Below, one piece after another: positions 1-64,000 of a stretch of 64,000 nt of DNA. Position numbers and translations under genes: made by a program. How positions within the stretch are numbered: position 1 is the first letter of the stretch; each line of letters opens with the position of its first letter. The stretch is from Marine Group II euryarchaeote MED-G35 (GTDB lineage: Archaea > Thermoplasmatota > Poseidoniia > Poseidoniales > Thalassarchaeaceae): positions 8,630 through 72,629 of the forward strand of contig NTJS01000002.1 in assembly GCA_002457155.1 (NCBI GenBank), written 5' to 3'. A model generated the notes under the pieces. That model was not told the DNA's origin, did not search any database, and saw nothing but the letters and a program-made list of their open reading frames with translations.

Positions 1-807
1 GTGGTTATCCTCATCATGGTGCCATTCGAGAAGATCTTCGGCAGGGGTGGTGGAGAATCCACCAGCTTTCATTTGCGTCCGCCAATGCTTATCAGTATCC
101 ATTTGAAAAATGCTTGGACCCTGTCTGAACAGCGGGTGGATGTCACTGCGTCCTACAAGGTCGGCTATATTCCAAAGGCCTACGCGCATGCGCGTCTGTC
201 GGGCTTCTCTGACCGCCAAGTTGAGGAAGTGGCAGAGAGTTTGTCTTTGGAGGGCCTTGAAGCTGCCCTCAGAGAACTGTACATCCCACAGTTACTCCCA
301 ACAGGCGGTGGGTACCTACATGCAATCGGGCCCAAGACAGACGAACTTCTTTTCGGATTCGGGTTATTCCTAGCCGATGCCAACATAGAAACCGTCACGG
401 ATTCGGATGAAAACGGCCACTTCGCTTCCCTGGGGAAATATAAGATGAAAATCCACACTTCATTTAGGGGCATGCTCGCTAAGGACAAAATACGAATTAG
501 CTTCGATGCTATCTGGGAAATTAGCACCCCACTGCTCCTAAGCCCCGAGCACCGATTACAGATTCATGAAGAAGCGAAAGAAATCATCTTTGGAAAGGCT
601 CGTCTTCTCGTTGCCAGAACCACCACCAAACAAATCAGCAATGAACCAGGCCGTTTCTTTGAACTGCTCTTTGATTTTGTCAATGACGGACTGCTTGAGG
701 GCCGACTTTCCAACGGACACAGAAAAGGACTCGGGCTCGTTGGTATCGAAGAAATCAATGAAATCACCAGCAGAGAAGGCATCATCTTCACTACCCTTCG
801 CCCATAA
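1..807 (+). CDS. hypothetical protein, C-terminal part (ORF open at the window edge)
   Basis: The reading frame is open from position 1 and stops at 805-807. I recognised no family motif by eye. Confidence 0.5.
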   Translation: MVILIMVPFEKIFGRGGGESTSFHLRPPMLISIHLKNAWTLSEQRVDVTASYKVGYIPKAYAHARLSGFSDRQVEEVAESLSLEGLEAALRELYIPQLLPTGGGYLHAIGPKTDELLFGFGLFLADANIETVTDSDENGHFASLGKYKMKIHTSFRGMLAKDKIRISFDAIWEISTPLLLSPEHRLQIHEEAKEIIFGKARLLVARTTTKQISNEPGRFFELLFDFVNDGLLEGRLSNGHRKGLGLVGIEEINEITSREGIIFTTLRP

Positions 808-852
808 CTCAGAATAATGGGTTTGGAGTTAGAACCCAGGTTTATGGATGCG

Positions 853-1260
853 TCATTCGTCCTCTAAGTGAAGATATCCAGACAATAGAAGACCAGCCGC
901 CATTACCATAGGTGGTGCCCAATTAACAGGATCCTCCGTGAATCCATAACCCAAATCACCAGCTGCAAGGAACACTAGTATGAAATTAAGGATATTACAT
1001 CCTCCAATCGTCATTGCAAGAATCGCCTGAGATTTCCCTTCAACAAATTGGCCAGAAACTACAGAAATAATTGCGATGGTGAGGTAAGTAGCAGCCCACG
1101 CTTTCTCGTAGAAAGCGTCGTTAGCTGTGTAATCAGCACCCCAACCCGTTTCCGCTGCGTTCATGATTTCAGCGTAAGTCAACAACATAAAGATTGTAAA
1201 TATTGTACCTACACCTGTCAGCCACCACTTTGGTTTCATGTATTGTTTAATTGCATCCAT
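853..1260 (-). CDS. small integral membrane protein (about 4 hydrophobic helices), function unknown
   Basis: This is a 135-aa ORF with four long hydrophobic stretches. Its GC content is lower than most of the window. Confidence 0.5.
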   Translation of the reverse strand: MDAIKQYMKPKWWLTGVGTIFTIFMLLTYAEIMNAAETGWGADYTANDAFYEKAWAATYLTIAIISVVSGQFVEGKSQAILAMTIGGCNILNFILVFLAAGDLGYGFTEDPVNWAPPMVMAAGLLLSGYLHLEDE

Positions 1261-1376
1261 GCGATCACTCTCATATGTAATTCAGGAAATCGGCATATAG
1301 TCATTTCATCGGTAAGGGAACCCCTCTATGGCGAATTTAATGGAAAACAAACCATTCCCTGGTAAGAAATTGAAAA

Positions 1377-1793
1377 CTAAGCAAATGTGGCATATAGTAA
1401 CCAACACCATGAAGTAAGCAAAATCAAACTGCTAGTAACGAAAATTCTAGATCGCCACAATAGTCGATTATTAGTTAGTGTTACCCATGCATGAATGCAC
1501 CTTGCAAGAACAAATGCTGCGGCTAATCCTAGCAATACATTGTCTACACCGTCTAATACCATTGCAGTAATACATCCTGCAAAGAATAACATTGGTGTTT
1601 CAAACATATTAGTGAAATGTTGATCTGCTTGCAAAACATATCTAGGGGGTTTTTCTCCTTCAAATGTTTTGAAATAACGCCAATCTGTACCTTCCTTTAC
1701 TGCTTTTTCTCTCCTCAAACGCATCACAATACCAACATAAAAAGTGAGTAAGACTTGAGCGAACAACGGAATTAGCATCCACTTAATTTCCAT
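1377..1793 (-). CDS. MAPEG-family-like membrane protein
   Basis: The product is 138 aa with 4 TM segments and a basic loop (RLRREKAV), an architecture typical of bacterial MAPEG/YecN-like proteins. Several 60-nt lines counted by hand give about 35-40% GC. Confidence 0.5.
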   Translation of the reverse strand: MEIKWMLIPLFAQVLLTFYVGIVMRLRREKAVKEGTDWRYFKTFEGEKPPRYVLQADQHFTNMFETPMLFFAGCITAMVLDGVDNVLLGLAAAFVLARCIHAWVTLTNNRLLWRSRIFVTSSLILLTSWCWLLYATFA

Positions 1794-1973
1794 ATTTGGA
1801 ATCAGGGTCTTCCAGTGCTTAACTAATTTGGTCCATATACTTCTAATCGTTAAAGGGTATGAAATTAGGTCATGGGCAAAATAATCAGTACCGATTCGTA
1901 CCTGAGACCGATGGCTATGCCCTTGAACCTAGCAACCCATCGAGTTAATCTACTGAAGCCCTTAGTGGCATCC

Positions 1974-2336
1974 ATGCTACCTTCATTCAACGTTCTCGGG
2001 GGCGATTTGGATGCCTGCTCCACTAAACCTCTCACCGGTTGGTATAGGGATGGATGCTGCAACACAGACCGCAATGACCGTGGTTTGCACACCGTTTGCT
2101 GCCTAGTTACCAAGGAGTTCCTGGAGTTCGCACGCTCCCAGGGAAATGACCTGATCACACCGGTGCCGGAGCACGGATTCCCCGGTCTGTCCCCCGGCGA
2201 CAGGTGGTGCGTCTGCGCACAGACATGGCAAGATGCCGTTGAGGAAGGCGTGGCCTGTCCCGTGGTCATTTCTGCCACTCACGAGGAGACTCTGCAAATC
2301 GTTTCCCTGGAAACTCTCAAGGATCATGCAATCTGA
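1974..2336 (+). CDS. DUF2237 family protein
   Basis: Cys-rich motifs GWYRDGCCNT, HTVCC and GDRWCVCA are characteristic of DUF2237. I chose the internal ATG at 1974 (120 aa) rather than the track start at 1872. Confidence 0.75.
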   Translation: MLPSFNVLGGDLDACSTKPLTGWYRDGCCNTDRNDRGLHTVCCLVTKEFLEFARSQGNDLITPVPEHGFPGLSPGDRWCVCAQTWQDAVEEGVACPVVISATHEETLQIVSLETLKDHAI

Positions 2337-2551
2337 GGGTACCGTAGTAGATGGTGTTTCAAACCGCTTCCTCATCAAAAAATAACTTCTTGATGATATA
2401 AGACACTAGGAAGATGAACAAAGCCCAGGTGAAGCAGAAACGTAACCATTGCCAGTGAATGCCTGGAAGGAGCATGAAATCGACAGAGGGTGATAGCCTT
2501 GAATGGTTGCCCCAACCATCATCATGATGCGGGCGTAAACAAGGGGTACCA

Positions 2552-3250
2552 ATGTCAACAATTGTCCGGACTTGTAATATCTCCCTCCCTACTTCCGATA
2601 ACATGGAAGACGCAGACAGACTTACCGAAGCCGCGGAGAAAGAATGGTTAGAGACATGGGTGTCCGGGCCCGGAGAAAAGCGGTCAAAACTTCTAGATCC
2701 AGGTACCAATGCCCCGGAACTCGAATTGCTGGACCACACAGGAAAATCTCGCAAACTGTCATCATTTTGGTCGGAAGGTCCGGCACTGATGATGTTCTGG
2801 CGCCACTTTGGTTGTGGATGTGGGCTCGATCGAGCGTCGAGACTCAATGAAGAATACGCAGACTACCTAGCCGCAGGGATAAATCCCGTCATTATTGGCC
2901 AGGGGGAGCCGGAGAGAGCTGCTTTGTATCGGGAGAAGTATGGCATTTCCTGTCCTATCCTCTGCGATCCTGAGCTCTTATCTTACTCGGCCTACGGGCT
3001 CGCAAACTTCGGAGTTGAACAGGTACTCTACGATGCCCCCGAGGAGACTTGGTGCCACTCAATGGAGGTGGGAATCGAATTCCAAGAGGCTCGTCGTGCC
3101 ATAGAACGCCCACTCGTAGACAATCCATGGATGTCAACAGGAGAGTTCCTCGTTTTGCCCTCGGGCATGATTCGCACCTCCTATGCCTACCAATATTGCT
3201 CAGACTACCCCGACCCCCGGGTTTTCCTTGTTGCAGCCAAGATGTTCTAG
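2552..3250 (+). CDS. AhpC/TSA-type (peroxiredoxin-like) thioredoxin-fold protein
   Basis: The redoxin-like core PALMMFWRHFGCGCG is followed by GINPVIIGQGEPERA and YGISCPILCDP. The start is uncertain and may be the internal Met in MEDADRL. Confidence 0.6.
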   Translation: MSTIVRTCNISLPTSDNMEDADRLTEAAEKEWLETWVSGPGEKRSKLLDPGTNAPELELLDHTGKSRKLSSFWSEGPALMMFWRHFGCGCGLDRASRLNEEYADYLAAGINPVIIGQGEPERAALYREKYGISCPILCDPELLSYSAYGLANFGVEQVLYDAPEETWCHSMEVGIEFQEARRAIERPLVDNPWMSTGEFLVLPSGMIRTSYAYQYCSDYPDPRVFLVAAKMF

Positions 3251-3303
3251 TAGGCATCATATCCCCTAGGGGATGATGGTTTTATTCCAAAACCCAACCT
3301 CGC

Positions 3304-4221
3304 ATGTTTGTGAGACGGTCGGCAATTTTGGTTTTCCTTCTTCTCACCTCAGTACCCTTCTCTGGGTGCTTGGCAGAAGAGAGCATCAAGGAAGATAATC
3401 TATTCATAGATGATGAAAGTGAACTTATTGACCCCGAGGGACCTGATTACTGCGGCGATTTCGATGGCGATGGGGAGCCTGATTGCCCCCTAAGCGGATA
3501 CGTTCCGGACACGAATCCGTGGTGGTGCAACTCTACCGGGTCTGGAGGGCATCATGTGGATAGCGCATACACAGGGATGACCAAGGGAGAGCTTGACCCA
3601 GAATCGTGTGAGACTCTCACATACGAGTTGAAGGATGCGATTGAGTGGGCTACGCAGTGGCCGACCCTAGGTGATGCTGAGGATTCGGGCTACACGATGG
3701 CAGTCGGCTATACCGAGGGCATGGGCACTCATCACGTCATGCTCAATGGATTCTCTATGGATAATCCTGGATTCGATCCCCAAGAACCGGAGTTCCCCGG
3801 TACACGGATTGACGATCTGTTTGAGCACGATAGGCCAGAGTTCCTGATGTATGCAGGTGTGGAGAGGGGTTCGGAACTAGTGGGTTTCGCATGGTTCGTC
3901 CACTCCACTGATGATTTGCCACCCGAGGGCTTCACAGGGAGTAACGACTGGTGGCACCGCCATAACTCACTGTGCTTCAGGACTAGTGAGTTCCTAGTCG
4001 TGGGGGAGGATCTCGATGAGGAGACCTGTGACGGCAGAGGTGGGGTCAACGTCATTCTAGGGGATTACTGGATGGCCCACGCCTGGGTAATCAGACCATG
4101 GCTGACATATGATGACGTTTTCACCAATCATCACCCCTGCCTCCATGAGGGTGGTTCAGAGAATGATACGGCTGCTGAATGCTGGGGCGAGAGTACTGAA
4201 CATGTTGGGCACGACATCTAG
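3304..4221 (+). CDS. secreted putative lipoprotein, His-rich, function unknown
   Basis: There is an N-terminal signal peptide with a lipobox-like FSGC. Repeated His clusters occur (GGHHVD, GTHHV, WWHRHN, MAHAW, NHHPCLHEGG). Confidence 0.55.
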   Translation: MFVRRSAILVFLLLTSVPFSGCLAEESIKEDNLFIDDESELIDPEGPDYCGDFDGDGEPDCPLSGYVPDTNPWWCNSTGSGGHHVDSAYTGMTKGELDPESCETLTYELKDAIEWATQWPTLGDAEDSGYTMAVGYTEGMGTHHVMLNGFSMDNPGFDPQEPEFPGTRIDDLFEHDRPEFLMYAGVERGSELVGFAWFVHSTDDLPPEGFTGSNDWWHRHNSLCFRTSEFLVVGEDLDEETCDGRGGVNVILGDYWMAHAWVIRPWLTYDDVFTNHHPCLHEGGSENDTAAECWGESTEHVGHDI

Positions 4222-4312
4222 TGCTCTGATACTCCGAGACGCCAACTGTCAGAGATAGCAGTGTGGTATCTTCCCCCATAGTGGGTATGGCGCCCTCGTC
4301 ATACCCTCGTAA

Positions 4313-4720
4313 ATGAAGGGCCCCCAAGTGGCAGATCGTCATATGGAACACACCATGGCCATGCAAATAGTGGGCGGCGTAGCGCTGCTAATAGGACTAA
4401 GAATGAACATTGATCCGGTTGGATTCAACAAGAGCATCTTCGGAGATGTCGAAGGTATCGACAGCGGAGAATCGTCTGCCATGAGGATGGCGATTGGCGG
4501 AGGTTTACTGGCCCTAGGGATAGTAAACATCTACTGCAGCTTCAATGTAGAAGATGCAGCAGCCGGCGCCATTATTACTAGTACCGCCATGGGTTTGGCA
4601 GCCTTCTTCGCTACAGTAGCGGCCCCCAAGTTCAGGGGCTACACGGACAGTATCCCAACCCTCCCGATGGTCGTGCTTCCGACCATGATTGCTATTTGCC
4701 TATACTCGGCTCTGATGTAG
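4313..4720 (+). CDS. small integral membrane protein, function unknown
   Basis: The ORF encodes 4 hydrophobic segments. The start may be the internal Met at MEHTMAMQIV. Confidence 0.45.
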   Translation: MKGPQVADRHMEHTMAMQIVGGVALLIGLRMNIDPVGFNKSIFGDVEGIDSGESSAMRMAIGGGLLALGIVNIYCSFNVEDAAAGAIITSTAMGLAAFFATVAAPKFRGYTDSIPTLPMVVLPTMIAICLYSALM

Positions 4721-4784
4721 TCCCAAAACAGAATAGTGATACCGCCAGAGAGAAGACTGAAAATAAGGACTAACATGGAATCAT

Positions 4785-5492
4785 GTGCACGAATCTTCTG
4801 GCAGCATCGGCATAGGGGCGATGATCGTATTCATCGCTCTGATACTGGTAGCGGCAGTGGCATCAAGTGTGATAATCAAAAGCGCGGAGGAACTATCTGA
4901 AAAAACCGACCAATCTAGAGACGATCGCCAGTTCTCCAAGGTCGAAATCTCGGATATCCAGGTTTTCAACTACGAGCCCTGTTGGGTGCACTCACATACA
5001 GACCCAGAGACATGCCCCAGTGGTTATCCGAGGGACAAGGGACATTATGAATTGGTGATGTACTTCTCAATATTGGGGGATGTCGAACTACAGGCAAGCG
5101 AGATCCACTATCAGGTCTCATGTGGCGGGGAGACCCTCCCAATCCTTTCCAATTTTCGAATAGTGACTTTTGGAACCCAATCGACATGGGATTCCCAGAG
5201 TAGCCTCGACCAAGGTTACACCGGTGCTCCGTTCAACAGACAAGCCGTGGTTCTCCCCGGCGAAGAGAAGGACAATACTGCGACTTCAATCGGCATCCTT
5301 GAGCCCGGAATAACATACGCTGTCATGATCGACCTATTCGACAATCAGAACACTGCTGGAGAGGCTGATGATGAGGGGTGCCGGATTTCCCTTGATTTTG
5401 TTATCGATCTCAATGTTTTCGTAGAGGGTGGAATCGATACTTATGCCATTATAGATTGCGACAGTTACCTGCTGGGATCATCTTGCTATTGA
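4785..5492 (+). CDS. archaellin / archaeal type IV pilin-like protein (class III signal peptide)
   Basis: The N-terminus SGSIGIGAMIVFIALILVAAVASSVII matches the archaellin/pilin class III signal plus hydrophobic helix. The remainder is a Cys-containing globular domain. Confidence 0.65.
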   Translation: MHESSGSIGIGAMIVFIALILVAAVASSVIIKSAEELSEKTDQSRDDRQFSKVEISDIQVFNYEPCWVHSHTDPETCPSGYPRDKGHYELVMYFSILGDVELQASEIHYQVSCGGETLPILSNFRIVTFGTQSTWDSQSSLDQGYTGAPFNRQAVVLPGEEKDNTATSIGILEPGITYAVMIDLFDNQNTAGEADDEGCRISLDFVIDLNVFVEGGIDTYAIIDCDSYLLGSSCY

Positions 5493-5504
5493 ATTCGAAC
5501 CCAA

Positions 5505-5981
5505 CTACTCAACTTCTACGACATTCGTCGGAATCCCGGCTGATTCTGCCCTGTCAATCACTATCCTAGTCCACTTGCTCGTCGGAGATGGCATTGCTAG
5601 GACGTTTGTGGCGGCAGACAGAATCTTTTCAGTTAGTGTGTTCGGGGCCTCTCCCCTGTTCCTGTCTATCAGACTCCTCAGGGGGTCATTCCACTCCTCT
5701 GAGAAGACGGCTATCGGAATCAGGTTGTTGTCCGCCCATCTCTCGGCCATGTAGTCAACACCACTAGCACCACCGACAATGATTAGGTCCGGGTACGTGT
5801 TCTCTTCTATCCATTCCTCCAATGCCGCCTCGAAGATTTCGAAGTCGTAGAACCTGCTGCTGCCCACGATTGCGAGGTTGATCACGGACCCGTCGAGATT
5901 CAGGTCCTGCCCACCCAAGGTTTCGACAACTGTCTGCCCTGCCTCTTCCTTCATCAGTTGGCCATGGGAGTAAGCATGCAT
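5505..5981 (-). CDS. SLOG-superfamily DUF2493-like protein
   Basis: The Rossmann-like core LAIVGSSRF ... LIIVGGASGVDYMAERWA is typical of DUF2493/YspA-like SLOG domains. Confidence 0.55.
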   Translation of the reverse strand: MHAYSHGQLMKEEAGQTVVETLGGQDLNLDGSVINLAIVGSSRFYDFEIFEAALEEWIEENTYPDLIIVGGASGVDYMAERWADNNLIPIAVFSEEWNDPLRSLIDRNRGEAPNTLTEKILSAATNVLAMPSPTSKWTRIVIDRAESAGIPTNVVEVE

Positions 5982-6009
5982 AAATGCTGCTAATCGCTAG
6001 AAGGCGACT

Positions 6010-7419
6010 TCAGGGGGTGACGCGACTCCTGTCTCTGGGGAAGAGCACCACCTCTCTCACGTTTCCCGCACCGGTTAGAACCATCAACAGTCTGGCCACT
6101 CCGAGCCCCCATCCAGCATGTGGCGGAGCCCCAAAGCGAAAACCGTCCGTGTAGAATGTGAAATCAGTCGGGTCCAGACCTACCTGCCTGAGATTCTGCT
6201 CCAATACCTCTACCCTGTGCTCCCTCGCGCCTCCGCTGGTCATTTCGTCCCGACCGAAGTTCAGGTCGAATCCACGGCTCAGCTGGCCCCCCTCGGAACC
6301 CTCCTCGCCTTGCTTGTGGTGGATGTAGAATGGCTTCATCGACATGGGCCATCGGGGGATGAAGTGGAAGCCGGGATACTGGGTTGCGATGATGTCGCAA
6401 TGGTGGCTCTCTATGTCGTCCCCCCACTGGATTTCTCCCCCACCCGACTTCACAATCTCGATAGCATCGCAGTACGGTATGCGCGGGAATGGAAGCTCAG
6501 GAGCCTCAACAGTTACCGGACCCTTGCCTTGGGATTCCCTGTACTCGTTCACCACGCCAATTAGCGACATGTCGTTCTGGGAGATCTCTTTCCAGATGTG
6601 GTGTATCATCCTTTCTTGCACACCCATCACGTCCTCGTCGTCCATCCATGCACCTTCTATGTCGAATGAGACGAACTCGTTCAGATGCCTGTAGGTGTCG
6701 TGCTTCTCGGCCCGGAACGCCGGTCCGATCTCGAAGACCCTCTCCAATCCGCCGAGCACCGCTAGCTGCTTGTACAACTGGGGGCTCTGTGAGAGGTACG
6801 CATCCGTCTCGAAGTACTTCATGGGGAACAGGTTGGTCCCTCCTTCTGCGGCTGCGGCGATAATCTTCGGTGAATTGATTTCCTGGAATCCCTCTGTGAT
6901 CAAGTGTTCCCTGCCATACTGGAGGACCTTGCTCCTGAGTTGGAACATTGCATTGACATGGGACCTCCTTAGGTCCAAGTGCCTATTGTCCAATCGCACG
7001 TCCAAGCCCACATTGACCTCGTCAGTTACCCCTACGGGGAGGGGTGTAGCAGCTTCGGCCAAGATGGCTCCAGATCCAACACTCACCTCGAACTCAGCAG
7101 GGGGCTCCGGCTCACCTTCTGCAACCTTCGGCGGGCGCTTCTTGGCGACCACTCCAGTAACTTGGATTGTCGACTCCCTGGTCGCTGACTGTATAGCCTC
7201 GAACAAAGTCTCGTCCATGTTGTCCCTCTTGAGGAATGCTTGGATCCGTCCGGTCCCATCTCTGAGCATAAGGAAGCATATCGCACCCCTTCCCCTGACT
7301 GTCTCGGCATAACCCGCGATGGTGACCTCTGAACCAACCAAGGACCCCCCGTCTCCAACAACCTGGCCGATGGTATGCGTTCGATACGACGTCGGCTTCC
7401 AGTTTGAACTGTCTCTCAT
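6010..7419 (-). CDS. aspS: aspartyl-tRNA synthetase, archaeal/eukaryotic type
   Basis: It has an N-terminal OB anticodon-binding domain. Class II motifs are present (FRAEKHDTYRHLNEF, GGAREHR, PPHAGWGLGVARLLM). Confidence 0.9.
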   Translation of the reverse strand: MRDSSNWKPTSYRTHTIGQVVGDGGSLVGSEVTIAGYAETVRGRGAICFLMLRDGTGRIQAFLKRDNMDETLFEAIQSATRESTIQVTGVVAKKRPPKVAEGEPEPPAEFEVSVGSGAILAEAATPLPVGVTDEVNVGLDVRLDNRHLDLRRSHVNAMFQLRSKVLQYGREHLITEGFQEINSPKIIAAAAEGGTNLFPMKYFETDAYLSQSPQLYKQLAVLGGLERVFEIGPAFRAEKHDTYRHLNEFVSFDIEGAWMDDEDVMGVQERMIHHIWKEISQNDMSLIGVVNEYRESQGKGPVTVEAPELPFPRIPYCDAIEIVKSGGGEIQWGDDIESHHCDIIATQYPGFHFIPRWPMSMKPFYIHHKQGEEGSEGGQLSRGFDLNFGRDEMTSGGAREHRVEVLEQNLRQVGLDPTDFTFYTDGFRFGAPPHAGWGLGVARLLMVLTGAGNVREVVLFPRDRSRVTP

Positions 7420-7464
7420 GGCGTCACGTGACGGTCAGTGCCTTTGAAAGGTTTTGAGTGAATT

Positions 7465-8184
7465 TCATTCTTCTTCGCTTGCTACCTTGGCCGAAATCAG
7501 GAGGAAAGCAGTGTGACCCATCGGCTGGTTCCCTGGCCTAACTCCACCCTTGCTCGCCTTGACCCATCTCCTCTCGATCACCTCTCCGCTCCATTCCACG
7601 ATGAGCCCCAGCCCCTCAACCTCATCCCATGATTTCTCCAACTGGGCAGTGGTCGGGCAGTAGCAGGCAAGTCTACCCCCAATACGAAGAAGTGGGGCAA
7701 TCTCCGAGAGAACAGACCAAGGCTCTGCCATATCGATTATCACCGCGTCTAGGGCGTCGCATATCCCAGATGCCTGTCTGCTTGCGCTCGCTAGGTCCCC
7801 TTCGATCAAGTGCCAGTCTGGGAATTCCGGAAGGACCTGCTCTAGCCTCCTCATGTTCGAAGAACCAACCTCTGCATGCTCAATTCGATTCTCAACCGAT
7901 ATCAGAGTCCCAGAGCTACCTAGCACACTAGCTAGGTGCATAGCAAGGCCTCCAGAACCATGCCCTCCCTCGAGGACCTTGGAACCCACTCCAATTCCCA
8001 TCCATGAAACCAGAAAGCCAGCGTCCTTTGCACCGATAACCTGGGCTCTTCGTGACATGTTTCTCCTAGCCTCGGGAAGTCTTGGTTCAACTATCGATAG
8101 TGACTTCTGTCCCACTGTGATGCGATCCCCCACCGAATATCCTTCAAGCATCTTCTCGGCATCAAACCTCCCTAGGCCCTTCAC
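7465..8184 (-). CDS. trmI: tRNA (adenine-N1)-methyltransferase TrmI (GCD14 family)
   Basis: The SAM motif VLEGGHGSGGLAMHLA is present and the protein is colinear with TrmI. The track start is GTG at 8184, but the in-frame codons 8185-8268 still look like the TrmI N-terminal domain (see finding). Confidence 0.8.
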   Translation of the reverse strand: MKGLGRFDAEKMLEGYSVGDRITVGQKSLSIVEPRLPEARRNMSRRAQVIGAKDAGFLVSWMGIGVGSKVLEGGHGSGGLAMHLASVLGSSGTLISVENRIEHAEVGSSNMRRLEQVLPEFPDWHLIEGDLASASRQASGICDALDAVIIDMAEPWSVLSEIAPLLRIGGRLACYCPTTAQLEKSWDEVEGLGLIVEWSGEVIERRWVKASKGGVRPGNQPMGHTAFLLISAKVASEEE

Positions 8185-8345
8185 CTTGACCTCTCCAGGG
8201 ACCCTATGGACAAGGTAGGCCCTACCGTCGTCCTCTCTCAGTGCAACCCATTCGCCGATGCTCTCGCCTCATTACGACGGGTTGAGGCGGACGTTTCAAG
8301 TCATTCAATCGCCAACCAATAATTTCGCCCTATAGGGCGAGGAGA

Positions 8346-11300
8346 ATGATTATACTGGCCATACCTTCTGAAAATCCGATGGCATCGGTCGCAAGACTAC
8401 TCCTCCAACCCTCGTTCTGGGTTTGCATCCTCCTCGCAGCCACCCCGCTTTCTTCCATGATCGATGTTCCCGAGAAGGAGGATTTCCAGAGGATTGAGCT
8501 TGACCAGGAGGTCGTACCATGGTATGCCTCTAGTCCTGGTCACAGCGTCTTCGGGGAGTACGTTGGAGCTCATTGGTGCGGCCCTTGCATGAGCAGTGCC
8601 ACCCCATCGCTCGATAATCTGAAGACTTCTAATCCAGAGGATTTCACCTTCGTCTCATTCTTCGAATCGAGCAGCGACGGATGGCCTAGTGACGGTCCGA
8701 TAAATCGGCAGACCCACATAATGCAGGCATCATCCGGATACCCCACATTTTCATTCGCCGACCAGCAATCAGGATCATGCTACAAGGTTGGTGCAGGGGG
8801 GACAAACTACTACGACAGCGACTTCTCAAATGGCGGTTGCATGAATGCATCCACCGGCGACTTTCAGCTAGAACTCTCAATGTCGCTCAACTCTAGCACC
8901 GAAGAGGTCTCAATAACGCTGGAAGCAGTATACGTCGGCTCCGACCCTTCAGTCGACGTCTTCGTCTATGGGGCAGTGACCGAGAAGGTCGGTGCCGACC
9001 CCTATGATAATGGTGTCAGACCACATCACAACTGGAGGGGATGGCTCCTGAACAGCGCCGACTCTGGTTTCCAGGAATTGACCCTGACTCAAGGGACATG
9101 GGAATCGCACACCTGGGTCGCTCCTCTAAGCCTGGTGAGGGCAGCAGCTGGAAACACCCAGTGGGAGAATTTCTGGCCAGTATTTGCCCTGATGGACGGC
9201 CCACACTCATCCTACAACGAGTTCCTGGTCGCGATTGATCCTGATATGGGTCCGTTGATTGACGTTGGAATCTTGGAGTTCGAGGTGGAGAACACAAACC
9301 AGATGCCAGGTTTCATTCCCGGAGATATTCTGCAAATCTCAGCAAGGGTCTCCAACAACGGGGTCGAACCATACTCAGAGGGAGGGGAGCTCGGAATCTA
9401 CATCATCAGCGGCTCGGATGAGATTTACCTCGGAGGGCAGGCAATTGGGACTATCGGAGTGGCAGGCTCCTTCCTTCACCAGATCGATTTCGACACCTCT
9501 GAACTAGTGGCAATCCCCTCGGGGGTATCCACATTCAGGGCAAAACTGTTCGACATGGGCAGCGATCGCAATGCATCAAACGACTACGTCGATGATGTCG
9601 CATTACACGACATGCCACCAATTCCTTCGCAACCAGCAGCGACTGGCTCCACAACCTTCGAACGAGGGGACAGGGTTCAGTTCGAGACGTCTGCATTGCC
9701 CAATGACCTGGTTGACGAAATGTCCTCAATGACCCCACAGATGCAGTACTCAAAGTCGGGAGACAACGTTTGGGAGTCCTCTTGGATCTCTGAACCGGTG
9801 ATGGAGGGCTCAGGTGCAAATTTGGTGTACGTCCACACGATACAAACCCCTCCCAATGCAGAATCGGGTAAGTATGACACCAGAGTGATGTGGGAGGACG
9901 CTGCAGGCCAGCAAAGCGAATGGCTACTAACAATCGAGGCCTTTGAGCTCAGCAACGCACTCCCTAGGGTCCTGAGCAGCAACGATGCTGGATTCGTTGG
10001 CACCCCTACTGTGAAGATTGACTCTACAGAGACGATTTCCCTCGTCGGCCTTGTCAGGGACGCCGAGACTCCGTTGTCTATGCTATCTATCACTAGCTCC
10101 GACCCCGAGTTCAAGGGGTGGAACTCTGCCACCTCTGAGATTACCGTTCTCTTCAACTCAATTCTGGATGATTCAATGGGCAACCCAATCCCCCAGGGAA
10201 TCTCAATCTCCATCGACGATGGCGAGGACGTAAACAACGGACTTCTCCTGTTCAACGTTATCGAGAACGGAGCCCCAAGGTGGTCTCCGATACCCACTCA
10301 GGCAGTCTTCGAAGGCGGATCCGCCAGCACAATACTCACTGGATTCGTATCCGACTCCGATGAAAACGGCGATCCGGCCCCTGTATCCGAATTATCCTTG
10401 TCCATCGTATCGAACAGCAACGAAGACCTGATTCACGTTTCCATCGCGGACCAAACTATCACTGCGATCACCGCAAACGAGGACTACAACGGAGTGGCAG
10501 AGGTCGTGGTAATGGCGGACGACGGGGCAAAGTCATCCCAGACCTCCGTCGTCTTCTTTGTGATCAATGTCAACGACGCCCCCGAGATAGACATTTCTAG
10601 CCTCGAGGGGCTAACCATGAAGGCCGGGGAGACAGCATCCATCGGAATCCTACCACTGATGTCCGACGTCGATGACCCGGACGAGGAGATATGGGTCGAC
10701 GTCGACACCTCGGTCCCCGGCTCAGTCCAATTCGATCACATCAACGGCGCCCTCAACATGATGTGGGAAGATCCAGGGGAGCACAACGTCAAACTCACTC
10801 TGATAGACAGCCATGGGGATTGGAGCTCATCGCAGTTCGTCGTCACCATCCTCGACGCAAAGCCCTTGACATGGCAAACAGACTTTGACCAGGGTGACTT
10901 GGAGGTCCAAATAGAGGATTTCGCAATCGGGTCCAATCCTACAGTGACGATCGCGTATGATGGAGACGTAGAACTGGTCGATTCCGAGGTCCGGTGGTCT
11001 ATTTGCAACGGAATAGTCGGGATATGCCATTCAGCAGGGGCATCCGATGGCCTGGGCCCCTTCCAGGTGATTTCTTCTGATGGGTCCGGGCTCTCTATAG
11101 GAGACTACCTGACCCTTTCCGTGAAGGCGGTAGATGCCGATGGATGGGACCGTTCGACTCCCGAGCAGCTGGATATCCTAGTCCCAACCACGAATGAGCC
11201 TGAAACCCCCATACCGGAAGTAGAGGAGGATGACGACACGGAGGCGGACCAGCAGTCAGGAGGCGACGACTCTAGCCTCTCTGCAATGGAAATCGTCGTG

Positions 11301-11573
11301 GGAATACTTGTCCTGATGGTCTTCATCGGTGGAGGGACGATGGCCGGACTGTACTTCTCAGGGGCAATCGGCGGGAGCAGGGAGGGGGAATCCAAACCTC
11401 CTTATTCACCATCTCAAAACATTAGCCAGCCACAACAGGAAGAGACGGTTGACTTCGAGCACCCGGAAGAAATCCACCCTCCCCTGCCCGAGGGGGGCCT
11501 TCCCTCTGGCTGGACCATGGAGCAATGGAAGTACTACGGCGAGCAGTATCTCGAGAGGCAGAACCAGGGATAA
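8346..11573 (+). CDS. giant cell-surface protein: N-terminal thioredoxin-like module (WCGPC) + cadherin/Ig-like repeats + C-terminal TM anchor
   Basis: It has an N-terminal hydrophobic signal and WCGPC at nt 8574-8588. A long beta-rich repeat region contains VINVNDAPE. The C-terminus has a TM helix (EIVVGILVLMVFIGGGTMAGLYF) and a Pro/Gln-rich tail. Confidence 0.7.
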   Translation: MIILAIPSENPMASVARLLLQPSFWVCILLAATPLSSMIDVPEKEDFQRIELDQEVVPWYASSPGHSVFGEYVGAHWCGPCMSSATPSLDNLKTSNPEDFTFVSFFESSSDGWPSDGPINRQTHIMQASSGYPTFSFADQQSGSCYKVGAGGTNYYDSDFSNGGCMNASTGDFQLELSMSLNSSTEEVSITLEAVYVGSDPSVDVFVYGAVTEKVGADPYDNGVRPHHNWRGWLLNSADSGFQELTLTQGTWESHTWVAPLSLVRAAAGNTQWENFWPVFALMDGPHSSYNEFLVAIDPDMGPLIDVGILEFEVENTNQMPGFIPGDILQISARVSNNGVEPYSEGGELGIYIISGSDEIYLGGQAIGTIGVAGSFLHQIDFDTSELVAIPSGVSTFRAKLFDMGSDRNASNDYVDDVALHDMPPIPSQPAATGSTTFERGDRVQFETSALPNDLVDEMSSMTPQMQYSKSGDNVWESSWISEPVMEGSGANLVYVHTIQTPPNAESGKYDTRVMWEDAAGQQSEWLLTIEAFELSNALPRVLSSNDAGFVGTPTVKIDSTETISLVGLVRDAETPLSMLSITSSDPEFKGWNSATSEITVLFNSILDDSMGNPIPQGISISIDDGEDVNNGLLLFNVIENGAPRWSPIPTQAVFEGGSASTILTGFVSDSDENGDPAPVSELSLSIVSNSNEDLIHVSIADQTITAITANEDYNGVAEVVVMADDGAKSSQTSVVFFVINVNDAPEIDISSLEGLTMKAGETASIGILPLMSDVDDPDEEIWVDVDTSVPGSVQFDHINGALNMMWEDPGEHNVKLTLIDSHGDWSSSQFVVTILDAKPLTWQTDFDQGDLEVQIEDFAIGSNPTVTIAYDGDVELVDSEVRWSICNGIVGICHSAGASDGLGPFQVISSDGSGLSIGDYLTLSVKAVDADGWDRSTPEQLDILVPTTNEPETPIPEVEEDDDTEADQQSGGDDSSLSAMEIVVGILVLMVFIGGGTMAGLYFSGAIGGSREGESKPPYSPSQNISQPQQEETVDFEHPEEIHPPLPEGGLPSGWTMEQWKYYGEQYLERQNQG

Positions 11574-11642
11574 TGATCCCCAGACCGAGCAAACGCACCT
11601 TCAAGAAGGTGTTACTGGCAGGAAAGTCCCCGAGGGATAGCC

Positions 11643-13697
11643 ATGACGGAACAGGACCAGCCGGACGAAGAAGTCAAGAAACCCGAAAAGGATCCACTAG
11701 ACTCTTGGGAAGACGGCTCTGCATTCGGCGTCTCAGATGACTCTGACCCAGTATGCGACACTCCCGTCGAGGAGTGGATCGAGGGATTGGACATCGAGTC
11801 CACGGAGCAGGTCCCAATCCCGCCAAAACTAGTCGATCAGGTTATTGGCCAAGAAGCAGCTTCGATAGTGGTCAGGAAGGCCTCCGAGCAGAGGCGACAC
11901 ATGATCATGGTCGGAGAACCAGGCACAGGCAAGTCCATGCTCGCTCGCTCGATGACAGAGTTCCTCCCGCCCGAGCAGCTAGAGGACATATTGGTCTACA
12001 GAAATCACGAGGACGAGAACGAGCCGAAAGTTCGCACGGTCCCAGCAGGCAGGGGCTCCAGGCTCATCGCTGAGCGAAGGGCTCATGTGCGACAGCAGAG
12101 GGAGCGAACCAACAGGACCCTCCTGTTCATCGCCCTGGTCGTCGGCGCGGCCCTCTTGCTAGCGACTATCTCCTCGGGAGAGATACTCACGTTCATTTTC
12201 GGCTCGTTCATACTGGTTTTCGGCTACTTCTTCCTCAGGACCAGGCTCACCGCAGGCGATGAGTCCAACATCCCAAAACTGCTGATCAAGCACGAGAGGA
12301 GCGACGAGCCCCCTTTCATCGACGCAACCGGGACCCTCGCTGGAGCGCTTCTGGGAGACGTAAGGCACGACCCGTTCCAATCCGGTGCGGATCTCGCGAC
12401 CCCCGCTCACGAGCGAGTAGAACCCGGAGCGGTCCACAGGGCCAACAAGGGCGTACTCTATATCGATGAGATCAGGATGCTCAGGATGGAGGAGCAACAG
12501 GCCCTTCTAGTAGCCATGCAGGAGAGGGAACTTTCCATCAGCGGGCGTTCGGAGAGGTCCTCGGGGGCCCTGACGAAGTCCGAGCCCGTTCCGACGGACT
12601 TCATCTTGGTCGCAGCCGGGAACCTCGATAGCATCCAGAACATGCATCCGGCACTGAGGAGCAGGATCAGGGGGTACGGATACGAGGTATACGTCAATAC
12701 CGACATGAAGGATACAGAGAGGAACAGACGCAGGTTGATTCGATTTATTGCACAGGAGGTCAGGAACGAGATGGTCAAGGACTCCGGCAAGTCAATCCCT
12801 CACTTCGACAAGCAAGCTATCTCCCTAATCCTCAAGGAGGCACAGAGGAGAAGCGGGAGAAGGGGCAAACTGTCCCTCAGACTTCGTGAACTGGGGGGAC
12901 TTGTCCGAATCGCAGGAGACTTGGCAGCGGAGGAATCCTCCTCACTCACACATTCCAAGCACGTGATAAGGGCAAGGGCAATCGCAAAGCCCCTGGAGCA
13001 GCAAGTGGCAGATAGGTACCTGGAGAGGCAGTCAGAGTACGCCATGCTCGTGAACGAGGGCACAAGGGTCGGCAGGGTGAACGGATTAGCCGTACTGGGG
13101 GCGGACACAGGTCTGTCAGACTACTCCGGAGTGGTCCTCCCGGTCGAGGCCATGGTTACCCCCACGCAGGGGAGGTCGGGCCAGGTAATCGCAACCGGGG
13201 GCCTATCTGACTTGGCAAAGGAGAGTGTCACAAACATCAGCGCTGTAGTGAAGAAGCTCACCGGCAAGGACATCAGGGACTTCGATTTGCACGTGCAGTT
13301 CCCAGGAACTCACAACGTGGACGGGGATAGCGCCTCCATAACCATGGCCACGGCAATCATCAGCGCCTTCGAGGGCGTTCCGATAGACCAGAACCTAGCG
13401 ATGACTGGGTCATTGACCGTTCGCGGCGAGGTTCTCCCGATAGGTGGCGTCTCAGCCAAGATAGAGGCCGCAGCTAAGTCCGGGATTAAGCGAGTCATCA
13501 TTCCGAGGTCGAACATGAACGATGTCCTAATCGACGAGAAATACGAGTCGCAGGTCGAGATCCTGGCTGTAGACTCACTCGATGAGGTTCTCGAGCACGC
13601 ACTGGTCGGCAAGGAGGAGAAGGTGAGCCTAGTTGAGAGGCTAGCCCAGGTGATAGACACAATCTCCACTGGGACGGACAAGCAGCCATCCGCGTGA
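11643..13697 (+). CDS. lon: archaeal membrane-bound Lon protease (LonB)
   Basis: Walker A GEPGTGKSM is present. Two TM helices are inserted in the AAA+ domain (LLFIALVVGAALLLA, ILTFIFGSFILVFGYFFL). The protease Ser motif is GDSASITMATAIISA. Confidence 0.9.
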   Translation: MTEQDQPDEEVKKPEKDPLDSWEDGSAFGVSDDSDPVCDTPVEEWIEGLDIESTEQVPIPPKLVDQVIGQEAASIVVRKASEQRRHMIMVGEPGTGKSMLARSMTEFLPPEQLEDILVYRNHEDENEPKVRTVPAGRGSRLIAERRAHVRQQRERTNRTLLFIALVVGAALLLATISSGEILTFIFGSFILVFGYFFLRTRLTAGDESNIPKLLIKHERSDEPPFIDATGTLAGALLGDVRHDPFQSGADLATPAHERVEPGAVHRANKGVLYIDEIRMLRMEEQQALLVAMQERELSISGRSERSSGALTKSEPVPTDFILVAAGNLDSIQNMHPALRSRIRGYGYEVYVNTDMKDTERNRRRLIRFIAQEVRNEMVKDSGKSIPHFDKQAISLILKEAQRRSGRRGKLSLRLRELGGLVRIAGDLAAEESSSLTHSKHVIRARAIAKPLEQQVADRYLERQSEYAMLVNEGTRVGRVNGLAVLGADTGLSDYSGVVLPVEAMVTPTQGRSGQVIATGGLSDLAKESVTNISAVVKKLTGKDIRDFDLHVQFPGTHNVDGDSASITMATAIISAFEGVPIDQNLAMTGSLTVRGEVLPIGGVSAKIEAAAKSGIKRVIIPRSNMNDVLIDEKYESQVEILAVDSLDEVLEHALVGKEEKVSLVERLAQVIDTISTGTDKQPSA

Positions 13698-13746
13698 ACC
13701 ACTAACCAATTCTTGAAGTGCCACTTCTCGCAGCGGTGCCGGTACA

Positions 13747-15081
13747 ATGCCTTCCAGACAACGCTCCCCAATGGGAATTCTGTTCCTCGTCGTCCTAGTG
13801 GACATGCTAGGACTCACCCTTGTCATCCCTTTCCTGACATACTTCGTACAGGATCTGGCCTCGGCTGAGGGGATAGTGGACACCGGCTCCCGCGACTTCT
13901 GGGTGGGAATCGTGATTGCAACCTACTCCCTAGCCCAGTTCATCTCGACCCCGATACTAGGGGCGATTTCGGATCGCCTGGGAAGGCGCCCAGTCCTTAT
14001 GTTCGGCCTCGCGGCTAATTCGGTATTCTTCATCGTCTTCGGTTTGTCCGGCAGCCTCGCTATGGCGGTCATCGCCCGCTTCCTAGCCGGAGCTGGGAAC
14101 GGCAACATCGCAGTAGCCAAGGCATACATCGGGGATATCAGCGAGGACGAAGAGGTAGCAGGCAGGATGGGCATGCTGGGTGCGGCATTCGGGCTCGGTT
14201 TCATGATCGGGCCATTCATCGGCGGGGTCCTCTCCGACCCAGCGACTGGCTTCGGTGGGCCCTTCGACAGCCAGTTCTGGATGGACTACCCCTATCTTCT
14301 GCCCTGCATCTTCTCCAGTGCCATGTCCTCGATAGCACTACTCCTTGCCTTCTTCAAGCTCCCTGAGAGTCTCTCGCCAGAGTCTAGGTCCGAGTCCGAG
14401 AAATCGCCAATTGCTCATCTCGGTGAGACGTTCTCAAGAATCACATCCGTGATGCGAATGCCAAACATCTCCTCTCTGGTAAACGTGAACTTTCTGTTCC
14501 TGATCGGATTCACCATGATGCATGGGACCTTCATACTCTTCACATCGATGGACCCGGATAGCGGCGGGCTAGGTTGGAGCGAGAGGGACAACGGATGGGC
14601 ATTCGCATTCGTGGGCCTGCTAGGCGTCATCGTGCAGGGGGGTTTGATCAGACCACTTACTCGGAGGTTCAGCCTCAGGGGGATGATGATCGTGGGGACC
14701 GCTCTCACTGGCCTTGGGATCTCAAGCATCCCCTACGCCTCGTCGGAGGTCAGCTGGCTGATATTCGGCTCCTGCGCTGGTTTCGCGATTGGCAACGGGG
14801 TCTTCATGCCCACACAGAGCTCGCTTCTTACGTTCGCTACGAAGGATGGCGGATACGAGTTGGGGACAATTATGGGGGCACAGGAGGGACTTGGTGCCCT
14901 GGCTCGGATCATCGGCCCATTCCTCTCAGCAGTGATATGGGCCTCCACCGTTGAGGGTACGGGGCTTTGGTCTTACCACACTTGCTTCAGGGTCTCCGGG
15001 CTCTTCTTCCTAGCAGCACTTTTACTCCAACTCCGGTTACGGGCGCCCGGGGGGCGAAACCCCATGCCAGGGGGAACCTGA
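13747..15081 (+). CDS. MFS transporter
   Basis: There are about 12 TM segments. MFS motif A is GAISDRLGRRPVLM. Confidence 0.8.
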   Translation: MPSRQRSPMGILFLVVLVDMLGLTLVIPFLTYFVQDLASAEGIVDTGSRDFWVGIVIATYSLAQFISTPILGAISDRLGRRPVLMFGLAANSVFFIVFGLSGSLAMAVIARFLAGAGNGNIAVAKAYIGDISEDEEVAGRMGMLGAAFGLGFMIGPFIGGVLSDPATGFGGPFDSQFWMDYPYLLPCIFSSAMSSIALLLAFFKLPESLSPESRSESEKSPIAHLGETFSRITSVMRMPNISSLVNVNFLFLIGFTMMHGTFILFTSMDPDSGGLGWSERDNGWAFAFVGLLGVIVQGGLIRPLTRRFSLRGMMIVGTALTGLGISSIPYASSEVSWLIFGSCAGFAIGNGVFMPTQSSLLTFATKDGGYELGTIMGAQEGLGALARIIGPFLSAVIWASTVEGTGLWSYHTCFRVSGLFFLAALLLQLRLRAPGGRNPMPGGT

Positions 15082-15082
15082 T

Positions 15083-15874
15083 TTGTCCATACCAGCAGTC
15101 GTCGCCCATGGTGGTGCAGGAGCGGGTCCAGAGAGGCTGGCAAATGTTGAGAGGGCAGTGGCGATCGCTGCAGGAATTCTCGAGTCCGGAGGTTCTGCCG
15201 TGGAAGCGGCACTGGAGGCTTGCGTAGTTCTGGAGGATGACCCAGTTTTCAACGCCGGGACTGGCGCGGTCTTCAGGACTGATGGGTCTGTTCTCCTCGA
15301 TGCCTCTATTCAGGTCTCGGACGGTAGGATGGGCTTCGTAATCGCAATGGAGGACACCCCTAACCCGATTAGGGTTGCAGCCGAACTACTTGACGAGGAA
15401 ATAAACGGCCTAACTGGAGGAGGGGCAAGGACTTGGGCAGATGCCAAGGGCATCGAAAAGGCCCCAGTTGAGGGCAGACCCCCATTCAAGGAGGCTACCG
15501 ACACGGTCGGAGTAATCGCTAGGGACCGTTCGGGCTCCATAGCCTGCGCAACAAGCACGGGTGGGTGCAGCGACAGGCCTCCTGGAAGGGTCGGTGACGT
15601 GCCACTGCCGGGATGCGGATTCTGGGTCCAAGACGGAGTCGGGGTGGGCGCGACAGGAATCGGCGAGGCGATCACAAGGGGGATGCTCAGCTTCAGGGTG
15701 GCAGAGAGGATCCTTGACTGCGGAGACCTCGAGGAGTCGATGATGTGGGCACTGGAAGAATGCTTGGAGGATGGTGCTGAGGTGGGGATGATAGCGCTTG
15801 GCTCAGAGGGCACCGGGCATGGCCTGGCCAACAGCGAGAACATGCCATGGTCATCGTGGATCGCAAGGAAGTGA
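15083..15874 (+). CDS. isoaspartyl peptidase / L-asparaginase (Ntn hydrolase, plant-type asparaginase family)
   Basis: The family motifs HGGAG, the nucleophile context DTVGVIARD and ATSTGG are present. The TTG start lies 2 nt after the MFS stop. Confidence 0.8.
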   Translation: MSIPAVVAHGGAGAGPERLANVERAVAIAAGILESGGSAVEAALEACVVLEDDPVFNAGTGAVFRTDGSVLLDASIQVSDGRMGFVIAMEDTPNPIRVAAELLDEEINGLTGGGARTWADAKGIEKAPVEGRPPFKEATDTVGVIARDRSGSIACATSTGGCSDRPPGRVGDVPLPGCGFWVQDGVGVGATGIGEAITRGMLSFRVAERILDCGDLEESMMWALEECLEDGAEVGMIALGSEGTGHGLANSENMPWSSWIARK

Positions 15875-15935
15875 ACTCGCTCACTTGGGATGCGCTTAAG
15901 GAGGGGCCTATGTTGGAAGACACGGAGATGGGACC

Positions 15936-16211
15936 TTGTCAGATATCGATACTCGCATCAATCAGATTGCGCAGGTCCTCGGGCAACTAGACGACAACCA
16001 GGTGCCCCGCAACATCAGGTCGGCCTCGAAGGACGCCGTGGATAAGTGGCTCCTCAATGCTGGGAAGGACATGGATGTCAGGCTCGGAATGACCGCTTCG
16101 ATATTGGATGAGATATTCAACGACCCCAACCTGCCAGGGCACTACGGGCCCCTATGCCTCCAGATACAAGCTGCACTGGAGGAGATGCTGAACGAAGTCA
16201 GCCGCTCCTGA
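15936..16211 (+). CDS. small conserved archaeal protein, UPF0147-like
   Basis: The 91-aa helical protein has VPRNIRSASKDA ... LDEIFNDPNLP, which resembles the UPF0147 family as I remember it. It uses a TTG start. Confidence 0.5.
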   Translation: MSDIDTRINQIAQVLGQLDDNQVPRNIRSASKDAVDKWLLNAGKDMDVRLGMTASILDEIFNDPNLPGHYGPLCLQIQAALEEMLNEVSRS

Positions 16212-16214
16212 GAA

Positions 16215-17366
16215 TTGAAGAGCCAGACCCCATCAGTAAACCTGTTAGACATGTCCCAATGGACCAACCTCTCGTACGCAAACGTCGCCACGACCTCACC
16301 AAGGGCTCACCGCGTATCCTCTGAGTGGGCCGATTCGCTCGCTAGGGGCGGTGCTGCAGAGTTCGACGGGGAGGCTGAGAAGGAGGGGATGATGCCCCTA
16401 AGGCACGCAGCTTCGAAACTCCTCTCGTGCGGGGTCGGGGACGTATGCGTCGGCTCCAGTGCGACCGAGCTCCTTTGCTCGCTCGCTTGGGCGATATCGC
16501 CTCCCGAGGGATCCAACGTGGTCTCCAGTAGAGTGGCGTTCCCCTCCACCGTCTATCCTTGGTCCAGGGTCTGCGAGTCCAATGGCGCAGAGATCCGACT
16601 CGCCGAACACGATGACTCCCTGTACACTGACCCTGATGGCATATTGTCTTTGATCGATGAGAAGACCTCGGTAGTCACGGTCTCGCACGTGGAGTACTCC
16701 AATGGCCAGAGGTACGATCTCGAGAAACTCTCCGAAGCCGCCCACTCCGTGGGAGCACTACTAGTCGTGGATGCCACCCAATCGATGGGGATGGTACCTA
16801 TCGACGCGTACTCCACCAAGGCAGACGCCATCATCTCCTCCGGATACAAGTGGTTGAGGGGGACTTACGGTGCAGCTGTCGGGTTCATCTCCCCCTCCGT
16901 GGTGAGCGACCTCAACCCGGGCCTGATAGGCTTCAGGAGCAACGCCGACCTATGGGACCTCCGAGCAGACAGGCTCGTTCTGCCCGATGACGCGAGCAGA
17001 TTCGAGTACACCACCATTCACTTCGGAGCAGTCCTCGGACTAGCTGCGGCTATCGACGAACTGATTGGGATAGGGATGGAAGAGGTCTGGAGGCATGACT
17101 TGGAGCTCATCGACTCGCTGATCCAAGGGGTTCGGGACATGGGGGTCGAGATCGCCTCCCCACTGACAGAGACTGAGAGGAGTGCAATAGTCAGCCTGAG
17201 GCTTCCCAGCGGCACCAGCAGCGAGGACGTCGCAAAACGCCTGCAATCGGAATATTCTATCCTCGTAACCAGCCGATCGGGTCTGCTGCGAGTATCCCCG
17301 CATATCGACAACAACCTCCAAGAGATCGAGTCACTGTTATCGGCGCTGGATGAAATCCTATCATAG
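16215..17366 (+). CDS. class V aminotransferase-fold PLP-dependent enzyme (cysteine desulfurase-like)
   Basis: The fold-type I layout carries a PLP-lysine context SSGYKWLRG. The start is uncertain. Confidence 0.7.
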   Translation: MKSQTPSVNLLDMSQWTNLSYANVATTSPRAHRVSSEWADSLARGGAAEFDGEAEKEGMMPLRHAASKLLSCGVGDVCVGSSATELLCSLAWAISPPEGSNVVSSRVAFPSTVYPWSRVCESNGAEIRLAEHDDSLYTDPDGILSLIDEKTSVVTVSHVEYSNGQRYDLEKLSEAAHSVGALLVVDATQSMGMVPIDAYSTKADAIISSGYKWLRGTYGAAVGFISPSVVSDLNPGLIGFRSNADLWDLRADRLVLPDDASRFEYTTIHFGAVLGLAAAIDELIGIGMEEVWRHDLELIDSLIQGVRDMGVEIASPLTETERSAIVSLRLPSGTSSEDVAKRLQSEYSILVTSRSGLLRVSPHIDNNLQEIESLLSALDEILS

Positions 17367-17981
17367 ATATGGCTGTATTATTGCTCCCGCGATTACGAAC
17401 ATCACTACGGCAATGCCCCTATCGATAACCCTCCAGGCTCCCGGGCTGTTCAGGACGCCAGACAGCCTCTTAGCCCCGTAACCAAGCGAGAAGAAGAAAA
17501 CGAATGAGGCCGTTGCAGCGCCAACTCCGAAGGCCAATCTCTCGTCTCCGATGAAACCAGTAGAAGCCCCACCGATTAGAAGTAGGGTGTCGAAGTAGAC
17601 GTGAGGGTTCAGGAACGTGATCGCCAATAGAGTCGCCATGGTGGCCGACAAACTCCCTTCTGCATCTCCCTCGATGATAATCGCCTCTGGGTTCATCGAC
17701 GACTTTACCCTCAGGAACCCATATCCAGACAGGAAGGCGGCTGCTCCGAAGGCAATGAACGACTCGGCACCCCCTATGCTAGAGACCAATGCCCCCACCC
17801 CCAGTATCCCGGCGGCAATCAGGCTGACATCAGCCAAGGAGCAAACCAGGCATGTCACAAAAACATAGGATCTCTTCAGGCCCTGCCTCATTACGAACGC
17901 ATTTTGAGGTCCTATTGCGAGGATTAATCCCAAACTTAGAGCGAAACCTTCGAGTCCAGCAGACCCGACACTCATGCTCAT
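17361..17981 (-). CDS. LysE/ArgO family amino-acid exporter
   Basis: The N-terminal motif is [19 protein letters not shown]. The product is about 200 aa with 6 TM segments. Confidence 0.8.
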
Positions 17982-18145
17982 GCCTTACTACGCTCTGAAG
18001 CCTTCTTCCTTAGACCGGTGTACCCGCACTTCCTGCAGGATCGTGGTGGCTTGATTCCACCGTGAGCGCGATGAGTTGCGGAGCATTTCATGCAGACCCA
18101 CTTGATCAGGAGCCTTGCTTCCGCCTCAGGATGCCTCTGTGCCAT
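17978..18145 (-). CDS. rpl40e: 50S ribosomal protein L40e
   Basis: The sequence [19 protein letters not shown]...[12 protein letters not shown] carries the L40e Cys4 ribbon. I chose the internal ATG at 18145. Its stop overlaps the LysE start in an ATGA. Confidence 0.8.
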
Positions 18146-18249
18146 GTTGTCGCGCGACCTGCCCGGCATTCATAACCGCTTCCCACGCCCCCCCATCCCA
18201 TGTCCCTCCTCCAAAGCATTCAAACACATCTGGCCGTGTTACTAGTCAC

Positions 18250-19593
18250 GTGCCAGCCAGCGTCGTGCTAGGTGCCCAATGGGGGGACGAGGGTAAGGGC
18301 AAGGCCATAGACCAACTTGCACCCAACTCCCAGTGGGCTGTTCGGTTCCAAGGAGGCAATAATGCCGGCCACACTATCGTAGCAGGGGGGACTACCCTCA
18401 AGATGCACCTACTGCCTTCGGGGATTACCTCTAGGGATTGCAAACTGGTACTTGGTTGCGGCATGGTGGTTGACCCCTGGGTCTTGGATAGGGAACTCAG
18501 GGAGTGGGCCGAACTCACGGGGGAACAACCCGAGGGGGAGAGGCTCTTCATCAGCGAGAGGGCTGCGGTCATACTGCCGTTCCATAGGCTATACGACTCG
18601 GCCGACAAGGTCGTCGGAACGACTGGTAGAGGGATCGGCCCGGCTTACAGGGACCGGACCGAGAGGGTCGGCCTCAGGTTCGTGGACATCGGACTCCTGT
18701 TGGGACGAGACTCCGAGATAGGGGATATGGCAAGGAGGATGAACGATCAGCTGGCCACAGTAGGAGTGGAGGATAGGATCGATCCCGAGCAGCTGAGCTC
18801 CGAACTTATCTGGATCCATGAGAGGTTCTCAAACGCCATCCGTGCTACTGGCCCGATGCTCGACTCGGCTCTGAACAGGGGGGACCAAGTCCTCCTCGAG
18901 GGAGCCCAGGGGGCAATGCTCGACATCGACCAAGGAACATACCCATTCGTGACGTCCTCGATCACTTGCAGGGCCAATGCGACTCATGGTGCGGGGATAC
19001 ATCCTGGGCACATCGAACAGTGCTTCGGCATCACCAAGGCTTACACCACTCGTGTGGGGAACGGGCCGTTCCCGACCGAACTCTCGCTTGAAGAGGGACC
19101 AGGAAAGCAGATGTCAGTGATCGGTCACGAGTTCGGGACGACCACTGGTCGCCCTCGAAGGACGGGGTGGCTAGACGCAGTGGCATTGAACGAGAGCCAG
19201 AGGCTCAACGGCTACACCGGCCTGGTGGTGACCAAGCTGGACGTCCTAGGGGGGCTGGAGGAGCTGAAGATATGCACCTCGTACGAGCTCGATGGCCAGG
19301 AGGTATCCCATCTTCCATCCTCCTCTGAGGAGCTAAGCAGGTGCAAGCCAGTCTACGAGACCCATCCCGGCTTCCCGGCCATGGAAGAGGCAGAGTGGAT
19401 CCAGATCGCCGAGGAATCCAGGAAGGGCGGGGGGATGGATTCGCTACCGAGTTCTATCAGGGCATACCTAGCCAGGATAGAGGAGATATCAGGCGTCCCT
19501 GTGGTCAGCGTCGGTGTTGGCCCGGACCGACTGGCTTCCATAGCCAGTTCCGGAGGCCCCTTCGACATCGAGTTGTCCGAAGCAACCTTCTAA
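18250..19593 (+). CDS. purA: adenylosuccinate synthetase
   Basis: QWGDEGKGK, GGNNAGHT, TTGRGIGPAY and TTGRPRR are present. I chose the GTG start at 18250 so that the N-terminus aligns with canonical PurA. Confidence 0.9.
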   Translation: MPASVVLGAQWGDEGKGKAIDQLAPNSQWAVRFQGGNNAGHTIVAGGTTLKMHLLPSGITSRDCKLVLGCGMVVDPWVLDRELREWAELTGEQPEGERLFISERAAVILPFHRLYDSADKVVGTTGRGIGPAYRDRTERVGLRFVDIGLLLGRDSEIGDMARRMNDQLATVGVEDRIDPEQLSSELIWIHERFSNAIRATGPMLDSALNRGDQVLLEGAQGAMLDIDQGTYPFVTSSITCRANATHGAGIHPGHIEQCFGITKAYTTRVGNGPFPTELSLEEGPGKQMSVIGHEFGTTTGRPRRTGWLDAVALNESQRLNGYTGLVVTKLDVLGGLEELKICTSYELDGQEVSHLPSSSEELSRCKPVYETHPGFPAMEEAEWIQIAEESRKGGGMDSLPSSIRAYLARIEEISGVPVVSVGVGPDRLASIASSGGPFDIELSEATF

Positions 19594-19617
19594 TCGGTCC
19601 CCATTGCCGCAGACTCA

Positions 19618-19908
19618 ATGGGATTCAAGTCCAGAGCGAAGAAGAGGAGGCTCGCCTCCGCTGGAGGCAAAGACGGATCCGCGAAGGAGGAGAAGGCCGA
19701 ATTCGTCGGAGATTCCCCCTGTGACATCAAAGGATGCGGCAACTGGGCGGACAAGAAGGCAGGAGGCAGGAAGATGGCGTATGACAGGGCCGTCGATGTA
19801 TGGGGGTCCTCCGGGATATCCCGAAAGGTCCGCAAGATTTCGCTCTGCAAGTCCTGCTACAGGGCATGGAAGAAGGAGAACAAGGGCCAGCCGAAGGAGT
19901 GGGAGTAG
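19618..19908 (+). CDS. small basic four-cysteine (zinc-binding?) protein
   Basis: This 96-aa Lys/Arg-rich ORF has CDIKGC ... CKSC. It exactly fills the gap between purA and the real pruA start. Confidence 0.4.
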   Translation: MGFKSRAKKRRLASAGGKDGSAKEEKAEFVGDSPCDIKGCGNWADKKAGGRKMAYDRAVDVWGSSGISRKVRKISLCKSCYRAWKKENKGQPKEWE

Positions 19909-19930
19909 CCCAGATCCCCCCTGCGAAACT

Positions 19931-21577
19931 ATGTTAGACGATTCGTCTTCCACCCAACCCATGAGCCAACCAGTAAATGAGCCCATCATGGGATACTCCT
20001 CGGGAAGCCCCGAGAGGACAGCGCTGAAGAACGAGATTGACAGACAGCTAGCCGAGGTCATCGAGATCCCATGCGTGATTAACGGGGAGCTCGTCTTCAC
20101 TGGCAACACGGTCACCCAGGTCGTGCCCCATGACCACGGTCACGTGCTCGCAAACGTACACCTGGCAGGAAAGGCAGAGATGGAGGCCGCCTGCGAGGCT
20201 GCGGTGAATGCACAGGGGGAATGGATAGCCCTCGGACTCGAGGGGAGGTGCCGGGTGTTCGAGAGGAGCGCGGACCTGCTGGCAGGGGACTGGAGGATGC
20301 GTGTCAACGCATCGACAATGCTCAACCAGTCGAAGACGGCATTCCAGGCTGAGATAGACTCGGCCTGCGAACTGATCGACTTCTGGAGGTTCAACTGCCA
20401 CTACGCCAGAGGCTTCCATGATGACCTGCAGCCGCTGGTCTCTCCCACGGGCGTCGAGAACTCCACAGAGATCCGTCCCTTGGAGGGATTCGTCCTGTCC
20501 ATCACCCCGTTCAACTTCACTAGCATAGCAGCCAACCTGCCCAGTGCCCCGGCCATCGTCGGATGCACCTCGGTCTGGAAGCCGAGCAGGAACTCGTACC
20601 ACTCTAACTACGTCCTCATGCAGCTGATGATGGAGGCAGGGCTCCCCCCAGGGGTGATCAACTTCCTCCCAGGCTCGGGAGCGGAGATCACAGGAGCGGC
20701 CCTGTCCAATCCGGACTTCGCCGGATTGCACTTCACCGGCTCGACATCGACCTTCCAGGGGCTCTGGCAGGAGATCGCCAAGGCACTGCCCGACCTGAGG
20801 TCCTACCCTCGGATAGTGGGCGAGACCGGAGGCAAGGACTTCGTCGTGGCCCATCCGGACTGCGACCACCGGGGCCTGTTGGTGGCTCTCCTGAGAGGCT
20901 CGTTCGAGTACCAGGGGCAGAAGTGCAGCGCGGCCAGCAGGGCGTACATCCCCTCATCTGTGTGGGGTGCGATAGGGGACGACCTGTGCTCTGAGGTCTC
21001 CAAGATCAAGATGGGCGATGCCCGGGACTTCACGAACTTCATGACCGCCGTCATCGATCAGAGGGCCTTCGACAAGATATCCGGCTACATCGAGAGGGCC
21101 AAGGACGACGATTCCTGCGAGGTGGTCGTCGGAGGGGGCCACGACGACTCCACCGGCTGGTTCATCGAGCCGACAATAATAGTCACGACCAACCCGGCCT
21201 CCGAGACGATGTGCGAGGAGATCTTCGGACCGGTCCTGACTGTGTACGTCTACGAAGACGACGACTTCGAGGGGGCGCTGGAGACGTGCGACAAGGGATC
21301 CCCATACGCCCTCACCGGATCCATCTTCGCCAACAACGAGGAGGACGTCCAGAGGGCGTTCGAGGCGCTGCGCTTCGCGGCTGGGAACTTCTACATCAAC
21401 GACAAGCCAACCGGTGCCGTGGTGGCCCAGCAGCCGTTCGGTGGAGCCAGGGCAAGCGGGACCAACGACAAGGCCGGAGGGCCGCTCAACCTGCTTCGAT
21501 GGATAAGCCCACGCTCCGTGAAGCGCACACTGGACATCCCACAGGACTGGGGATACCCGTTCATGCAGCCAGAGTGA
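19931..21577 (+). CDS. pruA: L-glutamate gamma-semialdehyde (1-pyrroline-5-carboxylate) dehydrogenase
   Basis: It belongs to the aldehyde dehydrogenase fold and has GETGGKD and FEYQGQKCSA. I chose the ATG at 19931. The 109 upstream codons in the track ORF are Arg-rich and overlap the small ORF. Confidence 0.85.
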   Translation: MLDDSSSTQPMSQPVNEPIMGYSSGSPERTALKNEIDRQLAEVIEIPCVINGELVFTGNTVTQVVPHDHGHVLANVHLAGKAEMEAACEAAVNAQGEWIALGLEGRCRVFERSADLLAGDWRMRVNASTMLNQSKTAFQAEIDSACELIDFWRFNCHYARGFHDDLQPLVSPTGVENSTEIRPLEGFVLSITPFNFTSIAANLPSAPAIVGCTSVWKPSRNSYHSNYVLMQLMMEAGLPPGVINFLPGSGAEITGAALSNPDFAGLHFTGSTSTFQGLWQEIAKALPDLRSYPRIVGETGGKDFVVAHPDCDHRGLLVALLRGSFEYQGQKCSAASRAYIPSSVWGAIGDDLCSEVSKIKMGDARDFTNFMTAVIDQRAFDKISGYIERAKDDDSCEVVVGGGHDDSTGWFIEPTIIVTTNPASETMCEEIFGPVLTVYVYEDDDFEGALETCDKGSPYALTGSIFANNEEDVQRAFEALRFAAGNFYINDKPTGAVVAQQPFGGARASGTNDKAGGPLNLLRWISPRSVKRTLDIPQDWGYPFMQPE

Positions 21578-21638
21578 GAATCGGCAAGGTTGAACTGCCC
21601 GCTCCCTACCGTACTCATGGGGAGCAACTTGCTGAGAG

Positions 21639-21652
21639 GTCGCCTAGGCGAC
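21639..21652. promoter_or_regulatory. 14-bp perfect palindrome GTCGCCTAGGCGAC in the pruA / symporter intergenic region
   Basis: I read it directly from the sequence. It could be an operator or an RNA hairpin. Confidence 0.3.
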
Positions 21653-21695
21653 GACCCGCGAACCTGATCTGGGTAATTCCAGCGGAGGAAGAGAA

Positions 21696-23156
21696 ATGGA
21701 AACGAACACCGCATACATACTGACTGCTAGCGTACTGGCCGCCTTCGGGTACATCGGATACCAATCCGCAACGAAGGACATCGACGACGATGACTACCTC
21801 TCATCCAGGGGGACCCAGGGGTGGCTCGGGATAGGGCTGAGCCTGTTCGCCTCGGGAATGGGCGTCTGGGTCCTGCTGGGGCCCTCCGAGGTCGCGTACT
21901 ACGGCGGTTTCTGGGACGTGCTCGGATACGCAGCCTCTTCGATGACCCCCTTCCTACTACTGGCCTACATCGGACCGATGATCCGAGACCGCATCCCCCT
22001 CGGTATCACCCTGGCCGACTACGTCAGGCAAAGGCTGGGCAGGCCCATGCAGTACTACGTGGGGATGATCTCCATCCTCTACATGTTCACATTCCTCTTC
22101 GCGGAGTTCACTGCGATAGGGAAGGTGATGGAGCACCTCTCGGGGATGGACCCGCTGCACCCCATGATTATGGTGGGGATCGTCACAGCGGCCTACACCG
22201 CCTACGGGGGCCTTCCTGCGTCGTTGGCGACTGACAGGACCCAGGCATGGGTCATCGCCGTCCTCGTCACGATGATCCTGGTTGTCCTCGTAGGGGGGGA
22301 CCTGGGCCAGATGATAGATGACGCCAGGGCGTACAACACGGATGACGATTGGTCGCTTCTGGGCAGCATGAGCTACATGGGCTCGTGGGAATCGGGCCTG
22401 GCCCTAGTGGTCGCGGTGACAGCCGCGGAGATGTTCTCACAGGGCAACTGGCAGAGGGTGTACGCCTCAGACAACGACGAGTCCCTCAGGAAGGGGGCCC
22501 TCCTGGCCGCTGCCATGGTCTTCCCACTCGTGTTCGCAATGGGCTTCCTCGGTACCGTGGCTGCCGGGCAGGGAGGGATAGCCGACCCCTCCATCGCATT
22601 CTTCTACCTGATAGACGAGTCCGGACTGGTCGTAGCATCGGTCCTCATAGTGCTGGTGATATCCCTCGTCTGCTCCAGCGCCGATACGCTGCAGAACGCG
22701 ATCGTCGCCTCGATATCAAGGGACATCTATGACAGCAGGATGGACCTCCAAGTATCCAGGATCGCCACCATAGCGATGATCCCCATCGCGATATACCTGG
22801 CATCGGGCCCCACGATCCTCGGCATCGAGTTCAACGCGTGGAGCGTGTTCGGGATATTTCTGTTCGCGGACATGCTGGCGGCAGCCACTGTCTCCCCCGT
22901 CCTGATGACCCTGTGGGGGGGAGTGTCGTCCCGCGGAGCCCTCATCGGTTGCGTCGCTGGCTTCGCCTCGGTGGCGATATACGGGCTGTATGAGCCCCCG
23001 GCGGATGCCGCGTTCTACATGTACATCGTGCACCCAACAGGAGGGGCAGTCCCAGCGAGCGAGGGCGGCCTCACCAACCTCTATGCGTTCCTCTCAGCCA
23101 TCATCGGGTCAACCGCGGCGACGGTAGTAGGTTCATACGCACTGCCCGACGAGTAG
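21696..23156 (+). CDS. sodium:solute symporter (SSS) family transporter
   Basis: There are about 13 TM segments with an SSS-like N-terminal region (YLSSRGTQGWLGIGLSLFASGMG). The substrate was not determined. Confidence 0.75.
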   Translation: METNTAYILTASVLAAFGYIGYQSATKDIDDDDYLSSRGTQGWLGIGLSLFASGMGVWVLLGPSEVAYYGGFWDVLGYAASSMTPFLLLAYIGPMIRDRIPLGITLADYVRQRLGRPMQYYVGMISILYMFTFLFAEFTAIGKVMEHLSGMDPLHPMIMVGIVTAAYTAYGGLPASLATDRTQAWVIAVLVTMILVVLVGGDLGQMIDDARAYNTDDDWSLLGSMSYMGSWESGLALVVAVTAAEMFSQGNWQRVYASDNDESLRKGALLAAAMVFPLVFAMGFLGTVAAGQGGIADPSIAFFYLIDESGLVVASVLIVLVISLVCSSADTLQNAIVASISRDIYDSRMDLQVSRIATIAMIPIAIYLASGPTILGIEFNAWSVFGIFLFADMLAAATVSPVLMTLWGGVSSRGALIGCVAGFASVAIYGLYEPPADAAFYMYIVHPTGGAVPASEGGLTNLYAFLSAIIGSTAATVVGSYALPDE

Positions 23157-23160
23157 GGCC

Positions 23161-23925
23161 ATGCTCGCAGCGATCAGGCCTTGGAAGCGCTTCTGGGTAG
23201 GCCCATGGTCGCGAAGGGAACGCCTCGGAGGGAGGTGGTTCCCGCTGGAGGTCTTCGTCCTGGGCCTGTTGCTGGTGGCTGTCCCGTACTTCTCCACGAA
23301 CAACATAGCCAGCATGTACCTCGACACCGTGTGGGACCCTGAGATCGGGATGGACAGGGAGTTCCCCGTCGTGAACTGGATGATACTCCCCTACACCCTG
23401 CTCTACATGTTCTACCCGGCCACGCTCATCCTCTGCCCCCGGGACGAGAGGGGGCACGCGGAGCTGGCAGTCGGGATGCAGACGCTGATCATGGTCACCG
23501 CCTTCTGCTGCACGATCTTCCTCGTCCTCCCGGCCGAGATAGACATGCGGGACCAGATCGACTGGGACTCCCTGAGCGGCTGGGAGGCAGTCCTCTTCGA
23601 GTTCATCCACTTCTCGGACAACCCATGGAACGCATGGCCCAGCCTGCACATAGTCCACTCGTACCTGCTCGCTCGCCTGATGACCGTCTGGGCCTCGAGG
23701 AGGGCAGAGGGTTCCAGTGCATGGAACGTCTTCATTGTCGTACTTTGGATAGAGTGGCTCCTCCTATGCATCAGCATCCTCACCACCAAGCAGCACTACC
23801 TGTTCGACCTGGTGACTGGGATAGCAGTCGCCCAGTTGGCCTGGCTCGCCACGAAGCCGACCCTCGACGAGATCGAGGCCATGGGTCCCTCGGCCTTCGC
23901 CGAGGAGTGCGGTTGGACCGACTAG
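23161..23925 (+). CDS. PAP2-superfamily membrane protein (sphingomyelin/IPC-synthase-like PAP2_C)
   Basis: The PAP2 C2/C3-like motifs WPSLH and TKQHYLFDLVTG lie in a polytopic membrane protein. Confidence 0.6.
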   Translation: MLAAIRPWKRFWVGPWSRRERLGGRWFPLEVFVLGLLLVAVPYFSTNNIASMYLDTVWDPEIGMDREFPVVNWMILPYTLLYMFYPATLILCPRDERGHAELAVGMQTLIMVTAFCCTIFLVLPAEIDMRDQIDWDSLSGWEAVLFEFIHFSDNPWNAWPSLHIVHSYLLARLMTVWASRRAEGSSAWNVFIVVLWIEWLLLCISILTTKQHYLFDLVTGIAVAQLAWLATKPTLDEIEAMGPSAFAEECGWTD

Positions 23926-26078
23926 TTGTAGACGATCGAGAGCAGACCGTTGGCAGCCTTCTCGCATGCGTTCGCCACGTCATCCATCCTCTGCAGGACC
24001 CTGTACATGTGCACAGCAGCCAACGGTGCGTCCTCACCGTGCCTGAAGACGTAGGCCGCCGCCTTGCTCTCCACCATGTCCGCCTCGTGCTCAGCCAGGT
24101 TGACCTCGTCGATCAACTCCCCGAGCCTCTCCCTTCCAGCCTTGGTGTAGCCCGATAGGGCGACGTCCCTCAGCTGCGAGACAGCGTCCTCGTAGAGCGA
24201 AGTGGTCTTCGAAACGGCCCCTGCCATCTCCTTGAGCATCCCACGGGCCTCCTTATCGACGAACAGCTCCCTGAAGGAGAGCTGCTCCGCGACGTTCTGG
24301 GCGTAGTCGGCAATCCTATCCTGCCTAGACACCATTCGGAACAACTCGTCCTTGCCCTGCAGGACGGAGATCTGCCCCGAACCCAGCCTCCTCCTGATGT
24401 CGTTCTTCACTTCGTCCGCTCTGAGCTCGGCTTCGACTGTCGATTTGATGTGGTCCTCTGGGTCGTCCCCATCCGCCGCAGCATTGACCGCGCTGAGCAT
24501 GTGACCGACTGTCTCCTCCACAGCTAGAGCATGCGTGTGGAAAAGCTCGAAGTGAGTCGGTGCTCCCTTGTTGTCCGCGCTACCGGCATCGGACAGGGCG
24601 TCCTCGACGTAGATCTCGTCATCCCATGTAGCCCAGATCACGTACGCGACGATCGCGAAGGCTATCGGGATGATGACTAGGAGCTTGATCGGGTCAGAAC
24701 CGGAGGCAACGTAGATCGCTATCGACCCGAAACCCGCTGCAGGTAGGCTGGCAACCCATGATGAAACGATCTTGCCGAACACCCTGAAGTCCACGGCCTT
24801 GGCCCCGCCTGCGAGACCGACTCCCACCACTGCGCCAACGAGGGTGTGAGTTGTCGAAACGGGAACAGCCAGGAATGGCATCGAGAATATCAGGATGGTA
24901 GTGGCAGCCCCGAACTCTGCGGCGAAACCCCTAGTGGGGGTGATGTCAGTGATCTTGTGGCCGATGGTGTCCATGACTCTCCAGCCCCAGGTCATAACAC
25001 CGATCGCGATTCCAGCGCTACCGAGTAGGACCAGCCAAAGTGGGACGGGTGCGCTGGCAGACAACTCCCCCCCGCTTGATAGCACCTGGTAGACTGCAGC
25101 CATGGGCCCTATGGCATTGGACCGGTCGTTGGCACCGTGCGCGAATGCGACGTATGCCGCGGTGATTACCTGGAGCCATACGAAGATTCTCTCGACACCG
25201 TGGAAGCCATCTTTCTCCCCCTTGAACTCGTAGTTCCTCAGAACGTATGCAAGTACTCCTGCTGCTATCACTGCGATGATGAATGCGAGGATTATGCTGT
25301 TGATGGGGAACCAAGCATTCTCGACAAAGGGGTCCCAAGAGCCGTTCTCCTTAACGGGGAGCCAGTCGTACTTGTCGTCTATCCAGCCATTGCCCTCTGC
25401 CCTTGCGAAAAAGCCCTTCAGAGCCTTGAACTGGAGGGCAATACCGAGGACGAAGAATGTGGGGATCGCCATGATCGGGGCGAGCCACCTCGATCTCTCC
25501 TCCGGGTTGCTCGATTCGAGGATGGTCTCGCGGACTATCCAGAATGTGCCGAATGCCAGGAGCCCTCCCATGAGTGGGCTGGCGACCCATGACATCACTA
25601 CCTCCTGCGTCTTCTCCCAGTTGATCAGGGACGTGTCATGCTGGACCTCTAGGACCAGCCCTACTCCGATTATTCCGCCGATTATGCTGTGAGTGGTGGA
25701 GACTGGTAGCCCCAGTCTGGTAGCCGTGGTCAGCCATATCGCAGCCGCCATCATGGCTGCTATGAATCCGTACATCAGGTCGTTGGCGAAGTCGTCGGTG
25801 ACGGTCTCGAAGTCAACTACTAGGATTCCCTTCCGAACGGTGTCAGTCACCGCATCACCTGCGAAGAAGGCCCCGCAGAACTCGAAGACTGCGGCAATTA
25901 TCACTGCCTGCTTCAGGGTTAGGGCCTTCGAGCCAACAGAGGTCCCCATAGCGTTCGCAACATCATTCGCTCCGATGTTCCATGCCATGTAGGCGCAAAC
26001 TATCAATGACAGAATCAGTACTAGCCACATTACTCCACTGATTTCCATGAACGTCCCGGACACAGGATGGTATATCAT
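23922..26078 (-). CDS. pit: PiT-family inorganic phosphate transporter fused to a C-terminal DUF47/PhoU-like domain
   Basis: The two PiT signature repeats are GANDVANAMGTSVG and HGANDRSNAIGP. The C-terminal ~200 aa are helical and soluble with DUF47-like features. The start could instead be the Met at 26048. Confidence 0.85.
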   Translation of the reverse strand: MIYHPVSGTFMEISGVMWLVLILSLIVCAYMAWNIGANDVANAMGTSVGSKALTLKQAVIIAAVFEFCGAFFAGDAVTDTVRKGILVVDFETVTDDFANDLMYGFIAAMMAAAIWLTTATRLGLPVSTTHSIIGGIIGVGLVLEVQHDTSLINWEKTQEVVMSWVASPLMGGLLAFGTFWIVRETILESSNPEERSRWLAPIMAIPTFFVLGIALQFKALKGFFARAEGNGWIDDKYDWLPVKENGSWDPFVENAWFPINSIILAFIIAVIAAGVLAYVLRNYEFKGEKDGFHGVERIFVWLQVITAAYVAFAHGANDRSNAIGPMAAVYQVLSSGGELSASAPVPLWLVLLGSAGIAIGVMTWGWRVMDTIGHKITDITPTRGFAAEFGAATTILIFSMPFLAVPVSTTHTLVGAVVGVGLAGGAKAVDFRVFGKIVSSWVASLPAAGFGSIAIYVASGSDPIKLLVIIPIAFAIVAYVIWATWDDEIYVEDALSDAGSADNKGAPTHFELFHTHALAVEETVGHMLSAVNAAADGDDPEDHIKSTVEAELRADEVKNDIRRRLGSGQISVLQGKDELFRMVSRQDRIADYAQNVAEQLSFRELFVDKEARGMLKEMAGAVSKTTSLYEDAVSQLRDVALSGYTKAGRERLGELIDEVNLAEHEADMVESKAAAYVFRHGEDAPLAAVHMYRVLQRMDDVANACEKAANGLLSIVYN

Positions 26079-26124
26079 AGAGAAGTAGCGTAATCTATAT
26101 ATTAATAATTAGAAACACGAATTC
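26079..26124. promoter_or_regulatory. AT-rich divergent promoter region between pit and phoU-like genes
   Basis: TATA-like runs (CTATATATTAATAATT) lie about 25-30 nt upstream of the phoU ATG. That spacing suggests a leaderless or short-leader transcript. Confidence 0.35.
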
Positions 26125-27165
26125 ATGCCCATTGGTCCAGGCGAACAAGATGTCCGAAGATTGCAACTTACCGGAGGGGCAACATACACCCTCAGCTTGC
26201 CAAAACCATGGGTATCTGCAAACAATCTCGGTTCTCGTGACAGCATCCGAATCGACTGGAGGTCGAGCGGCGAACTGATGCTCTCACCTCTCGAAGACTC
26301 AGAAGAACAAAGGACAGAGATCACGATAGATTTGGACGGACTTCCAGAAACTGCTCTCTATGATCACCTAATGGGGGCCTACATTTCGGGAGTTCAGGAG
26401 ATTGTGATCAAAAGCAAGGATGTTCTGAAAAGAAAAACACGAAACGAAATTCGGCGCTTCCTAAGATCCACTAGGGGTTTTGAGATTGGAGAAGAGGGCG
26501 ATTCCCATAGCCGTTTGATTAACTTGCTAAACACCGGAGAATTGCCATTGAGCGCCAGCCTTAATCGCATGTATCTTCTCCTTTCCTCGCTTGTTAGAGA
26601 CATCATAGAGGCACTCCAAGGGACAGATGCCGACTTGATATCAGATCACGATGAGAGGGAAAGGGAGGTAGACGGCCTGCAGTATCTGATTGAGAGGCAA
26701 GTAGGATCCATGCTTTCATCTTCACAGATTGTAAAGTCTCTGGGAATTAGTAGAAAGCAGGGTGTCGAGTATGCAAACCTTGCACGGTCCCTTGAGAGGA
26801 TGATGGACCATGCAGACCAAATGGCGCGACTAACGTTGGATTCGGAATCCATTCCAAAACTAAGTATTCGGAAGATGCCCCTCTCTGCCCTCCCTATTTG
26901 GCTAGATTCTATCAAGACGCTAATGATTAACCTGAGGGAAAGGGACGCACACCAAATTGAGAAGGCACGAAACTCGCTGAAGTCGGCCCAACTGAAACTG
27001 GAGGAACACGAGGAAAGCCTCTGGTCCGGGAAGCGCAAAGCAGCACCCCTACTGTTTGAAGACAGATTGTCTGAATCGATAAGGAGACTATGTGCCTATG
27101 CAAGAGATTTCGGTGAGATTTTACTAAACATGCTTGCCTATGATTCGATCAAAAGAAACCGATGA
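26125..27165 (+). CDS. phoU: phosphate uptake regulator: AbrB/SpoVT-like N-terminal domain + PhoU repeats
   Basis: The N-terminus RRLQLTGGATYTLSLPKPWV has a SpoVT/AbrB look. It is followed by two helical PhoU-like repeats. Confidence 0.75.
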   Translation: MPIGPGEQDVRRLQLTGGATYTLSLPKPWVSANNLGSRDSIRIDWRSSGELMLSPLEDSEEQRTEITIDLDGLPETALYDHLMGAYISGVQEIVIKSKDVLKRKTRNEIRRFLRSTRGFEIGEEGDSHSRLINLLNTGELPLSASLNRMYLLLSSLVRDIIEALQGTDADLISDHDEREREVDGLQYLIERQVGSMLSSSQIVKSLGISRKQGVEYANLARSLERMMDHADQMARLTLDSESIPKLSIRKMPLSALPIWLDSIKTLMINLRERDAHQIEKARNSLKSAQLKLEEHEESLWSGKRKAAPLLFEDRLSESIRRLCAYARDFGEILLNMLAYDSIKRNR

Positions 27166-27169
27166 GCCC

Positions 27170-27898
27170 CTACGACATTGACTCATAGATGTAGAAAAAG
27201 CCACTACCCACTATCCCTGCCATTACCAAATTGTGGATCCATTCTGCCTTCATTGCCTCCAACCACCTTTTCCCTGCTCTTACCCCGAGCAAAGCGGCTA
27301 CCACCAGGAGCAAGGTGACCTGTAAGTGCTCAACCATCTCTTCCGAGCGGAAGTAGAGGTAGACCGGGACTCTCGATAGGTCTACGCAGAGCGCGAGTAC
27401 GCTTGCTGTGGCGGCATATGCCATCTTGTCCGGAAGGCGCCGTGTTAGGAACATCGCCCTCAAAGCACCTTGGTGCCCAGAAAGGCCCCCCATGAAGCCG
27501 GAGCCGAACCCCCCGATCCGGTCATTTGCCTCGGGAATCCTCATCCCCGTCCAAGACTCGCTGAGTGTCAGCAGTGGTAGGAGGATGAGGAAGGCACCTA
27601 TCAGGGCAAGAAGGGGGCCCTGTGGGACCTTGCTCTGCAAAGCGGCCCCAATGACCGCTCCTACCACGAGCCAGATTCCGTAGTGCCTGAAAGCAGAGAA
27701 GTCGACGCTATCCCTCAGAGCCAGGAACTTCCCAGCATTGTGCGCCCCATGCACCACTGCTACCACTGCCACTGCCTCGTGAGGCCCCATCATCAGGAGA
27801 ACCATCGGGGTGAGCATGGTCGACAACCCGAAGCCAGCAGGGACGGTCAGGGCTGCGGCCAAGAAGGCGCCAACGAAGGCTAGGGCCAAGAACTCCAT
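27170..27898 (-). CDS. TauE/SafE (DUF81) family anion exporter
   Basis: There are 7-8 TM segments with Gly-rich repeats typical of DUF81. I chose the internal ATG at 27898. Confidence 0.75.
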   Translation of the reverse strand: MEFLALAFVGAFLAAALTVPAGFGLSTMLTPMVLLMMGPHEAVAVVAVVHGAHNAGKFLALRDSVDFSAFRHYGIWLVVGAVIGAALQSKVPQGPLLALIGAFLILLPLLTLSESWTGMRIPEANDRIGGFGSGFMGGLSGHQGALRAMFLTRRLPDKMAYAATASVLALCVDLSRVPVYLYFRSEEMVEHLQVTLLLVVAALLGVRAGKRWLEAMKAEWIHNLVMAGIVGSGFFYIYESMS

Positions 27899-28018
27899 GA
27901 CACTGGGAGAAAACGGAGAACAATTGATGTTTCTACTCGTTTTTCGCTGAACCACAGCCTAATACGTCCCAGCCTTGCCCATGGCTTGCTCCTAGAGCAT
28001 TATGGGGATGGTGGTTCA

Positions 28019-28756
28019 ATGTCGAAGAAGGGTATCCTGATTGCCGTTGAGGGGATGGACGGATCCGGGAAGAGCACGCAAGCAAAGCTGCTGTACCACT
28101 GGCTGAGGGCCAAGGGGCTGCCAGTCTTCCACACGGAGTGGAACTCCAGCAAGATCGTCAAGGAGGCAACGAAGAAGGGGAAGAACACCCGACGCCTGCT
28201 GCCCATGACATTCCACATGATACACGCTGCCGACTTCGCTGACAGGTGGGCACAGCAGATTGAACCCGTCTTGGAGATAGGGGGGATAGTGATCTGCGAT
28301 CGCTACAAGTACACCGCCATGGCAAGGGACGGATCCAGGGATGTCCCCCGCGAGGTCATCGAGGAGACATACTCATTCGCCAGGGAGCCTGACCTGACTC
28401 TGTACTTCGACGTCCCAGTGGATGTAAGCTTCGATAGGATAGCCAAGGGGAGGCCAAGGCTGAAGTTCTACGAGGCCGGGATGGACATGGGGTGGACGAC
28501 CGACCCATTCGAGTCCTACAGGATATTCCAGGGTAAGGTCTCCGAGATTTATTCGGGGCTAGTGGAGGAGGGTAGAATCGTACGTCTGGATGCCGAGGGG
28601 GCGGTCGCAGAGGTTCAATCCAGGGTGAGGGCAACTTTCGACAAGCACATCGACCTCTCGTCCGTTCAGGTCATCGATCAGTCCGACAGGCTCGCTCAGA
28701 ACTTGAGCGAGTCCGACATCGACTGGCTCTCATACTCGGGAGGGGATGGGCAATGA
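28019..28756 (+). CDS. tmk: thymidylate kinase family protein
   Basis: The P-loop is EGMDGSGKST and the DRY motif is CDRYKYT. A lid-like region (GRPRLKFYE) is present. I chose the ATG at 28019. Confidence 0.75.
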   Translation: MSKKGILIAVEGMDGSGKSTQAKLLYHWLRAKGLPVFHTEWNSSKIVKEATKKGKNTRRLLPMTFHMIHAADFADRWAQQIEPVLEIGGIVICDRYKYTAMARDGSRDVPREVIEETYSFAREPDLTLYFDVPVDVSFDRIAKGRPRLKFYEAGMDMGWTTDPFESYRIFQGKVSEIYSGLVEEGRIVRLDAEGAVAEVQSRVRATFDKHIDLSSVQVIDQSDRLAQNLSESDIDWLSYSGGDGQ

Positions 28757-29427
28757 CTCACGCGGGCAAGCTGATTGTAATCGAGGGCCCCGACCACGTA
28801 GGAAGGACCCTACACGCGCGCCTCCTATCTGCCAGGTTGAAGGCGAACGGCATTGCAACCCACATCATAGGCCTGGCCCGTTCCGAACTGATGGGCGAGA
28901 TTGTCAAGTCAAGAACTGCTGACATCCACCAGCTAAACTGGCGAACAAGGTCGCTCCTGTACGCCACCGACCTGCACGACCAGATCAAGCACGAGGCAGA
29001 ACCGCTGCTGGATGCCGGATTCGTGGTCATCGCTGACCGGTACACACTCACTCCGAGGATCAGGGAGCAGGTAAGGGGCGGGGATGGTGATTGGATCGAC
29101 TCGCTATACTCCAATACCCCCGATCCCGATGCTATGATCGTACTCCACGCAGGGCCTCGCCGACTGTTGAACCGAATCATGTTCGGAGAGAGCCTGGAGG
29201 CACTGAACCACTTCGAAGCAGGGATGGACCTCGCGCTCTCCTCGTCCATCACCTCGTCCTTCCTGCAGTACCAGAAGATCCTCAGGCAGGAGTTCCAGGA
29301 TGCCGGGAAGAAAGCCGGCGCCACCCTGATTCCGACTAGGCACACCGTCCAAGACGTCCATGACAGGATATGGGAGTCGGTAAAGCCAGTCGTGGAGCAC
29401 ATGCTACAGCCGATAGATGGGAACTAG
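28753..29427 (+). CDS. thymidylate kinase-like paralogue with degenerate P-loop
   Basis: It shares the fold (IVIEGPDHVGRT, ADRY), but the P-loop lysine is replaced by arginine. It overlaps the upstream tmk in an ATGA. Confidence 0.6.
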   Translation: MTHAGKLIVIEGPDHVGRTLHARLLSARLKANGIATHIIGLARSELMGEIVKSRTADIHQLNWRTRSLLYATDLHDQIKHEAEPLLDAGFVVIADRYTLTPRIREQVRGGDGDWIDSLYSNTPDPDAMIVLHAGPRRLLNRIMFGESLEALNHFEAGMDLALSSSITSSFLQYQKILRQEFQDAGKKAGATLIPTRHTVQDVHDRIWESVKPVVEHMLQPIDGN

Positions 29428-30854
29428 CCCAGTATATCCGCCACAACATCCGGTTGGGTTAGGTAGGCGAAGAGGCTTATTCCGGCGAACATCATCATCC
29501 AAGAGCCCGTAGCCTTCACGATAGACGAGTGCCTCCTCAGGGAGTCGATCAGAGCCCCCCTGCCCATCCCAACCATAGCAGTCACCCCAATCATCAGTAG
29601 TGAGACGGATATCATCAGCCCACCCATGCCCATCACAAGTGCGCCCTCGCCGACCACTGCCAGCCATGCCACGAATGGGAAAACCGCAGCCGCAGTGCAG
29701 TCCACCGAAGCAGCGCTGTAGCCGATACCCCACAGGTACATGTTCCTCCTGGGGGTGAAACGCTCGTCATCCTCCGTGGTCATGTGCCTGTCCAGCATCC
29801 CTTGGACCCGTGACAGCACGTGCGATGTCCATCCCATGAGCATCAATGCCCCTAGCAGAACTAGGAGGAGGGCGATTCCCACTGCAATGTCATGTAGGAC
29901 TCCGGACAGGTTCAGAAAACCGTCAAGACCGAAGATCACGACTCCCACCGAACCAAAGAATGTCAGTTGGCCCAGAGCCGCGTATGTACCCACCTCAAGG
30001 GCACTAGGCGCGGCACCCTCCAGCTTCCCCGCCTCTCGGAGCTCGTCCTCCCTCACCCCGAGGCTAAGGCAGTAGCTGATGTATGATGGTAGGACCGGGA
30101 ATGCGCAGGGTGAGAAGTAGACAAGGACGCCAAGGAAGAGTCCGATTACGAAGACCCCAGAGAATGACCTGTCCGCCTTCTCGATGCCGAATCGAAGGCT
30201 CTCCGCATCTCCCTCGATCGCCCTGTCAACGGCCCTGTCGAATGACGACCACCCATCCAGAGGCGTCCCAGTGCCCTCCTTTGCCACCACGTAACCCTCA
30301 TGGTCGATCACGTACACAATCGGGAGGTTCTGAGCCGCATAGTGCTCCACCAGGTCTCCCCTGGAACCGTTGCCCAGGAGTATCGAGTCGGTGGCACCGT
30401 TTGCCACAGGCCAACGCATGTGCTTGTCCGAATCAGAGTCCCCGAACGTCTGGTTGATCCAGTCGAATGACTCGTATCCGTACCAGGATCCGATTGATAG
30501 CGCCACGACTGGGTACTCGGAGCTAGAGTCCTGCCACGAGTCTAGGCTATCCTCGATGTGCCCCTGTACGTAGTGGCAGTTGGCGCAGTCAACTGCGGTG
30601 AAGTCGAGGATGACCACACTCCCCCTCAGATCGGAGAGCTTCACCATCCCCCTATCATCCGCAATGGAGTCGTCAATCCCGGTCCTGTTCATGGTCATCA
30701 CCTCGAAGTCAGGAACAAGCTCAGCATCATCGGATACCCCGTAAAGCGAAGACGACACTCCGAAAATCGATAGAGATGCATAGGCAATCACGCAGAAAAG
30801 GACGATGCCGATTCCGAATGCCTTCCAGGTGTCCTGCTCGCGCAAAACCCCCAT
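29424..30854 (-). CDS. TlpA-like thioredoxin domain fused to CcdA/DsbD-type thiol-disulfide transporter
   Basis: An N-terminal TM helix is followed by an extracytoplasmic redoxin domain with CANC. A polytopic domain then carries the CcdA motif SPCAFPVLP. I chose the ATG at 30854, because the track ORF runs on through tRNA-Val. Confidence 0.8.
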   Translation of the reverse strand: MGVLREQDTWKAFGIGIVLFCVIAYASLSIFGVSSSLYGVSDDAELVPDFEVMTMNRTGIDDSIADDRGMVKLSDLRGSVVILDFTAVDCANCHYVQGHIEDSLDSWQDSSSEYPVVALSIGSWYGYESFDWINQTFGDSDSDKHMRWPVANGATDSILLGNGSRGDLVEHYAAQNLPIVYVIDHEGYVVAKEGTGTPLDGWSSFDRAVDRAIEGDAESLRFGIEKADRSFSGVFVIGLFLGVLVYFSPCAFPVLPSYISYCLSLGVREDELREAGKLEGAAPSALEVGTYAALGQLTFFGSVGVVIFGLDGFLNLSGVLHDIAVGIALLLVLLGALMLMGWTSHVLSRVQGMLDRHMTTEDDERFTPRRNMYLWGIGYSAASVDCTAAAVFPFVAWLAVVGEGALVMGMGGLMISVSLLMIGVTAMVGMGRGALIDSLRRHSSIVKATGSWMMMFAGISLFAYLTQPDVVADILG

Positions 30855-30967
30855 ATCGATGCCCTCTGCCACGGGTTTCCGAGCCCTCTGCCTCTTTTGA
30901 CACCGGCGGGGACATGATGCCAGCCTGTCACCAATCTTATCCGCAGAGGATTGCTGGCAAATAGGCC

Positions 30968-31040
30968 GGGCTCGTGGTCTAGGGGTTATGACGTCGCCTT
31001 CACATGGCGAAGATCGCAGGTTCAATTCCTGCCGAGCCCA
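30968..31040 (+). tRNA. tRNA-Val (anticodon CAC), CCA encoded at 31041-31043
   Basis: I folded a cloverleaf by hand. The acceptor is GGGCTCG/CGAGCCC, the anticodon arm is TCGCC-TTCACAT-GGCGA, and the T arm is GCAGG-TTCAATT-CCTGC. Confidence 0.9.
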
Positions 31041-31753
31041 CCATCGACCAATTCTCGCATAAGGGAGGATGCTCCTATGCGCATGCGCCCCTTTCCGACG
31101 ATGGAGCCGTCCTTCTCCTCTATAATGGAAATCAGCCTCTCCGCATCCTTTCTTTTCGAGATCCCGCCCGATACCTTGACCCCCGGACTCCCTTCGAAGG
31201 AAAGACAGTGCCTGCTGACCTCCTCCGCCATTATGGCAGCAGCCTCGTCACTGCAACCACCCCTCTTGCCGGTACACGACTTGACGAAGTCTGCCCCGAC
31301 TGCCAGTGCCATTCTGGTAACCGCCCTTAGCCGACGCTCATCTAGCAACGGGGCCTCCAGGATTACCTTCAGGATCAGCCCTTGTGACGCCTCCCTCATG
31401 GCAATGAGCTTGGCTAGCTCTGCTTCCCCAGGGAATGAGGGGCCGTCATCGGGCTCCAAAACGCAGTCTATCTCATCGGCCCCCTTCGATGCCGCCTGAC
31501 TTACCGCATCGAATATCTCGTCAGGGGATTCACTACCTCGTGGGAACCCACCTGCAACCAAGGCCAGTGAAACCACAGGGTCGATCCGCCCCTTGACGAA
31601 CTCGGCATGCTTGGGGAAAACACAGACTGCTGCCGTCCGATGCCTGCTGGCAAGATCGCAGACCTCAGCAAGATCCTCTTCGCTGGCACCCAAGTTAAGC
31701 AGGGTCAGGTCCAGCAGATCGAGGATTTCCCTCTTCCCCATCGAGTCACTCAT
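31022..31753 (-). CDS. deoC: deoxyribose-phosphate aldolase
   Basis: The Schiff-base lysine context is GADFVKSCTGK, and GVKVSGGI is present. The ATG at 31753 overlaps the serC stop in an ATGA. The last 19 nt are antisense to the 3' end of tRNA-Val. Confidence 0.8.
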   Translation of the reverse strand: MSDSMGKREILDLLDLTLLNLGASEEDLAEVCDLASRHRTAAVCVFPKHAEFVKGRIDPVVSLALVAGGFPRGSESPDEIFDAVSQAASKGADEIDCVLEPDDGPSFPGEAELAKLIAMREASQGLILKVILEAPLLDERRLRAVTRMALAVGADFVKSCTGKRGGCSDEAAAIMAEEVSRHCLSFEGSPGVKVSGGISKRKDAERLISIIEEKDGSIVGKGRMRIGASSLMRELVDGGLGRN

Positions 31754-32859
31754 CCGTGACGACTCTCGAATTCGTCCATGAAAGAAGCGAGCGCCTCCAC
31801 GCTCTCCACCGGGCATCCGTTGTACAGGCTCGCCCTGATGCCGCCAACGCTCCTGTGACCCTTCAGGCCACCCATTCCGTTGTCCGCCGCTTCAGCCAGG
31901 AACACCTCCTCGAGGCTCTCGTCGGCTAGCCTCCATGTGACGTTCATCATCGATCTGGAACCAACTTCGGCATGCGGCCTCCAGAAGTCACTTCCGTCTA
32001 GCATCCCGTAGAGGAGGCCGGACTTCTTCTGGTTCCTATGGACTGCTCCTTCCAAGCCGCCATTCCCCTCTACCCATTCGAGCACCTTGTCCAGGACGAA
32101 GATACCGTATGTGTTAGGGGTGTTGAACATCGATCCCTTGGAGATGTGGGTCCGGTAGTCCAGCATGGTCGGGAGTTCCTCCTTGCCCCTGTTGGCAGCC
32201 CATGGCGAGAGGATTACGACCGTCACGCCACTCGGCCCCAGGTTCTTCTGAGCACCCGCGTAGATCAGGTCATGCTTGGAAACGTCGAGGGTAGCGCCGC
32301 AGATGTCGGAGCTGGCATCGACGACCAGCGGCTTACCGTTGCTATCGGGAAGGTGGCGGAACTGGGTCCCGAAGAGGGTGTTGTTGGAGGTGTAGTGGAG
32401 GTATTCGGCATCATCCCTTACAGAGTAGTCCCCGTCACTGGGGACTGACTTGAAACCCTTTTCGGAGTCATCCCATGCAGCCCTGCCGTCTCCGATCCTG
32501 CTTGCCTCCGCCAGGGCTTTCTTCGCCCAAATGCCAGTTACCAGGAAGTCCGCAGCGCCGCCTGGGCTCAGTAGGTTCAGTGCCGTCATGTAGAACTGGG
32601 TCGATGCACCCCCTTGGAGGAACAGCACCTCGTAGTCATCGGGGATAGAGAGGATCCTCCTCATCCTATCCATGGCCGAGTCAATCACTTCCTGGAATGC
32701 AGGGCTTCGATGCGAGACCTCCATCACCCCAAAACCGCTGCCATTCATATTGGGCAGGGATTCGGCAACCTCGGCCACCACTTCGAGAGGAAGAACAGCG
32801 GGGCCTGCCCCGAAGTTGTGAATGCGACCCGCGGCCCCCACGTTCACACGGGGCCGCAT
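31750..32859 (-). CDS. serC: phosphoserine aminotransferase
   Basis: The N-terminus NFGAGPAVLP is present and the protein has a class V aminotransferase layout. I chose the ATG at 32859. The longest ORF extends to 32910. Confidence 0.85.
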   Translation of the reverse strand: MRPRVNVGAAGRIHNFGAGPAVLPLEVVAEVAESLPNMNGSGFGVMEVSHRSPAFQEVIDSAMDRMRRILSIPDDYEVLFLQGGASTQFYMTALNLLSPGGAADFLVTGIWAKKALAEASRIGDGRAAWDDSEKGFKSVPSDGDYSVRDDAEYLHYTSNNTLFGTQFRHLPDSNGKPLVVDASSDICGATLDVSKHDLIYAGAQKNLGPSGVTVVILSPWAANRGKEELPTMLDYRTHISKGSMFNTPNTYGIFVLDKVLEWVEGNGGLEGAVHRNQKKSGLLYGMLDGSDFWRPHAEVGSRSMMNVTWRLADESLEEVFLAEAADNGMGGLKGHRSVGGIRASLYNGCPVESVEALASFMDEFESRHG

Positions 32860-32921
32860 ACGGTCTTTCAGCCCATCGGAGCAGCAATAGGGTTCATTTC
32901 TCGTTGTCAAGCCGGAGGTTT

Positions 32922-33530
32922 GTGCTACGCATCGGCCTCGTTATGCTCCAAGGGGCTCGACACTCGCACATTTCGGCCCTCGAGAGGGCTTCCAGTGAGA
33001 CTGGGATAGGCATCGAAATCCACGAACTCAGGAAGGCCTCCGACCTAGAGTCATCCGAACCGCACGCAATCGTGATGCCAGGAGGGGAGTCTACTACCAT
33101 GAGGCTAACTGGGAACGATGCAATATCCTCACTTCTTCCCGCTGTTTTCGAGTGGATCAGGGCGGACCAGATGCGCCCGGTTCTGGGCACCTGTGCTGGG
33201 GCGATACTCCTCGCAGAACCCGGAGATGGGGGAGGCCCCCTGGTGGACGCTTCAGTAGAGAGGAACGGTTTCGGCTCCCAAGCCGAGTCATTCCAAGCAG
33301 AGATCGATGCCATAGCTCTCGACAGAGAGTTCCCCGGCGTATTCATCCGCGCGCCACGCTTTGCCGATATAGGCGATGATGCCCAGGTAGTGGCCAGACT
33401 TGGCGATGAGGCGGTTGGGGTCATGACTCGGAACCGCATGGCACTAACCTTCCATCCGGAGTTGTCGCAGGACTCCGGATTCCACGAATGGCTGCTGGAG
33501 ACGACTGCTAAGCAATGGGTGGAGGCGTAG
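32922..33530 (+). CDS. pdxT: pyridoxal 5'-phosphate synthase glutaminase subunit PdxT
   Basis: IGLVMLQGARHSH, the catalytic Cys in GTCAGAILL, and FHPEL are present. I chose the GTG start at 32922, giving 202 aa. Confidence 0.85.
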   Translation: MLRIGLVMLQGARHSHISALERASSETGIGIEIHELRKASDLESSEPHAIVMPGGESTTMRLTGNDAISSLLPAVFEWIRADQMRPVLGTCAGAILLAEPGDGGGPLVDASVERNGFGSQAESFQAEIDAIALDREFPGVFIRAPRFADIGDDAQVVARLGDEAVGVMTRNRMALTFHPELSQDSGFHEWLLETTAKQWVEA

Positions 33531-34682
33531 ATGCTCTCCCTGCCCCAGGTCCCCGATCTCGCTGAGGCACCCGACCTCTCTGACACGGAGGGCTGCATCC
33601 AGTGCCAGATGGGGAGCAAGCTAGTGCTGTTCATCACCGGGAACTGCCACTGGCAATGCGACTACTGTCCCCTCTCCGAGACCCGTCGAGACGTAGACTG
33701 GATGTTTGCAAACGAGAGGAGGTGCGAGACTTTCGAAGAGGTCATTGAGGAGGCACGCGCAATGAGGGCCACGGGTGCCGGCATTACTGGGGGTGACCCT
33801 TTGATGGCGAAGGAACGTACGCTGGAGGGAATATCCCGCCTCAAGGAAGAGTTCGGCCCTGGCTTCCACTTGCACATGTACACCAGCATCCCCTTCAAGC
33901 CGGAAGTCGCCAGAGACTTCGCAGAAGCGGGCCTGGACGAGATCAGATTCCATTTGCTCGGCCTGGATGCAGAGAGGTACCGCTCGTCGATCTCTGCATG
34001 CGCAGAGGCGGGGATCCTCACTGGGGTGGAGATTCCCTGCGAGCCTGACAAGAGGGACGAACTCCTCTCACTCCTAGATGAACTGAGGGATTTCGACATC
34101 TCATTCCTGAACCTAAACGAGCTCGAAATCACGGTAGGCAACCACGATAACATGGAACTGAGGGGCTTCAACCTCTCAACCGAGATCACCGCGGGAGCCG
34201 CCGGCTCGAACGAGCTGGCACATGAAATGAAGTCCAGGGTGATGGCAGCAGATCAGGGCGTAGCCGATCCCACGGACGGAACCATACGCGAACCATTTGG
34301 ATTCCATCTGAAGTTCTGCACTGCCGTCTTCAAGGACTCCGGACAGATGAGGAGGCGCTTCCTGAGAAGGGGGGAGTCAACCATCGCCCCCCACGAGGTA
34401 CTGACCGAGGATGGGACGCTGATCTTCGGGGCCATTGATGCAGATGCCGAATCCAAGGAAGACTGGATGGATGAGCTCGTCAATGAGACCGGGCTGCCTC
34501 GGAGTTTCCTCCTCTGGGACGAGAAGAATGGCCGCATCGAGATGCCCCTGGTAATAGCAGAGGACATAGCAGAGCAGATAGAAGAACCCGTCTTCATGGT
34601 CGAGGTCCTGCCTACTCACGAGAGGCTAGAGGTCACCATGGTCCTCCTAAACGGGACCGAGGACAATGAGGCGGATTCCTGA
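33531..34682 (+). CDS. radical SAM protein (PflA-related, COG2108-like)
   Basis: The CxxxCxxC motif is CHWQCDYC, followed by GGDPLM. It starts immediately after the pdxT stop. Confidence 0.8.
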   Translation: MLSLPQVPDLAEAPDLSDTEGCIQCQMGSKLVLFITGNCHWQCDYCPLSETRRDVDWMFANERRCETFEEVIEEARAMRATGAGITGGDPLMAKERTLEGISRLKEEFGPGFHLHMYTSIPFKPEVARDFAEAGLDEIRFHLLGLDAERYRSSISACAEAGILTGVEIPCEPDKRDELLSLLDELRDFDISFLNLNELEITVGNHDNMELRGFNLSTEITAGAAGSNELAHEMKSRVMAADQGVADPTDGTIREPFGFHLKFCTAVFKDSGQMRRRFLRRGESTIAPHEVLTEDGTLIFGAIDADAESKEDWMDELVNETGLPRSFLLWDEKNGRIEMPLVIAEDIAEQIEEPVFMVEVLPTHERLEVTMVLLNGTEDNEADS

Positions 34683-34816
34683 TCTGCAAGACGAGGATGG
34701 GTCGGTTTTTCGCCCAACCAAGGTGGCTGTTTGGCCTCTGAACACTCCCCAAGTTGATATGTCCCCGACTTCCAATTGGTACCGTGCCGGTTAGGAAGCC
34801 AGACGCAGAGAACTCC

Positions 34817-36619
34817 ATGGTCAATCCATACCGGAGGCTGTCAGCCTCGCAGGTAAACGCATGGAGGAAGTGCCCGAGGCTGTGGTACTACGGTTGGATG
34901 GCGCGCCTCAAGTCACCTCTACCACCTCAGATTCTCAGGGGCAATGCCGTGGAAGAGTGCGTGTGCAGGGTACTCCGTGAATCCCCTGCCCTGCTGGCTC
35001 ACGACTCCCGTTCCTCGATGACCACGCCCCTTGCCGAGGACGGCTCTCCTGACTGGGACAGCCAGGACTACTGGGTGGGACCGGGGCTAAGCCCCCTCCC
35101 AAGGGAATCAATCCCCGATGACCGGGAATCCATGCTAGAATGGGCCACCGCAAGAGCGGAAGCGCACTTCGAAAGATGCTGGGAATCGGCGATTAGCGAT
35201 TGGGAGTCCAGCCCAAACCGAGTAGGATTAGCAGAAGACGTGGACAAAGAGGAAGGGTGGCAGATGGTCGAATCTGCGATATCACTTCACTTGGACCAGG
35301 TTCAGGCGTGCATCGACTCCAGCGGAGGTCCAAACCTGGAAGAATGGAGGTCAGGCGCTAGGCCCCACTGGCCAGCTCCCGACGGATTTCCACGGGAGTG
35401 GGAAGGACCGCACCCAGCAGCAGGCAGCGGGCAGATAACATGGGCAGAGGCGTGGGAGGTCGCCAGACCATGGTTCGTCGACCCCGATGCCAAGTCCTTC
35501 ACACAGACAAGCGCACATCCCGAAGAATGGTTCCAAGGCGAGTACGACCTCGTTTACCGATGGTCGGGAAAGACCACGATAGTCGACCTAAAGGCATCGG
35601 TGGGCAAGGGGGACAGGTCCGGAGACTATCTGGACCAACTTCGGATGTACGGTTGGCTTTGGTGGGAGACGCACGGCAGGGAAGAGGTGGTCGAGGGACT
35701 AGAGATTTGGTACCTGGGTACGGGCACCGTGAAGCAAGTCCAGCTACCATCGACGGAGGAGATGGGATACATGAAAGACGAACTAGAGGGGCTCTACAAA
35801 CAGATCCATGCCCAAGACCCGGACATCTCGATGTGCCCTCCCGAGCCATCACCACTGAGATTCTTCGACAAGGGGGGAATCCCATCCGAGACCCCCATCC
35901 ATCCTGATGAGAGGGCACGATGCACCAGATGCGACTACCGGGGGATTTGCGAGGGATCGGATTACGAGTTGGAACTTCCCTTGGAGGAACGGATAGAGAG
36001 GTTCGGACATGCATGGCCAGTGACACCCATAGGGGGGATAATCACGCGTGCCAGCATAGTGGGGGATGTCGTAGGCCTGCAAGGGCCAGAACTCATGGAT
36101 GACGGGACAATTAGCCTCCAGTTTACCCTCCAGGATGGCTATGACAGGGCACGCGTCAGACCCTCCAGGCAGGGCAACCCACGCAACGTCACCAGGGGGA
36201 TCTCCGAAGGCTCCCGTGTACGAGTTGATGGGGGGATGCCATCCATTTGGAGGGGCCAGCTACAGTTCGATCTGGACGAAAGATCGGCGGTATCCATTGC
36301 AACGGAGGATGATATCGCCCCCGTGGTCGAGGTGGAGACCAGGGTCAGCGTAGTGGGCCGCGTGTGGTCCATCGACGCCTATCCAGATGGGGCCAACGTA
36401 CGCCGTTGGTCAATCACCCTGATGGACAAGACTGGTTCGGCCGCCTCCGTTGCCTTCAAGCAGTTCATCCCAGTATCGGCCGCTGCCATCTGCCGAGGGG
36501 ATGAGATCGCAATACTGAACGGCGAGGTAGGCGAATGGGCCGGCAGGCCCCAGGTCCGTATTGGACCCGGTGCACGCGTCGTCATCCTCAAGCACGCAGA
36601 GGATACCATCGACTTCTGA
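34817..36619 (+). CDS. Cas4/RecB-like PD-(D/E)XK Fe-S nuclease fused to two C-terminal OB-fold-like domains
   Basis: There is an N-terminal Cys (WRKCPRLWYY). Nuclease motifs are YDLV, IVDLKAS and QLRMY, with a C-terminal CTRCDYRGIC. Two beta-rich modules resemble OB folds (VGDVVGL..., VSVVGRVWSI...). I chose the ATG at 34817. Confidence 0.7.
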   Translation: MVNPYRRLSASQVNAWRKCPRLWYYGWMARLKSPLPPQILRGNAVEECVCRVLRESPALLAHDSRSSMTTPLAEDGSPDWDSQDYWVGPGLSPLPRESIPDDRESMLEWATARAEAHFERCWESAISDWESSPNRVGLAEDVDKEEGWQMVESAISLHLDQVQACIDSSGGPNLEEWRSGARPHWPAPDGFPREWEGPHPAAGSGQITWAEAWEVARPWFVDPDAKSFTQTSAHPEEWFQGEYDLVYRWSGKTTIVDLKASVGKGDRSGDYLDQLRMYGWLWWETHGREEVVEGLEIWYLGTGTVKQVQLPSTEEMGYMKDELEGLYKQIHAQDPDISMCPPEPSPLRFFDKGGIPSETPIHPDERARCTRCDYRGICEGSDYELELPLEERIERFGHAWPVTPIGGIITRASIVGDVVGLQGPELMDDGTISLQFTLQDGYDRARVRPSRQGNPRNVTRGISEGSRVRVDGGMPSIWRGQLQFDLDERSAVSIATEDDIAPVVEVETRVSVVGRVWSIDAYPDGANVRRWSITLMDKTGSAASVAFKQFIPVSAAAICRGDEIAILNGEVGEWAGRPQVRIGPGARVVILKHAEDTIDF

Positions 36620-36621
36620 CA

Positions 36622-37326
36622 TTACTGGCTAGAGCTGGGCAGGAATGGCATCAACTGTGTCGCAAGCGAACTAATGTTTCTCGTTTGTATCCAGACCTTT
36701 CCAGAACCTTGGAAGTCAAGGGTGAAGCCCTCGCCTCCGAACATGAAGGAACCTAGTCCCTTGACCTTGCTGATGTTGTACGACAGTCCCTCTGTGAATG
36801 CAACTACATGGCCGTTATCGATCTTGATGGGTTTGTCAGGAGTAACCTCGATTTCCTTCATGGCCCCATATGAGGTGTAGAAGACTTTGCCCGGGACGTC
36901 TATCGCCTCAGCCCTTAGGAAGAAAGCCCCCTCTCTAGAGAAGAGGGACTTAGCGCCCTGGAACTTCGTCGATACTTCGACGTTTACTTCAGAGGCCATG
37001 TATGCCCCTCCTTGCATGAAGAAAGACTCGCCAGGAGCGAGGTCAAATGTATTGATATCTCCCGGTGCAGATGGAGCCAATGAGATCCAGCCGCCCGTAG
37101 GCCCTGCGGTGTATGTATTGACGAAGAAAGACTCACCACCGACTAGGCTCCTAACCATGCTCTTCATGAATCCTCCAAAGCCCCCTCCGCTGCCCATTCC
37201 TGTCTTCATCTCCATTCCATTCGATTGAGCGACCATGGCTCCCGGCTCGACCTTAATCTGTTCTCCTGGTGAGAGGTTTGCAGTCATCATAGTAAAGGCC
37301 GGATCGAATTCTTTTTCTATTTCCAT
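36622..37326 (-). CDS. AIM24 / DUF124 (TIGR00266) family protein
   Basis: Typical motifs are present: EPGAMVA, GGESFF, GEGFTLDFQGSGKVWIQT. Confidence 0.75.
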   Translation of the reverse strand: MEIEKEFDPAFTMMTANLSPGEQIKVEPGAMVAQSNGMEMKTGMGSGGGFGGFMKSMVRSLVGGESFFVNTYTAGPTGGWISLAPSAPGDINTFDLAPGESFFMQGGAYMASEVNVEVSTKFQGAKSLFSREGAFFLRAEAIDVPGKVFYTSYGAMKEIEVTPDKPIKIDNGHVVAFTEGLSYNISKVKGLGSFMFGGEGFTLDFQGSGKVWIQTRNISSLATQLMPFLPSSSQ

Positions 37327-37434
37327 AGTTACCCACCCAGAAAAACGAATTTAACTATTTGGATTCGCGCCCCCAAAATAATAGTCGGACTAACAACCAC
37401 AAAGAACGAAAAGTCGGCGGTTGGCGGAACTGCC

Positions 37435-38139
37435 ATGGCGACCTTCTCACTGACTTTCAAACCCGGTGATCCCAGGGGTATGTTAGTTGCCGTAGTCTGT
37501 CTGACAATCGTGCTTGTCGTCGACATTTTTACCGTCCCGTTGCACTACGAGCAGTGGCAAACGAAAAACTGGGACAGGACACCGGGTACAGTCGATGACA
37601 TCTACATCTGGGAGGATTGTGGGGGGGAGGATGGTTGCACCTATGGGCTGAAAGTCGATTATAGCTACGAGGTAGATGGAATGGTCTACGAAAGCGACCA
37701 GATTTCATTGGTAGACTGGGAAGACTCGACCGACAGCGGCCTCTGGTGGAAGGAGGACTTCGAGAGAGCCCATCCACGCTTCTCCACCATCGATGTATAC
37801 GTTGACCCAAATAACCCCGGAAGAAGCGTACTAATTACTGGGTTCTCCATAGGATCCGGGGCTATAACAAACATAGCCATCCTATCTTGCTGCAACTTCT
37901 TCCTCCTATTCCTCGGCCTAGGTTCAGCGGGAAATGCAAACGCCAGAATCAGGACCAAGCTGGAGAAGATAGGCTTCGGATTCCCCCAGGCAGATTGGCT
38001 GGAGCACTCAGAGGAACCAGAAGAGCAACCCGAAGGATACTATGGAGAGCATGCTGACGAGAGTTCAGAAACCACCGAGGAGCCATCCGAGGAAGTAGGC
38101 TGGTGGGAAGATGATGATGGCGCCGAGAGAGGGATTTGA
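37435..38139 (+). CDS. DUF3592-like membrane protein with acidic C-terminal tail
   Basis: An N-terminal TM helix is followed by a beta domain (GTVDDIYIWE...YSYEVDGMVYESD...VYVDPNNPGRSVL) and a second TM helix. The last about 20 nt are antisense to the 3' end of tRNA-Ser. Confidence 0.6.
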   Translation: MATFSLTFKPGDPRGMLVAVVCLTIVLVVDIFTVPLHYEQWQTKNWDRTPGTVDDIYIWEDCGGEDGCTYGLKVDYSYEVDGMVYESDQISLVDWEDSTDSGLWWKEDFERAHPRFSTIDVYVDPNNPGRSVLITGFSIGSGAITNIAILSCCNFFLLFLGLGSAGNANARIRTKLEKIGFGFPQADWLEHSEEPEEQPEGYYGEHADESSETTEEPSEEVGWWEDDDGAERGI

Positions 38140-38203
38140 ACCCCCGCGTCCAATGGACAGTGGATTTCGAATCCACCGCAATACCGGGCTATGCGATCTC
38201 GGC
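38121..38203 (-). tRNA. tRNA-Ser (anticodon CGA), long variable arm, CCA encoded (38118-38120)
   Basis: I folded it by hand. The acceptor is GCCGAGA/TCTCGGC and the anticodon arm is GTGGA-TTCGAAA-TCCAC. A variable arm of about 14 nt and a TTCAAAT T-loop are present. Confidence 0.9.
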
Positions 38204-38257
38204 AGCGAAACGGCCACCTGCGAATCAGACATAAGGCTGACCCGGCCCCAGGCAATC

Positions 38258-38458
38258 GTGATTATCCAGATTGAGCATCTCGGCGAGACAACTGAAGTCG
38301 AATCAAAAGACCCGATTTCGGTAAGCGAGGTCCTTGAGAAGATGAGTGTCCCCCCATCCACGGTTCTCGCTGTCCATGGGGATACAATCGTGCCCCATAC
38401 TTCGATAATCAAGAACGACACGAAGCTCGAACTCGTGGTGGTTTCGTCTGGCGGTTGA
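38258..38458 (+). CDS. ThiS/MoaD-family ubiquitin-like small protein ending in Gly-Gly (SAMP/Urm1-like)
   Basis: The product is 66 aa and ends ...LELVVVSSGG directly before the stop. I chose the GTG start at 38258, after the tRNA-Ser gene. Confidence 0.65.
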   Translation: MIIQIEHLGETTEVESKDPISVSEVLEKMSVPPSTVLAVHGDTIVPHTSIIKNDTKLELVVVSSGG

Positions 38459-38484
38459 AAGGCCCACAGACAACTTGACCAGAA

Positions 38485-38595
38485 TTATCGCTGCTTGGCT
38501 CTCTTCCTTGCTGCCTTCCGTCTTCGGAGTTTCTTCTTTCGCCACTTCCAGCGTTGCTTCCCCTGCTTTTTCCAAGCACGGGAACCTCTCTTCAC
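38485..38595 (-). CDS. rpl41e: 50S ribosomal protein L41e (36 aa)
   Basis: It is not a separate entry in the ORF track. Its translation VKRGSRAWKKQGKQRWKWRKKKLRRRKAARKRAKQR matches the archaeal L41e pattern (RWKKKGRMRWKW..KKR.RRLKR). The start is GTG, with a GGAGG about 10 nt upstream. Confidence 0.55.
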   Translation of the reverse strand: MKRGSRAWKKQGKQRWKWRKKKLRRRKAARKRAKQR

Positions 38596-38678
38596 TGTGA
38601 ATCATCCTCCAGTTTGCGAGTCCATCCGACCTGCCTCGCGTATATGAGAGATTCGTGATACCTGCCTAGAGTAGGTGG

Positions 38679-38752
38679 TGGGCAATACAGGATTCGAACC
38701 CGTGTCACCGGCTTAGAAGGCCAGCATGATATCCAGACTACACCAATCGCCC
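38679..38752 (-). tRNA. tRNA-Arg (anticodon TCT), CCA encoded (38676-38678)
   Basis: I folded it by hand. The acceptor is GGGCGAT/ATTGCCC, the anticodon arm is CTGGC-CTTCTAA-GCCGG, and the T arm is ACGGG-TTCGAAT-CCTGT. Confidence 0.85.
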
Positions 38753-38787
38753 TTGACCCCCTGCGGGAGCCTCACTTAGATGAACCC

Positions 38788-39273
38788 TCACTTCGCCTCA
38801 AACCTGCTTGCACACTTAGGGCACCTTGTCGGCCTAGTCACCCTCCGCCTTTCCCATGCGTGTCCGCACTTGCCGCAGATCCATTGCCCCTCGGGAAGGC
38901 CTTCCAGAACCTGCTCACGCAGCCTCATCAGTACCGGCGAGTCCCTAAGTTTGGGAGCAGGTGCGATCTTGCCAACTATCCGTGCATGCAAATCATCGTG
39001 ATCCAGTAAACCGGCAGCGTGTAGAAGCTCATGCGCAAGGGTGTGCCGGAAAAGTGCCGGGTCATCTGACAGTATTGGGTTCAGGGCAATTGTCACTGGA
39101 CCAGGGGGGACGCCAAGCCTGCGCCTTCGGTATATTTCGTTGTGGTCGCACTCGAATCTTGTGAATCCCAACCTCGACTCACCAGCATCTAGCCACTTAA
39201 GTTCCAAGTCCCTTTCTAGGCTACTGGCGAAAGGCGCATCCTTTCCCTCCAACTCTCCGGACAGCTCTTCCAT
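38788..39273 (-). CDS. SprT-like zinc metalloprotease with C-terminal zinc ribbon
   Basis: An HExxH motif (TLAHELLHAAG) is followed by CGKCGH...CPKC. I chose the ATG at 39273, because the track ORF continues through tRNA-Ala. Confidence 0.65.
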   Translation of the reverse strand: MEELSGELEGKDAPFASSLERDLELKWLDAGESRLGFTRFECDHNEIYRRRRLGVPPGPVTIALNPILSDDPALFRHTLAHELLHAAGLLDHDDLHARIVGKIAPAPKLRDSPVLMRLREQVLEGLPEGQWICGKCGHAWERRRVTRPTRCPKCASRFEAK

Positions 39274-39378
39274 CAGTCCTTCTGGAATCTGGGGGGCGCT
39301 TCCGCCCTTGCCCTCGGGTGACACATTATCCTCTGCCTCAGTCCTCCTTAAATGGGCGTCGCAGTTCGTCAGGCCACT

Positions 39379-39452
39379 GGGCGTGTGGCGCAGCTTGGAA
39401 GCGCGCTTCCTTGGCATGGAAGAGGCCCCGAGTTCAAATCTCGGCACGTCCA
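39379..39452 (+). tRNA. tRNA-Ala (anticodon GGC), CCA encoded (39453-39455)
   Basis: I folded it by hand. The acceptor GGGCGTG/CACGTCC contains the G3:U70 alanine identity pair. The anticodon arm is CTTCC-TTGGCAT-GGAAG. Confidence 0.9.
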
Positions 39453-39590
39453 CCACCAAATTCCGATTAAGCGAAATAGATCCACATGACCCCGCTATCG
39501 GAACTAAAATGGCCTTTTCGTCCATCAGAATGGCCAAAATTGCAGTTTTTTAGGGTGATACTAAATACACACCATAGCCTCAATGGGACG

Positions 39591-41855
39591 ATGAAGGCTA
39601 AAGCGAATGCTCTTCTATTATGCACACTGATGATTGCATCAGCCCTGGCGGGATGCGCTGGGGAGGATGTGGAAAGGACGCTGACACAAGCTGACTGCGA
39701 CGCAATCGGAGACGGTTACACGCTAGACAGCGGCAACAACGCATGCGTCACAACCGAAACCGTGACTGAGACCGTGACTGAGACCGTCACCGAGACCGTG
39801 ATCGAGACACTGGTTAGGGGCTGCACAGATTCAGCCGCAAACAACCACGACTCCGCAGCGGAACTGGATGACGGCTCCTGTGACTACGGGCGCGCGCAGG
39901 CCGACATAATGGCTGACTACGCGGCTGACACAATCGACTTCTCTCAGGCTCTATACGAGCTTGAGGTTTCGAGGAAGTGCCGTGAGCAGGGTTCGAACAA
40001 CCCATGCGAGATCGTCGAGATGTCCATTGGGGACGCTTCGACAATCGACCCAGGCGATGCATACGACTCCGCATCTGGAGACGTTATCGAGCAGGTCTAC
40101 GACACTCTGTACAGGTACGCCGGTGACGGCAGCGGGAACGCTATTATCGAGCCAAGGCTCGCTACTGGTTATTCCGTCAGCTCAGACGGACTGACGTACA
40201 CCTTCACTCTACGTGACGATGTGCACTTCAGCAACGGCGACAAGATGGAAGCCTCAGATGTCGTTTACTCGTGGTGCAGGGTCATTGGATACGCAGGACC
40301 TGCGAGCCACGTAAACTGGATCCTAGACCAGTCATTCAACTGCAACGATGCAGACGGAAACCACGATGACAACGGCGGACTAAACCTGACGGCGATTGAC
40401 GCCACCTCTTTCTCAGTGACCTTGAAAGCACCATCGTCCGCGTTCATATCCACCATTGCCTACACCGTGGGCGCTGTGATCAACGCTGACCTGTGCGAGG
40501 CCAACAGGGTAGTCGAGCTCGATGCTAATGGCACCGTGACATCAGACGACTACTGCCACGCATGGTTGGACGAGGGACCATTCGGAGCCGGTACCAACGC
40601 ATACCTGGTCCAGTCATGGGTCCGTGAGGACAGGATCGTCCTAACCCCCAACTGGATGTACTGGGAGTCTGGAGACTACAACATCAACAGGCACACCATG
40701 ACCATCGTTACCGAGGCATCAACGAGGCTACTTGCATACACCGACGGAGAGGTAGACTTCGGAAGCATCAACATCGAGGATCTGATCAACTTCTGCTACA
40801 TCGACGAGAACGGCAACGGAGCAATGGACGCAGGAGAGGACGACGCCCTTGACGACAAGCCGAACGTGGCTAGCAAGGCCGGCCACATCTGCACCTACAG
40901 GGAGACTTTCACAACGACCCTGTCGGCATTCAACCTCAACCCGAAGGTTCTGGACGCAGGAGAGGACACCAGCAACACGGACGCAAACTCGTCCCTGGTG
41001 CTGAACCACGACTGCAGTGACGACGGAGTTTCCGAGAACGATTGCAACGTCATGGCAACAGCAGCCCTGAGGGAGGCAATCTCCTACGCGTTCGACTACG
41101 ACACGCACCGAAGGGTCACCTACGACAACTCCCTGGCGCCTCAGTACGGGCCGATCCCAACCGGATTCCTGTACGCGGGAACCCAGTACGAGGTCTTCAC
41201 ATACGACTTGGCTAACGCCGAGGCAATCCTGGAGAACGCCGGATTCATCCGCCAGTACGACTGCTCTTCGTTGTCTCACGGTGGAGCACCCACTGTGGTC
41301 GCAGTAGCAGACAGGGACGGCACCGAGTGCCGCCTACCCAACGTCCTGCGCGTGATGGCAAACGAGGGCAACGACTACCGAATTGCCATGGCCGGACAGC
41401 TTGAGGAGGCCCTAGGGACGATCGGAGTTGCAACTTCCGGTGACGCAAAGTCCTGGCCAGAGTACCTCACGATGTACTACACCAGGACCTGGGACATCCG
41501 CTTCAGCGGATGGGCCCCTGACTACCTGGACCCAGACAACTACTGGTCGCCATTCGCAGGCAGCCATGACATCGGCGGTGACGCATATGGTACGGGATAC
41601 CACAACGACGTCGTGGATACGCACCTGCTAACCGGCAGGACGTCCCAGGACGACGCCACGCGCGAGCAGGCGTACATCGATGCCTTCGCGGCATGGGTGC
41701 AGGACCCCAACATGATCATCATCGGTCAGTACAACGGAATCGGCGTCAAGCACGACGACATCTGCTCTCCTGACTGGGTGGCCATCGGGTCCGCTCACTG
41801 GTTCGACTACGACAAGCTGCCAGAAGTTGACGGCGCACTAGTCGGAACCTGCTAG
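39591..41855 (+). CDS. ABC transporter substrate-binding lipoprotein, family 5 (peptide/nickel, OppA/DppA-like)
   Basis: The signal peptide has a lipobox (LAGCAGE). A Thr/Glu/Val linker is followed by a family-5 SBP core (IVEMSIGDASTIDPGDAYDSASGDVIEQVYDTLY). I chose the ATG at 39591. Confidence 0.85.
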   Translation: MKAKANALLLCTLMIASALAGCAGEDVERTLTQADCDAIGDGYTLDSGNNACVTTETVTETVTETVTETVIETLVRGCTDSAANNHDSAAELDDGSCDYGRAQADIMADYAADTIDFSQALYELEVSRKCREQGSNNPCEIVEMSIGDASTIDPGDAYDSASGDVIEQVYDTLYRYAGDGSGNAIIEPRLATGYSVSSDGLTYTFTLRDDVHFSNGDKMEASDVVYSWCRVIGYAGPASHVNWILDQSFNCNDADGNHDDNGGLNLTAIDATSFSVTLKAPSSAFISTIAYTVGAVINADLCEANRVVELDANGTVTSDDYCHAWLDEGPFGAGTNAYLVQSWVREDRIVLTPNWMYWESGDYNINRHTMTIVTEASTRLLAYTDGEVDFGSINIEDLINFCYIDENGNGAMDAGEDDALDDKPNVASKAGHICTYRETFTTTLSAFNLNPKVLDAGEDTSNTDANSSLVLNHDCSDDGVSENDCNVMATAALREAISYAFDYDTHRRVTYDNSLAPQYGPIPTGFLYAGTQYEVFTYDLANAEAILENAGFIRQYDCSSLSHGGAPTVVAVADRDGTECRLPNVLRVMANEGNDYRIAMAGQLEEALGTIGVATSGDAKSWPEYLTMYYTRTWDIRFSGWAPDYLDPDNYWSPFAGSHDIGGDAYGTGYHNDVVDTHLLTGRTSQDDATREQAYIDAFAAWVQDPNMIIIGQYNGIGVKHDDICSPDWVAIGSAHWFDYDKLPEVDGALVGTC
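39753..39809 (+). repeat. 12-nt in-frame tandem repeat (about 4.5 copies of ACCGTGACTGAG) encoding (TETV)n
   Basis: I read it directly: ACC GAA ACC GTG ACT GAG ACC GTG ACT GAG ACC GTC ACC GAG ACC GTG ATC GAG ACA. Confidence 0.9.
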
Positions 41856-41880
41856 AGAACCTGCAGTAAGAACGTAAGGC

Positions 41881-41913
41881 CGGCGGCAGGCCCCTCTGAG
41901 GGGTCTGCCGTCG
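41881..41913 (+). other. GC-rich stem-loop (14-bp stem with 2 G:U pairs, 5-nt loop) between the SBP and permease genes
   Basis: CGGCGGCAGGCCCC-TCTGA-GGGGTCTGCCGTCG, paired by hand. It lies 26 nt after the SBP stop. Confidence 0.5.
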
Positions 41914-42003
41914 AGCCGAAAATATCAGAATCGAAATCCAGTTTACAACTGGCCGTGCGGTAACTGTCATAGGTCTCCTACCGGACCGGCTCCGAGGACT
42001 GTC

Positions 42004-43158
42004 ATGAGGCTGCACGAGTTCGTCGTCCGCCGGGTCTTGCTTCTCATCCCGGTCATGATTGGCGTCGCAGTCTTCACCTTCGCAGTGGCGCAAATAATCC
42101 CCGGCGACCCAGCCGCTCTCCAATGCGGTGACAAATGCGGACTTATTGTCGGATACGACGACGATGGAAAACCAATCACGGCACACCAAGCTAATCGCGA
42201 GAGGCTGAGGCTGGATGATCCAGTCAGCCTGCAGTTTGAGAGGTACATTACCGACCTAATCAACGGAGACTGGGGAGAGTCACAGAAAAACGGCCGACCT
42301 GTCATTGACATAATCAAGACCTCCGCACCGGTAACGCTCGAGATGGCCTTCTTCTCTCTCATGATTGCCTACCCATTGGGAATCTTCCTGGGCATTATCA
42401 GCGCCGTGAGACAGGACAGGATGTTCGACCACGTCTCTCGGTTCTTCGCCATCGCATTCGTCAGCCTCCCCATCTTCTGGTTCGCCATGCTCCTGCAGCT
42501 CTACTTCGCAACAGGACCTCAAGTGGGGGGAATATGCGACCCGATATTCGGCACGGAAGGAGGGTGCTTCCCTATATTCGACAGGCATGACCAGAGCTAC
42601 ACGTATCCCTTGGATGGATACCACTCACTCTACCCAGAATCAGGTACTGGATTCCATCTGATAGACAGTTGGTTCGTGACTGATGCGAAGTTAGCAGAAT
42701 TGCCCTCCGAGTTCGACACTAATCGAGAGTTGTTCATGGATACGTTGATCCATCTGGTGCTACCATGCTCCGCCCTCGGGATAGCATCCTCTGGCTCGCT
42801 ACTCAGGTACATGCGAGCCAGCCTTCTGGAGGTGCTCCACGAGGATTACGTCAGAACTGCAAGGGCCAAGGGGCTCTCGGAGTTCAGGGTCGTGGTCGTG
42901 CACGCATGCAGGAACGCCATGGTTCCCATTGTCACCATCCTGGGATTCTCCATAGGGGGTGCGATTGGGGGGGCGGTGCTGACCGAGTCAGTTTTCGGCA
43001 TCCACGGCATGGGAACTGTGGCCGTCTTGGGAATCCTGCAACTGGAATATCAAATCGTCATGGGAGTAACCTTACTCACTTCAGTGATCTTCCTTCTGTC
43101 TAATCTGATAGTGGACATCGCCTATGCAATTGTGGACCCGAGGGTGAGGCTAGAATGA
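42004..43158 (+). CDS. ABC transporter permease (OppB/DppB-like)
   Basis: The N-terminus is VVRRVLLLIPVMIGVAVFTFAVAQIIPGDPA, and the EAA-loop region is DYVRTARAKGLSE. Confidence 0.85.
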   Translation: MRLHEFVVRRVLLLIPVMIGVAVFTFAVAQIIPGDPAALQCGDKCGLIVGYDDDGKPITAHQANRERLRLDDPVSLQFERYITDLINGDWGESQKNGRPVIDIIKTSAPVTLEMAFFSLMIAYPLGIFLGIISAVRQDRMFDHVSRFFAIAFVSLPIFWFAMLLQLYFATGPQVGGICDPIFGTEGGCFPIFDRHDQSYTYPLDGYHSLYPESGTGFHLIDSWFVTDAKLAELPSEFDTNRELFMDTLIHLVLPCSALGIASSGSLLRYMRASLLEVLHEDYVRTARAKGLSEFRVVVVHACRNAMVPIVTILGFSIGGAIGGAVLTESVFGIHGMGTVAVLGILQLEYQIVMGVTLLTSVIFLLSNLIVDIAYAIVDPRVRLE

Positions 43159-44924
43159 GAGATTGGGAAGAAGGTCGAAAAGACCGAGAAGAGAGTCAGA
43201 AGAGACTCTTGGAATCTCTGTCCATGTCCATCAGCAACCTCGGTCGAGGATGGAAGATATACCGTCGTTCACTACTAGCCATGCTCGGTCTACTGATGGT
43301 TTTGTCAGTCTCCATGGTCGCCATCTTCGCTGATGAAATAGCGGTCCAGCACCCATACAGGAATCTGACTGATACCGAGGACAAGTGGTCGAATAACCCT
43401 GACCAACAAGAGTCTCCCCCGTTCTCAGAGGAGTGCTCATTGCGCGAGCAGAAGATTACCACCAACCCTAGCTCCCCTCTATTCTCTGAGACCGTTGTGG
43501 CAGAGTCTGTAAACAAAGTCAGTGGCTCTATTGCCTATGGATACTACACGGATGTCCTTTCTATTACCGAGATCATCAAGATAGAGAATGATCGCGGCTA
43601 TGACCAAGACATTTCCCTAATCACGATTGATCCGGACAACTCCTCCCTTTTCGTGCTCTCTCCAGACTTGTATGGCAACTCCTCCCATTACACCGGCGTG
43701 TGGGTGACCTACCTGTACGAAAACGAGGACATGAGCCACTGGTGGTTACCTGAGGGATATGACACGTGCATCTTCGGAACCAACAAAGAAGGGCACGACG
43801 TGTTCAGCAAGGTGGTGTACGGGGCCCGAGTATCCCTCACCATCGGAATTACCGTGGCCACTCTAACCGTCACCATCGGGACCATCGTCGGAAGCATCAG
43901 CGGCTACTACGGGGGGAGGATCGACGAGGTGATAATGAGGATATGCGACGTTTTCTTCGCAATCCCCGGACTAATCCTCGCGATGGCGTTCGTGGCTGCA
44001 ATGCGGTCGGTCTCAAGCCTGACCTTTCCCGTTTGGTTGGGCATCCTCCTACCGGTCCTCATGCTGGCCTACTTCCTGAATTCCCATCTCTCCACAACCG
44101 TTCTGTCGGGTGATGAACGGGTCAGCGACCAAGCAATGGGGATGCTGATGGGGAACAGGTCCCTTCTGGTGGGCCTATTGGCCTTCCTTTTCTTCGTCGG
44201 GTGGCTCCCTGCGTTTGCATGGCCTGATTTCTTCGGGGTCTCTCACAGCAGGGGGTGGCGACTAATCTCCTCCTTGGTTGTGATCGTTCTTCTAGTGGGG
44301 ATAATTCTGGCAGATAGGAGGTTCGTGCAGAAAAATAGCTTGGACGGGGCTCTGACGAGGATCGGTTCATCGTTCGACTGGACCAATCCCTGGAGATACC
44401 TCAACTTCAGGACTGTCGTAGTCTTCCTATCCATGGCCATCCTGTTCAAACTATCTGGAAACGAGGGGCCAGAAATCGTACTAATCAAGGACTTCGACAA
44501 ACTATGGCAGGTGCAGTTCGCTCTGATATTCACCGGCTGGCCCGGGTATGCTAGGCTGATACGCGGGCAGGTCCTATACGTCAAGGAGATGGCTTTCGTC
44601 GAGGCAGCCAAGAGCGTTGGGGCACCTCCTAGCAGGATAATGTTCAGACACATCCTCCCCAATGCTTGGGCACCTCTACTCGTTGCCTTCACCTTGGATA
44701 TCGGCGGGACCATCCTATCCGCATCCGGGCTATCCTTCCTCGGTTTGGGGGCAGCACCGTATACGGCAGAGTGGGGGCTGATGATATCCGAGAGCAGGGT
44801 CGCTTTCCAACGAGCCCCCCATATGATGTTATATCCGGGCTTAGCGATAGCCGTGACGGTACTTGGTTTCAACCTACTTGGGGACGGCATTAGGGACGTG
44901 GTTGACCCGAAGAATAGGAGGTGA
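43155..44924 (+). CDS. ABC transporter permease (OppC/DppC-like) with large extracytoplasmic N-terminal loop and about 160-aa hydrophobic insertion
   Basis: Core motifs are GTNKEGHDVFSKVVYGARVSL, GYYGGRIDEVIMRICDVFFAIP, GWPGYARLIRG and FVEAAKSVGA. The protein is 589 aa, whereas I remember typical OppC being about 300 aa. It overlaps the upstream permease in an ATGA. Confidence 0.8.
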   Translation: MRDWEEGRKDREESQKRLLESLSMSISNLGRGWKIYRRSLLAMLGLLMVLSVSMVAIFADEIAVQHPYRNLTDTEDKWSNNPDQQESPPFSEECSLREQKITTNPSSPLFSETVVAESVNKVSGSIAYGYYTDVLSITEIIKIENDRGYDQDISLITIDPDNSSLFVLSPDLYGNSSHYTGVWVTYLYENEDMSHWWLPEGYDTCIFGTNKEGHDVFSKVVYGARVSLTIGITVATLTVTIGTIVGSISGYYGGRIDEVIMRICDVFFAIPGLILAMAFVAAMRSVSSLTFPVWLGILLPVLMLAYFLNSHLSTTVLSGDERVSDQAMGMLMGNRSLLVGLLAFLFFVGWLPAFAWPDFFGVSHSRGWRLISSLVVIVLLVGIILADRRFVQKNSLDGALTRIGSSFDWTNPWRYLNFRTVVVFLSMAILFKLSGNEGPEIVLIKDFDKLWQVQFALIFTGWPGYARLIRGQVLYVKEMAFVEAAKSVGAPPSRIMFRHILPNAWAPLLVAFTLDIGGTILSASGLSFLGLGAAPYTAEWGLMISESRVAFQRAPHMMLYPGLAIAVTVLGFNLLGDGIRDVVDPKNRR

Positions 44925-44940
44925 TTGGATAGCTAGAGAA

Positions 44941-46644
44941 GTGCTGGAGATTCAGGGACTCAGGGTCCACTTCGACACACTCGACGGATCAGTGGAGGCT
45001 CTAAACTCAGTTGATTTGAAGGTCGATGAGGGGCAGATAATGGGACTAGTCGGCGAGTCCGGGTGTGGAAAGTCAGTCACCTCATTGGTCTCCATAGGAC
45101 TCGCAACTTGCGAGGTCGACGAAGGGAGCGTCAGATATCAGGGCGAGGAACTCCTGTTCAGGGATTCCCCTTCGAACAGTCGGATACAACAATTTACGGA
45201 GAAAATCACGGCATTCGGAGTCATGGCCACCATATTCTCATTCTTCGCTACTATCCTAGTAGAGCCCAATTTCTTCAGCACCCTGTTCCTGTTTTTCTTA
45301 GCCATAACGGTAACGTCATGGCTAGTGGGATTCTCGGCAAAGACCGAATCTCGAAAGCACCAGAGGTACATGAGATGGGTTAGGGGGAACGAGATCAGCA
45401 TGATATTCCAAGAGCCAATGTCAGCTCTCAACCCCCTATACAAGGTGTCCAAGCAGATTTCTGAAGTAATGAGGGAGCACGATAGGCTAGTAGAAGCGGA
45501 AACCCCCAGAATCGAGCGAATCGGGAGTGCCTTGCTGAGCCCAATCTCGATGGTCAGGAAATCCTTCTCTTCAAATCCGCGTCAGTCGTTAGTAGCATTA
45601 GCGGCACTCTCATTCGTCTTCGCAGCACAGCTATCTGGTTCCAAGGACCAGATTCTAGATGTATTCTCGGCCCCGATCATTCTGTTCGCAGATCTATCAA
45701 GCTGGCTCTTGGCCTTCGGGACCGCTATATCCGGTTTTGATTTAATCAGCCTGTTTGGCGATACTATTAACTTGACAATCGCCCTGATCATGGTGTTCGT
45801 GGATCACATCTTCATTGTCGGCGGAATGGGTGCAATCTATGGGTATGGTAAGATCGCAGACGACTCTCCATTCTCCGATCTCTCGTTGTACATCCCCCAT
45901 GTGATCGCTTCTTACCTGGCAGTCTTCCTGATGATTTGGATGCCGCTATCCGGACTATCTGCGATCCTAGTGATATGCGCACTCCTTGCTGTCCCATTCA
46001 TCATCTGGGCCGACTTCCTTAGGCTGGACCCTGCTCACATTAGGCAGGTCGAGGGCATCTTGGATGACGTCAGGATTCCCGACCCCAAGGCCGTAGCCAA
46101 TATGTATCCGCACGAACTTTCCGGAGGCATGAGGCAGAGGGTAATGATTGGGATGATGATGGCATGTGAGCCCAAGCTCCTGATCGCCGACGAACCCACC
46201 ACTGCTCTTGACGTTACAATCCAGGCTCAGATACTTAACCTAATGAAGGTCCTTCGAGATGAGAAGGGGACTGCAATCCTGTTGATCACTCATGACCTCG
46301 GAGTGATTGCAGAGATGTGCGATGACGTAACGGTGATGTACGCTGGAAGAGTAGTAGAGAAGGCCTCTGTCAGAGAGATTTTCTCCAATCCATTACACGC
46401 TTACACAAGAGGCCTAATCGCCTGCACACCAAGCCTCGAGTCGGAAAGAGGCTCTGTTCTTCCAGCAATACCGGGACAGGTTGCGAATCCCTCGGATTTC
46501 GCCTCCGGATGTCGTTTCTGCCAGAGGATGGAAAGGGAGGGCAATACCTTGGTTACTCGCCCCGAATTCTTGGAAGCAAGCGAGGGTCACTGGGTCGAGA
46601 GCTGCCCTATTTGCCTAGACGAGTCACAGGACAGGTGGGTGTGA
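44941..46644 (+). CDS. ABC transporter ATP-binding protein (OppD-like) carrying two hydrophobic insertions
   Basis: Walker A is GESGCGKS, the Q-loop is MIFQEPMSALNP, the signature is LSGGMRQR, Walker B is LLIADEPTTALD, and the H-loop is ITHDLG. A C-terminal oligopeptide-type extension is present. I chose the GTG start at 44941. Confidence 0.8.
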   Translation: MLEIQGLRVHFDTLDGSVEALNSVDLKVDEGQIMGLVGESGCGKSVTSLVSIGLATCEVDEGSVRYQGEELLFRDSPSNSRIQQFTEKITAFGVMATIFSFFATILVEPNFFSTLFLFFLAITVTSWLVGFSAKTESRKHQRYMRWVRGNEISMIFQEPMSALNPLYKVSKQISEVMREHDRLVEAETPRIERIGSALLSPISMVRKSFSSNPRQSLVALAALSFVFAAQLSGSKDQILDVFSAPIILFADLSSWLLAFGTAISGFDLISLFGDTINLTIALIMVFVDHIFIVGGMGAIYGYGKIADDSPFSDLSLYIPHVIASYLAVFLMIWMPLSGLSAILVICALLAVPFIIWADFLRLDPAHIRQVEGILDDVRIPDPKAVANMYPHELSGGMRQRVMIGMMMACEPKLLIADEPTTALDVTIQAQILNLMKVLRDEKGTAILLITHDLGVIAEMCDDVTVMYAGRVVEKASVREIFSNPLHAYTRGLIACTPSLESERGSVLPAIPGQVANPSDFASGCRFCQRMEREGNTLVTRPEFLEASEGHWVESCPICLDESQDRWV

Positions 46645-46647
46645 GAA

Positions 46648-47706
46648 ATGTCGGAGGGGCCATTAATCGAAATAAGGGGGATGAGGAAGTGGTTCCCGAT
46701 CAAGCAAGGCATGATGTCATCCGTCAGAAGCTACGTCCGGGCAGTAGACGGTGTTGATCTGGAAATTAATCGAGGAGAGACCCTCGGTGTTGTCGGCGAA
46801 TCGGGCTGCGGCAAGACCACATTGGGGAGGGTCCTGATGGGCCTAATACCAATCACAGAGGGATCCGTGATTTATTCCGGCTCAGACATTCGTGAAATCC
46901 CAAACAAGGAGATAAGGCGCAAGATGCAGATTGTTTTCCAGGATCCGGGAGGTTCAATGAACCCAAGGATATCAGTTCGTTCTATTGTCGGGGAGCCCCT
47001 GCAGGTCAATGGGATATGCGAAGGAGTGGAACTGACCCGTAAGGTCGAGGAACTCTTGGAATCAGTTGGCCTGAAGGCCGAACACATGACTCGCTACCCC
47101 CACGAGTTCTCCGGGGGGCAAAAGCAGAGGATTGCTCTAGCAAGGGCCCTCTCACTTGACCCAGAGTTCATCCTTCTGGACGAACCCACCAGCGCACTGG
47201 ACGTCTCGGTCCAGGCTCAGGTGCTCAACCTGCTAGAGAAGATCCAGAAAGAGAGGGGGCTCACATTCGTTTTCATCTCCCACGACCTAGCCGTCGTTAG
47301 GCACATCTCCGATCGAATCGCTGTGATGTACTTGGGCAAGGTCGTCGAATTGGCCGATTCGGATGAGATCTACCGCAATCCCCTCCATGCATACACGAAG
47401 GCCCTTATTTCCGCCATTCCCAGCCCCGACCCCGATGCAAGGAGCGACCAACCCCCTGTCGAGGGGGACGTGCCCTCGCCGGTCGACCCCCCTCCGGGTT
47501 GTGCCTTCGGCCACCGCCTCCATCATCCCGACTGGGAGAAGAGCACCAAAATGGACCTGTCTCTGAGGGAGGTTTCCCCAGGGCATTGGGTGCAGCCTTG
47601 CCCCTGCTGCACGGATGAAAACGACGAGTCTCGGGACGCACCCCACGAGCAGGTTGCCGACGGCAATGCTTCCGAAGACGTCCCCGATTGGGCAAGAGGG
47701 GAATGA
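46648..47706 (+). CDS. ABC transporter ATP-binding protein (OppF-like)
   Basis: [37 protein letters not shown] and ISHDLA are present. At 352 aa it is of normal length. Confidence 0.9.
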
Positions 47707-48081
47707 ATGCCGAGGAGCACTGGCAATCCTGACGATGAATCCGAGACTCCCCCATTCTACGACAGGAGGAAGGAGGCAGAGTCTTCCTTCTGGCGACTGA
47801 AGAAGGCGTCGGACGCCTCTCGGGAGAATCGTGTGAAGACGGTCTTGGCCCAAGAGGAGGAGAGCCTACTAGCAACTCTTGGGAGAGTTGCCTACATCTC
47901 AGTATGCATATTGTTCGATGGCCTCATTCTCACAGAGATTCCCGTAAGGATGGGCAAGACAGTTTTTTCTTGGATATTGTTCCTGATCATACTATTGGCG
48001 GCTATCAGAATCCAGAGGCAGCTATACGACAAATGGCTCGCGATAGACATTAGCCAGATTGACTTTGATCGGACCCGATAG
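47707..48081 (+). CDS. small membrane protein co-oriented with the ABC operon, function unknown
   Basis: It starts on the nucleotide after the OppF-like stop. A charged N-terminal half is followed by 2 TM helices. Confidence 0.45.
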   Translation: MPRSTGNPDDESETPPFYDRRKEAESSFWRLKKASDASRENRVKTVLAQEEESLLATLGRVAYISVCILFDGLILTEIPVRMGKTVFSWILFLIILLAAIRIQRQLYDKWLAIDISQIDFDRTR

Positions 48082-49327
48082 GGAAGAGATCCGAATCAAC
48101 CCTCTCGAAACTTCTGAAAGAGGGGACTATCAATCCAGCCATTGTTGTGAGAACCATGAAAGAGACTGCAACGGCGAATGTGGTGAGGACATTAGTTTCC
48201 TCGATCATCCAACCGCCCATTAGGGGCGCAAACGGGATGAAAATTAGGGAACCTATCGCGTCAAGCGAGTTCACTCGCCCCCTCAGGTGCTGGTCGACGC
48301 TATCGGACATCGTGGTCCGCCAAATCACCCCCAAGGTCCCACCGAGAACCCCTTCTAGGAATACGAAAACGAGGATCAGCAGGAAGGGAATGGGCATCGC
48401 CCACATCAGCATGCACCAGGCTATCCCTCCAATGAGGACATAGAAAACAAGCCCCCGTAACTCTTTCGAGACCGGCCAAATGCCTCCAACGACGGAGCCG
48501 ATCATCGCCCCACCAGCCCCAATCGCCCCGAAGATCCCGAATGCCTTAGCGCCCAGGTCATTGTTCTGGATGATGAACGGTATGCCAATTTCGATCGCAG
48601 AGTCCCCAATGTGCCAAACCATGAACATCACGATTCCGGCAAATAGCCACGGTTGGGTCTTCACGAAGGACCATGCCTCGGTGACTTCTTCTCGGAGATT
48701 GCCACTCTCTTCCCTGTCAACAGGTATCTCAGCGATCGTCCAAAGTACTAATCCGCTGAATGCGAAAGTCAAAACATCCAGGATAAGACACACCTCAATA
48801 CCCCAGTATGCAACCGAGAAACCACCAATCAGTGGCCCAAGCATCCACGCACCAGTCATAGCCACACCTCGGATTGCATTGGCTTGCGGCAGTAGTTCAT
48901 CTTCAACCAGATCCGGGATCAGAGCCCCTATCGCCGGAATTGAGAATGCCGTCGCAGCCCCGGTGAAGAAAATAACAACCAGTAGAGTTTTGATTTCTTC
49001 AAATCCTACTGCCAGCACGATTACCGCCAAGGTTACCATAAGGGCCTGAGCAATATCCGCCACAAGAGCCACCGTTCTTCTCGGCATCCGATCAACGACC
49101 ATCCCACCATACAGGAGCAGGGGGAGGTGGCCGAGAAAATATGCAGTGAATATCATCCCGTATGCCTTTGGCCCACCGATTTGGGACACTGTCCAACCTA
49201 TCCCAATAATGAAAATCGAGGTTCCAAGCTGGTTGACGCCATTGCCGATGACCAGTTTCCTGAAATCAGGGATTGCCCATGCATCCGCCATCCCCATGAA
49301 AGCACTCTCGCGACTCATCCTATTCAA
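48050..49327 (-). CDS. MFS transporter (EntS/MFS_3-like)
   Basis: There are 12 TM segments, and the N-terminus FRKLVIGNGVNQLGTSIF is typical of the MFS_3 group. Confidence 0.75.
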   Translation of the reverse strand: MNRMSRESAFMGMADAWAIPDFRKLVIGNGVNQLGTSIFIIGIGWTVSQIGGPKAYGMIFTAYFLGHLPLLLYGGMVVDRMPRRTVALVADIAQALMVTLAVIVLAVGFEEIKTLLVVIFFTGAATAFSIPAIGALIPDLVEDELLPQANAIRGVAMTGAWMLGPLIGGFSVAYWGIEVCLILDVLTFAFSGLVLWTIAEIPVDREESGNLREEVTEAWSFVKTQPWLFAGIVMFMVWHIGDSAIEIGIPFIIQNNDLGAKAFGIFGAIGAGGAMIGSVVGGIWPVSKELRGLVFYVLIGGIAWCMLMWAMPIPFLLILVFVFLEGVLGGTLGVIWRTTMSDSVDQHLRGRVNSLDAIGSLIFIPFAPLMGGWMIEETNVLTTFAVAVSFMVLTTMAGLIVPSFRSFERVDSDLFPIGSDQSQSG

Positions 49328-49411
49328 TGCCAGTTGTCCATGCCAAGGTGGAACGGCCGTTAATGCGATTGTTCAATTGAACCAATAAGAAACATCTTTT
49401 ACAGTGAATAC

Positions 49412-49465
49412 TATACAAATATTGATTATTAATTCAAATAATAAGTCAAATGTATACAAATATTG
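49412..49465. promoter_or_regulatory. two identical 13-nt direct repeats TATACAAATATTG (49412-49424 and 49453-49465) in the AT-rich region upstream of the GS gene
   Basis: I read them directly. They are followed by an inverted repeat TCAATA-N15-TATTGA. A TATA-like CTATATAC lies about 25 nt upstream of the ATG at 49551. Confidence 0.5.
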
Positions 49466-49550
49466 CTTCTTGTCAATATAATATTCATTTTCTATTGAAA
49501 ATAATGCTCAATCGTTCAAACTATATACTGCCTTCTCCCGGCGGAGGGAT

Positions 49551-50609
49551 ATGGCAACTAAGTCGAAATTAGAATACATCTGGTTAGATGGATTCGAACC
49601 AACACAGAGCATGAGAAGTAAGACAATGATTGAAACCGATTTCTCCGGAAACCTGGAAGATTGCAAGATGTGGTCGTTCGATGGTAGTTCAACAAAGCAA
49701 GCTGAGGGGGGGGCATCAGACTGCCTCCTGAAGCCAGTCGCAATTTACCCAGATCCCGACAGATTGAACGGATATCTGGTAATGTGTGAGGTGTACAATG
49801 CCGATAGCACACCCCACCCAACAAACGGGCGTGCGACGATTAAGGAGGACGACGACGACTTCTGGTTCGGCTACGAACAGGAATACTTTCTTTGGGATCC
49901 TGAAACTAATCTCCCATTGGGTTTTCCCAATGATGCTACTGGGCAGGGACAGTTCTACTGCTCCGTGGGGGCAGAGAATGCGTATGGGAGAGAGGTAGTC
50001 GAAACACATCTAGACATGTGCTTGGAGGCTGGAATAAATGTCGAGGGAATAAATGCAGAAGTAGCCGTAGGCCAATGGGAGTTCCAAATATTTGCTAAGG
50101 GTGCAAAAAACGCCGGGGACGAGGTCTGGGTCGCTAGGTACCTTGCAGAGAGGAACGCAGAGAAGTACGGCCTCACAATTGAATGGCACCCAAAGCCATT
50201 GGGGGCAACCGATTGGAATGGTTCGGGAATGCACGTCAACTTCTCAGACACGACCCTAAGGACTTGTGGCGATGAGAAGGTCTTCTCCCAGGTTTGTGAG
50301 GGGTTCGGCAGGAATATCAAGAAGCACATGGACGTTTACGGGGCTTACAACGATCAGAGACTCACCGGACTGCATGAGACCCAATCTATCCATGAATTCT
50401 CCTATGGCGTTTCCGATAGGGGCGCATCTATTAGAATTCCAATTGGAACAGTGGAAGACGGGTGGTGCGGACGTCTCGAAGACAGAAGGCCATCATCTAA
50501 TGGCGATCCATACAAAATTGGGGCTGTAGTAATTAGCACAACCAAGTCTGCTTACGAAGGATCAGATATAGGCGCCGATGCTGAATCAGTGAGTTTAGCT
50601 AGTGCCTGA
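49551..50609 (+). CDS. glnII: glutamine synthetase, type II (eukaryote/actinobacterial-like GSII)
   Basis: The product is 352 aa. The N-terminus is KLEYIWLDG...MRSKT, and FGYEQEYF, GQWEFQ and WNGSGMHVNFS are present. Confidence 0.85.
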   Translation: MATKSKLEYIWLDGFEPTQSMRSKTMIETDFSGNLEDCKMWSFDGSSTKQAEGGASDCLLKPVAIYPDPDRLNGYLVMCEVYNADSTPHPTNGRATIKEDDDDFWFGYEQEYFLWDPETNLPLGFPNDATGQGQFYCSVGAENAYGREVVETHLDMCLEAGINVEGINAEVAVGQWEFQIFAKGAKNAGDEVWVARYLAERNAEKYGLTIEWHPKPLGATDWNGSGMHVNFSDTTLRTCGDEKVFSQVCEGFGRNIKKHMDVYGAYNDQRLTGLHETQSIHEFSYGVSDRGASIRIPIGTVEDGWCGRLEDRRPSSNGDPYKIGAVVISTTKSAYEGSDIGADAESVSLASA

Positions 50610-50626
50610 GAATCATGAATCCCATC

Positions 50627-51127
50627 TCAAGACTGGTCTAGTCGTCGCCACACCAGTGCGAATGCCGGAGAAAAAGAATCTCTTTCCTCCAATAGCATTT
50701 GGTCCACGCTTTCACCAGAGAACCATCTTACCTCGGAGATTTCTTCCTTGTTAATGAAAAATGGCCCATCCGACCAGTGCCTGTAGACCCAAGTGAATTC
50801 ATTGGCTGTTTCTTCACATGCATCGATCTTGAAAACCCGCTCGGGGGCCTCCTCCAAATCTATTCCAATCTCCTCGTAGGCTTCTCTGACTACGCATGCG
50901 TCATACTCCTCCCCTCTGTCAACATGCCCCGAAACAGAGGAATCCCACCTCCCTGGGAAAGTATCTTTCTCGTTGGTTCTCTTCTGCAATAGGACTCTGC
51001 CACGGCTATCGAAAACTAGCAGGTGAGTGGACCTGTGAAGAAGTCCAGATCTATGCACTTCCCTACGGCTGGCACTTCCCACAATAGAATCAGTCTCATC
51101 CACGATGTCGAAGATTTCTTCCACCAT
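50627..51127 (-). CDS. NUDIX hydrolase
   Basis: The Nudix box is GHVDRGEEYDACVVREAYEEIGI. Its start overlaps the stop of the upstream oxidase by 1 nt (TGATG). Confidence 0.85.
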   Translation of the reverse strand: MVEEIFDIVDETDSIVGSASRREVHRSGLLHRSTHLLVFDSRGRVLLQKRTNEKDTFPGRWDSSVSGHVDRGEEYDACVVREAYEEIGIDLEEAPERVFKIDACEETANEFTWVYRHWSDGPFFINKEEISEVRWFSGESVDQMLLEERDSFSPAFALVWRRLDQS

Positions 51128-52068
51128 CAGGATTCCTTTCTGGCCCCAGCAATTGAAACTACTTCATCCGCGCATCCCCATGACAAAGTCACGCCTGCAC
51201 CCCCGTGGCCATAGTTGTGAATCACCCTAGTATCGCCAATTTCTTCCTTTTCCAGTCTGACTTCGGACCTAGAGGGCCTCAGCCCTACAGTCCCGCCGAC
51301 AATCTTGCTTCTATCCAAGTCGGGCCAGATGGCTTCCACCTTGCTCAGAATCAGATCATTGTCCTCATCCCTGATTTCTAGCCCCCAATCACCAACCTGG
51401 GCCGTCCCTCCAAGAACTGTGACGTTAGTCCTAGGGATGGTGTATGTCAGGGTCTCCGGCTGTTGATCAAAATGGCCAACTCCGGGATCCTGCTCGATGA
51501 AGATTATTTGACCTCTCGCTGGCTTGACTTCTTCGTCATTACAGAGCTCTATTGCCCCTAGGCCAACGCAATTCACAACGACATCACCTTCCAGGTCTTG
51601 CAGTCTTTCCACAAATCCTTTCTCGAATGTCCCACCAAGTTCTTCGAACCTATTCTTGAGCCATGGCATATACAACTGCATGTCGATTACCGGAACCCTG
51701 AATTCCCAACCGAACACATAACCATCGGGAATCTCACTATCTTCCAGAATTCTGAATGCTGCTATTTCATCGTTCCAGGGGGGCGAGTCAACAACGTCCC
51801 TCAGGTATTCCCGTCCGTCAATCATTCTCACTCCTGCTTCTGGGGCACTATCACAAAGGCCCTCGAGAACATCGTAAGTCACGATTCCCCAGGTGTCCGC
51901 CCTCTCTGCAGGCTTCACTAGAAATGGGTACCAAATTGCTGCAGCGACATCAGACACTGTCTCTGGGCTGAACTTGTCCGAAACGATGTGTGCGTCATGG
52001 CCACTCTCCAGTAGTCTAATTCCAGAAGACAGTCCAGATACCCCTGCCCCTACTATTGTACAACGCAT
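51127..52068 (-). CDS. FAD-dependent D-amino-acid oxidase (DAO family)
   Basis: The dinucleotide motif is IVGAGVSGLSSG, and the C-terminal DAAO signature is HNYGHGGAGVTLSWGCA. I chose the ATG at 52068. Confidence 0.75.
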   Translation of the reverse strand: MRCTIVGAGVSGLSSGIRLLESGHDAHIVSDKFSPETVSDVAAAIWYPFLVKPAERADTWGIVTYDVLEGLCDSAPEAGVRMIDGREYLRDVVDSPPWNDEIAAFRILEDSEIPDGYVFGWEFRVPVIDMQLYMPWLKNRFEELGGTFEKGFVERLQDLEGDVVVNCVGLGAIELCNDEEVKPARGQIIFIEQDPGVGHFDQQPETLTYTIPRTNVTVLGGTAQVGDWGLEIRDEDNDLILSKVEAIWPDLDRSKIVGGTVGLRPSRSEVRLEKEEIGDTRVIHNYGHGGAGVTLSWGCADEVVSIAGARKES

Positions 52069-52161
52069 GACCCGATACACGTCTGGCTTATGATTAAACT
52101 CTAGCAACCGACTACAATTATCGTCAGTCAATTTCTTGAGTTAGGCCCCCCTTCCGAGGGC

Positions 52162-52347
52162 ATGCCAAAGGTCAGACGACCGAAGAAGGGGTGGGCCGTC
52201 CCGAAGACTCGTAGGCCAAGGCCAAGGAGGCCCAGCGGCCCAAAGAAAAGGAGGCTTCCTAGGTGTCCGTCCTGCGGCCAATGGAGCATGAAGAGAGACG
52301 AATCCAGAAGTGAGACGTTCTGTACATCATGTGGGGTAATAGGTTGA
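52162..52347 (+). CDS. small basic protein with TFIIB-type zinc ribbon
   Basis: The product is 61 aa. An Arg/Lys/Pro-rich N-terminus is followed by CPSCG-x16-CTSCG, which resembles the TFB N-terminal ribbon. Confidence 0.4.
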   Translation: MPKVRRPKKGWAVPKTRRPRPRRPSGPKKRRLPRCPSCGQWSMKRDESRSETFCTSCGVIG

Positions 52348-52444
52348 TGGCAAACCCCAATATCGAAACCCCCTACCATGTAACGCCACAGTGATGAGGA
52401 ACCGCACCGGGTGCTTCGGGCACCACGAGTGATGGGCGATCTGA

Positions 52445-54019
52445 GTGGCACCGGGTGAGGCAATGGAAGACCAGAGGGTGTACATCGACGAGATCGGGCG
52501 AATGTACCGAATCAAGGAAACAGTCCCCCTCAGTGAACCTCCAAATAACCTCCGAATTGCAAGGACTAGCAAACCGTGGGCGACTTACCGCAGAATGCTT
52601 GGTACGGTAATTCCAGCCTTCTTCCTGATGTACGTATTCCTTTTTCTTGTAATTGGTTTAATCCGTCTTGAACCCGGAATTGTCCTCCTTTCCGGCCTCT
52701 GCAGCGCCCCCCTTGTCTTCTTCATCCTGAGCCTGCATAAACCACGACTTGTCCACGTACAACTAGCCGTTCCCGATGAAATGGGATCCGAAGCCCATGC
52801 CATATCTCCCGGGGTTTCTCTGAGGACTCCCATGAGGACCAAGTTCTCACGATTCCTAGTCAAGGACGACTCAATATTGGACGTCCCCCCGAATAGGCAG
52901 CTGTGGGGGATTTTCTCAGCCGTAATACTAGTGGGCGCCTCACTAAGCGCAATGCTATATTCCGAAGTTGAGTCCTTGGAAGTAATTGCCGTGTTGGCTT
53001 TCATCCTTATAGGGGTGCCAATTTGGTTCATAGGATTCTCACTACCAGTTCTGGCATGGTGGGGGACTTCGAACAAGTTGCTAGGGCTCCCAACTAGGCG
53101 GAGGGATGCAGAGGCATGGCTAATGGCAGGGATGGCTTCCGCATTTCCGGCCTTCATCTTCAACTCACTAATCGCGCCCGAGATTATCCCGTTCGATTCC
53201 GATTACTGGACCGAGTTCTCACTTCTGGCAGTAGGGGCGCCATTCTGCGAGGAGATTTTCAAGGCGATGGCAGTTGCCCTTTTCCTGCCTTACATCAAAG
53301 GTCCTAAGCACGGATTCCAAGTTGGATTCACAGTAGGGTTGGGATTTGCATTGATCGAGAACTTTCAGTACATTGGTTTCTCCCTGCTCGGAGGTCCCGT
53401 CGGATTGAGCTTCACAATCTTGGTCAGAGGAATAGGCTCAATTCCAGGACATGCAGTATGGACAGCAATTTCTGGAACTGCCATTGGTTGGATGGCCACT
53501 GACAAGGAACTCAAGGCAAAACTATCGTGGAAGGCCCGTTCGATGGCGATTTCTGCAATTGACATTGCAGAGGGAATCGGCATTGACACTGACGGTGATG
53601 GCGATCTCTCAGGTTTCGACGGGTCACGGCTTACTTTGGAGGAGGCGGTGAACCAAGCATCCACAGAAATCGACGAAACCAAGCCATGGATGATCCTTGG
53701 CCAGGAAACAGATGAGGCCAATGTACCAGACTCGAAACTAGGTGTGGAAGACTTCTCTCTAACTTATGAGAAGAATACCATTACCCAAAATAATCTGGGT
53801 ATTCATACCCCTAGGGGAGTCGCCCCGGCATTGGCACTCTCGATTGCAGGGCATTCATTCTGGAACGGGAGTTCTTTCCTGTCCTTCTCTGCAGCCGAGT
53901 CACTTGGGATTGGGGAGTTGGGGTCCACATTGGCAGTTTTATCGTGGATAATAATCCTGATTTGCTCTGTCCTGTTCGTCGCCAGGGGCGTAATTAGGGG
54001 GGTAAACTCTCTCGAGTAG
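52445..54019 (+). CDS. PrsW-family intramembrane protease
   Basis: It is polytopic, and PrsW motifs are present (FCEEIFK, ALIENFQY, GHAVW, GHSFWN). The start may be the ATG at 52463. Confidence 0.75.
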   Translation: MAPGEAMEDQRVYIDEIGRMYRIKETVPLSEPPNNLRIARTSKPWATYRRMLGTVIPAFFLMYVFLFLVIGLIRLEPGIVLLSGLCSAPLVFFILSLHKPRLVHVQLAVPDEMGSEAHAISPGVSLRTPMRTKFSRFLVKDDSILDVPPNRQLWGIFSAVILVGASLSAMLYSEVESLEVIAVLAFILIGVPIWFIGFSLPVLAWWGTSNKLLGLPTRRRDAEAWLMAGMASAFPAFIFNSLIAPEIIPFDSDYWTEFSLLAVGAPFCEEIFKAMAVALFLPYIKGPKHGFQVGFTVGLGFALIENFQYIGFSLLGGPVGLSFTILVRGIGSIPGHAVWTAISGTAIGWMATDKELKAKLSWKARSMAISAIDIAEGIGIDTDGDGDLSGFDGSRLTLEEAVNQASTEIDETKPWMILGQETDEANVPDSKLGVEDFSLTYEKNTITQNNLGIHTPRGVAPALALSIAGHSFWNGSSFLSFSAAESLGIGELGSTLAVLSWIIILICSVLFVARGVIRGVNSLE

Positions 54020-54100
54020 GATTACTACTGGAAAATTCATTCTCGCCCCGAACTATTCCGAATCTTTCATGACCGCAGTTGATAACGACAACTCGTCAAT

Positions 54101-54841
54101 ATGGTGGAACTTGGGGACGATCTGGTAATCTCGCTCGCACTGGTTTCGGGCCTATTGCTAATCTCCATGACCAAAGATCTCCTAGACGGGGGCGGACTAT
54201 TGGCAGCTCTGTTGGTGGGTTTGACAATCTCTCTTCTAGGGCATTGGACCTGGCTCGTGGTCCTAATGACATTCCTAATTGTCGGATCCACGGCCACCAA
54301 ATGGAGATTCGAGGAGAAGGCAAGGATCTCGGCCGAGGAAGCCAACGACGGAGTGAGGGGGTGGAAGAACGTCCTGGCAAACGGTGGCATGGCCAGCATT
54401 GTCGCCATTGGACATTTCTTCATCGGCGGCCACGAATGGTCATACTTCCTCCTCTGCTCAGCGGTTTCTGTTGCAGCTTCTGATACGCTCGCCTCGGAAA
54501 TTGGCAGCCTTGATCCTAGGACACGAATCATCACAACATTGGAGTCCGTTCCAGCAGGAACGAACGGCGGCATGTCTCCTACTGGCACGCTTGCTGCATT
54601 TTACGGGGCATTACTAATCGCCGTAGTATCTTCTATTCTGGGTGCGATTAACGGAGATCGAACCCCCCTTGAAATTTTTTTCCCGGCGGTGATATTGTTT
54701 GGCTGGCTCGGATGCCAGGTTGACTCGATTCTGGGAGCCCTTCTTGAGAATCGAGGATTCCTAGGAAAGCATAGTGTTAACTTTATTTCCACAGTTTCCG
54801 GGTCCATAATGGCACTATTTGTAGCAACGAGGCTTTTGTAA
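54101..54841 (+). CDS. DUF92 / TMEM19 family integral membrane protein
   Basis: The motifs are GVRGWKNVLANGG and SDTLASEIG. Confidence 0.7.
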   Translation: MVELGDDLVISLALVSGLLLISMTKDLLDGGGLLAALLVGLTISLLGHWTWLVVLMTFLIVGSTATKWRFEEKARISAEEANDGVRGWKNVLANGGMASIVAIGHFFIGGHEWSYFLLCSAVSVAASDTLASEIGSLDPRTRIITTLESVPAGTNGGMSPTGTLAAFYGALLIAVVSSILGAINGDRTPLEIFFPAVILFGWLGCQVDSILGALLENRGFLGKHSVNFISTVSGSIMALFVATRLL

Positions 54842-54869
54842 CACGGAGACGAAGGATTGAACATTCAGT

Positions 54870-57230
54870 TTGGGGCAGAATCTAATGATGGAAAAGATGC
54901 ATTCGGGAAGGGTGCCACTTCTAGTCTCCATAGTCATAGTGCTAACTCTGATGGTATCATCCTCCGGAATTGCCCAGAACCAAACAGCCTATGAGGGACC
55001 CGGACTAGACTTTGAATATCCCGAACAACACATGTTGTTCCTCAAGGGTGTAGAGGAAAACCACTTTCTGGACAGAAACTGGACAACAGTCACCGGCCTA
55101 CCATCAGGAAGTGCGACATTTTCCAAGACCAGCTCATTCACACTTCCCACCATAGTGGATGCCTTTTCGTCTCCTACTCAAGAGCCATTCAATTTCGAAG
55201 GCAACGTTTCCGTCAGGCTGTTCGCCTCCCTTGAGTCGGCTAGTGATATCTGCTCTATGTCGGATCTCCCAGTGGGTGGCCCATTAGGTTCTGAGACCCA
55301 ATTCTCCGTCTCTCTAACGATGGGCGGAATATCGGCTCTTTCTAACGTCTATACAGAACCTATCGTGATGAATAAGGATCGGACTGAGCCACACATCTTC
55401 GAGGTCAGAGCAGACAATGTGAACATCTCAATGAATTCAGGCGAGGAAATACGACTATCCATCCAGGTTAGGCACGAATGTGCGGTCTCCGGAACCCTAT
55501 GGTGGGGTACGTACGATGCCAGAACTGGAGTAGTTTTTGACGGGCACATTGTCGAGACTGAGTTGGATGTAATTGTTGACCAGAATCGCATGGCAAGAAT
55601 TGGGTTCACACCTTTCTCACCATGGGGTGCAACTGATTTCTCAGCCCAGTCAATCGAGCTTGTCGGTCCAATGCCTTGGTCGGAAATGAGGCATGGCAAG
55701 CACTACGAAGATACTTGGGTTGACCACTTTGAGATTCCAGATGGATTTTCCAAGGGCGAGGGGAACAGAACCGTTCTCAATTGGATAACCGACCAGCCAC
55801 TAGTTCCCGGCGATTATATGCTTGACGCGTGCATGGTGCTTTCCGATCAAGATCCGGGCGAAACCTGCCATTCGTGGGCGCTCTTAAGATTCAGTGTTCC
55901 CGCTGACGAACCCCCCATTCTCGGTTCTGCAGCCGCAGCGGCATTCGTCTTCATGGGGATGTTTGCTTGGGTGGGGGCTTCAATGAGGGGGGGGCAACTG
56001 CCATTGCCTGCTTACGGTGCGATTTTGCTCCTTGCCTTGGCATCATCCGTTACTGCTCTCAGCCTCCCAGATATAGACTCAGAGAACTATAGGGAAGGAG
56101 GGGCAGCACCAAATTTCATTCTCCTTTCCCATAATCCAGATTCTGGAGCGGGATCCCTTTCGGACCTATTGGAAGACTCAGATGTTGCTGTCATAGGGCT
56201 GTTCACTCCTGGTTCGCCCAACGCCAAGAGGCAGATGGTTGACTTCGAGTCGGCTGAGAAGGTTCTGGCTATTGACGGTCTTTCTGCCTCCTTCGCGCAG
56301 ATAGCTACTGGAGAGGATGTGAAGGCATACAATTTGGATGATTTCTCCGAGGAGATAAATGGGTCTTGGCCCTTGCTACTCGATGACGGAACAGTGGGGC
56401 AGTCTCTTCCAAGCGGACCGACTGATTCGGTTTTTGTCATTGACTCAGCCGGATTCATCGCCTCGTGGTCTCCAGGTTCGATGTCTCCTTCAGATATCCA
56501 ATCTGCTTCCGAAGATGCTTCATTCGGTTCTGGCAAATCTCCTATGGGCTTACTCTCAATGGCTGCAGGGCTCTCCCTTCTGCCTCTACTGGTGCTATCC
56601 ATGCCTAGTGAGAGGAATTACGAGGCACCTGAAGATGCACTGATTCCTGGCGTTGGGATTTTCATGACCATGGGAGCTTCGTCCTTCGGATTCTTGGCAT
56701 GGGCAACTCCAATCGCAATTCTCTCATCATTGGGATTGGGTCCTCATTGGATCATCCTCGAGATATTATTGTCCATCATCCTGGTTTATCATGGCGTTTC
56801 GATGCTTACAAGAGGGAGGGTTTTCGAACTCGAGCACTTGTCACGTCTCCTCCACTCTAGGATGAGTCAGAAATACAGGGATTGGAGGGGGGACAAGAGG
56901 TTCTCCGAAGACGTCTATCTCGGACTATGGCTTGCTTGGATTTCTTGGCTCATCGACCCCTCTATGATTGCACAAGGAGTGGGGGCGATGGCCAGATCGG
57001 GTCTTATTGGGGCAACCCTTTCTCCATTGATGCTGGTGGGATTCGGGATCTCGGCTGGATTGGTAGTCGCAATATTGAGATCAATACCTCTCTTGCTTGG
57101 GAAGTACGCTTCGATCATCGGTCTGCTCAGTGTCGGCATACGTCCGAGAGCATGGGGCGTTTCTATTGCAATAATGGGGCTATGGACGCTTATGAGCATC
57201 TCAATGGGCCCTATAGCGTCTACATTCTGA
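54870..57230 (+). CDS. large polytopic membrane protein with two extracytoplasmic domains (the second resembles a Cys-less thioredoxin/redoxin fold)
   Basis: A signal anchor is followed by a beta-rich domain of about 330 aa and 2 TM helices. Next is a domain of about 170 aa (PNFILLSHNP...VIGLFTPGSPNAKRQ...VFVIDSAGFIASW), followed by about 8 TM helices. The start is uncertain, and I recognised no catalytic motif. Confidence 0.55.
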   Translation: MGQNLMMEKMHSGRVPLLVSIVIVLTLMVSSSGIAQNQTAYEGPGLDFEYPEQHMLFLKGVEENHFLDRNWTTVTGLPSGSATFSKTSSFTLPTIVDAFSSPTQEPFNFEGNVSVRLFASLESASDICSMSDLPVGGPLGSETQFSVSLTMGGISALSNVYTEPIVMNKDRTEPHIFEVRADNVNISMNSGEEIRLSIQVRHECAVSGTLWWGTYDARTGVVFDGHIVETELDVIVDQNRMARIGFTPFSPWGATDFSAQSIELVGPMPWSEMRHGKHYEDTWVDHFEIPDGFSKGEGNRTVLNWITDQPLVPGDYMLDACMVLSDQDPGETCHSWALLRFSVPADEPPILGSAAAAAFVFMGMFAWVGASMRGGQLPLPAYGAILLLALASSVTALSLPDIDSENYREGGAAPNFILLSHNPDSGAGSLSDLLEDSDVAVIGLFTPGSPNAKRQMVDFESAEKVLAIDGLSASFAQIATGEDVKAYNLDDFSEEINGSWPLLLDDGTVGQSLPSGPTDSVFVIDSAGFIASWSPGSMSPSDIQSASEDASFGSGKSPMGLLSMAAGLSLLPLLVLSMPSERNYEAPEDALIPGVGIFMTMGASSFGFLAWATPIAILSSLGLGPHWIILEILLSIILVYHGVSMLTRGRVFELEHLSRLLHSRMSQKYRDWRGDKRFSEDVYLGLWLAWISWLIDPSMIAQGVGAMARSGLIGATLSPLMLVGFGISAGLVVAILRSIPLLLGKYASIIGLLSVGIRPRAWGVSIAIMGLWTLMSISMGPIASTF

Positions 57231-57285
57231 CATCCCTCCCGACCGAGAGCATCATAAGAGGGAAACCGTTCTCTGAACCACCCTT

Positions 57286-57471
57286 GGGGGTATAGTATAA
57301 CCTGGTAGTACCGCGGGCTCCAGTTGCACGGGAATGACGACGAGGAGGTATTCTGATGGCTTTGATGACCAACTGGAGCACCGACCCGTCGCAAACCGAG
57401 AGCGTGCGCGAGCCGGGTGCACGCTAAGCGGAAGAAACCCGCTGATCTGGGTTCAAATCCCAGTGCCCCCA
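57286..57471 (+). tRNA. tRNA-Trp (anticodon CCA) interrupted by an intron of about 113 nt (about 57324-57436); CCA encoded at 57472-57474
   Basis: The exons fold into a cloverleaf. The acceptor is GGGGGTA/TGCCCCC, the anticodon stem GCGGG/CCCGC, the loop CTCCAG|A, and the T arm CTGGG-TTCAAAT-CCCAG. I placed the intron at the canonical 37/38 position, so the exact junctions are not verified. Confidence 0.85.
57324..57394 (+). ncRNA. box C/D guide RNA embedded in the tRNA-Trp intron
   Basis: Box C is ATGACGA (57334-57340). A 12-nt spacer is followed by D' CTGA (57353-57356). C' is TGATGA (57363-57368). A second 12-nt spacer, CCAACTGGAGCA, is followed by D CCGA (57381-57384). The terminal stem is TTGCACGGG / CCCGTCGCAA. 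The D guide pairs with GCTCCAGTTG of the pre-tRNA and places C34 at the N+5 position. Confidence 0.8.
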
Positions 57472-57545
57472 CCACTCTTCTGCCTTTGCGAAGCGTATCC
57501 CCAGCACTCCATTTTCGGTTGGATTGAAGACATAAGCATGCTCGC

Positions 57546-59672
57546 ATGGAGCCGATGAACAGGTCTCCGATAGCCTTGGCTCTGGTCTCCCTTCTGATAT
57601 CTCCACTTTGCGGAAGCATCGCTGCATCGAGTTTGGGGGCCACCGCTGAAACAAATTACCTAAGGGGACCTCAGTTAATTGTCTACGGACAAAGTACTGA
57701 AGTCCCGGAGCAGGGCGAAATATGGTGGGACCCCGATGTCGAATGGTGGGAAGTTTCGACCCTCGACGAAGACAGGGATGGCGTCCACGACTCAATTCAG
57801 ACCGTCTCCGGACCAGTAAACATCGGGCTCTCTTTTTCTCGCGAATTCTCCGATGAAGATAGGAAGATGCTGGAATCAATGGGGTTCGAAATCCATCTTG
57901 AGTTGCCCATAGTTGATGCTGTTCTCCTCGGCGATGTTGATTCCTCTCAGATCCCCGTGCTCGCAGGAATAGAGGGGGTTGCGATGGTCGAGAGGTACGG
58001 CTCGGTTGTATTCTATGGGGATGTGCAGACCCCTGCCGTGAAGGCCAGTAACTCCTCCTATTACCCCATTGGAGCATGGGACCTCGGACTTTCGGGTAAG
58101 GGAATTAATATCGCAATGGTCGATACCGGCGTGGATAACGAGCACCCCGGTCTGGAAGGGAAGTTTGTGTCTGGGTATGATGCTGTCTGCTATTTGCACA
58201 GCGATCCCCAATGCGTCCTTGCCGGAGGACGGGCGGAGGACGGCTCCTTCGATCCGGATGATGGGAATCAACATGGCACAGCGTGCATGGGCATGGCTAG
58301 TGCAACTGGGTTGGAGGCAGATGGGACACAATCTTCCTTCTATGGCTCCGCGCCAGATGCGGGTCTAGTGGATGTCCGGATAGGTACTGATGTCGGGGCG
58401 GGCCCCTTCGAGAACTATTTGCTTGAACAGGAGGCCTATGAGTCTGCTATGAACGGCCTCCAGTGGATTATTGACCACAAGGATGACGCATGGCCTGGTG
58501 TCGACGAGGAGAGCCATGGGATTGACATCATCTCTCTTTCATGGGGGATCACCAGTCACGAAGGTGGCGGCTCTGACGGATCAGACATGCATAGCCGAAT
58601 ATTGGATGAGGCAATGGAGGCAGGTATCGTGGTGTCCAACGCGGCTGGTAACGATGGTGAGGAAAATGACGGCCTTTCCGGGATGAGCTCTTCTTCCCTC
58701 TCCATTACCGTTGCTGCGACAGATGACAAGAATACAGTCGACCGGGCAGATGACGAAATCGCTGGCTATTCTTCCAGAGGTCCTAGGAAGGACAATGGAG
58801 ATGGGAACCCGGTCAATGAACTGATTCCTGAGATTAGTGCGCCCGGGTCCAACATCATCCAGGCGGAGGGTTGCGTCAGCAGTGGTTCTTGCAACAATTT
58901 CATCGGAGGGGATGCATCCCAGAATACCTACACTGGGAGGGGAAGCGGAACCTCATACGCCACCCCTTCTGTGAGTGGGGTGATTGCTTTGGTGTTGGAA
59001 GCCAACTCTAACCTGACGCCATTACAGGTCAAGGAGGTCCTGAAGCATACCTCAGAGCTTAGGGGAGAGCCAAGTGCACCCGAAGTAGACCCATACTGGA
59101 ACCGAGAATTCGGATATGGGATGGTAGACGCTTTGGCAGCCGTCGAACTCGCAATTTTCCTCCAAGAATCAGGGCAATCTAAGTCAATTGACCCGGAATT
59201 ACAGAATCACGGTCTCAACTTCACTCAGGAGGGGATTATCAACATCACAGGGCATGCTTGGGGGCAATCCGGACCTATAGAAAGCGTCGAATTCAGAATT
59301 GATGGAGGAACATGGCAAGAGGCAACATACTCGGAGACAATAGGGGAAATCGGAGCGCTGACACCTTTCCTTTGGCATGTTCTCCTAGATCCGGATAAAC
59401 TATCAGGCGGAAATCACACTATAGAGGTCCATGCTGTTTCTGGAGACTTCCATTCCCTGCCAGTATTATACGAAGTCGCGGGTGCTGGTTCAGGCTCATC
59501 AGCCAATGGCATTCCATCTTGGGTGATTGGCCTTGTCGCACTAGTCGCTCTGGCCTGGGTCGGATCCCTGGTCCTAATCAGATTCCGATCGGATGAACAG
59601 ATAGAGGGGATGATGACCTCTTTCATGAATCGTAAGGAACAAGTTATCGACGCTGAGATAATCGAAAAATAA
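57546..59672 (+). CDS. secreted subtilisin-like serine protease (S8 family) with C-terminal TM anchor
   Basis: A signal peptide is present. The catalytic triad contexts are VDTGVD, HGTACMG and GTSYATPSVSG. The C-terminal helix is WVIGLVALVALAWVGSLVLI. Confidence 0.9.
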   Translation: MEPMNRSPIALALVSLLISPLCGSIAASSLGATAETNYLRGPQLIVYGQSTEVPEQGEIWWDPDVEWWEVSTLDEDRDGVHDSIQTVSGPVNIGLSFSREFSDEDRKMLESMGFEIHLELPIVDAVLLGDVDSSQIPVLAGIEGVAMVERYGSVVFYGDVQTPAVKASNSSYYPIGAWDLGLSGKGINIAMVDTGVDNEHPGLEGKFVSGYDAVCYLHSDPQCVLAGGRAEDGSFDPDDGNQHGTACMGMASATGLEADGTQSSFYGSAPDAGLVDVRIGTDVGAGPFENYLLEQEAYESAMNGLQWIIDHKDDAWPGVDEESHGIDIISLSWGITSHEGGGSDGSDMHSRILDEAMEAGIVVSNAAGNDGEENDGLSGMSSSSLSITVAATDDKNTVDRADDEIAGYSSRGPRKDNGDGNPVNELIPEISAPGSNIIQAEGCVSSGSCNNFIGGDASQNTYTGRGSGTSYATPSVSGVIALVLEANSNLTPLQVKEVLKHTSELRGEPSAPEVDPYWNREFGYGMVDALAAVELAIFLQESGQSKSIDPELQNHGLNFTQEGIINITGHAWGQSGPIESVEFRIDGGTWQEATYSETIGEIGALTPFLWHVLLDPDKLSGGNHTIEVHAVSGDFHSLPVLYEVAGAGSGSSANGIPSWVIGLVALVALAWVGSLVLIRFRSDEQIEGMMTSFMNRKEQVIDAEIIEK

Positions 59673-59741
59673 GTCCCCGAATTGGAAATCGGAGCATTCC
59701 GAGCCGCCTTGTTAAAATCCTAGAACAGAAGTCCGCAGGTC

Positions 59742-60887
59742 ATGGTGCGATTCTCCGACCGTTCGAACAGCATTCGTCCAACGGGTGTCAGGAGAATGTT
59801 CGATATGGCAGGTGACGATGCGGTGCAATTCGGACTGGGGGAGCCGGACTTCCAACCTCCAGACATTGCCATTGAGGCTTTCACCAGGGCAATGAAGGAT
59901 GGCAGGAACAAGTACACAACGACCGCCGGCCTCCCAGAACTCCGCAAAAAAATCGCAGAAATGTGGCATCATCGAATCCCCACTCTGGATGAATCCAATG
60001 TATGCATTACGATGAGCGGAACTAATGCTTTGCTGGACATCTTCCTAGCAATTGTAAACCCCGGCGACAAGGTCATGATCCCGGAGCCATACTTCCCACT
60101 CTATCCGCCCGATATCGTTATCTGTGGGGGAGAGCCATCTTTCTACCCATGTAAATTCGAGAACGGTTTCGTTCCGACCATTTCCGACCTCGAGGAGATC
60201 GTGGACGATAAGACGGTCGCCATCCTGTACAACTTCCCTAGCAATCCAACCGGCGGCAATGTGAATGAGGAGCAAAGAGACGAATTGGTTGAGTTCGCAA
60301 GAGAGAACGATCTGTGGCTAATCACCGACGAGGTTTACGATCGGATAGTCTACGACGCCCCCCATGTTTCTTTCCTGGGTGCAGGCTATGACAAGCTGGT
60401 CATGGTCCAATCCTTCTCCAAGACTTTCGCAATGACCGGGTGGAGGATAGGGTACCTCCTATCACCGGACCCCGAATTCATGGTCGAGTTGACCAAGATG
60501 CAGTACTACGTGACCGCCTGCTCAAACGATGCCATGCAGCACGCAGTGCTGGAGGCATTGGCGAATTACCCAAATTACCCAGAGGAGATGTGCGCCGAGT
60601 TCAAGGCCCGTAGGGATTTGATTTGCGAGAGGCTGAATTCCATACCTGGGGTCTCATGCCACACGCCGACCGGGGCATTCTACGTCTTCCCAAAGGTTGA
60701 GGTCCCTGGCATGAATAGCGAGGAAATAGCACTGAAACTCCTCGAAGGGGGTGTCCTTTGCTCCCCCGGGACCGCATTCGGAGACGCGGGCGAGGGGCAT
60801 CTGAGATTCGCTTACACGATCGGCAGGGAAGACATCTCCAGAGGGATGGACAGAGTGGAAAGAGTACTTAGAGAGCTAAGGGGCTGA
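59742..60887 (+). CDS. class I/II PLP-dependent aminotransferase (aspartate aminotransferase-like)
   Basis: The motifs are GEPDF, YPSNPTGG-like (FPSNPTGG) and the PLP lysine context SFSKTFAMTGWRIGY. Confidence 0.85.
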   Translation: MVRFSDRSNSIRPTGVRRMFDMAGDDAVQFGLGEPDFQPPDIAIEAFTRAMKDGRNKYTTTAGLPELRKKIAEMWHHRIPTLDESNVCITMSGTNALLDIFLAIVNPGDKVMIPEPYFPLYPPDIVICGGEPSFYPCKFENGFVPTISDLEEIVDDKTVAILYNFPSNPTGGNVNEEQRDELVEFARENDLWLITDEVYDRIVYDAPHVSFLGAGYDKLVMVQSFSKTFAMTGWRIGYLLSPDPEFMVELTKMQYYVTACSNDAMQHAVLEALANYPNYPEEMCAEFKARRDLICERLNSIPGVSCHTPTGAFYVFPKVEVPGMNSEEIALKLLEGGVLCSPGTAFGDAGEGHLRFAYTIGREDISRGMDRVERVLRELRG

Positions 60888-60906
60888 TTGAATCCTCACT
60901 CGGCGA

Positions 60907-62169
60907 CTAGTCGTCCTTGAACAGATCGAAGGGCATGTCAATCATCTCGCTACCTTCCAAGGTTTCTCCGAAGTTTGCTTCGTTAATCCCCTCTTCAGGG
61001 TTCGCTATTCCCCCCTCCACATCTGAATTGGAAATATCGCCCCCTTCGCTCAACTCCTTTGTCCTGAGGGACTCAAGTTTCTCCTCTTGTCCAAACATCC
61101 AATCTGGCATCGACTGAGAGCCTCCTAGGACTGAAATCGTCGTGAAGGTGGCCATGGGTAGGACGGAAATCGCCACTATGAAGTCTAGGATCGCAGTTTC
61201 AGGCATTTCCGCATCAGGCGCAATCATTTCGAGGACTATCTTCTCCAGTTGCATCTCATGCCATTGTTCGTAGTTCACGTTGAGAACATCGAGTGAGAAC
61301 AGGAGCACCAGTCTGGCGACTAGCCAATAGAGAAAGATAGGCAGAATCCAGGATAGTCTGGATACCCTCCAAACCACATTCCTGAACATCGCTGCTATTC
61401 CGACTAGGTGCCATGACACAAGGGGGTGAACTCTGACAGCTATCCATAGAGCAACCAGGTAACCCGCCATTCCTAGATCGAAAGCCCTACTGGGCCTAAC
61501 AATGTAATCAGGCATTCCTTCCATGATGACAAGTGGGACCACGATTAGGATTACCTGCATAGGGACCGCAAGGAGTTGAAGGCCGCCATGTATTGCCATG
61601 AGGTCGAAATCCCCGTCCTTTGTCTTCGAGTGAACTAGTTTGACCATCTTCCCATATGGACTCCCTTGCAGATGCAGTCTTGCCCTATCCACCAACTCGG
61701 GATCCCCGGTTCTGGGACTCAATCTGAGAAAGGGCAACACCCCTCCCTGATTGGTGACGAAGAAGGGCCTAAAGCCACCAAAAACAAGTGCCAATGCTAT
61801 GGAGATGACACCATAAGAAAGCCCAGCAGTTACGACCCAGTGAATCAATTCGGTCCGAACGCTGACTTGCGCTGCTTCGTAGTCGACATGGATCAGATAG
61901 GTCAGGGAGAAGAGGATTATGGGGGCCATTGTGATTTGCAAAACCACTAACAGAGCAAGGGACAACTGTTTGGTAACTTTCCCCCTCTCAACCATATCGC
62001 CCACGGCCCTGCATTGCACCATAAGCACTTCATTAGAAGCAGACATTACAAGACTCGTTAGCGTACAGAAACCGTTCCACCGTCTCATCATCCCAAACGA
62101 ACCACAGTCCCCAACCTTCTTACACGATTTAACACCGCAATTTGGTGTCAATGAGTTCGGTTCGTGCAC
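60907..62169 (-). CDS. polytopic membrane protein with acidic C-terminal tail, function unknown
   Basis: There are about 8 hydrophobic segments. The real start is probably an internal Met (for example at 62091 or 61995), because the longest ORF overlaps the divergent gene start. Confidence 0.5.
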   Translation of the reverse strand: MHEPNSLTPNCGVKSCKKVGDCGSFGMMRRWNGFCTLTSLVMSASNEVLMVQCRAVGDMVERGKVTKQLSLALLVVLQITMAPIILFSLTYLIHVDYEAAQVSVRTELIHWVVTAGLSYGVISIALALVFGGFRPFFVTNQGGVLPFLRLSPRTGDPELVDRARLHLQGSPYGKMVKLVHSKTKDGDFDLMAIHGGLQLLAVPMQVILIVVPLVIMEGMPDYIVRPSRAFDLGMAGYLVALWIAVRVHPLVSWHLVGIAAMFRNVVWRVSRLSWILPIFLYWLVARLVLLFSLDVLNVNYEQWHEMQLEKIVLEMIAPDAEMPETAILDFIVAISVLPMATFTTISVLGGSQSMPDWMFGQEEKLESLRTKELSEGGDISNSDVEGGIANPEEGINEANFGETLEGSEMIDMPFDLFKDD

Positions 62170-64000
62170 TCCTGCTTTCTTCGCTGCTCATAGTGGTGAG
62201 CCTTTCCCATGCCGCAATCCAGACTCCCGAGGCTCCTTCTAAGCAATCAGAGGTAGGACCTAGGAACAACCCTGTCGACTTCGAAGTAACGGGAATTGAG
62301 CTTGGCAACTCAAGCTATTCACCAAGGGTTTGGGATCAGCCCGACTCCAGCACCCTGGAGTACATGACCAAAAGCGAATCAATTCAAGTCAATGTTACAT
62401 TCCGTCAATTAGGAGTCGATCCTTCCCCGGTAACTTCAGACGCCAAACTGGAGATTTGGCACCCCATTGGTACGATCCTCCAAGAATGGACATTCAATAT
62501 CACACTGGCAGCCGGCCAGTCCATTCGGATGCCCTTCGTATGGACCCCATCATTAGCCCACAGCACTCTCAGCGACGATGGGTGGCTAACTGGTGGGGTT
62601 ACGATAAGGGGTATTGTCGATGCGGGAATCGGAATTGACGGTGACGACTCAAATGACATCCTAGACAGGGACGTCCCCATCGCATTCTGGTACGATCCAA
62701 TGGAGAATGGTTTCTGCAACGACGAGGCCGATGAAGGAAAGTACTGTACCAACAACGCAGTCCCCTTCGGAGAACCGACATGGTTCGCCGCGGGATACAC
62801 CGATGGCTACCAACCAGACACAAACAACTTCCCAACAGGCACATGGAGGATGGAGAACCTTTCCAGCGCCACTGGGGATTGGCATTGGAAGGTTTCAGGG
62901 GACAATGACAACTACGCTTCCAACCGTTACGACAGACTAAGGTGGGCATGGCAACGATACAATTCGAACGACGGTTGCTCTGACCAAGTCTTCGATGAAA
63001 GCCACGGTCTCGGCTATGGCGAGCATGACCCGATCGTGTCCTCTATACACGGAGCAAACCTCTGTCTGGTCAAGGTGAATAGCCCGCTCCTATACTCTAT
63101 TCAGATTGCAACTGACGCTTGGGGCGTGATGGGTGCTGGCGACACTATCATGCTCGAGACTAACTCCGGGGCAGGAGGTGGCGTAGAGTATCTGAACTAC
63201 TCTTCCAGGAACCTCTCCTCATCAGAGGGAGACTGGTCTAGACTGGTTTGGAATGCAACGGGAATGCACCAAAATGAGGGCTTCACGGTATCTTTCCTGT
63301 TCCGATCAAACTCATCCTTTTCCGATGAGGGTATACACGTCGATTCATTCATCATCTTCGCTATAGAGCGCGGTGATGAGTACACATTGGATGCCCAATG
63401 CGATTTCCCAGACAACTTCGGTGGCTCTACTGTATACGACCCCGACTCCGAGGGGGGCAATACGATTCTCGTCGAAGCAGCCGATCCAGACCCCCCATCA
63501 CTTCACTGCCGAATATTCAACAAGGGCTACATCGACACCACACTCAGATTCTTCACAGAGGTCTCCAACAGCTCTTGGATGTCCCAGTTCCCCCTCAGGA
63601 TTGACTCGAATAACTTCAATGACCATGATAATGAGGTTAAGACAAACACCATCAAGGCGAGAACATACACCCATGCCTGGTTCAACCTAACGATTCCAGA
63701 TGGCGCCCCCGTCCAGAACCTGTTCTGGTACACGTGGATCAATGATGGGATCATGGGGTTCCAAGACACGAAGTATTACGTCGAACTTCCCGTAAGTGTC
63801 GAGTCGACCTACAGGATGACTCTGAAGCAGGAGACTCTGGCCAATCCCGCAGCAACGATATTGCCAGGGGGAAAAGCAAACATCACGATGGAACTGAAGA
63901 ACACAGGTAACCAGTTCTCTTCGTGGACCCTCGGTGGCCAATTCCCCCCAGGCTCGCAATTATCCTCTGACGACCTGAAGTGGTATGAGGTCGGGGGTGA
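62161..64000 (+). CDS. large secreted protein, N-terminal part (open at the window end), function unknown
   Basis: It is not in the ORF track because no stop is reached. I translated it by hand from the ATG at 62161: MSSVRALLLSSLLIVVSLSHA... The frame stays open for about 613 codons to the window end. The product is Asn/Asp/Trp-rich and looks extracellular. Confidence 0.65.

Follow-up and report, generated by a model that had tools for sequence, protein, structure and literature searches.

An OppD-type ABC ATPase carrying two hydrophobic insertions within its nucleotide-binding domain (NBD) was encoded at 44941..46644 (+) of the window, which is the whole stretch of 64,000 nucleotides analysed here. 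This architecture, its conservation, its confinement to one archaeal lineage and its co-occurrence with remodelling elsewhere in the operon, three genes in all, were observed directly. The inserts are predicted from the sequence and from a structural model, with no experimental evidence, to be six or seven membrane-spanning helices, and OppD is likely to be an ATPase integral to the membrane, its helices forming part of an enlarged membrane domain.

The ATP-hydrolysing subunits of ABC importers are normally soluble, and the NBD has been treated as the invariably soluble and modular part of ABC transporters, a rule which nested membrane helices would break. If the prediction is true, an NBD can become an integral membrane protein with its catalytic motifs retained. 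Carriers of the feature belong to marine group IIb (Thalassarchaeaceae), archaea that are abundant, uncultured ocean heterotrophs and are thought to use proteins and peptides, and the transporter may be a principal peptide importer of this globally important plankton group. The databases label the protein just "ABC transporter ATP-binding protein" or "hypothetical protein", so the feature has remained hidden.

The catalytic core and the two insertion sites of OppD

The oppD reading frame was single and unbroken (44863/44941..46644, +), with 567 aa from GTG 44941. Besides this GTG, TTG 44902 was a candidate start, and the ATG of the homologues aligned with ATA 44929, an AGGAGG ending 7 nt before it. 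The start is uncertain by a few residues, which leaves the insert finding unaffected.

Walker A (GESGCGKS, 45052..45075, +, aa 38-45), Q-loop (MIFQEPMSALNP, 45400..45435, +, aa 154-165), signature (LSGGMRQR, aa 393-400), Walker B (LLIADEPTTALD, aa 413-424, catalytic Glu included), D-loop and H-loop (ITHDLG, aa 449-454) were complete and ordered, and all were invariant in 61 relatives; the part from signature to H-loop occupied 46117..46302 (+). The Q-loop was followed by helix alpha3 with an invariant E175. The NBD core had an entropy of 0.36 and a dN/dS of about 0.015, and as far as its motifs can tell OppD is apparently catalytically competent. A preliminary description of this DNA had listed the canonical NBD motifs as all present and in order, which was borne out from GESGCGKS to ITHDLG on the unbroken frame.

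The Pfam match to ABC_tran (PF00005) was split into two stretches, followed by oligo_HPY (PF08352, aa 472-529, E = 2e-13), and the C-terminal domain (46354..46641, +) carried a CxxC...CxxC motif. The best NCBIfam model was NF007010 OppD with 284.6 bits, its cut-off being 575, and every NCBIfam OppD/DppD equivalog model scored below its curated cut-off because the inserts split the match. The protein is OppD-like by best match and operon position, not a curated equivalog. In the AlphaFold2 model, built from an alignment of 62 sequences from three subfamilies (mean pLDDT 79.5), the NBD part resembled E. coli OppD 8z21_C with a TM-score of 0.87 normalised to target (Foldseek E = 1.9e-21). An earlier run on 19 close relatives gave a pLDDT of 48 and was discarded.

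The insert boundaries were set by alignment to the solved M. tuberculosis OppD (8j5q_D), in which query residues 1-74, 144-184 and 368-551 paired with chain residues 4-78, 83-123 and 130-314. Insert 1 (45163..45369, +, aa 75-143) takes the place of 4 residues of the M. tuberculosis protein, after a strand of the beta-subdomain and before the helix that runs into the Q-loop strand. Walker A and Q-loop were 107-108 aa apart in 321 of 321 relatives and 37 aa apart in OppF, and the dN/dS of the insert was 0.13-0.17. Insert 2 (45493..46041, +, aa 185-367) replaces 6 residues of the loop linking alpha3 and alpha4 in the helical subdomain; the distance from Q-loop to signature was 181-259 aa among the 321 relatives and 53 aa in OppF, with a dN/dS of 0.21-0.32. 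The preliminary description had placed its first block at 45163-45372 between Walker A and Q-loop and its second at 45496-46026 in the helical subdomain, and both blocks were recovered there by the alignment to the solved OppD. It had also given OppD as about 215 aa longer than OppF, correctly (567 versus 352 aa).

The first insert has a fixed length and consists of a hydrophobic hairpin of two helices. Predicted membrane helix 1 (45202..45264, +, aa 88-108) ended in a conserved L-x-x-P turn (L106, P109), with a Kyte-Doolittle maximum of 2.15 and a translocon-scale sum of -0.88 (aa 89-107); AlphaFold2 gave a helix at 77-106 with pLDDT 85-89, and no charged residues occurred in helix 1 family-wide. 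Predicted membrane helix 2 (45268..45333, +, aa 110-131), in which W127 and G130 were invariant, had a translocon-scale sum of -1.37 (aa 111-129) and an AlphaFold2 helix at 109-133 (pLDDT 90-92), then ran on into a K/R-rich helix (135-150), the flank 131-150 having 5.1 K+R per sequence. The two hydrophobic segments formerly noted in this block could thus be recognised again, with translocon sums of -0.9 and -1.4 and a hairpin in the model.

Insert 2 started about ten residues past E175, which we take to be the counterpart of E. coli DppD E114, a pairing consistent with the alignment to M. tuberculosis OppD. In E. coli, DppD E114 forms a salt bridge with the coupling helix of DppB (PMC12136057). 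The insert opened with conserved cytoplasmic helices (45508..45573, +, aa 190-211; invariant P189, R193, A197, S200 and P201), then came predicted membrane helices 3 and 4 (45577..45732, +, aa 213-231 and 235-264), with an acidic outer loop between them (231-240; D+E 1.75 versus K+R 0.48). Helices 3 and 4 had a pLDDT of about 80-85, a family hydropathy of 2.0 and charge-free cores; together with the middle segment of insert 2 they were just marginal on the translocon scale. The variable middle (45733..45873, +, aa 265-311) showed alignment gaps, an entropy of 2.6 and the lowest pLDDT (51-62). Comparison with L020 and L024 sequences showed this middle to be hydrophobic in the window clade and acidic and hydrophilic in other clades, with L024 having a longer version that contains additional hydrophobic segments.

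The terminal hairpin, predicted helices 6 and 7 (45874..46041, +, aa 312-333 and 336-359), was conserved nearly as well as the catalytic core. It contained a WMPxS turn within the motif FLMxWMPxS...DFLRLDPAH, of which DFLRLDPAH leads back to the NBD, and M331, W333, M334, P335, S337, L348, L349, P352, D358, D363, P364, A365 and H366 were invariant in 19 relatives. Both helices were helical in AlphaFold2 as well, and residues 339-357 gave a translocon-scale sum of -1.86.

Five hydrophobic segments were counted in insert 2 of the window sequence (family range 3-7, mode 5), in keeping with the five or six proposed before. Since five is odd, at least one of them cannot be a simple membrane span; the number of passes per insert must be even, which makes the conserved core 2 + 4 helices, and the additional segment that the window clade has in the middle is probably re-entrant or interfacial.

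Remodelled partners in the operon and possible roles

Encoded in the operon were a binding protein of family 5, a pair of BPD_transp_1 permeases carrying EAA coupling loops, and a pair of ATPases; where readable, the gene order was the same at 24 genome loci. The system is a Type I binding-protein-dependent importer of an Opp/Dpp operon; peptide transport and ATP hydrolysis are inferred, and no functional data on the transporter of this uncultured organism were found in the literature. At its N-terminus the solute-binding protein (39486..41855, +, 789 aa) had a signal that ends in LAGC, and it contained a linker of TVTE repeats. The stop codon of oppB (42004..43158, +, 384 aa) overlapped the start of oppC (43155..44924, +, 589 aa), and oppF, the partner ATPase (46648..47706, +, 352 aa), was without insertions or hydrophobic segments.

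OppC contained two insertions relative to E. coli DppC. Insert i (43374..43742, +, aa 74-196) is an extracellular domain after TM1, in place of 7 DppC residues, for which a Pfam match was not found. Insert ii (44001..44510, +, aa 283-452) stands in place of the 7-residue outer loop TM3-TM4 and had four hydrophobic segments by hydropathy and the translocon scale, while Pfam gave nothing significant. OppC was 544-715 aa long at the 20 related loci where both OppC and a long OppD were readable. In addition, a conserved ORF of 124 aa (47707..48081, +) began one base past the oppF stop. Its product had two hydrophobic segments, a charged helix at the N-terminus (FWRLK...) that hardly varies, and an invariant FDG in the first hydrophobic segment, and matched nothing in Pfam, NCBIfam or PDB. 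The ORF followed oppF at 20 of 24 genome loci, and it followed OppF and a long OppD at all 46 metagenome loci with enough upstream DNA. This linked gene encodes a new candidate subunit, the sixth, whose role is unassigned. OppC and the 124-aa gene are remodelled in parallel with OppD, which the preliminary description had overlooked. Enlargement was also seen in the binding protein and in the extracellular loops of both permeases.

If OppD is a membrane-integral ATPase, two surface loops of a normal NBD would have been expanded into membrane helices. At site 1, the hairpin of fixed length would go in, out and back in just before the helix to the Q-loop strand; at site 2, opening some ten residues past the coupling-helix glutamate, there would be four conserved membrane helices and the variable middle. 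OppD, the four OppC helices and the two segments of the small protein would then enlarge the membrane domain from 12 to about 24 helices, and OppD would thereby be anchored permanently beside the permease. ATP binding, hydrolysis and binding-protein-dependent import would probably follow the canonical Opp or Dpp course, and the OppD anchors would most likely stabilise the assembly. Of the two anchors, one belongs to the RecA-like side and one to the helical subdomain; rotation of the subdomains may for this reason also be transmitted straight to the membrane domain, and two anchors on two subdomains would offer a natural experiment on this coupling. The packing partners of the helices, like their function, are inferred. 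In E. coli, DppD pairs with DppB, not DppC (PMC12136057), so it cannot be assumed that the inserts of OppC and OppD touch directly.

It is possible, though we hold it doubtful, that the transporter represents an unrecognised architectural class of type I importer, in which the polytopic ATPase, anchored through the two NBD subdomains that turn relative to one another in the ATP cycle, forms an extra membrane domain together with the OppC helices and the small subunit, with a second coupling route. The same doubt covers its corollary, that the extra domain would be driven mechanically by the NBD, or would regulate the NBD, beside the classical coupling helix.

We think it rather unlikely that the added helices of OppC (4), OppD (6-7) and the small protein (2) make up a second membrane module with an activity of its own beyond anchoring. 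Such a module could serve as a docking platform for the lipid-anchored binding protein or surface peptidases, as a sensor gating the ATPase, or as an extra permeation path. Three genes of one operon gained membrane segments that are inherited together, few positions beyond the catalytic core are as conserved as the WMPxS outer turn, the charged N-terminal helix of the small protein is near-invariant and its FDG invariant, and the enlargement of the OppB and OppC extracellular loops and of the binding protein fits an added activity as well. This proposal is weakened by the OppD membrane helices, which have no conserved polar or charged residues hinting at a pore or binding site, by the middle of insert 2, which differs in length and helix number, and by the lack of homology between any added module and a known functional domain. 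Against the integral-membrane reading itself stand the poorly conserved, length-variable middle of insert 2, which is consistent with a loosely constrained appendage, and an insert dN/dS 10-20 times the core value.

Predicted membrane character of the inserts

Kyte-Doolittle windows of 19 residues reached 1.6 or more in both OppD inserts and nowhere in OppF, which as a control also had zero segments under the translocon threshold. The translocon energies of aa 89-107, 111-129 and 339-357 matched those of genuine OppB and OppC helices in favourability. Among 61 sequences (pairwise less than 92% identical), the helix cores were without K, R, D and E, the cytoplasmic flanks were K/R-rich and the outer turns acidic. 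The insert helices belonged to the most confident parts of the AlphaFold2 model, with helices of 19-30 residues and pLDDT 80-92. Hydropathy, charge pattern and AlphaFold2 supported, at the level of prediction, the earlier proposal of a membrane module spliced into a canonical importer NBD; insertion and topology themselves remain inferences.

The inserts might instead not cross the membrane and form a hydrophobic domain on the NBD, cytoplasmic or interfacial, such as an amphipathic anchor at the membrane surface, a bundle for oligomerisation or a pocket that binds lipid. Four segments (aa 215-232, 241-263, 278-296 and 316-334) were marginal or above the translocon threshold, the first AlphaFold2 run with its shallow alignment gave a poor model, and no experiment has shown membrane insertion. 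Set against this are three segments with insertion energies equal to or better than those of genuine permease helices, cores of 19-25 residues kept charge-free family-wide with the positive-inside rule obeyed on both sides of both hairpins, and turns of 1-3 residues with a conserved Pro which join helices of bilayer-spanning length. Both insertion sites, moreover, adjoin the permease interface. We consider a non-crossing domain quite improbable.

Distribution of the inserts and comparison with known systems

At least 360 clusters with inserts were found, all of them from Poseidoniales or marine group II and chiefly from Thalassarchaeaceae. Three homology searches were made and the best 120 matches from each were listed; nearly all of these were 538-614 aa long, and the shorter ones (461-501 aa, with partial query coverage) look like fragments. 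All matches listed (best 120 per search) were insert-bearing, and the inserts were universal within this archaeal OppD family. Among species-representative genomes there were 24 loci, all in Poseidoniales or Thalassarchaeaceae except two, which are probably mis-binned. A profile of insert 2 searched against 1.84 billion representative proteins matched 10 clusters and nothing outside the insert-bearing OppD family; nine of the 10 clusters had their sequence examined, and all nine were OppD of this archaeal family.

The inserts alone gave only insignificant matches in Pfam and NCBIfam (FeoB, E1-E2 ATPase, TctB), and a PDB profile search with them gave only chance matches to GPCR helices (E >= 0.1). 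Comparison by hhalign of insert 1, each half of insert 2, the insert of OppC and the small protein revealed no relationship among them (probability <= 15%). With no such relationship and no outside matches, there is no evidence of duplication or domain capture. A description of membrane helices inside an NBD was not found in a full-text search of the literature, and the marine group II papers searched in full text did not comment on the peptide importer. The preliminary description had called the architecture unusual and had not recognised it as described, which agrees with the lack of any literature description and of any Pfam, NCBIfam or PDB match. It had left room for the inserts being a routine feature of OppD, and they were absent from every solved OppD, DppD and OppF; the homologue survey and insert-only searches it suggested confined them to one archaeal OppD family among the 1.84 billion proteins.

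It is scarcely conceivable, and effectively refuted, that the long frame is an artefact (assembly chimera, hidden frameshift, intein or mobile insertion) with a soluble mature OppD. Slightly in its favour, G+C was a little lower (0.48-0.50) and T higher in 45400-46000 than in its flanks, but a T-rich composition is expected from codons for hydrophobic residues; the architecture is unbroken in hundreds of independent contigs and MAGs including one closed 1.6-Mb genome, the inserts are conserved at the protein level with dN/dS well below 1, neither boundary has intein-type junction residues or splicing motifs, and the insert was never found as a separate gene or element among 1.84 billion proteins. 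Mis-assembly or a frameshift, also raised in the preliminary description, was accordingly set aside on the hundreds of like contigs from many studies and on the insert dN/dS of 0.13-0.32, a sign of purifying selection. An intein or mobile insertion was rejected in the absence of splice-junction residues or Hint-domain motifs at the boundaries and of homologues elsewhere.

Like E. coli OppBCDF (8z21) and DppBCDF (8z1v) and M. tuberculosis OppABCD (8j5q), the archaeal protein has the full NBD motifs and the oligo_HPY domain, and the operon keeps the canonical Opp/Dpp order of binding protein, B, C, D and F. Unlike canonical OppD or DppD, it bears about 242 extra residues in two loops with 6-7 hydrophobic helices, where all solved relatives have loops of 4 and 6 residues.

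NBD loops, notably that from Q-loop to signature, vary and take lineage-specific insertions which modulate contacts with the membrane domain. The archaeal inserts resemble the diverse region of the ABC helical subdomain and the regulatory insertion of CFTR NBD1 in being loops expanded by lineage-specific insertion; insertions of the CFTR NBD1 type are short or disordered and soluble, unlike the archaeal ones. We know of no NBD insertion that forms membrane-spanning helices. Very large insertions between Walker A and Q-loop exist in the Mollicutes OppD (NF043079 MMSYN1_0167, 561 positions) and OppF (NF043078 MMSYN1_0168, 649 positions), at the same site as archaeal insert 1. The Q-loop segment lies at positions 301-339 (OppD) and 402-433 (OppF) of these models, versus about 83-120 elsewhere, so site 1 tolerates insertions in this NBD family. 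Archaeal insert 1 was unmatched when compared with NF043079 and NF043078. At site 2 the Mollicutes OppD model lacks a large insertion (339 to 351 contiguous), and to our knowledge no annotation describes the Mollicutes insertions as membrane-spanning.

Half- and full-size ABC transporters in which the NBD is fused end-to-end with a membrane domain, such as type IV exporters and MacB, likewise combine an NBD and membrane helices in one polypeptide, with the ATPase permanently attached to the membrane. Their membrane domain comes before or after an uninterrupted NBD, whereas the helices of the archaeal OppD are nested at two points, and the translocation pathway of the archaeal system, unlike that of the fused exporters, is still made from separate OppB and OppC.

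A smaller difference concerned the C-terminal cysteines. The [4Fe-4S] motif Cx5Cx6C...C is canonical in the C-terminal domain of E. coli DppD and DppF and M. tuberculosis OppD (PMC12136057). A motif census found CxxC-x27-CxxC in the window clade instead, while a sister clade of the insert-bearing OppD family retained the canonical form.

Operon organization and the interrupted ATPase domain of OppD

Five co-directional genes were found in the order binding protein, oppB, oppC, oppD and oppF, namely a family-5 binding protein (39486-41855, +), oppB (42004-43158), oppC (43155-44924, +), oppD (44941-46644) and oppF (46648-47706). OppD is a single open frame of 567 codons counted from GTG. Its Pfam ABC_tran match was split into two stretches, followed by an oligo_HPY domain, and OppF (352 aa) had one unbroken ABC_tran match. 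The two proteins are 40% identical across aligned positions, with two long gaps opening in OppF. Its motifs, its fold, its C-terminal domain and its place in the operon identify OppD as a type I importer ATPase of the OppD/DppD kind. Because its match is broken up by the inserts, its score fell under all curated NCBIfam equivalog cut-offs. Its catalytic motifs are all present and in order as the preliminary description had listed them, the glutamate of Walker B and the histidine of the H-loop among them, so OppD looks like an active ATPase.

The insert boundaries were set by alignment to the solved M. tuberculosis OppD (8j5q_D), whose residues 4-78, 83-123 and 130-314 pair with aa 1-74, 144-184 and 368-551 of OppD. 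Insert 1 (aa 75-143, nt 45163-45369) stands in place of four 8j5q_D residues, and insert 2 (aa 185-367, nt 45493-46041) in place of six. The preliminary description had reported two hydrophobic insertions inside the nucleotide-binding domain (NBD), which this alignment, the hydropathy and the split ABC_tran match confirmed, and its coordinates were within a few codons of these boundaries. Site 1 immediately precedes the K/R-rich helix leading into the Q-loop strand. In the helical subdomain, site 2 occupies the loop that joins helices one and two, and it begins about 10 residues past E175, which is invariant between OppD and OppF. This residue is taken by us to be the equivalent of E114 in E. 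coli DppD, with numbering in agreement with the 8j5q_D alignment. DppD E114 forms a salt bridge to the DppB coupling helix (PMC12136057). Site 2 is thus placed at the interface between NBD and permease, beside the membrane.

The start of oppD (44916-44943) is ambiguous. The ATG of homologues aligns with an ATA codon at 44929, this ATA lies 7 nt past a strong AGGAGG overlapping the oppC stop, and the true start may be ATA 44929, GTG 44941 or TTG 44902. The binding protein is unusually large (789 aa). Its signal peptide ends in a lipobox-like LAGC, it has a linker of TVTETVTETVTETVIE repeats, and an acidic N-terminal module containing Cys precedes the SBP_bac_5 domain. About 80 additional residues were observed in one outer loop of OppB.

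Predicted membrane character, distribution and origin of the inserts

Kyte-Doolittle windows of at least 1.6 occurred all through the two inserts, and OppF had none. On the translocon hydrophobicity scale, with 19-residue sums and with OppB and OppC helices scored alike for comparison, aa 89-107 (-0.9), aa 111-129 (-1.4) and aa 339-357 (-1.9) were equal to or better than genuine OppB/OppC helices, aa 278-296 and 316-334 were marginal, and no segment was found in OppF. Across a family alignment of 61 OppD members (<92% identical to one another), hydrophobicity was kept in the inserts despite residue variation, the helix cores were without K, R, D or E, the cytoplasmic flanks were K/R-rich (e.g. 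5.1 per sequence in aa 131-150) and the short outer turns were acidic or neutral. The charges of these putative flanks and turns fit the positive-inside pattern expected of in-out-in hairpins.

AlphaFold2 reached a pLDDT of only 48 with a shallow alignment, and 79.5 (pTM 0.64) with 62 sequences from three subfamilies. Helices were predicted at aa 77-106, 109-133, 213-231, 235-264, 268-288, 290-300, 312-333 and 336-359. Confidence in the model was highest in the hairpin of insert 1 (pLDDT up to 92). Superposition of the model outside the inserts on E. coli OppD (8z21_C) gave a TM-score of 0.87 normalised to the target, and no PDB structure covering the inserts was found in this comparison.

Each insert begins and ends in the cytoplasm, so the number of membrane crossings should be even, and insert 1 is predicted to have two. 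For insert 2, more distant clades have two pairs of helices separated by 45-75 aa of hydrophilic, acidic sequence; combined with the even-crossing rule, this gives a conserved core of 2 + 4 helices. In the clade of the window, a hydrophobic segment (aa 265-311), lowest in confidence and conservation, replaces the acidic stretch and is probably re-entrant or interfacial. A divergent member (JAJPRD010000001.1, 4864-6828, Thalassarchaeaceae MAG_45) has a 654-aa OppD and a 635-aa OppC; the middle of its insert 2 is enlarged by further hydrophobic segments, so this region is expandable. It is very likely that the two OppD hairpins are membrane-embedded as predicted, and the overall reading of OppD as an integral-membrane ATPase is considered probable. 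The membrane-embedded module proposed in the preliminary description is thereby supported by hydropathy, charges and AlphaFold2, as far as sequence analysis reaches.

The same long OppD occurs in many independent assemblies. Three homology searches were made with the window OppD and two divergent members as queries, and nearly all of the best 120 matches of each were 538-614 aa, with four shorter ones (461-501 aa) covering the query only in part and looking like fragments. Where the source names them, the matches are labelled Thalassarchaeaceae, marine group II or Euryarchaeota. Insert-specific patterns, scanned against a single genome for each GTDB species, gave 24 loci, all from Poseidoniales or Thalassarchaeaceae MAGs (including a closed 1.6-Mb MGIIb-O1 genome) except for two contigs labelled bacterial. 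These two, PBOB01000032.1 (labelled Acidiferrobacteraceae, full operon) and CAJVZD010000037.1 (labelled Cellvibrionales, cut at its start), carry the same archaeal insert-bearing OppD and are probably mis-binned contamination instead of horizontal transfer.

All 321 full-length relatives had two hydrophobic spans between Walker A and Q-loop, at a distance of 107-108 aa (37 in OppF), and the Q-loop lay 181-259 aa from the signature, with 3-7 spans (53 aa in OppF). Against four relatives, dN/dS was about 0.015 for the NBD core, 0.13-0.17 for insert 1 and 0.21-0.32 for insert 2, from which the inserts are inferred to be translated and under purifying selection looser than that on the core. Among the insert motifs, the strongest is FLMxWMPxSxL...LLALP...DFLRLDPAH, which covers the terminal hairpin and its return.

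The isolated inserts had no significant match in Pfam, NCBIfam or PDB. An insert 2 profile matched ten clusters among 1.84 billion representative proteins, and each of the nine that were read was an OppD of this insert-bearing family, either a protein or a fragment. Profile-profile comparison of insert 1, the insert 2 halves, the small downstream protein and the OppC insert found no kinship among them. On this evidence the inserts look like loop expansions specific to the lineage; capture of a membrane protein is disfavoured, since no relatives were found in the profile, Pfam, NCBIfam and PDB searches.

Enlarged OppC and a small downstream protein

OppC (589 aa) is about twice the normal length and aligns to E. 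coli DppC in three blocks, leaving two insertions. One, of 123 aa, follows TM1 and is extracellular (43374-43742). The other, of 170 aa (aa 283-452, 44001-44510), stands in for the seven-residue TM3-TM4 outer loop of DppC and contains four hydrophobic segments with consistent loop charges. The enlarged form is conserved across the related loci that were examined, and OppC measured 544-715 aa at the 20 related genome loci in which it could be read together with a long OppD.

An ORF of 124 aa (47707-48081, +) begins at the first base following the oppF stop and had no match in Pfam, NCBIfam or PDB. Its N-terminal helix is charged and conserved (E..FWRLK.ASD..R..RVK.V.AQE), and its two hydrophobic segments include an invariant FDG. 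The gene lies 3' of oppF in 20 of the 24 genome loci. In a metagenome scan starting from it, 46 loci had enough upstream DNA, and in every one of them an insert-free OppF and a long OppD (561-648 aa) preceded it. Its product is a candidate sixth subunit. Membrane segments have thus been gained by three genes, which are inherited as a set, and a translocator of about 24 membrane helices is predicted, against the usual 12.

Comparison with known systems and possible roles

The nearest precedent found for an insertion at site 1 is indirect. The NCBIfam models of Mollicutes OppD (NF043079, MMSYN1_0167; 561 positions) and OppF (NF043078, MMSYN1_0168; 649 positions) have the Q-loop segment at 301-339 and 402-433, and such late positions imply insertions of about 220 and 330 residues, respectively, at the site of insert 1, so site 1 tolerates insertion in the OppD/OppF family. 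Archaeal insert 1 matched neither model. To our knowledge the Mollicutes inserts, whose composition was not inspected, are not annotated as membrane-spanning. Fused NBD-membrane-domain transporters have an uninterrupted NBD, unlike OppD. Literature searches turned up no report of membrane helices nested in an NBD, and the marine group II genomics papers they found did not comment on this transporter. We think it likely that this Opp-type importer, otherwise canonical, has an integral-membrane ATPase without precedent, with additions to match it in OppC and in the form of a new small subunit. Such an architecture goes against textbook generality, is found in an abundant uncultured ocean lineage and is open to testing by expression and cryo-EM.

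The RecA-like side would bear one hairpin and the helical subdomain a four-helix unit, each emerging from a loop that is compatible with reaching the bilayer next to the permease. Lasting anchoring and stabilisation of the enlarged complex would be the simplest role. In DppBCDF, the NBD subdomains rotate by about 20 degrees against each other during the ATP cycle (PMC12136057), so two anchors on mutually rotating subdomains may also transmit this motion to the membrane domain. In the highest-rated alternative, the helices of the small protein and those added to OppC and OppD make up a functional module in its own right. The OppD helices lack conserved polar residues and the middle of insert 2 is variable, both of which speak against a pore or binding site. 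In E. coli, DppD lies beneath DppB and DppF beneath DppC (PMC12136057), so the OppC and OppD inserts cannot be assumed to touch each other directly. Anchoring remains the simplest role, and any particular function is proposed with low confidence.

The C-terminal metal-site motif is remodelled in both ATPases of the window clade. There, OppD has CxxC-x27-CxxC (46510-46614) and OppF has C..H..H...C.CC (47500-47650). A sister clade (L008, L014-L020 and L024 among the scanned loci) keeps the Cx5Cx6C...C [4Fe-4S] pattern of E. coli DppD/DppF, and a switch from Fe-S to Zn may have occurred in surface-ocean lineages. The motif types split 160 to 196 among the full-length OppD fetched, with membrane inserts present in both.
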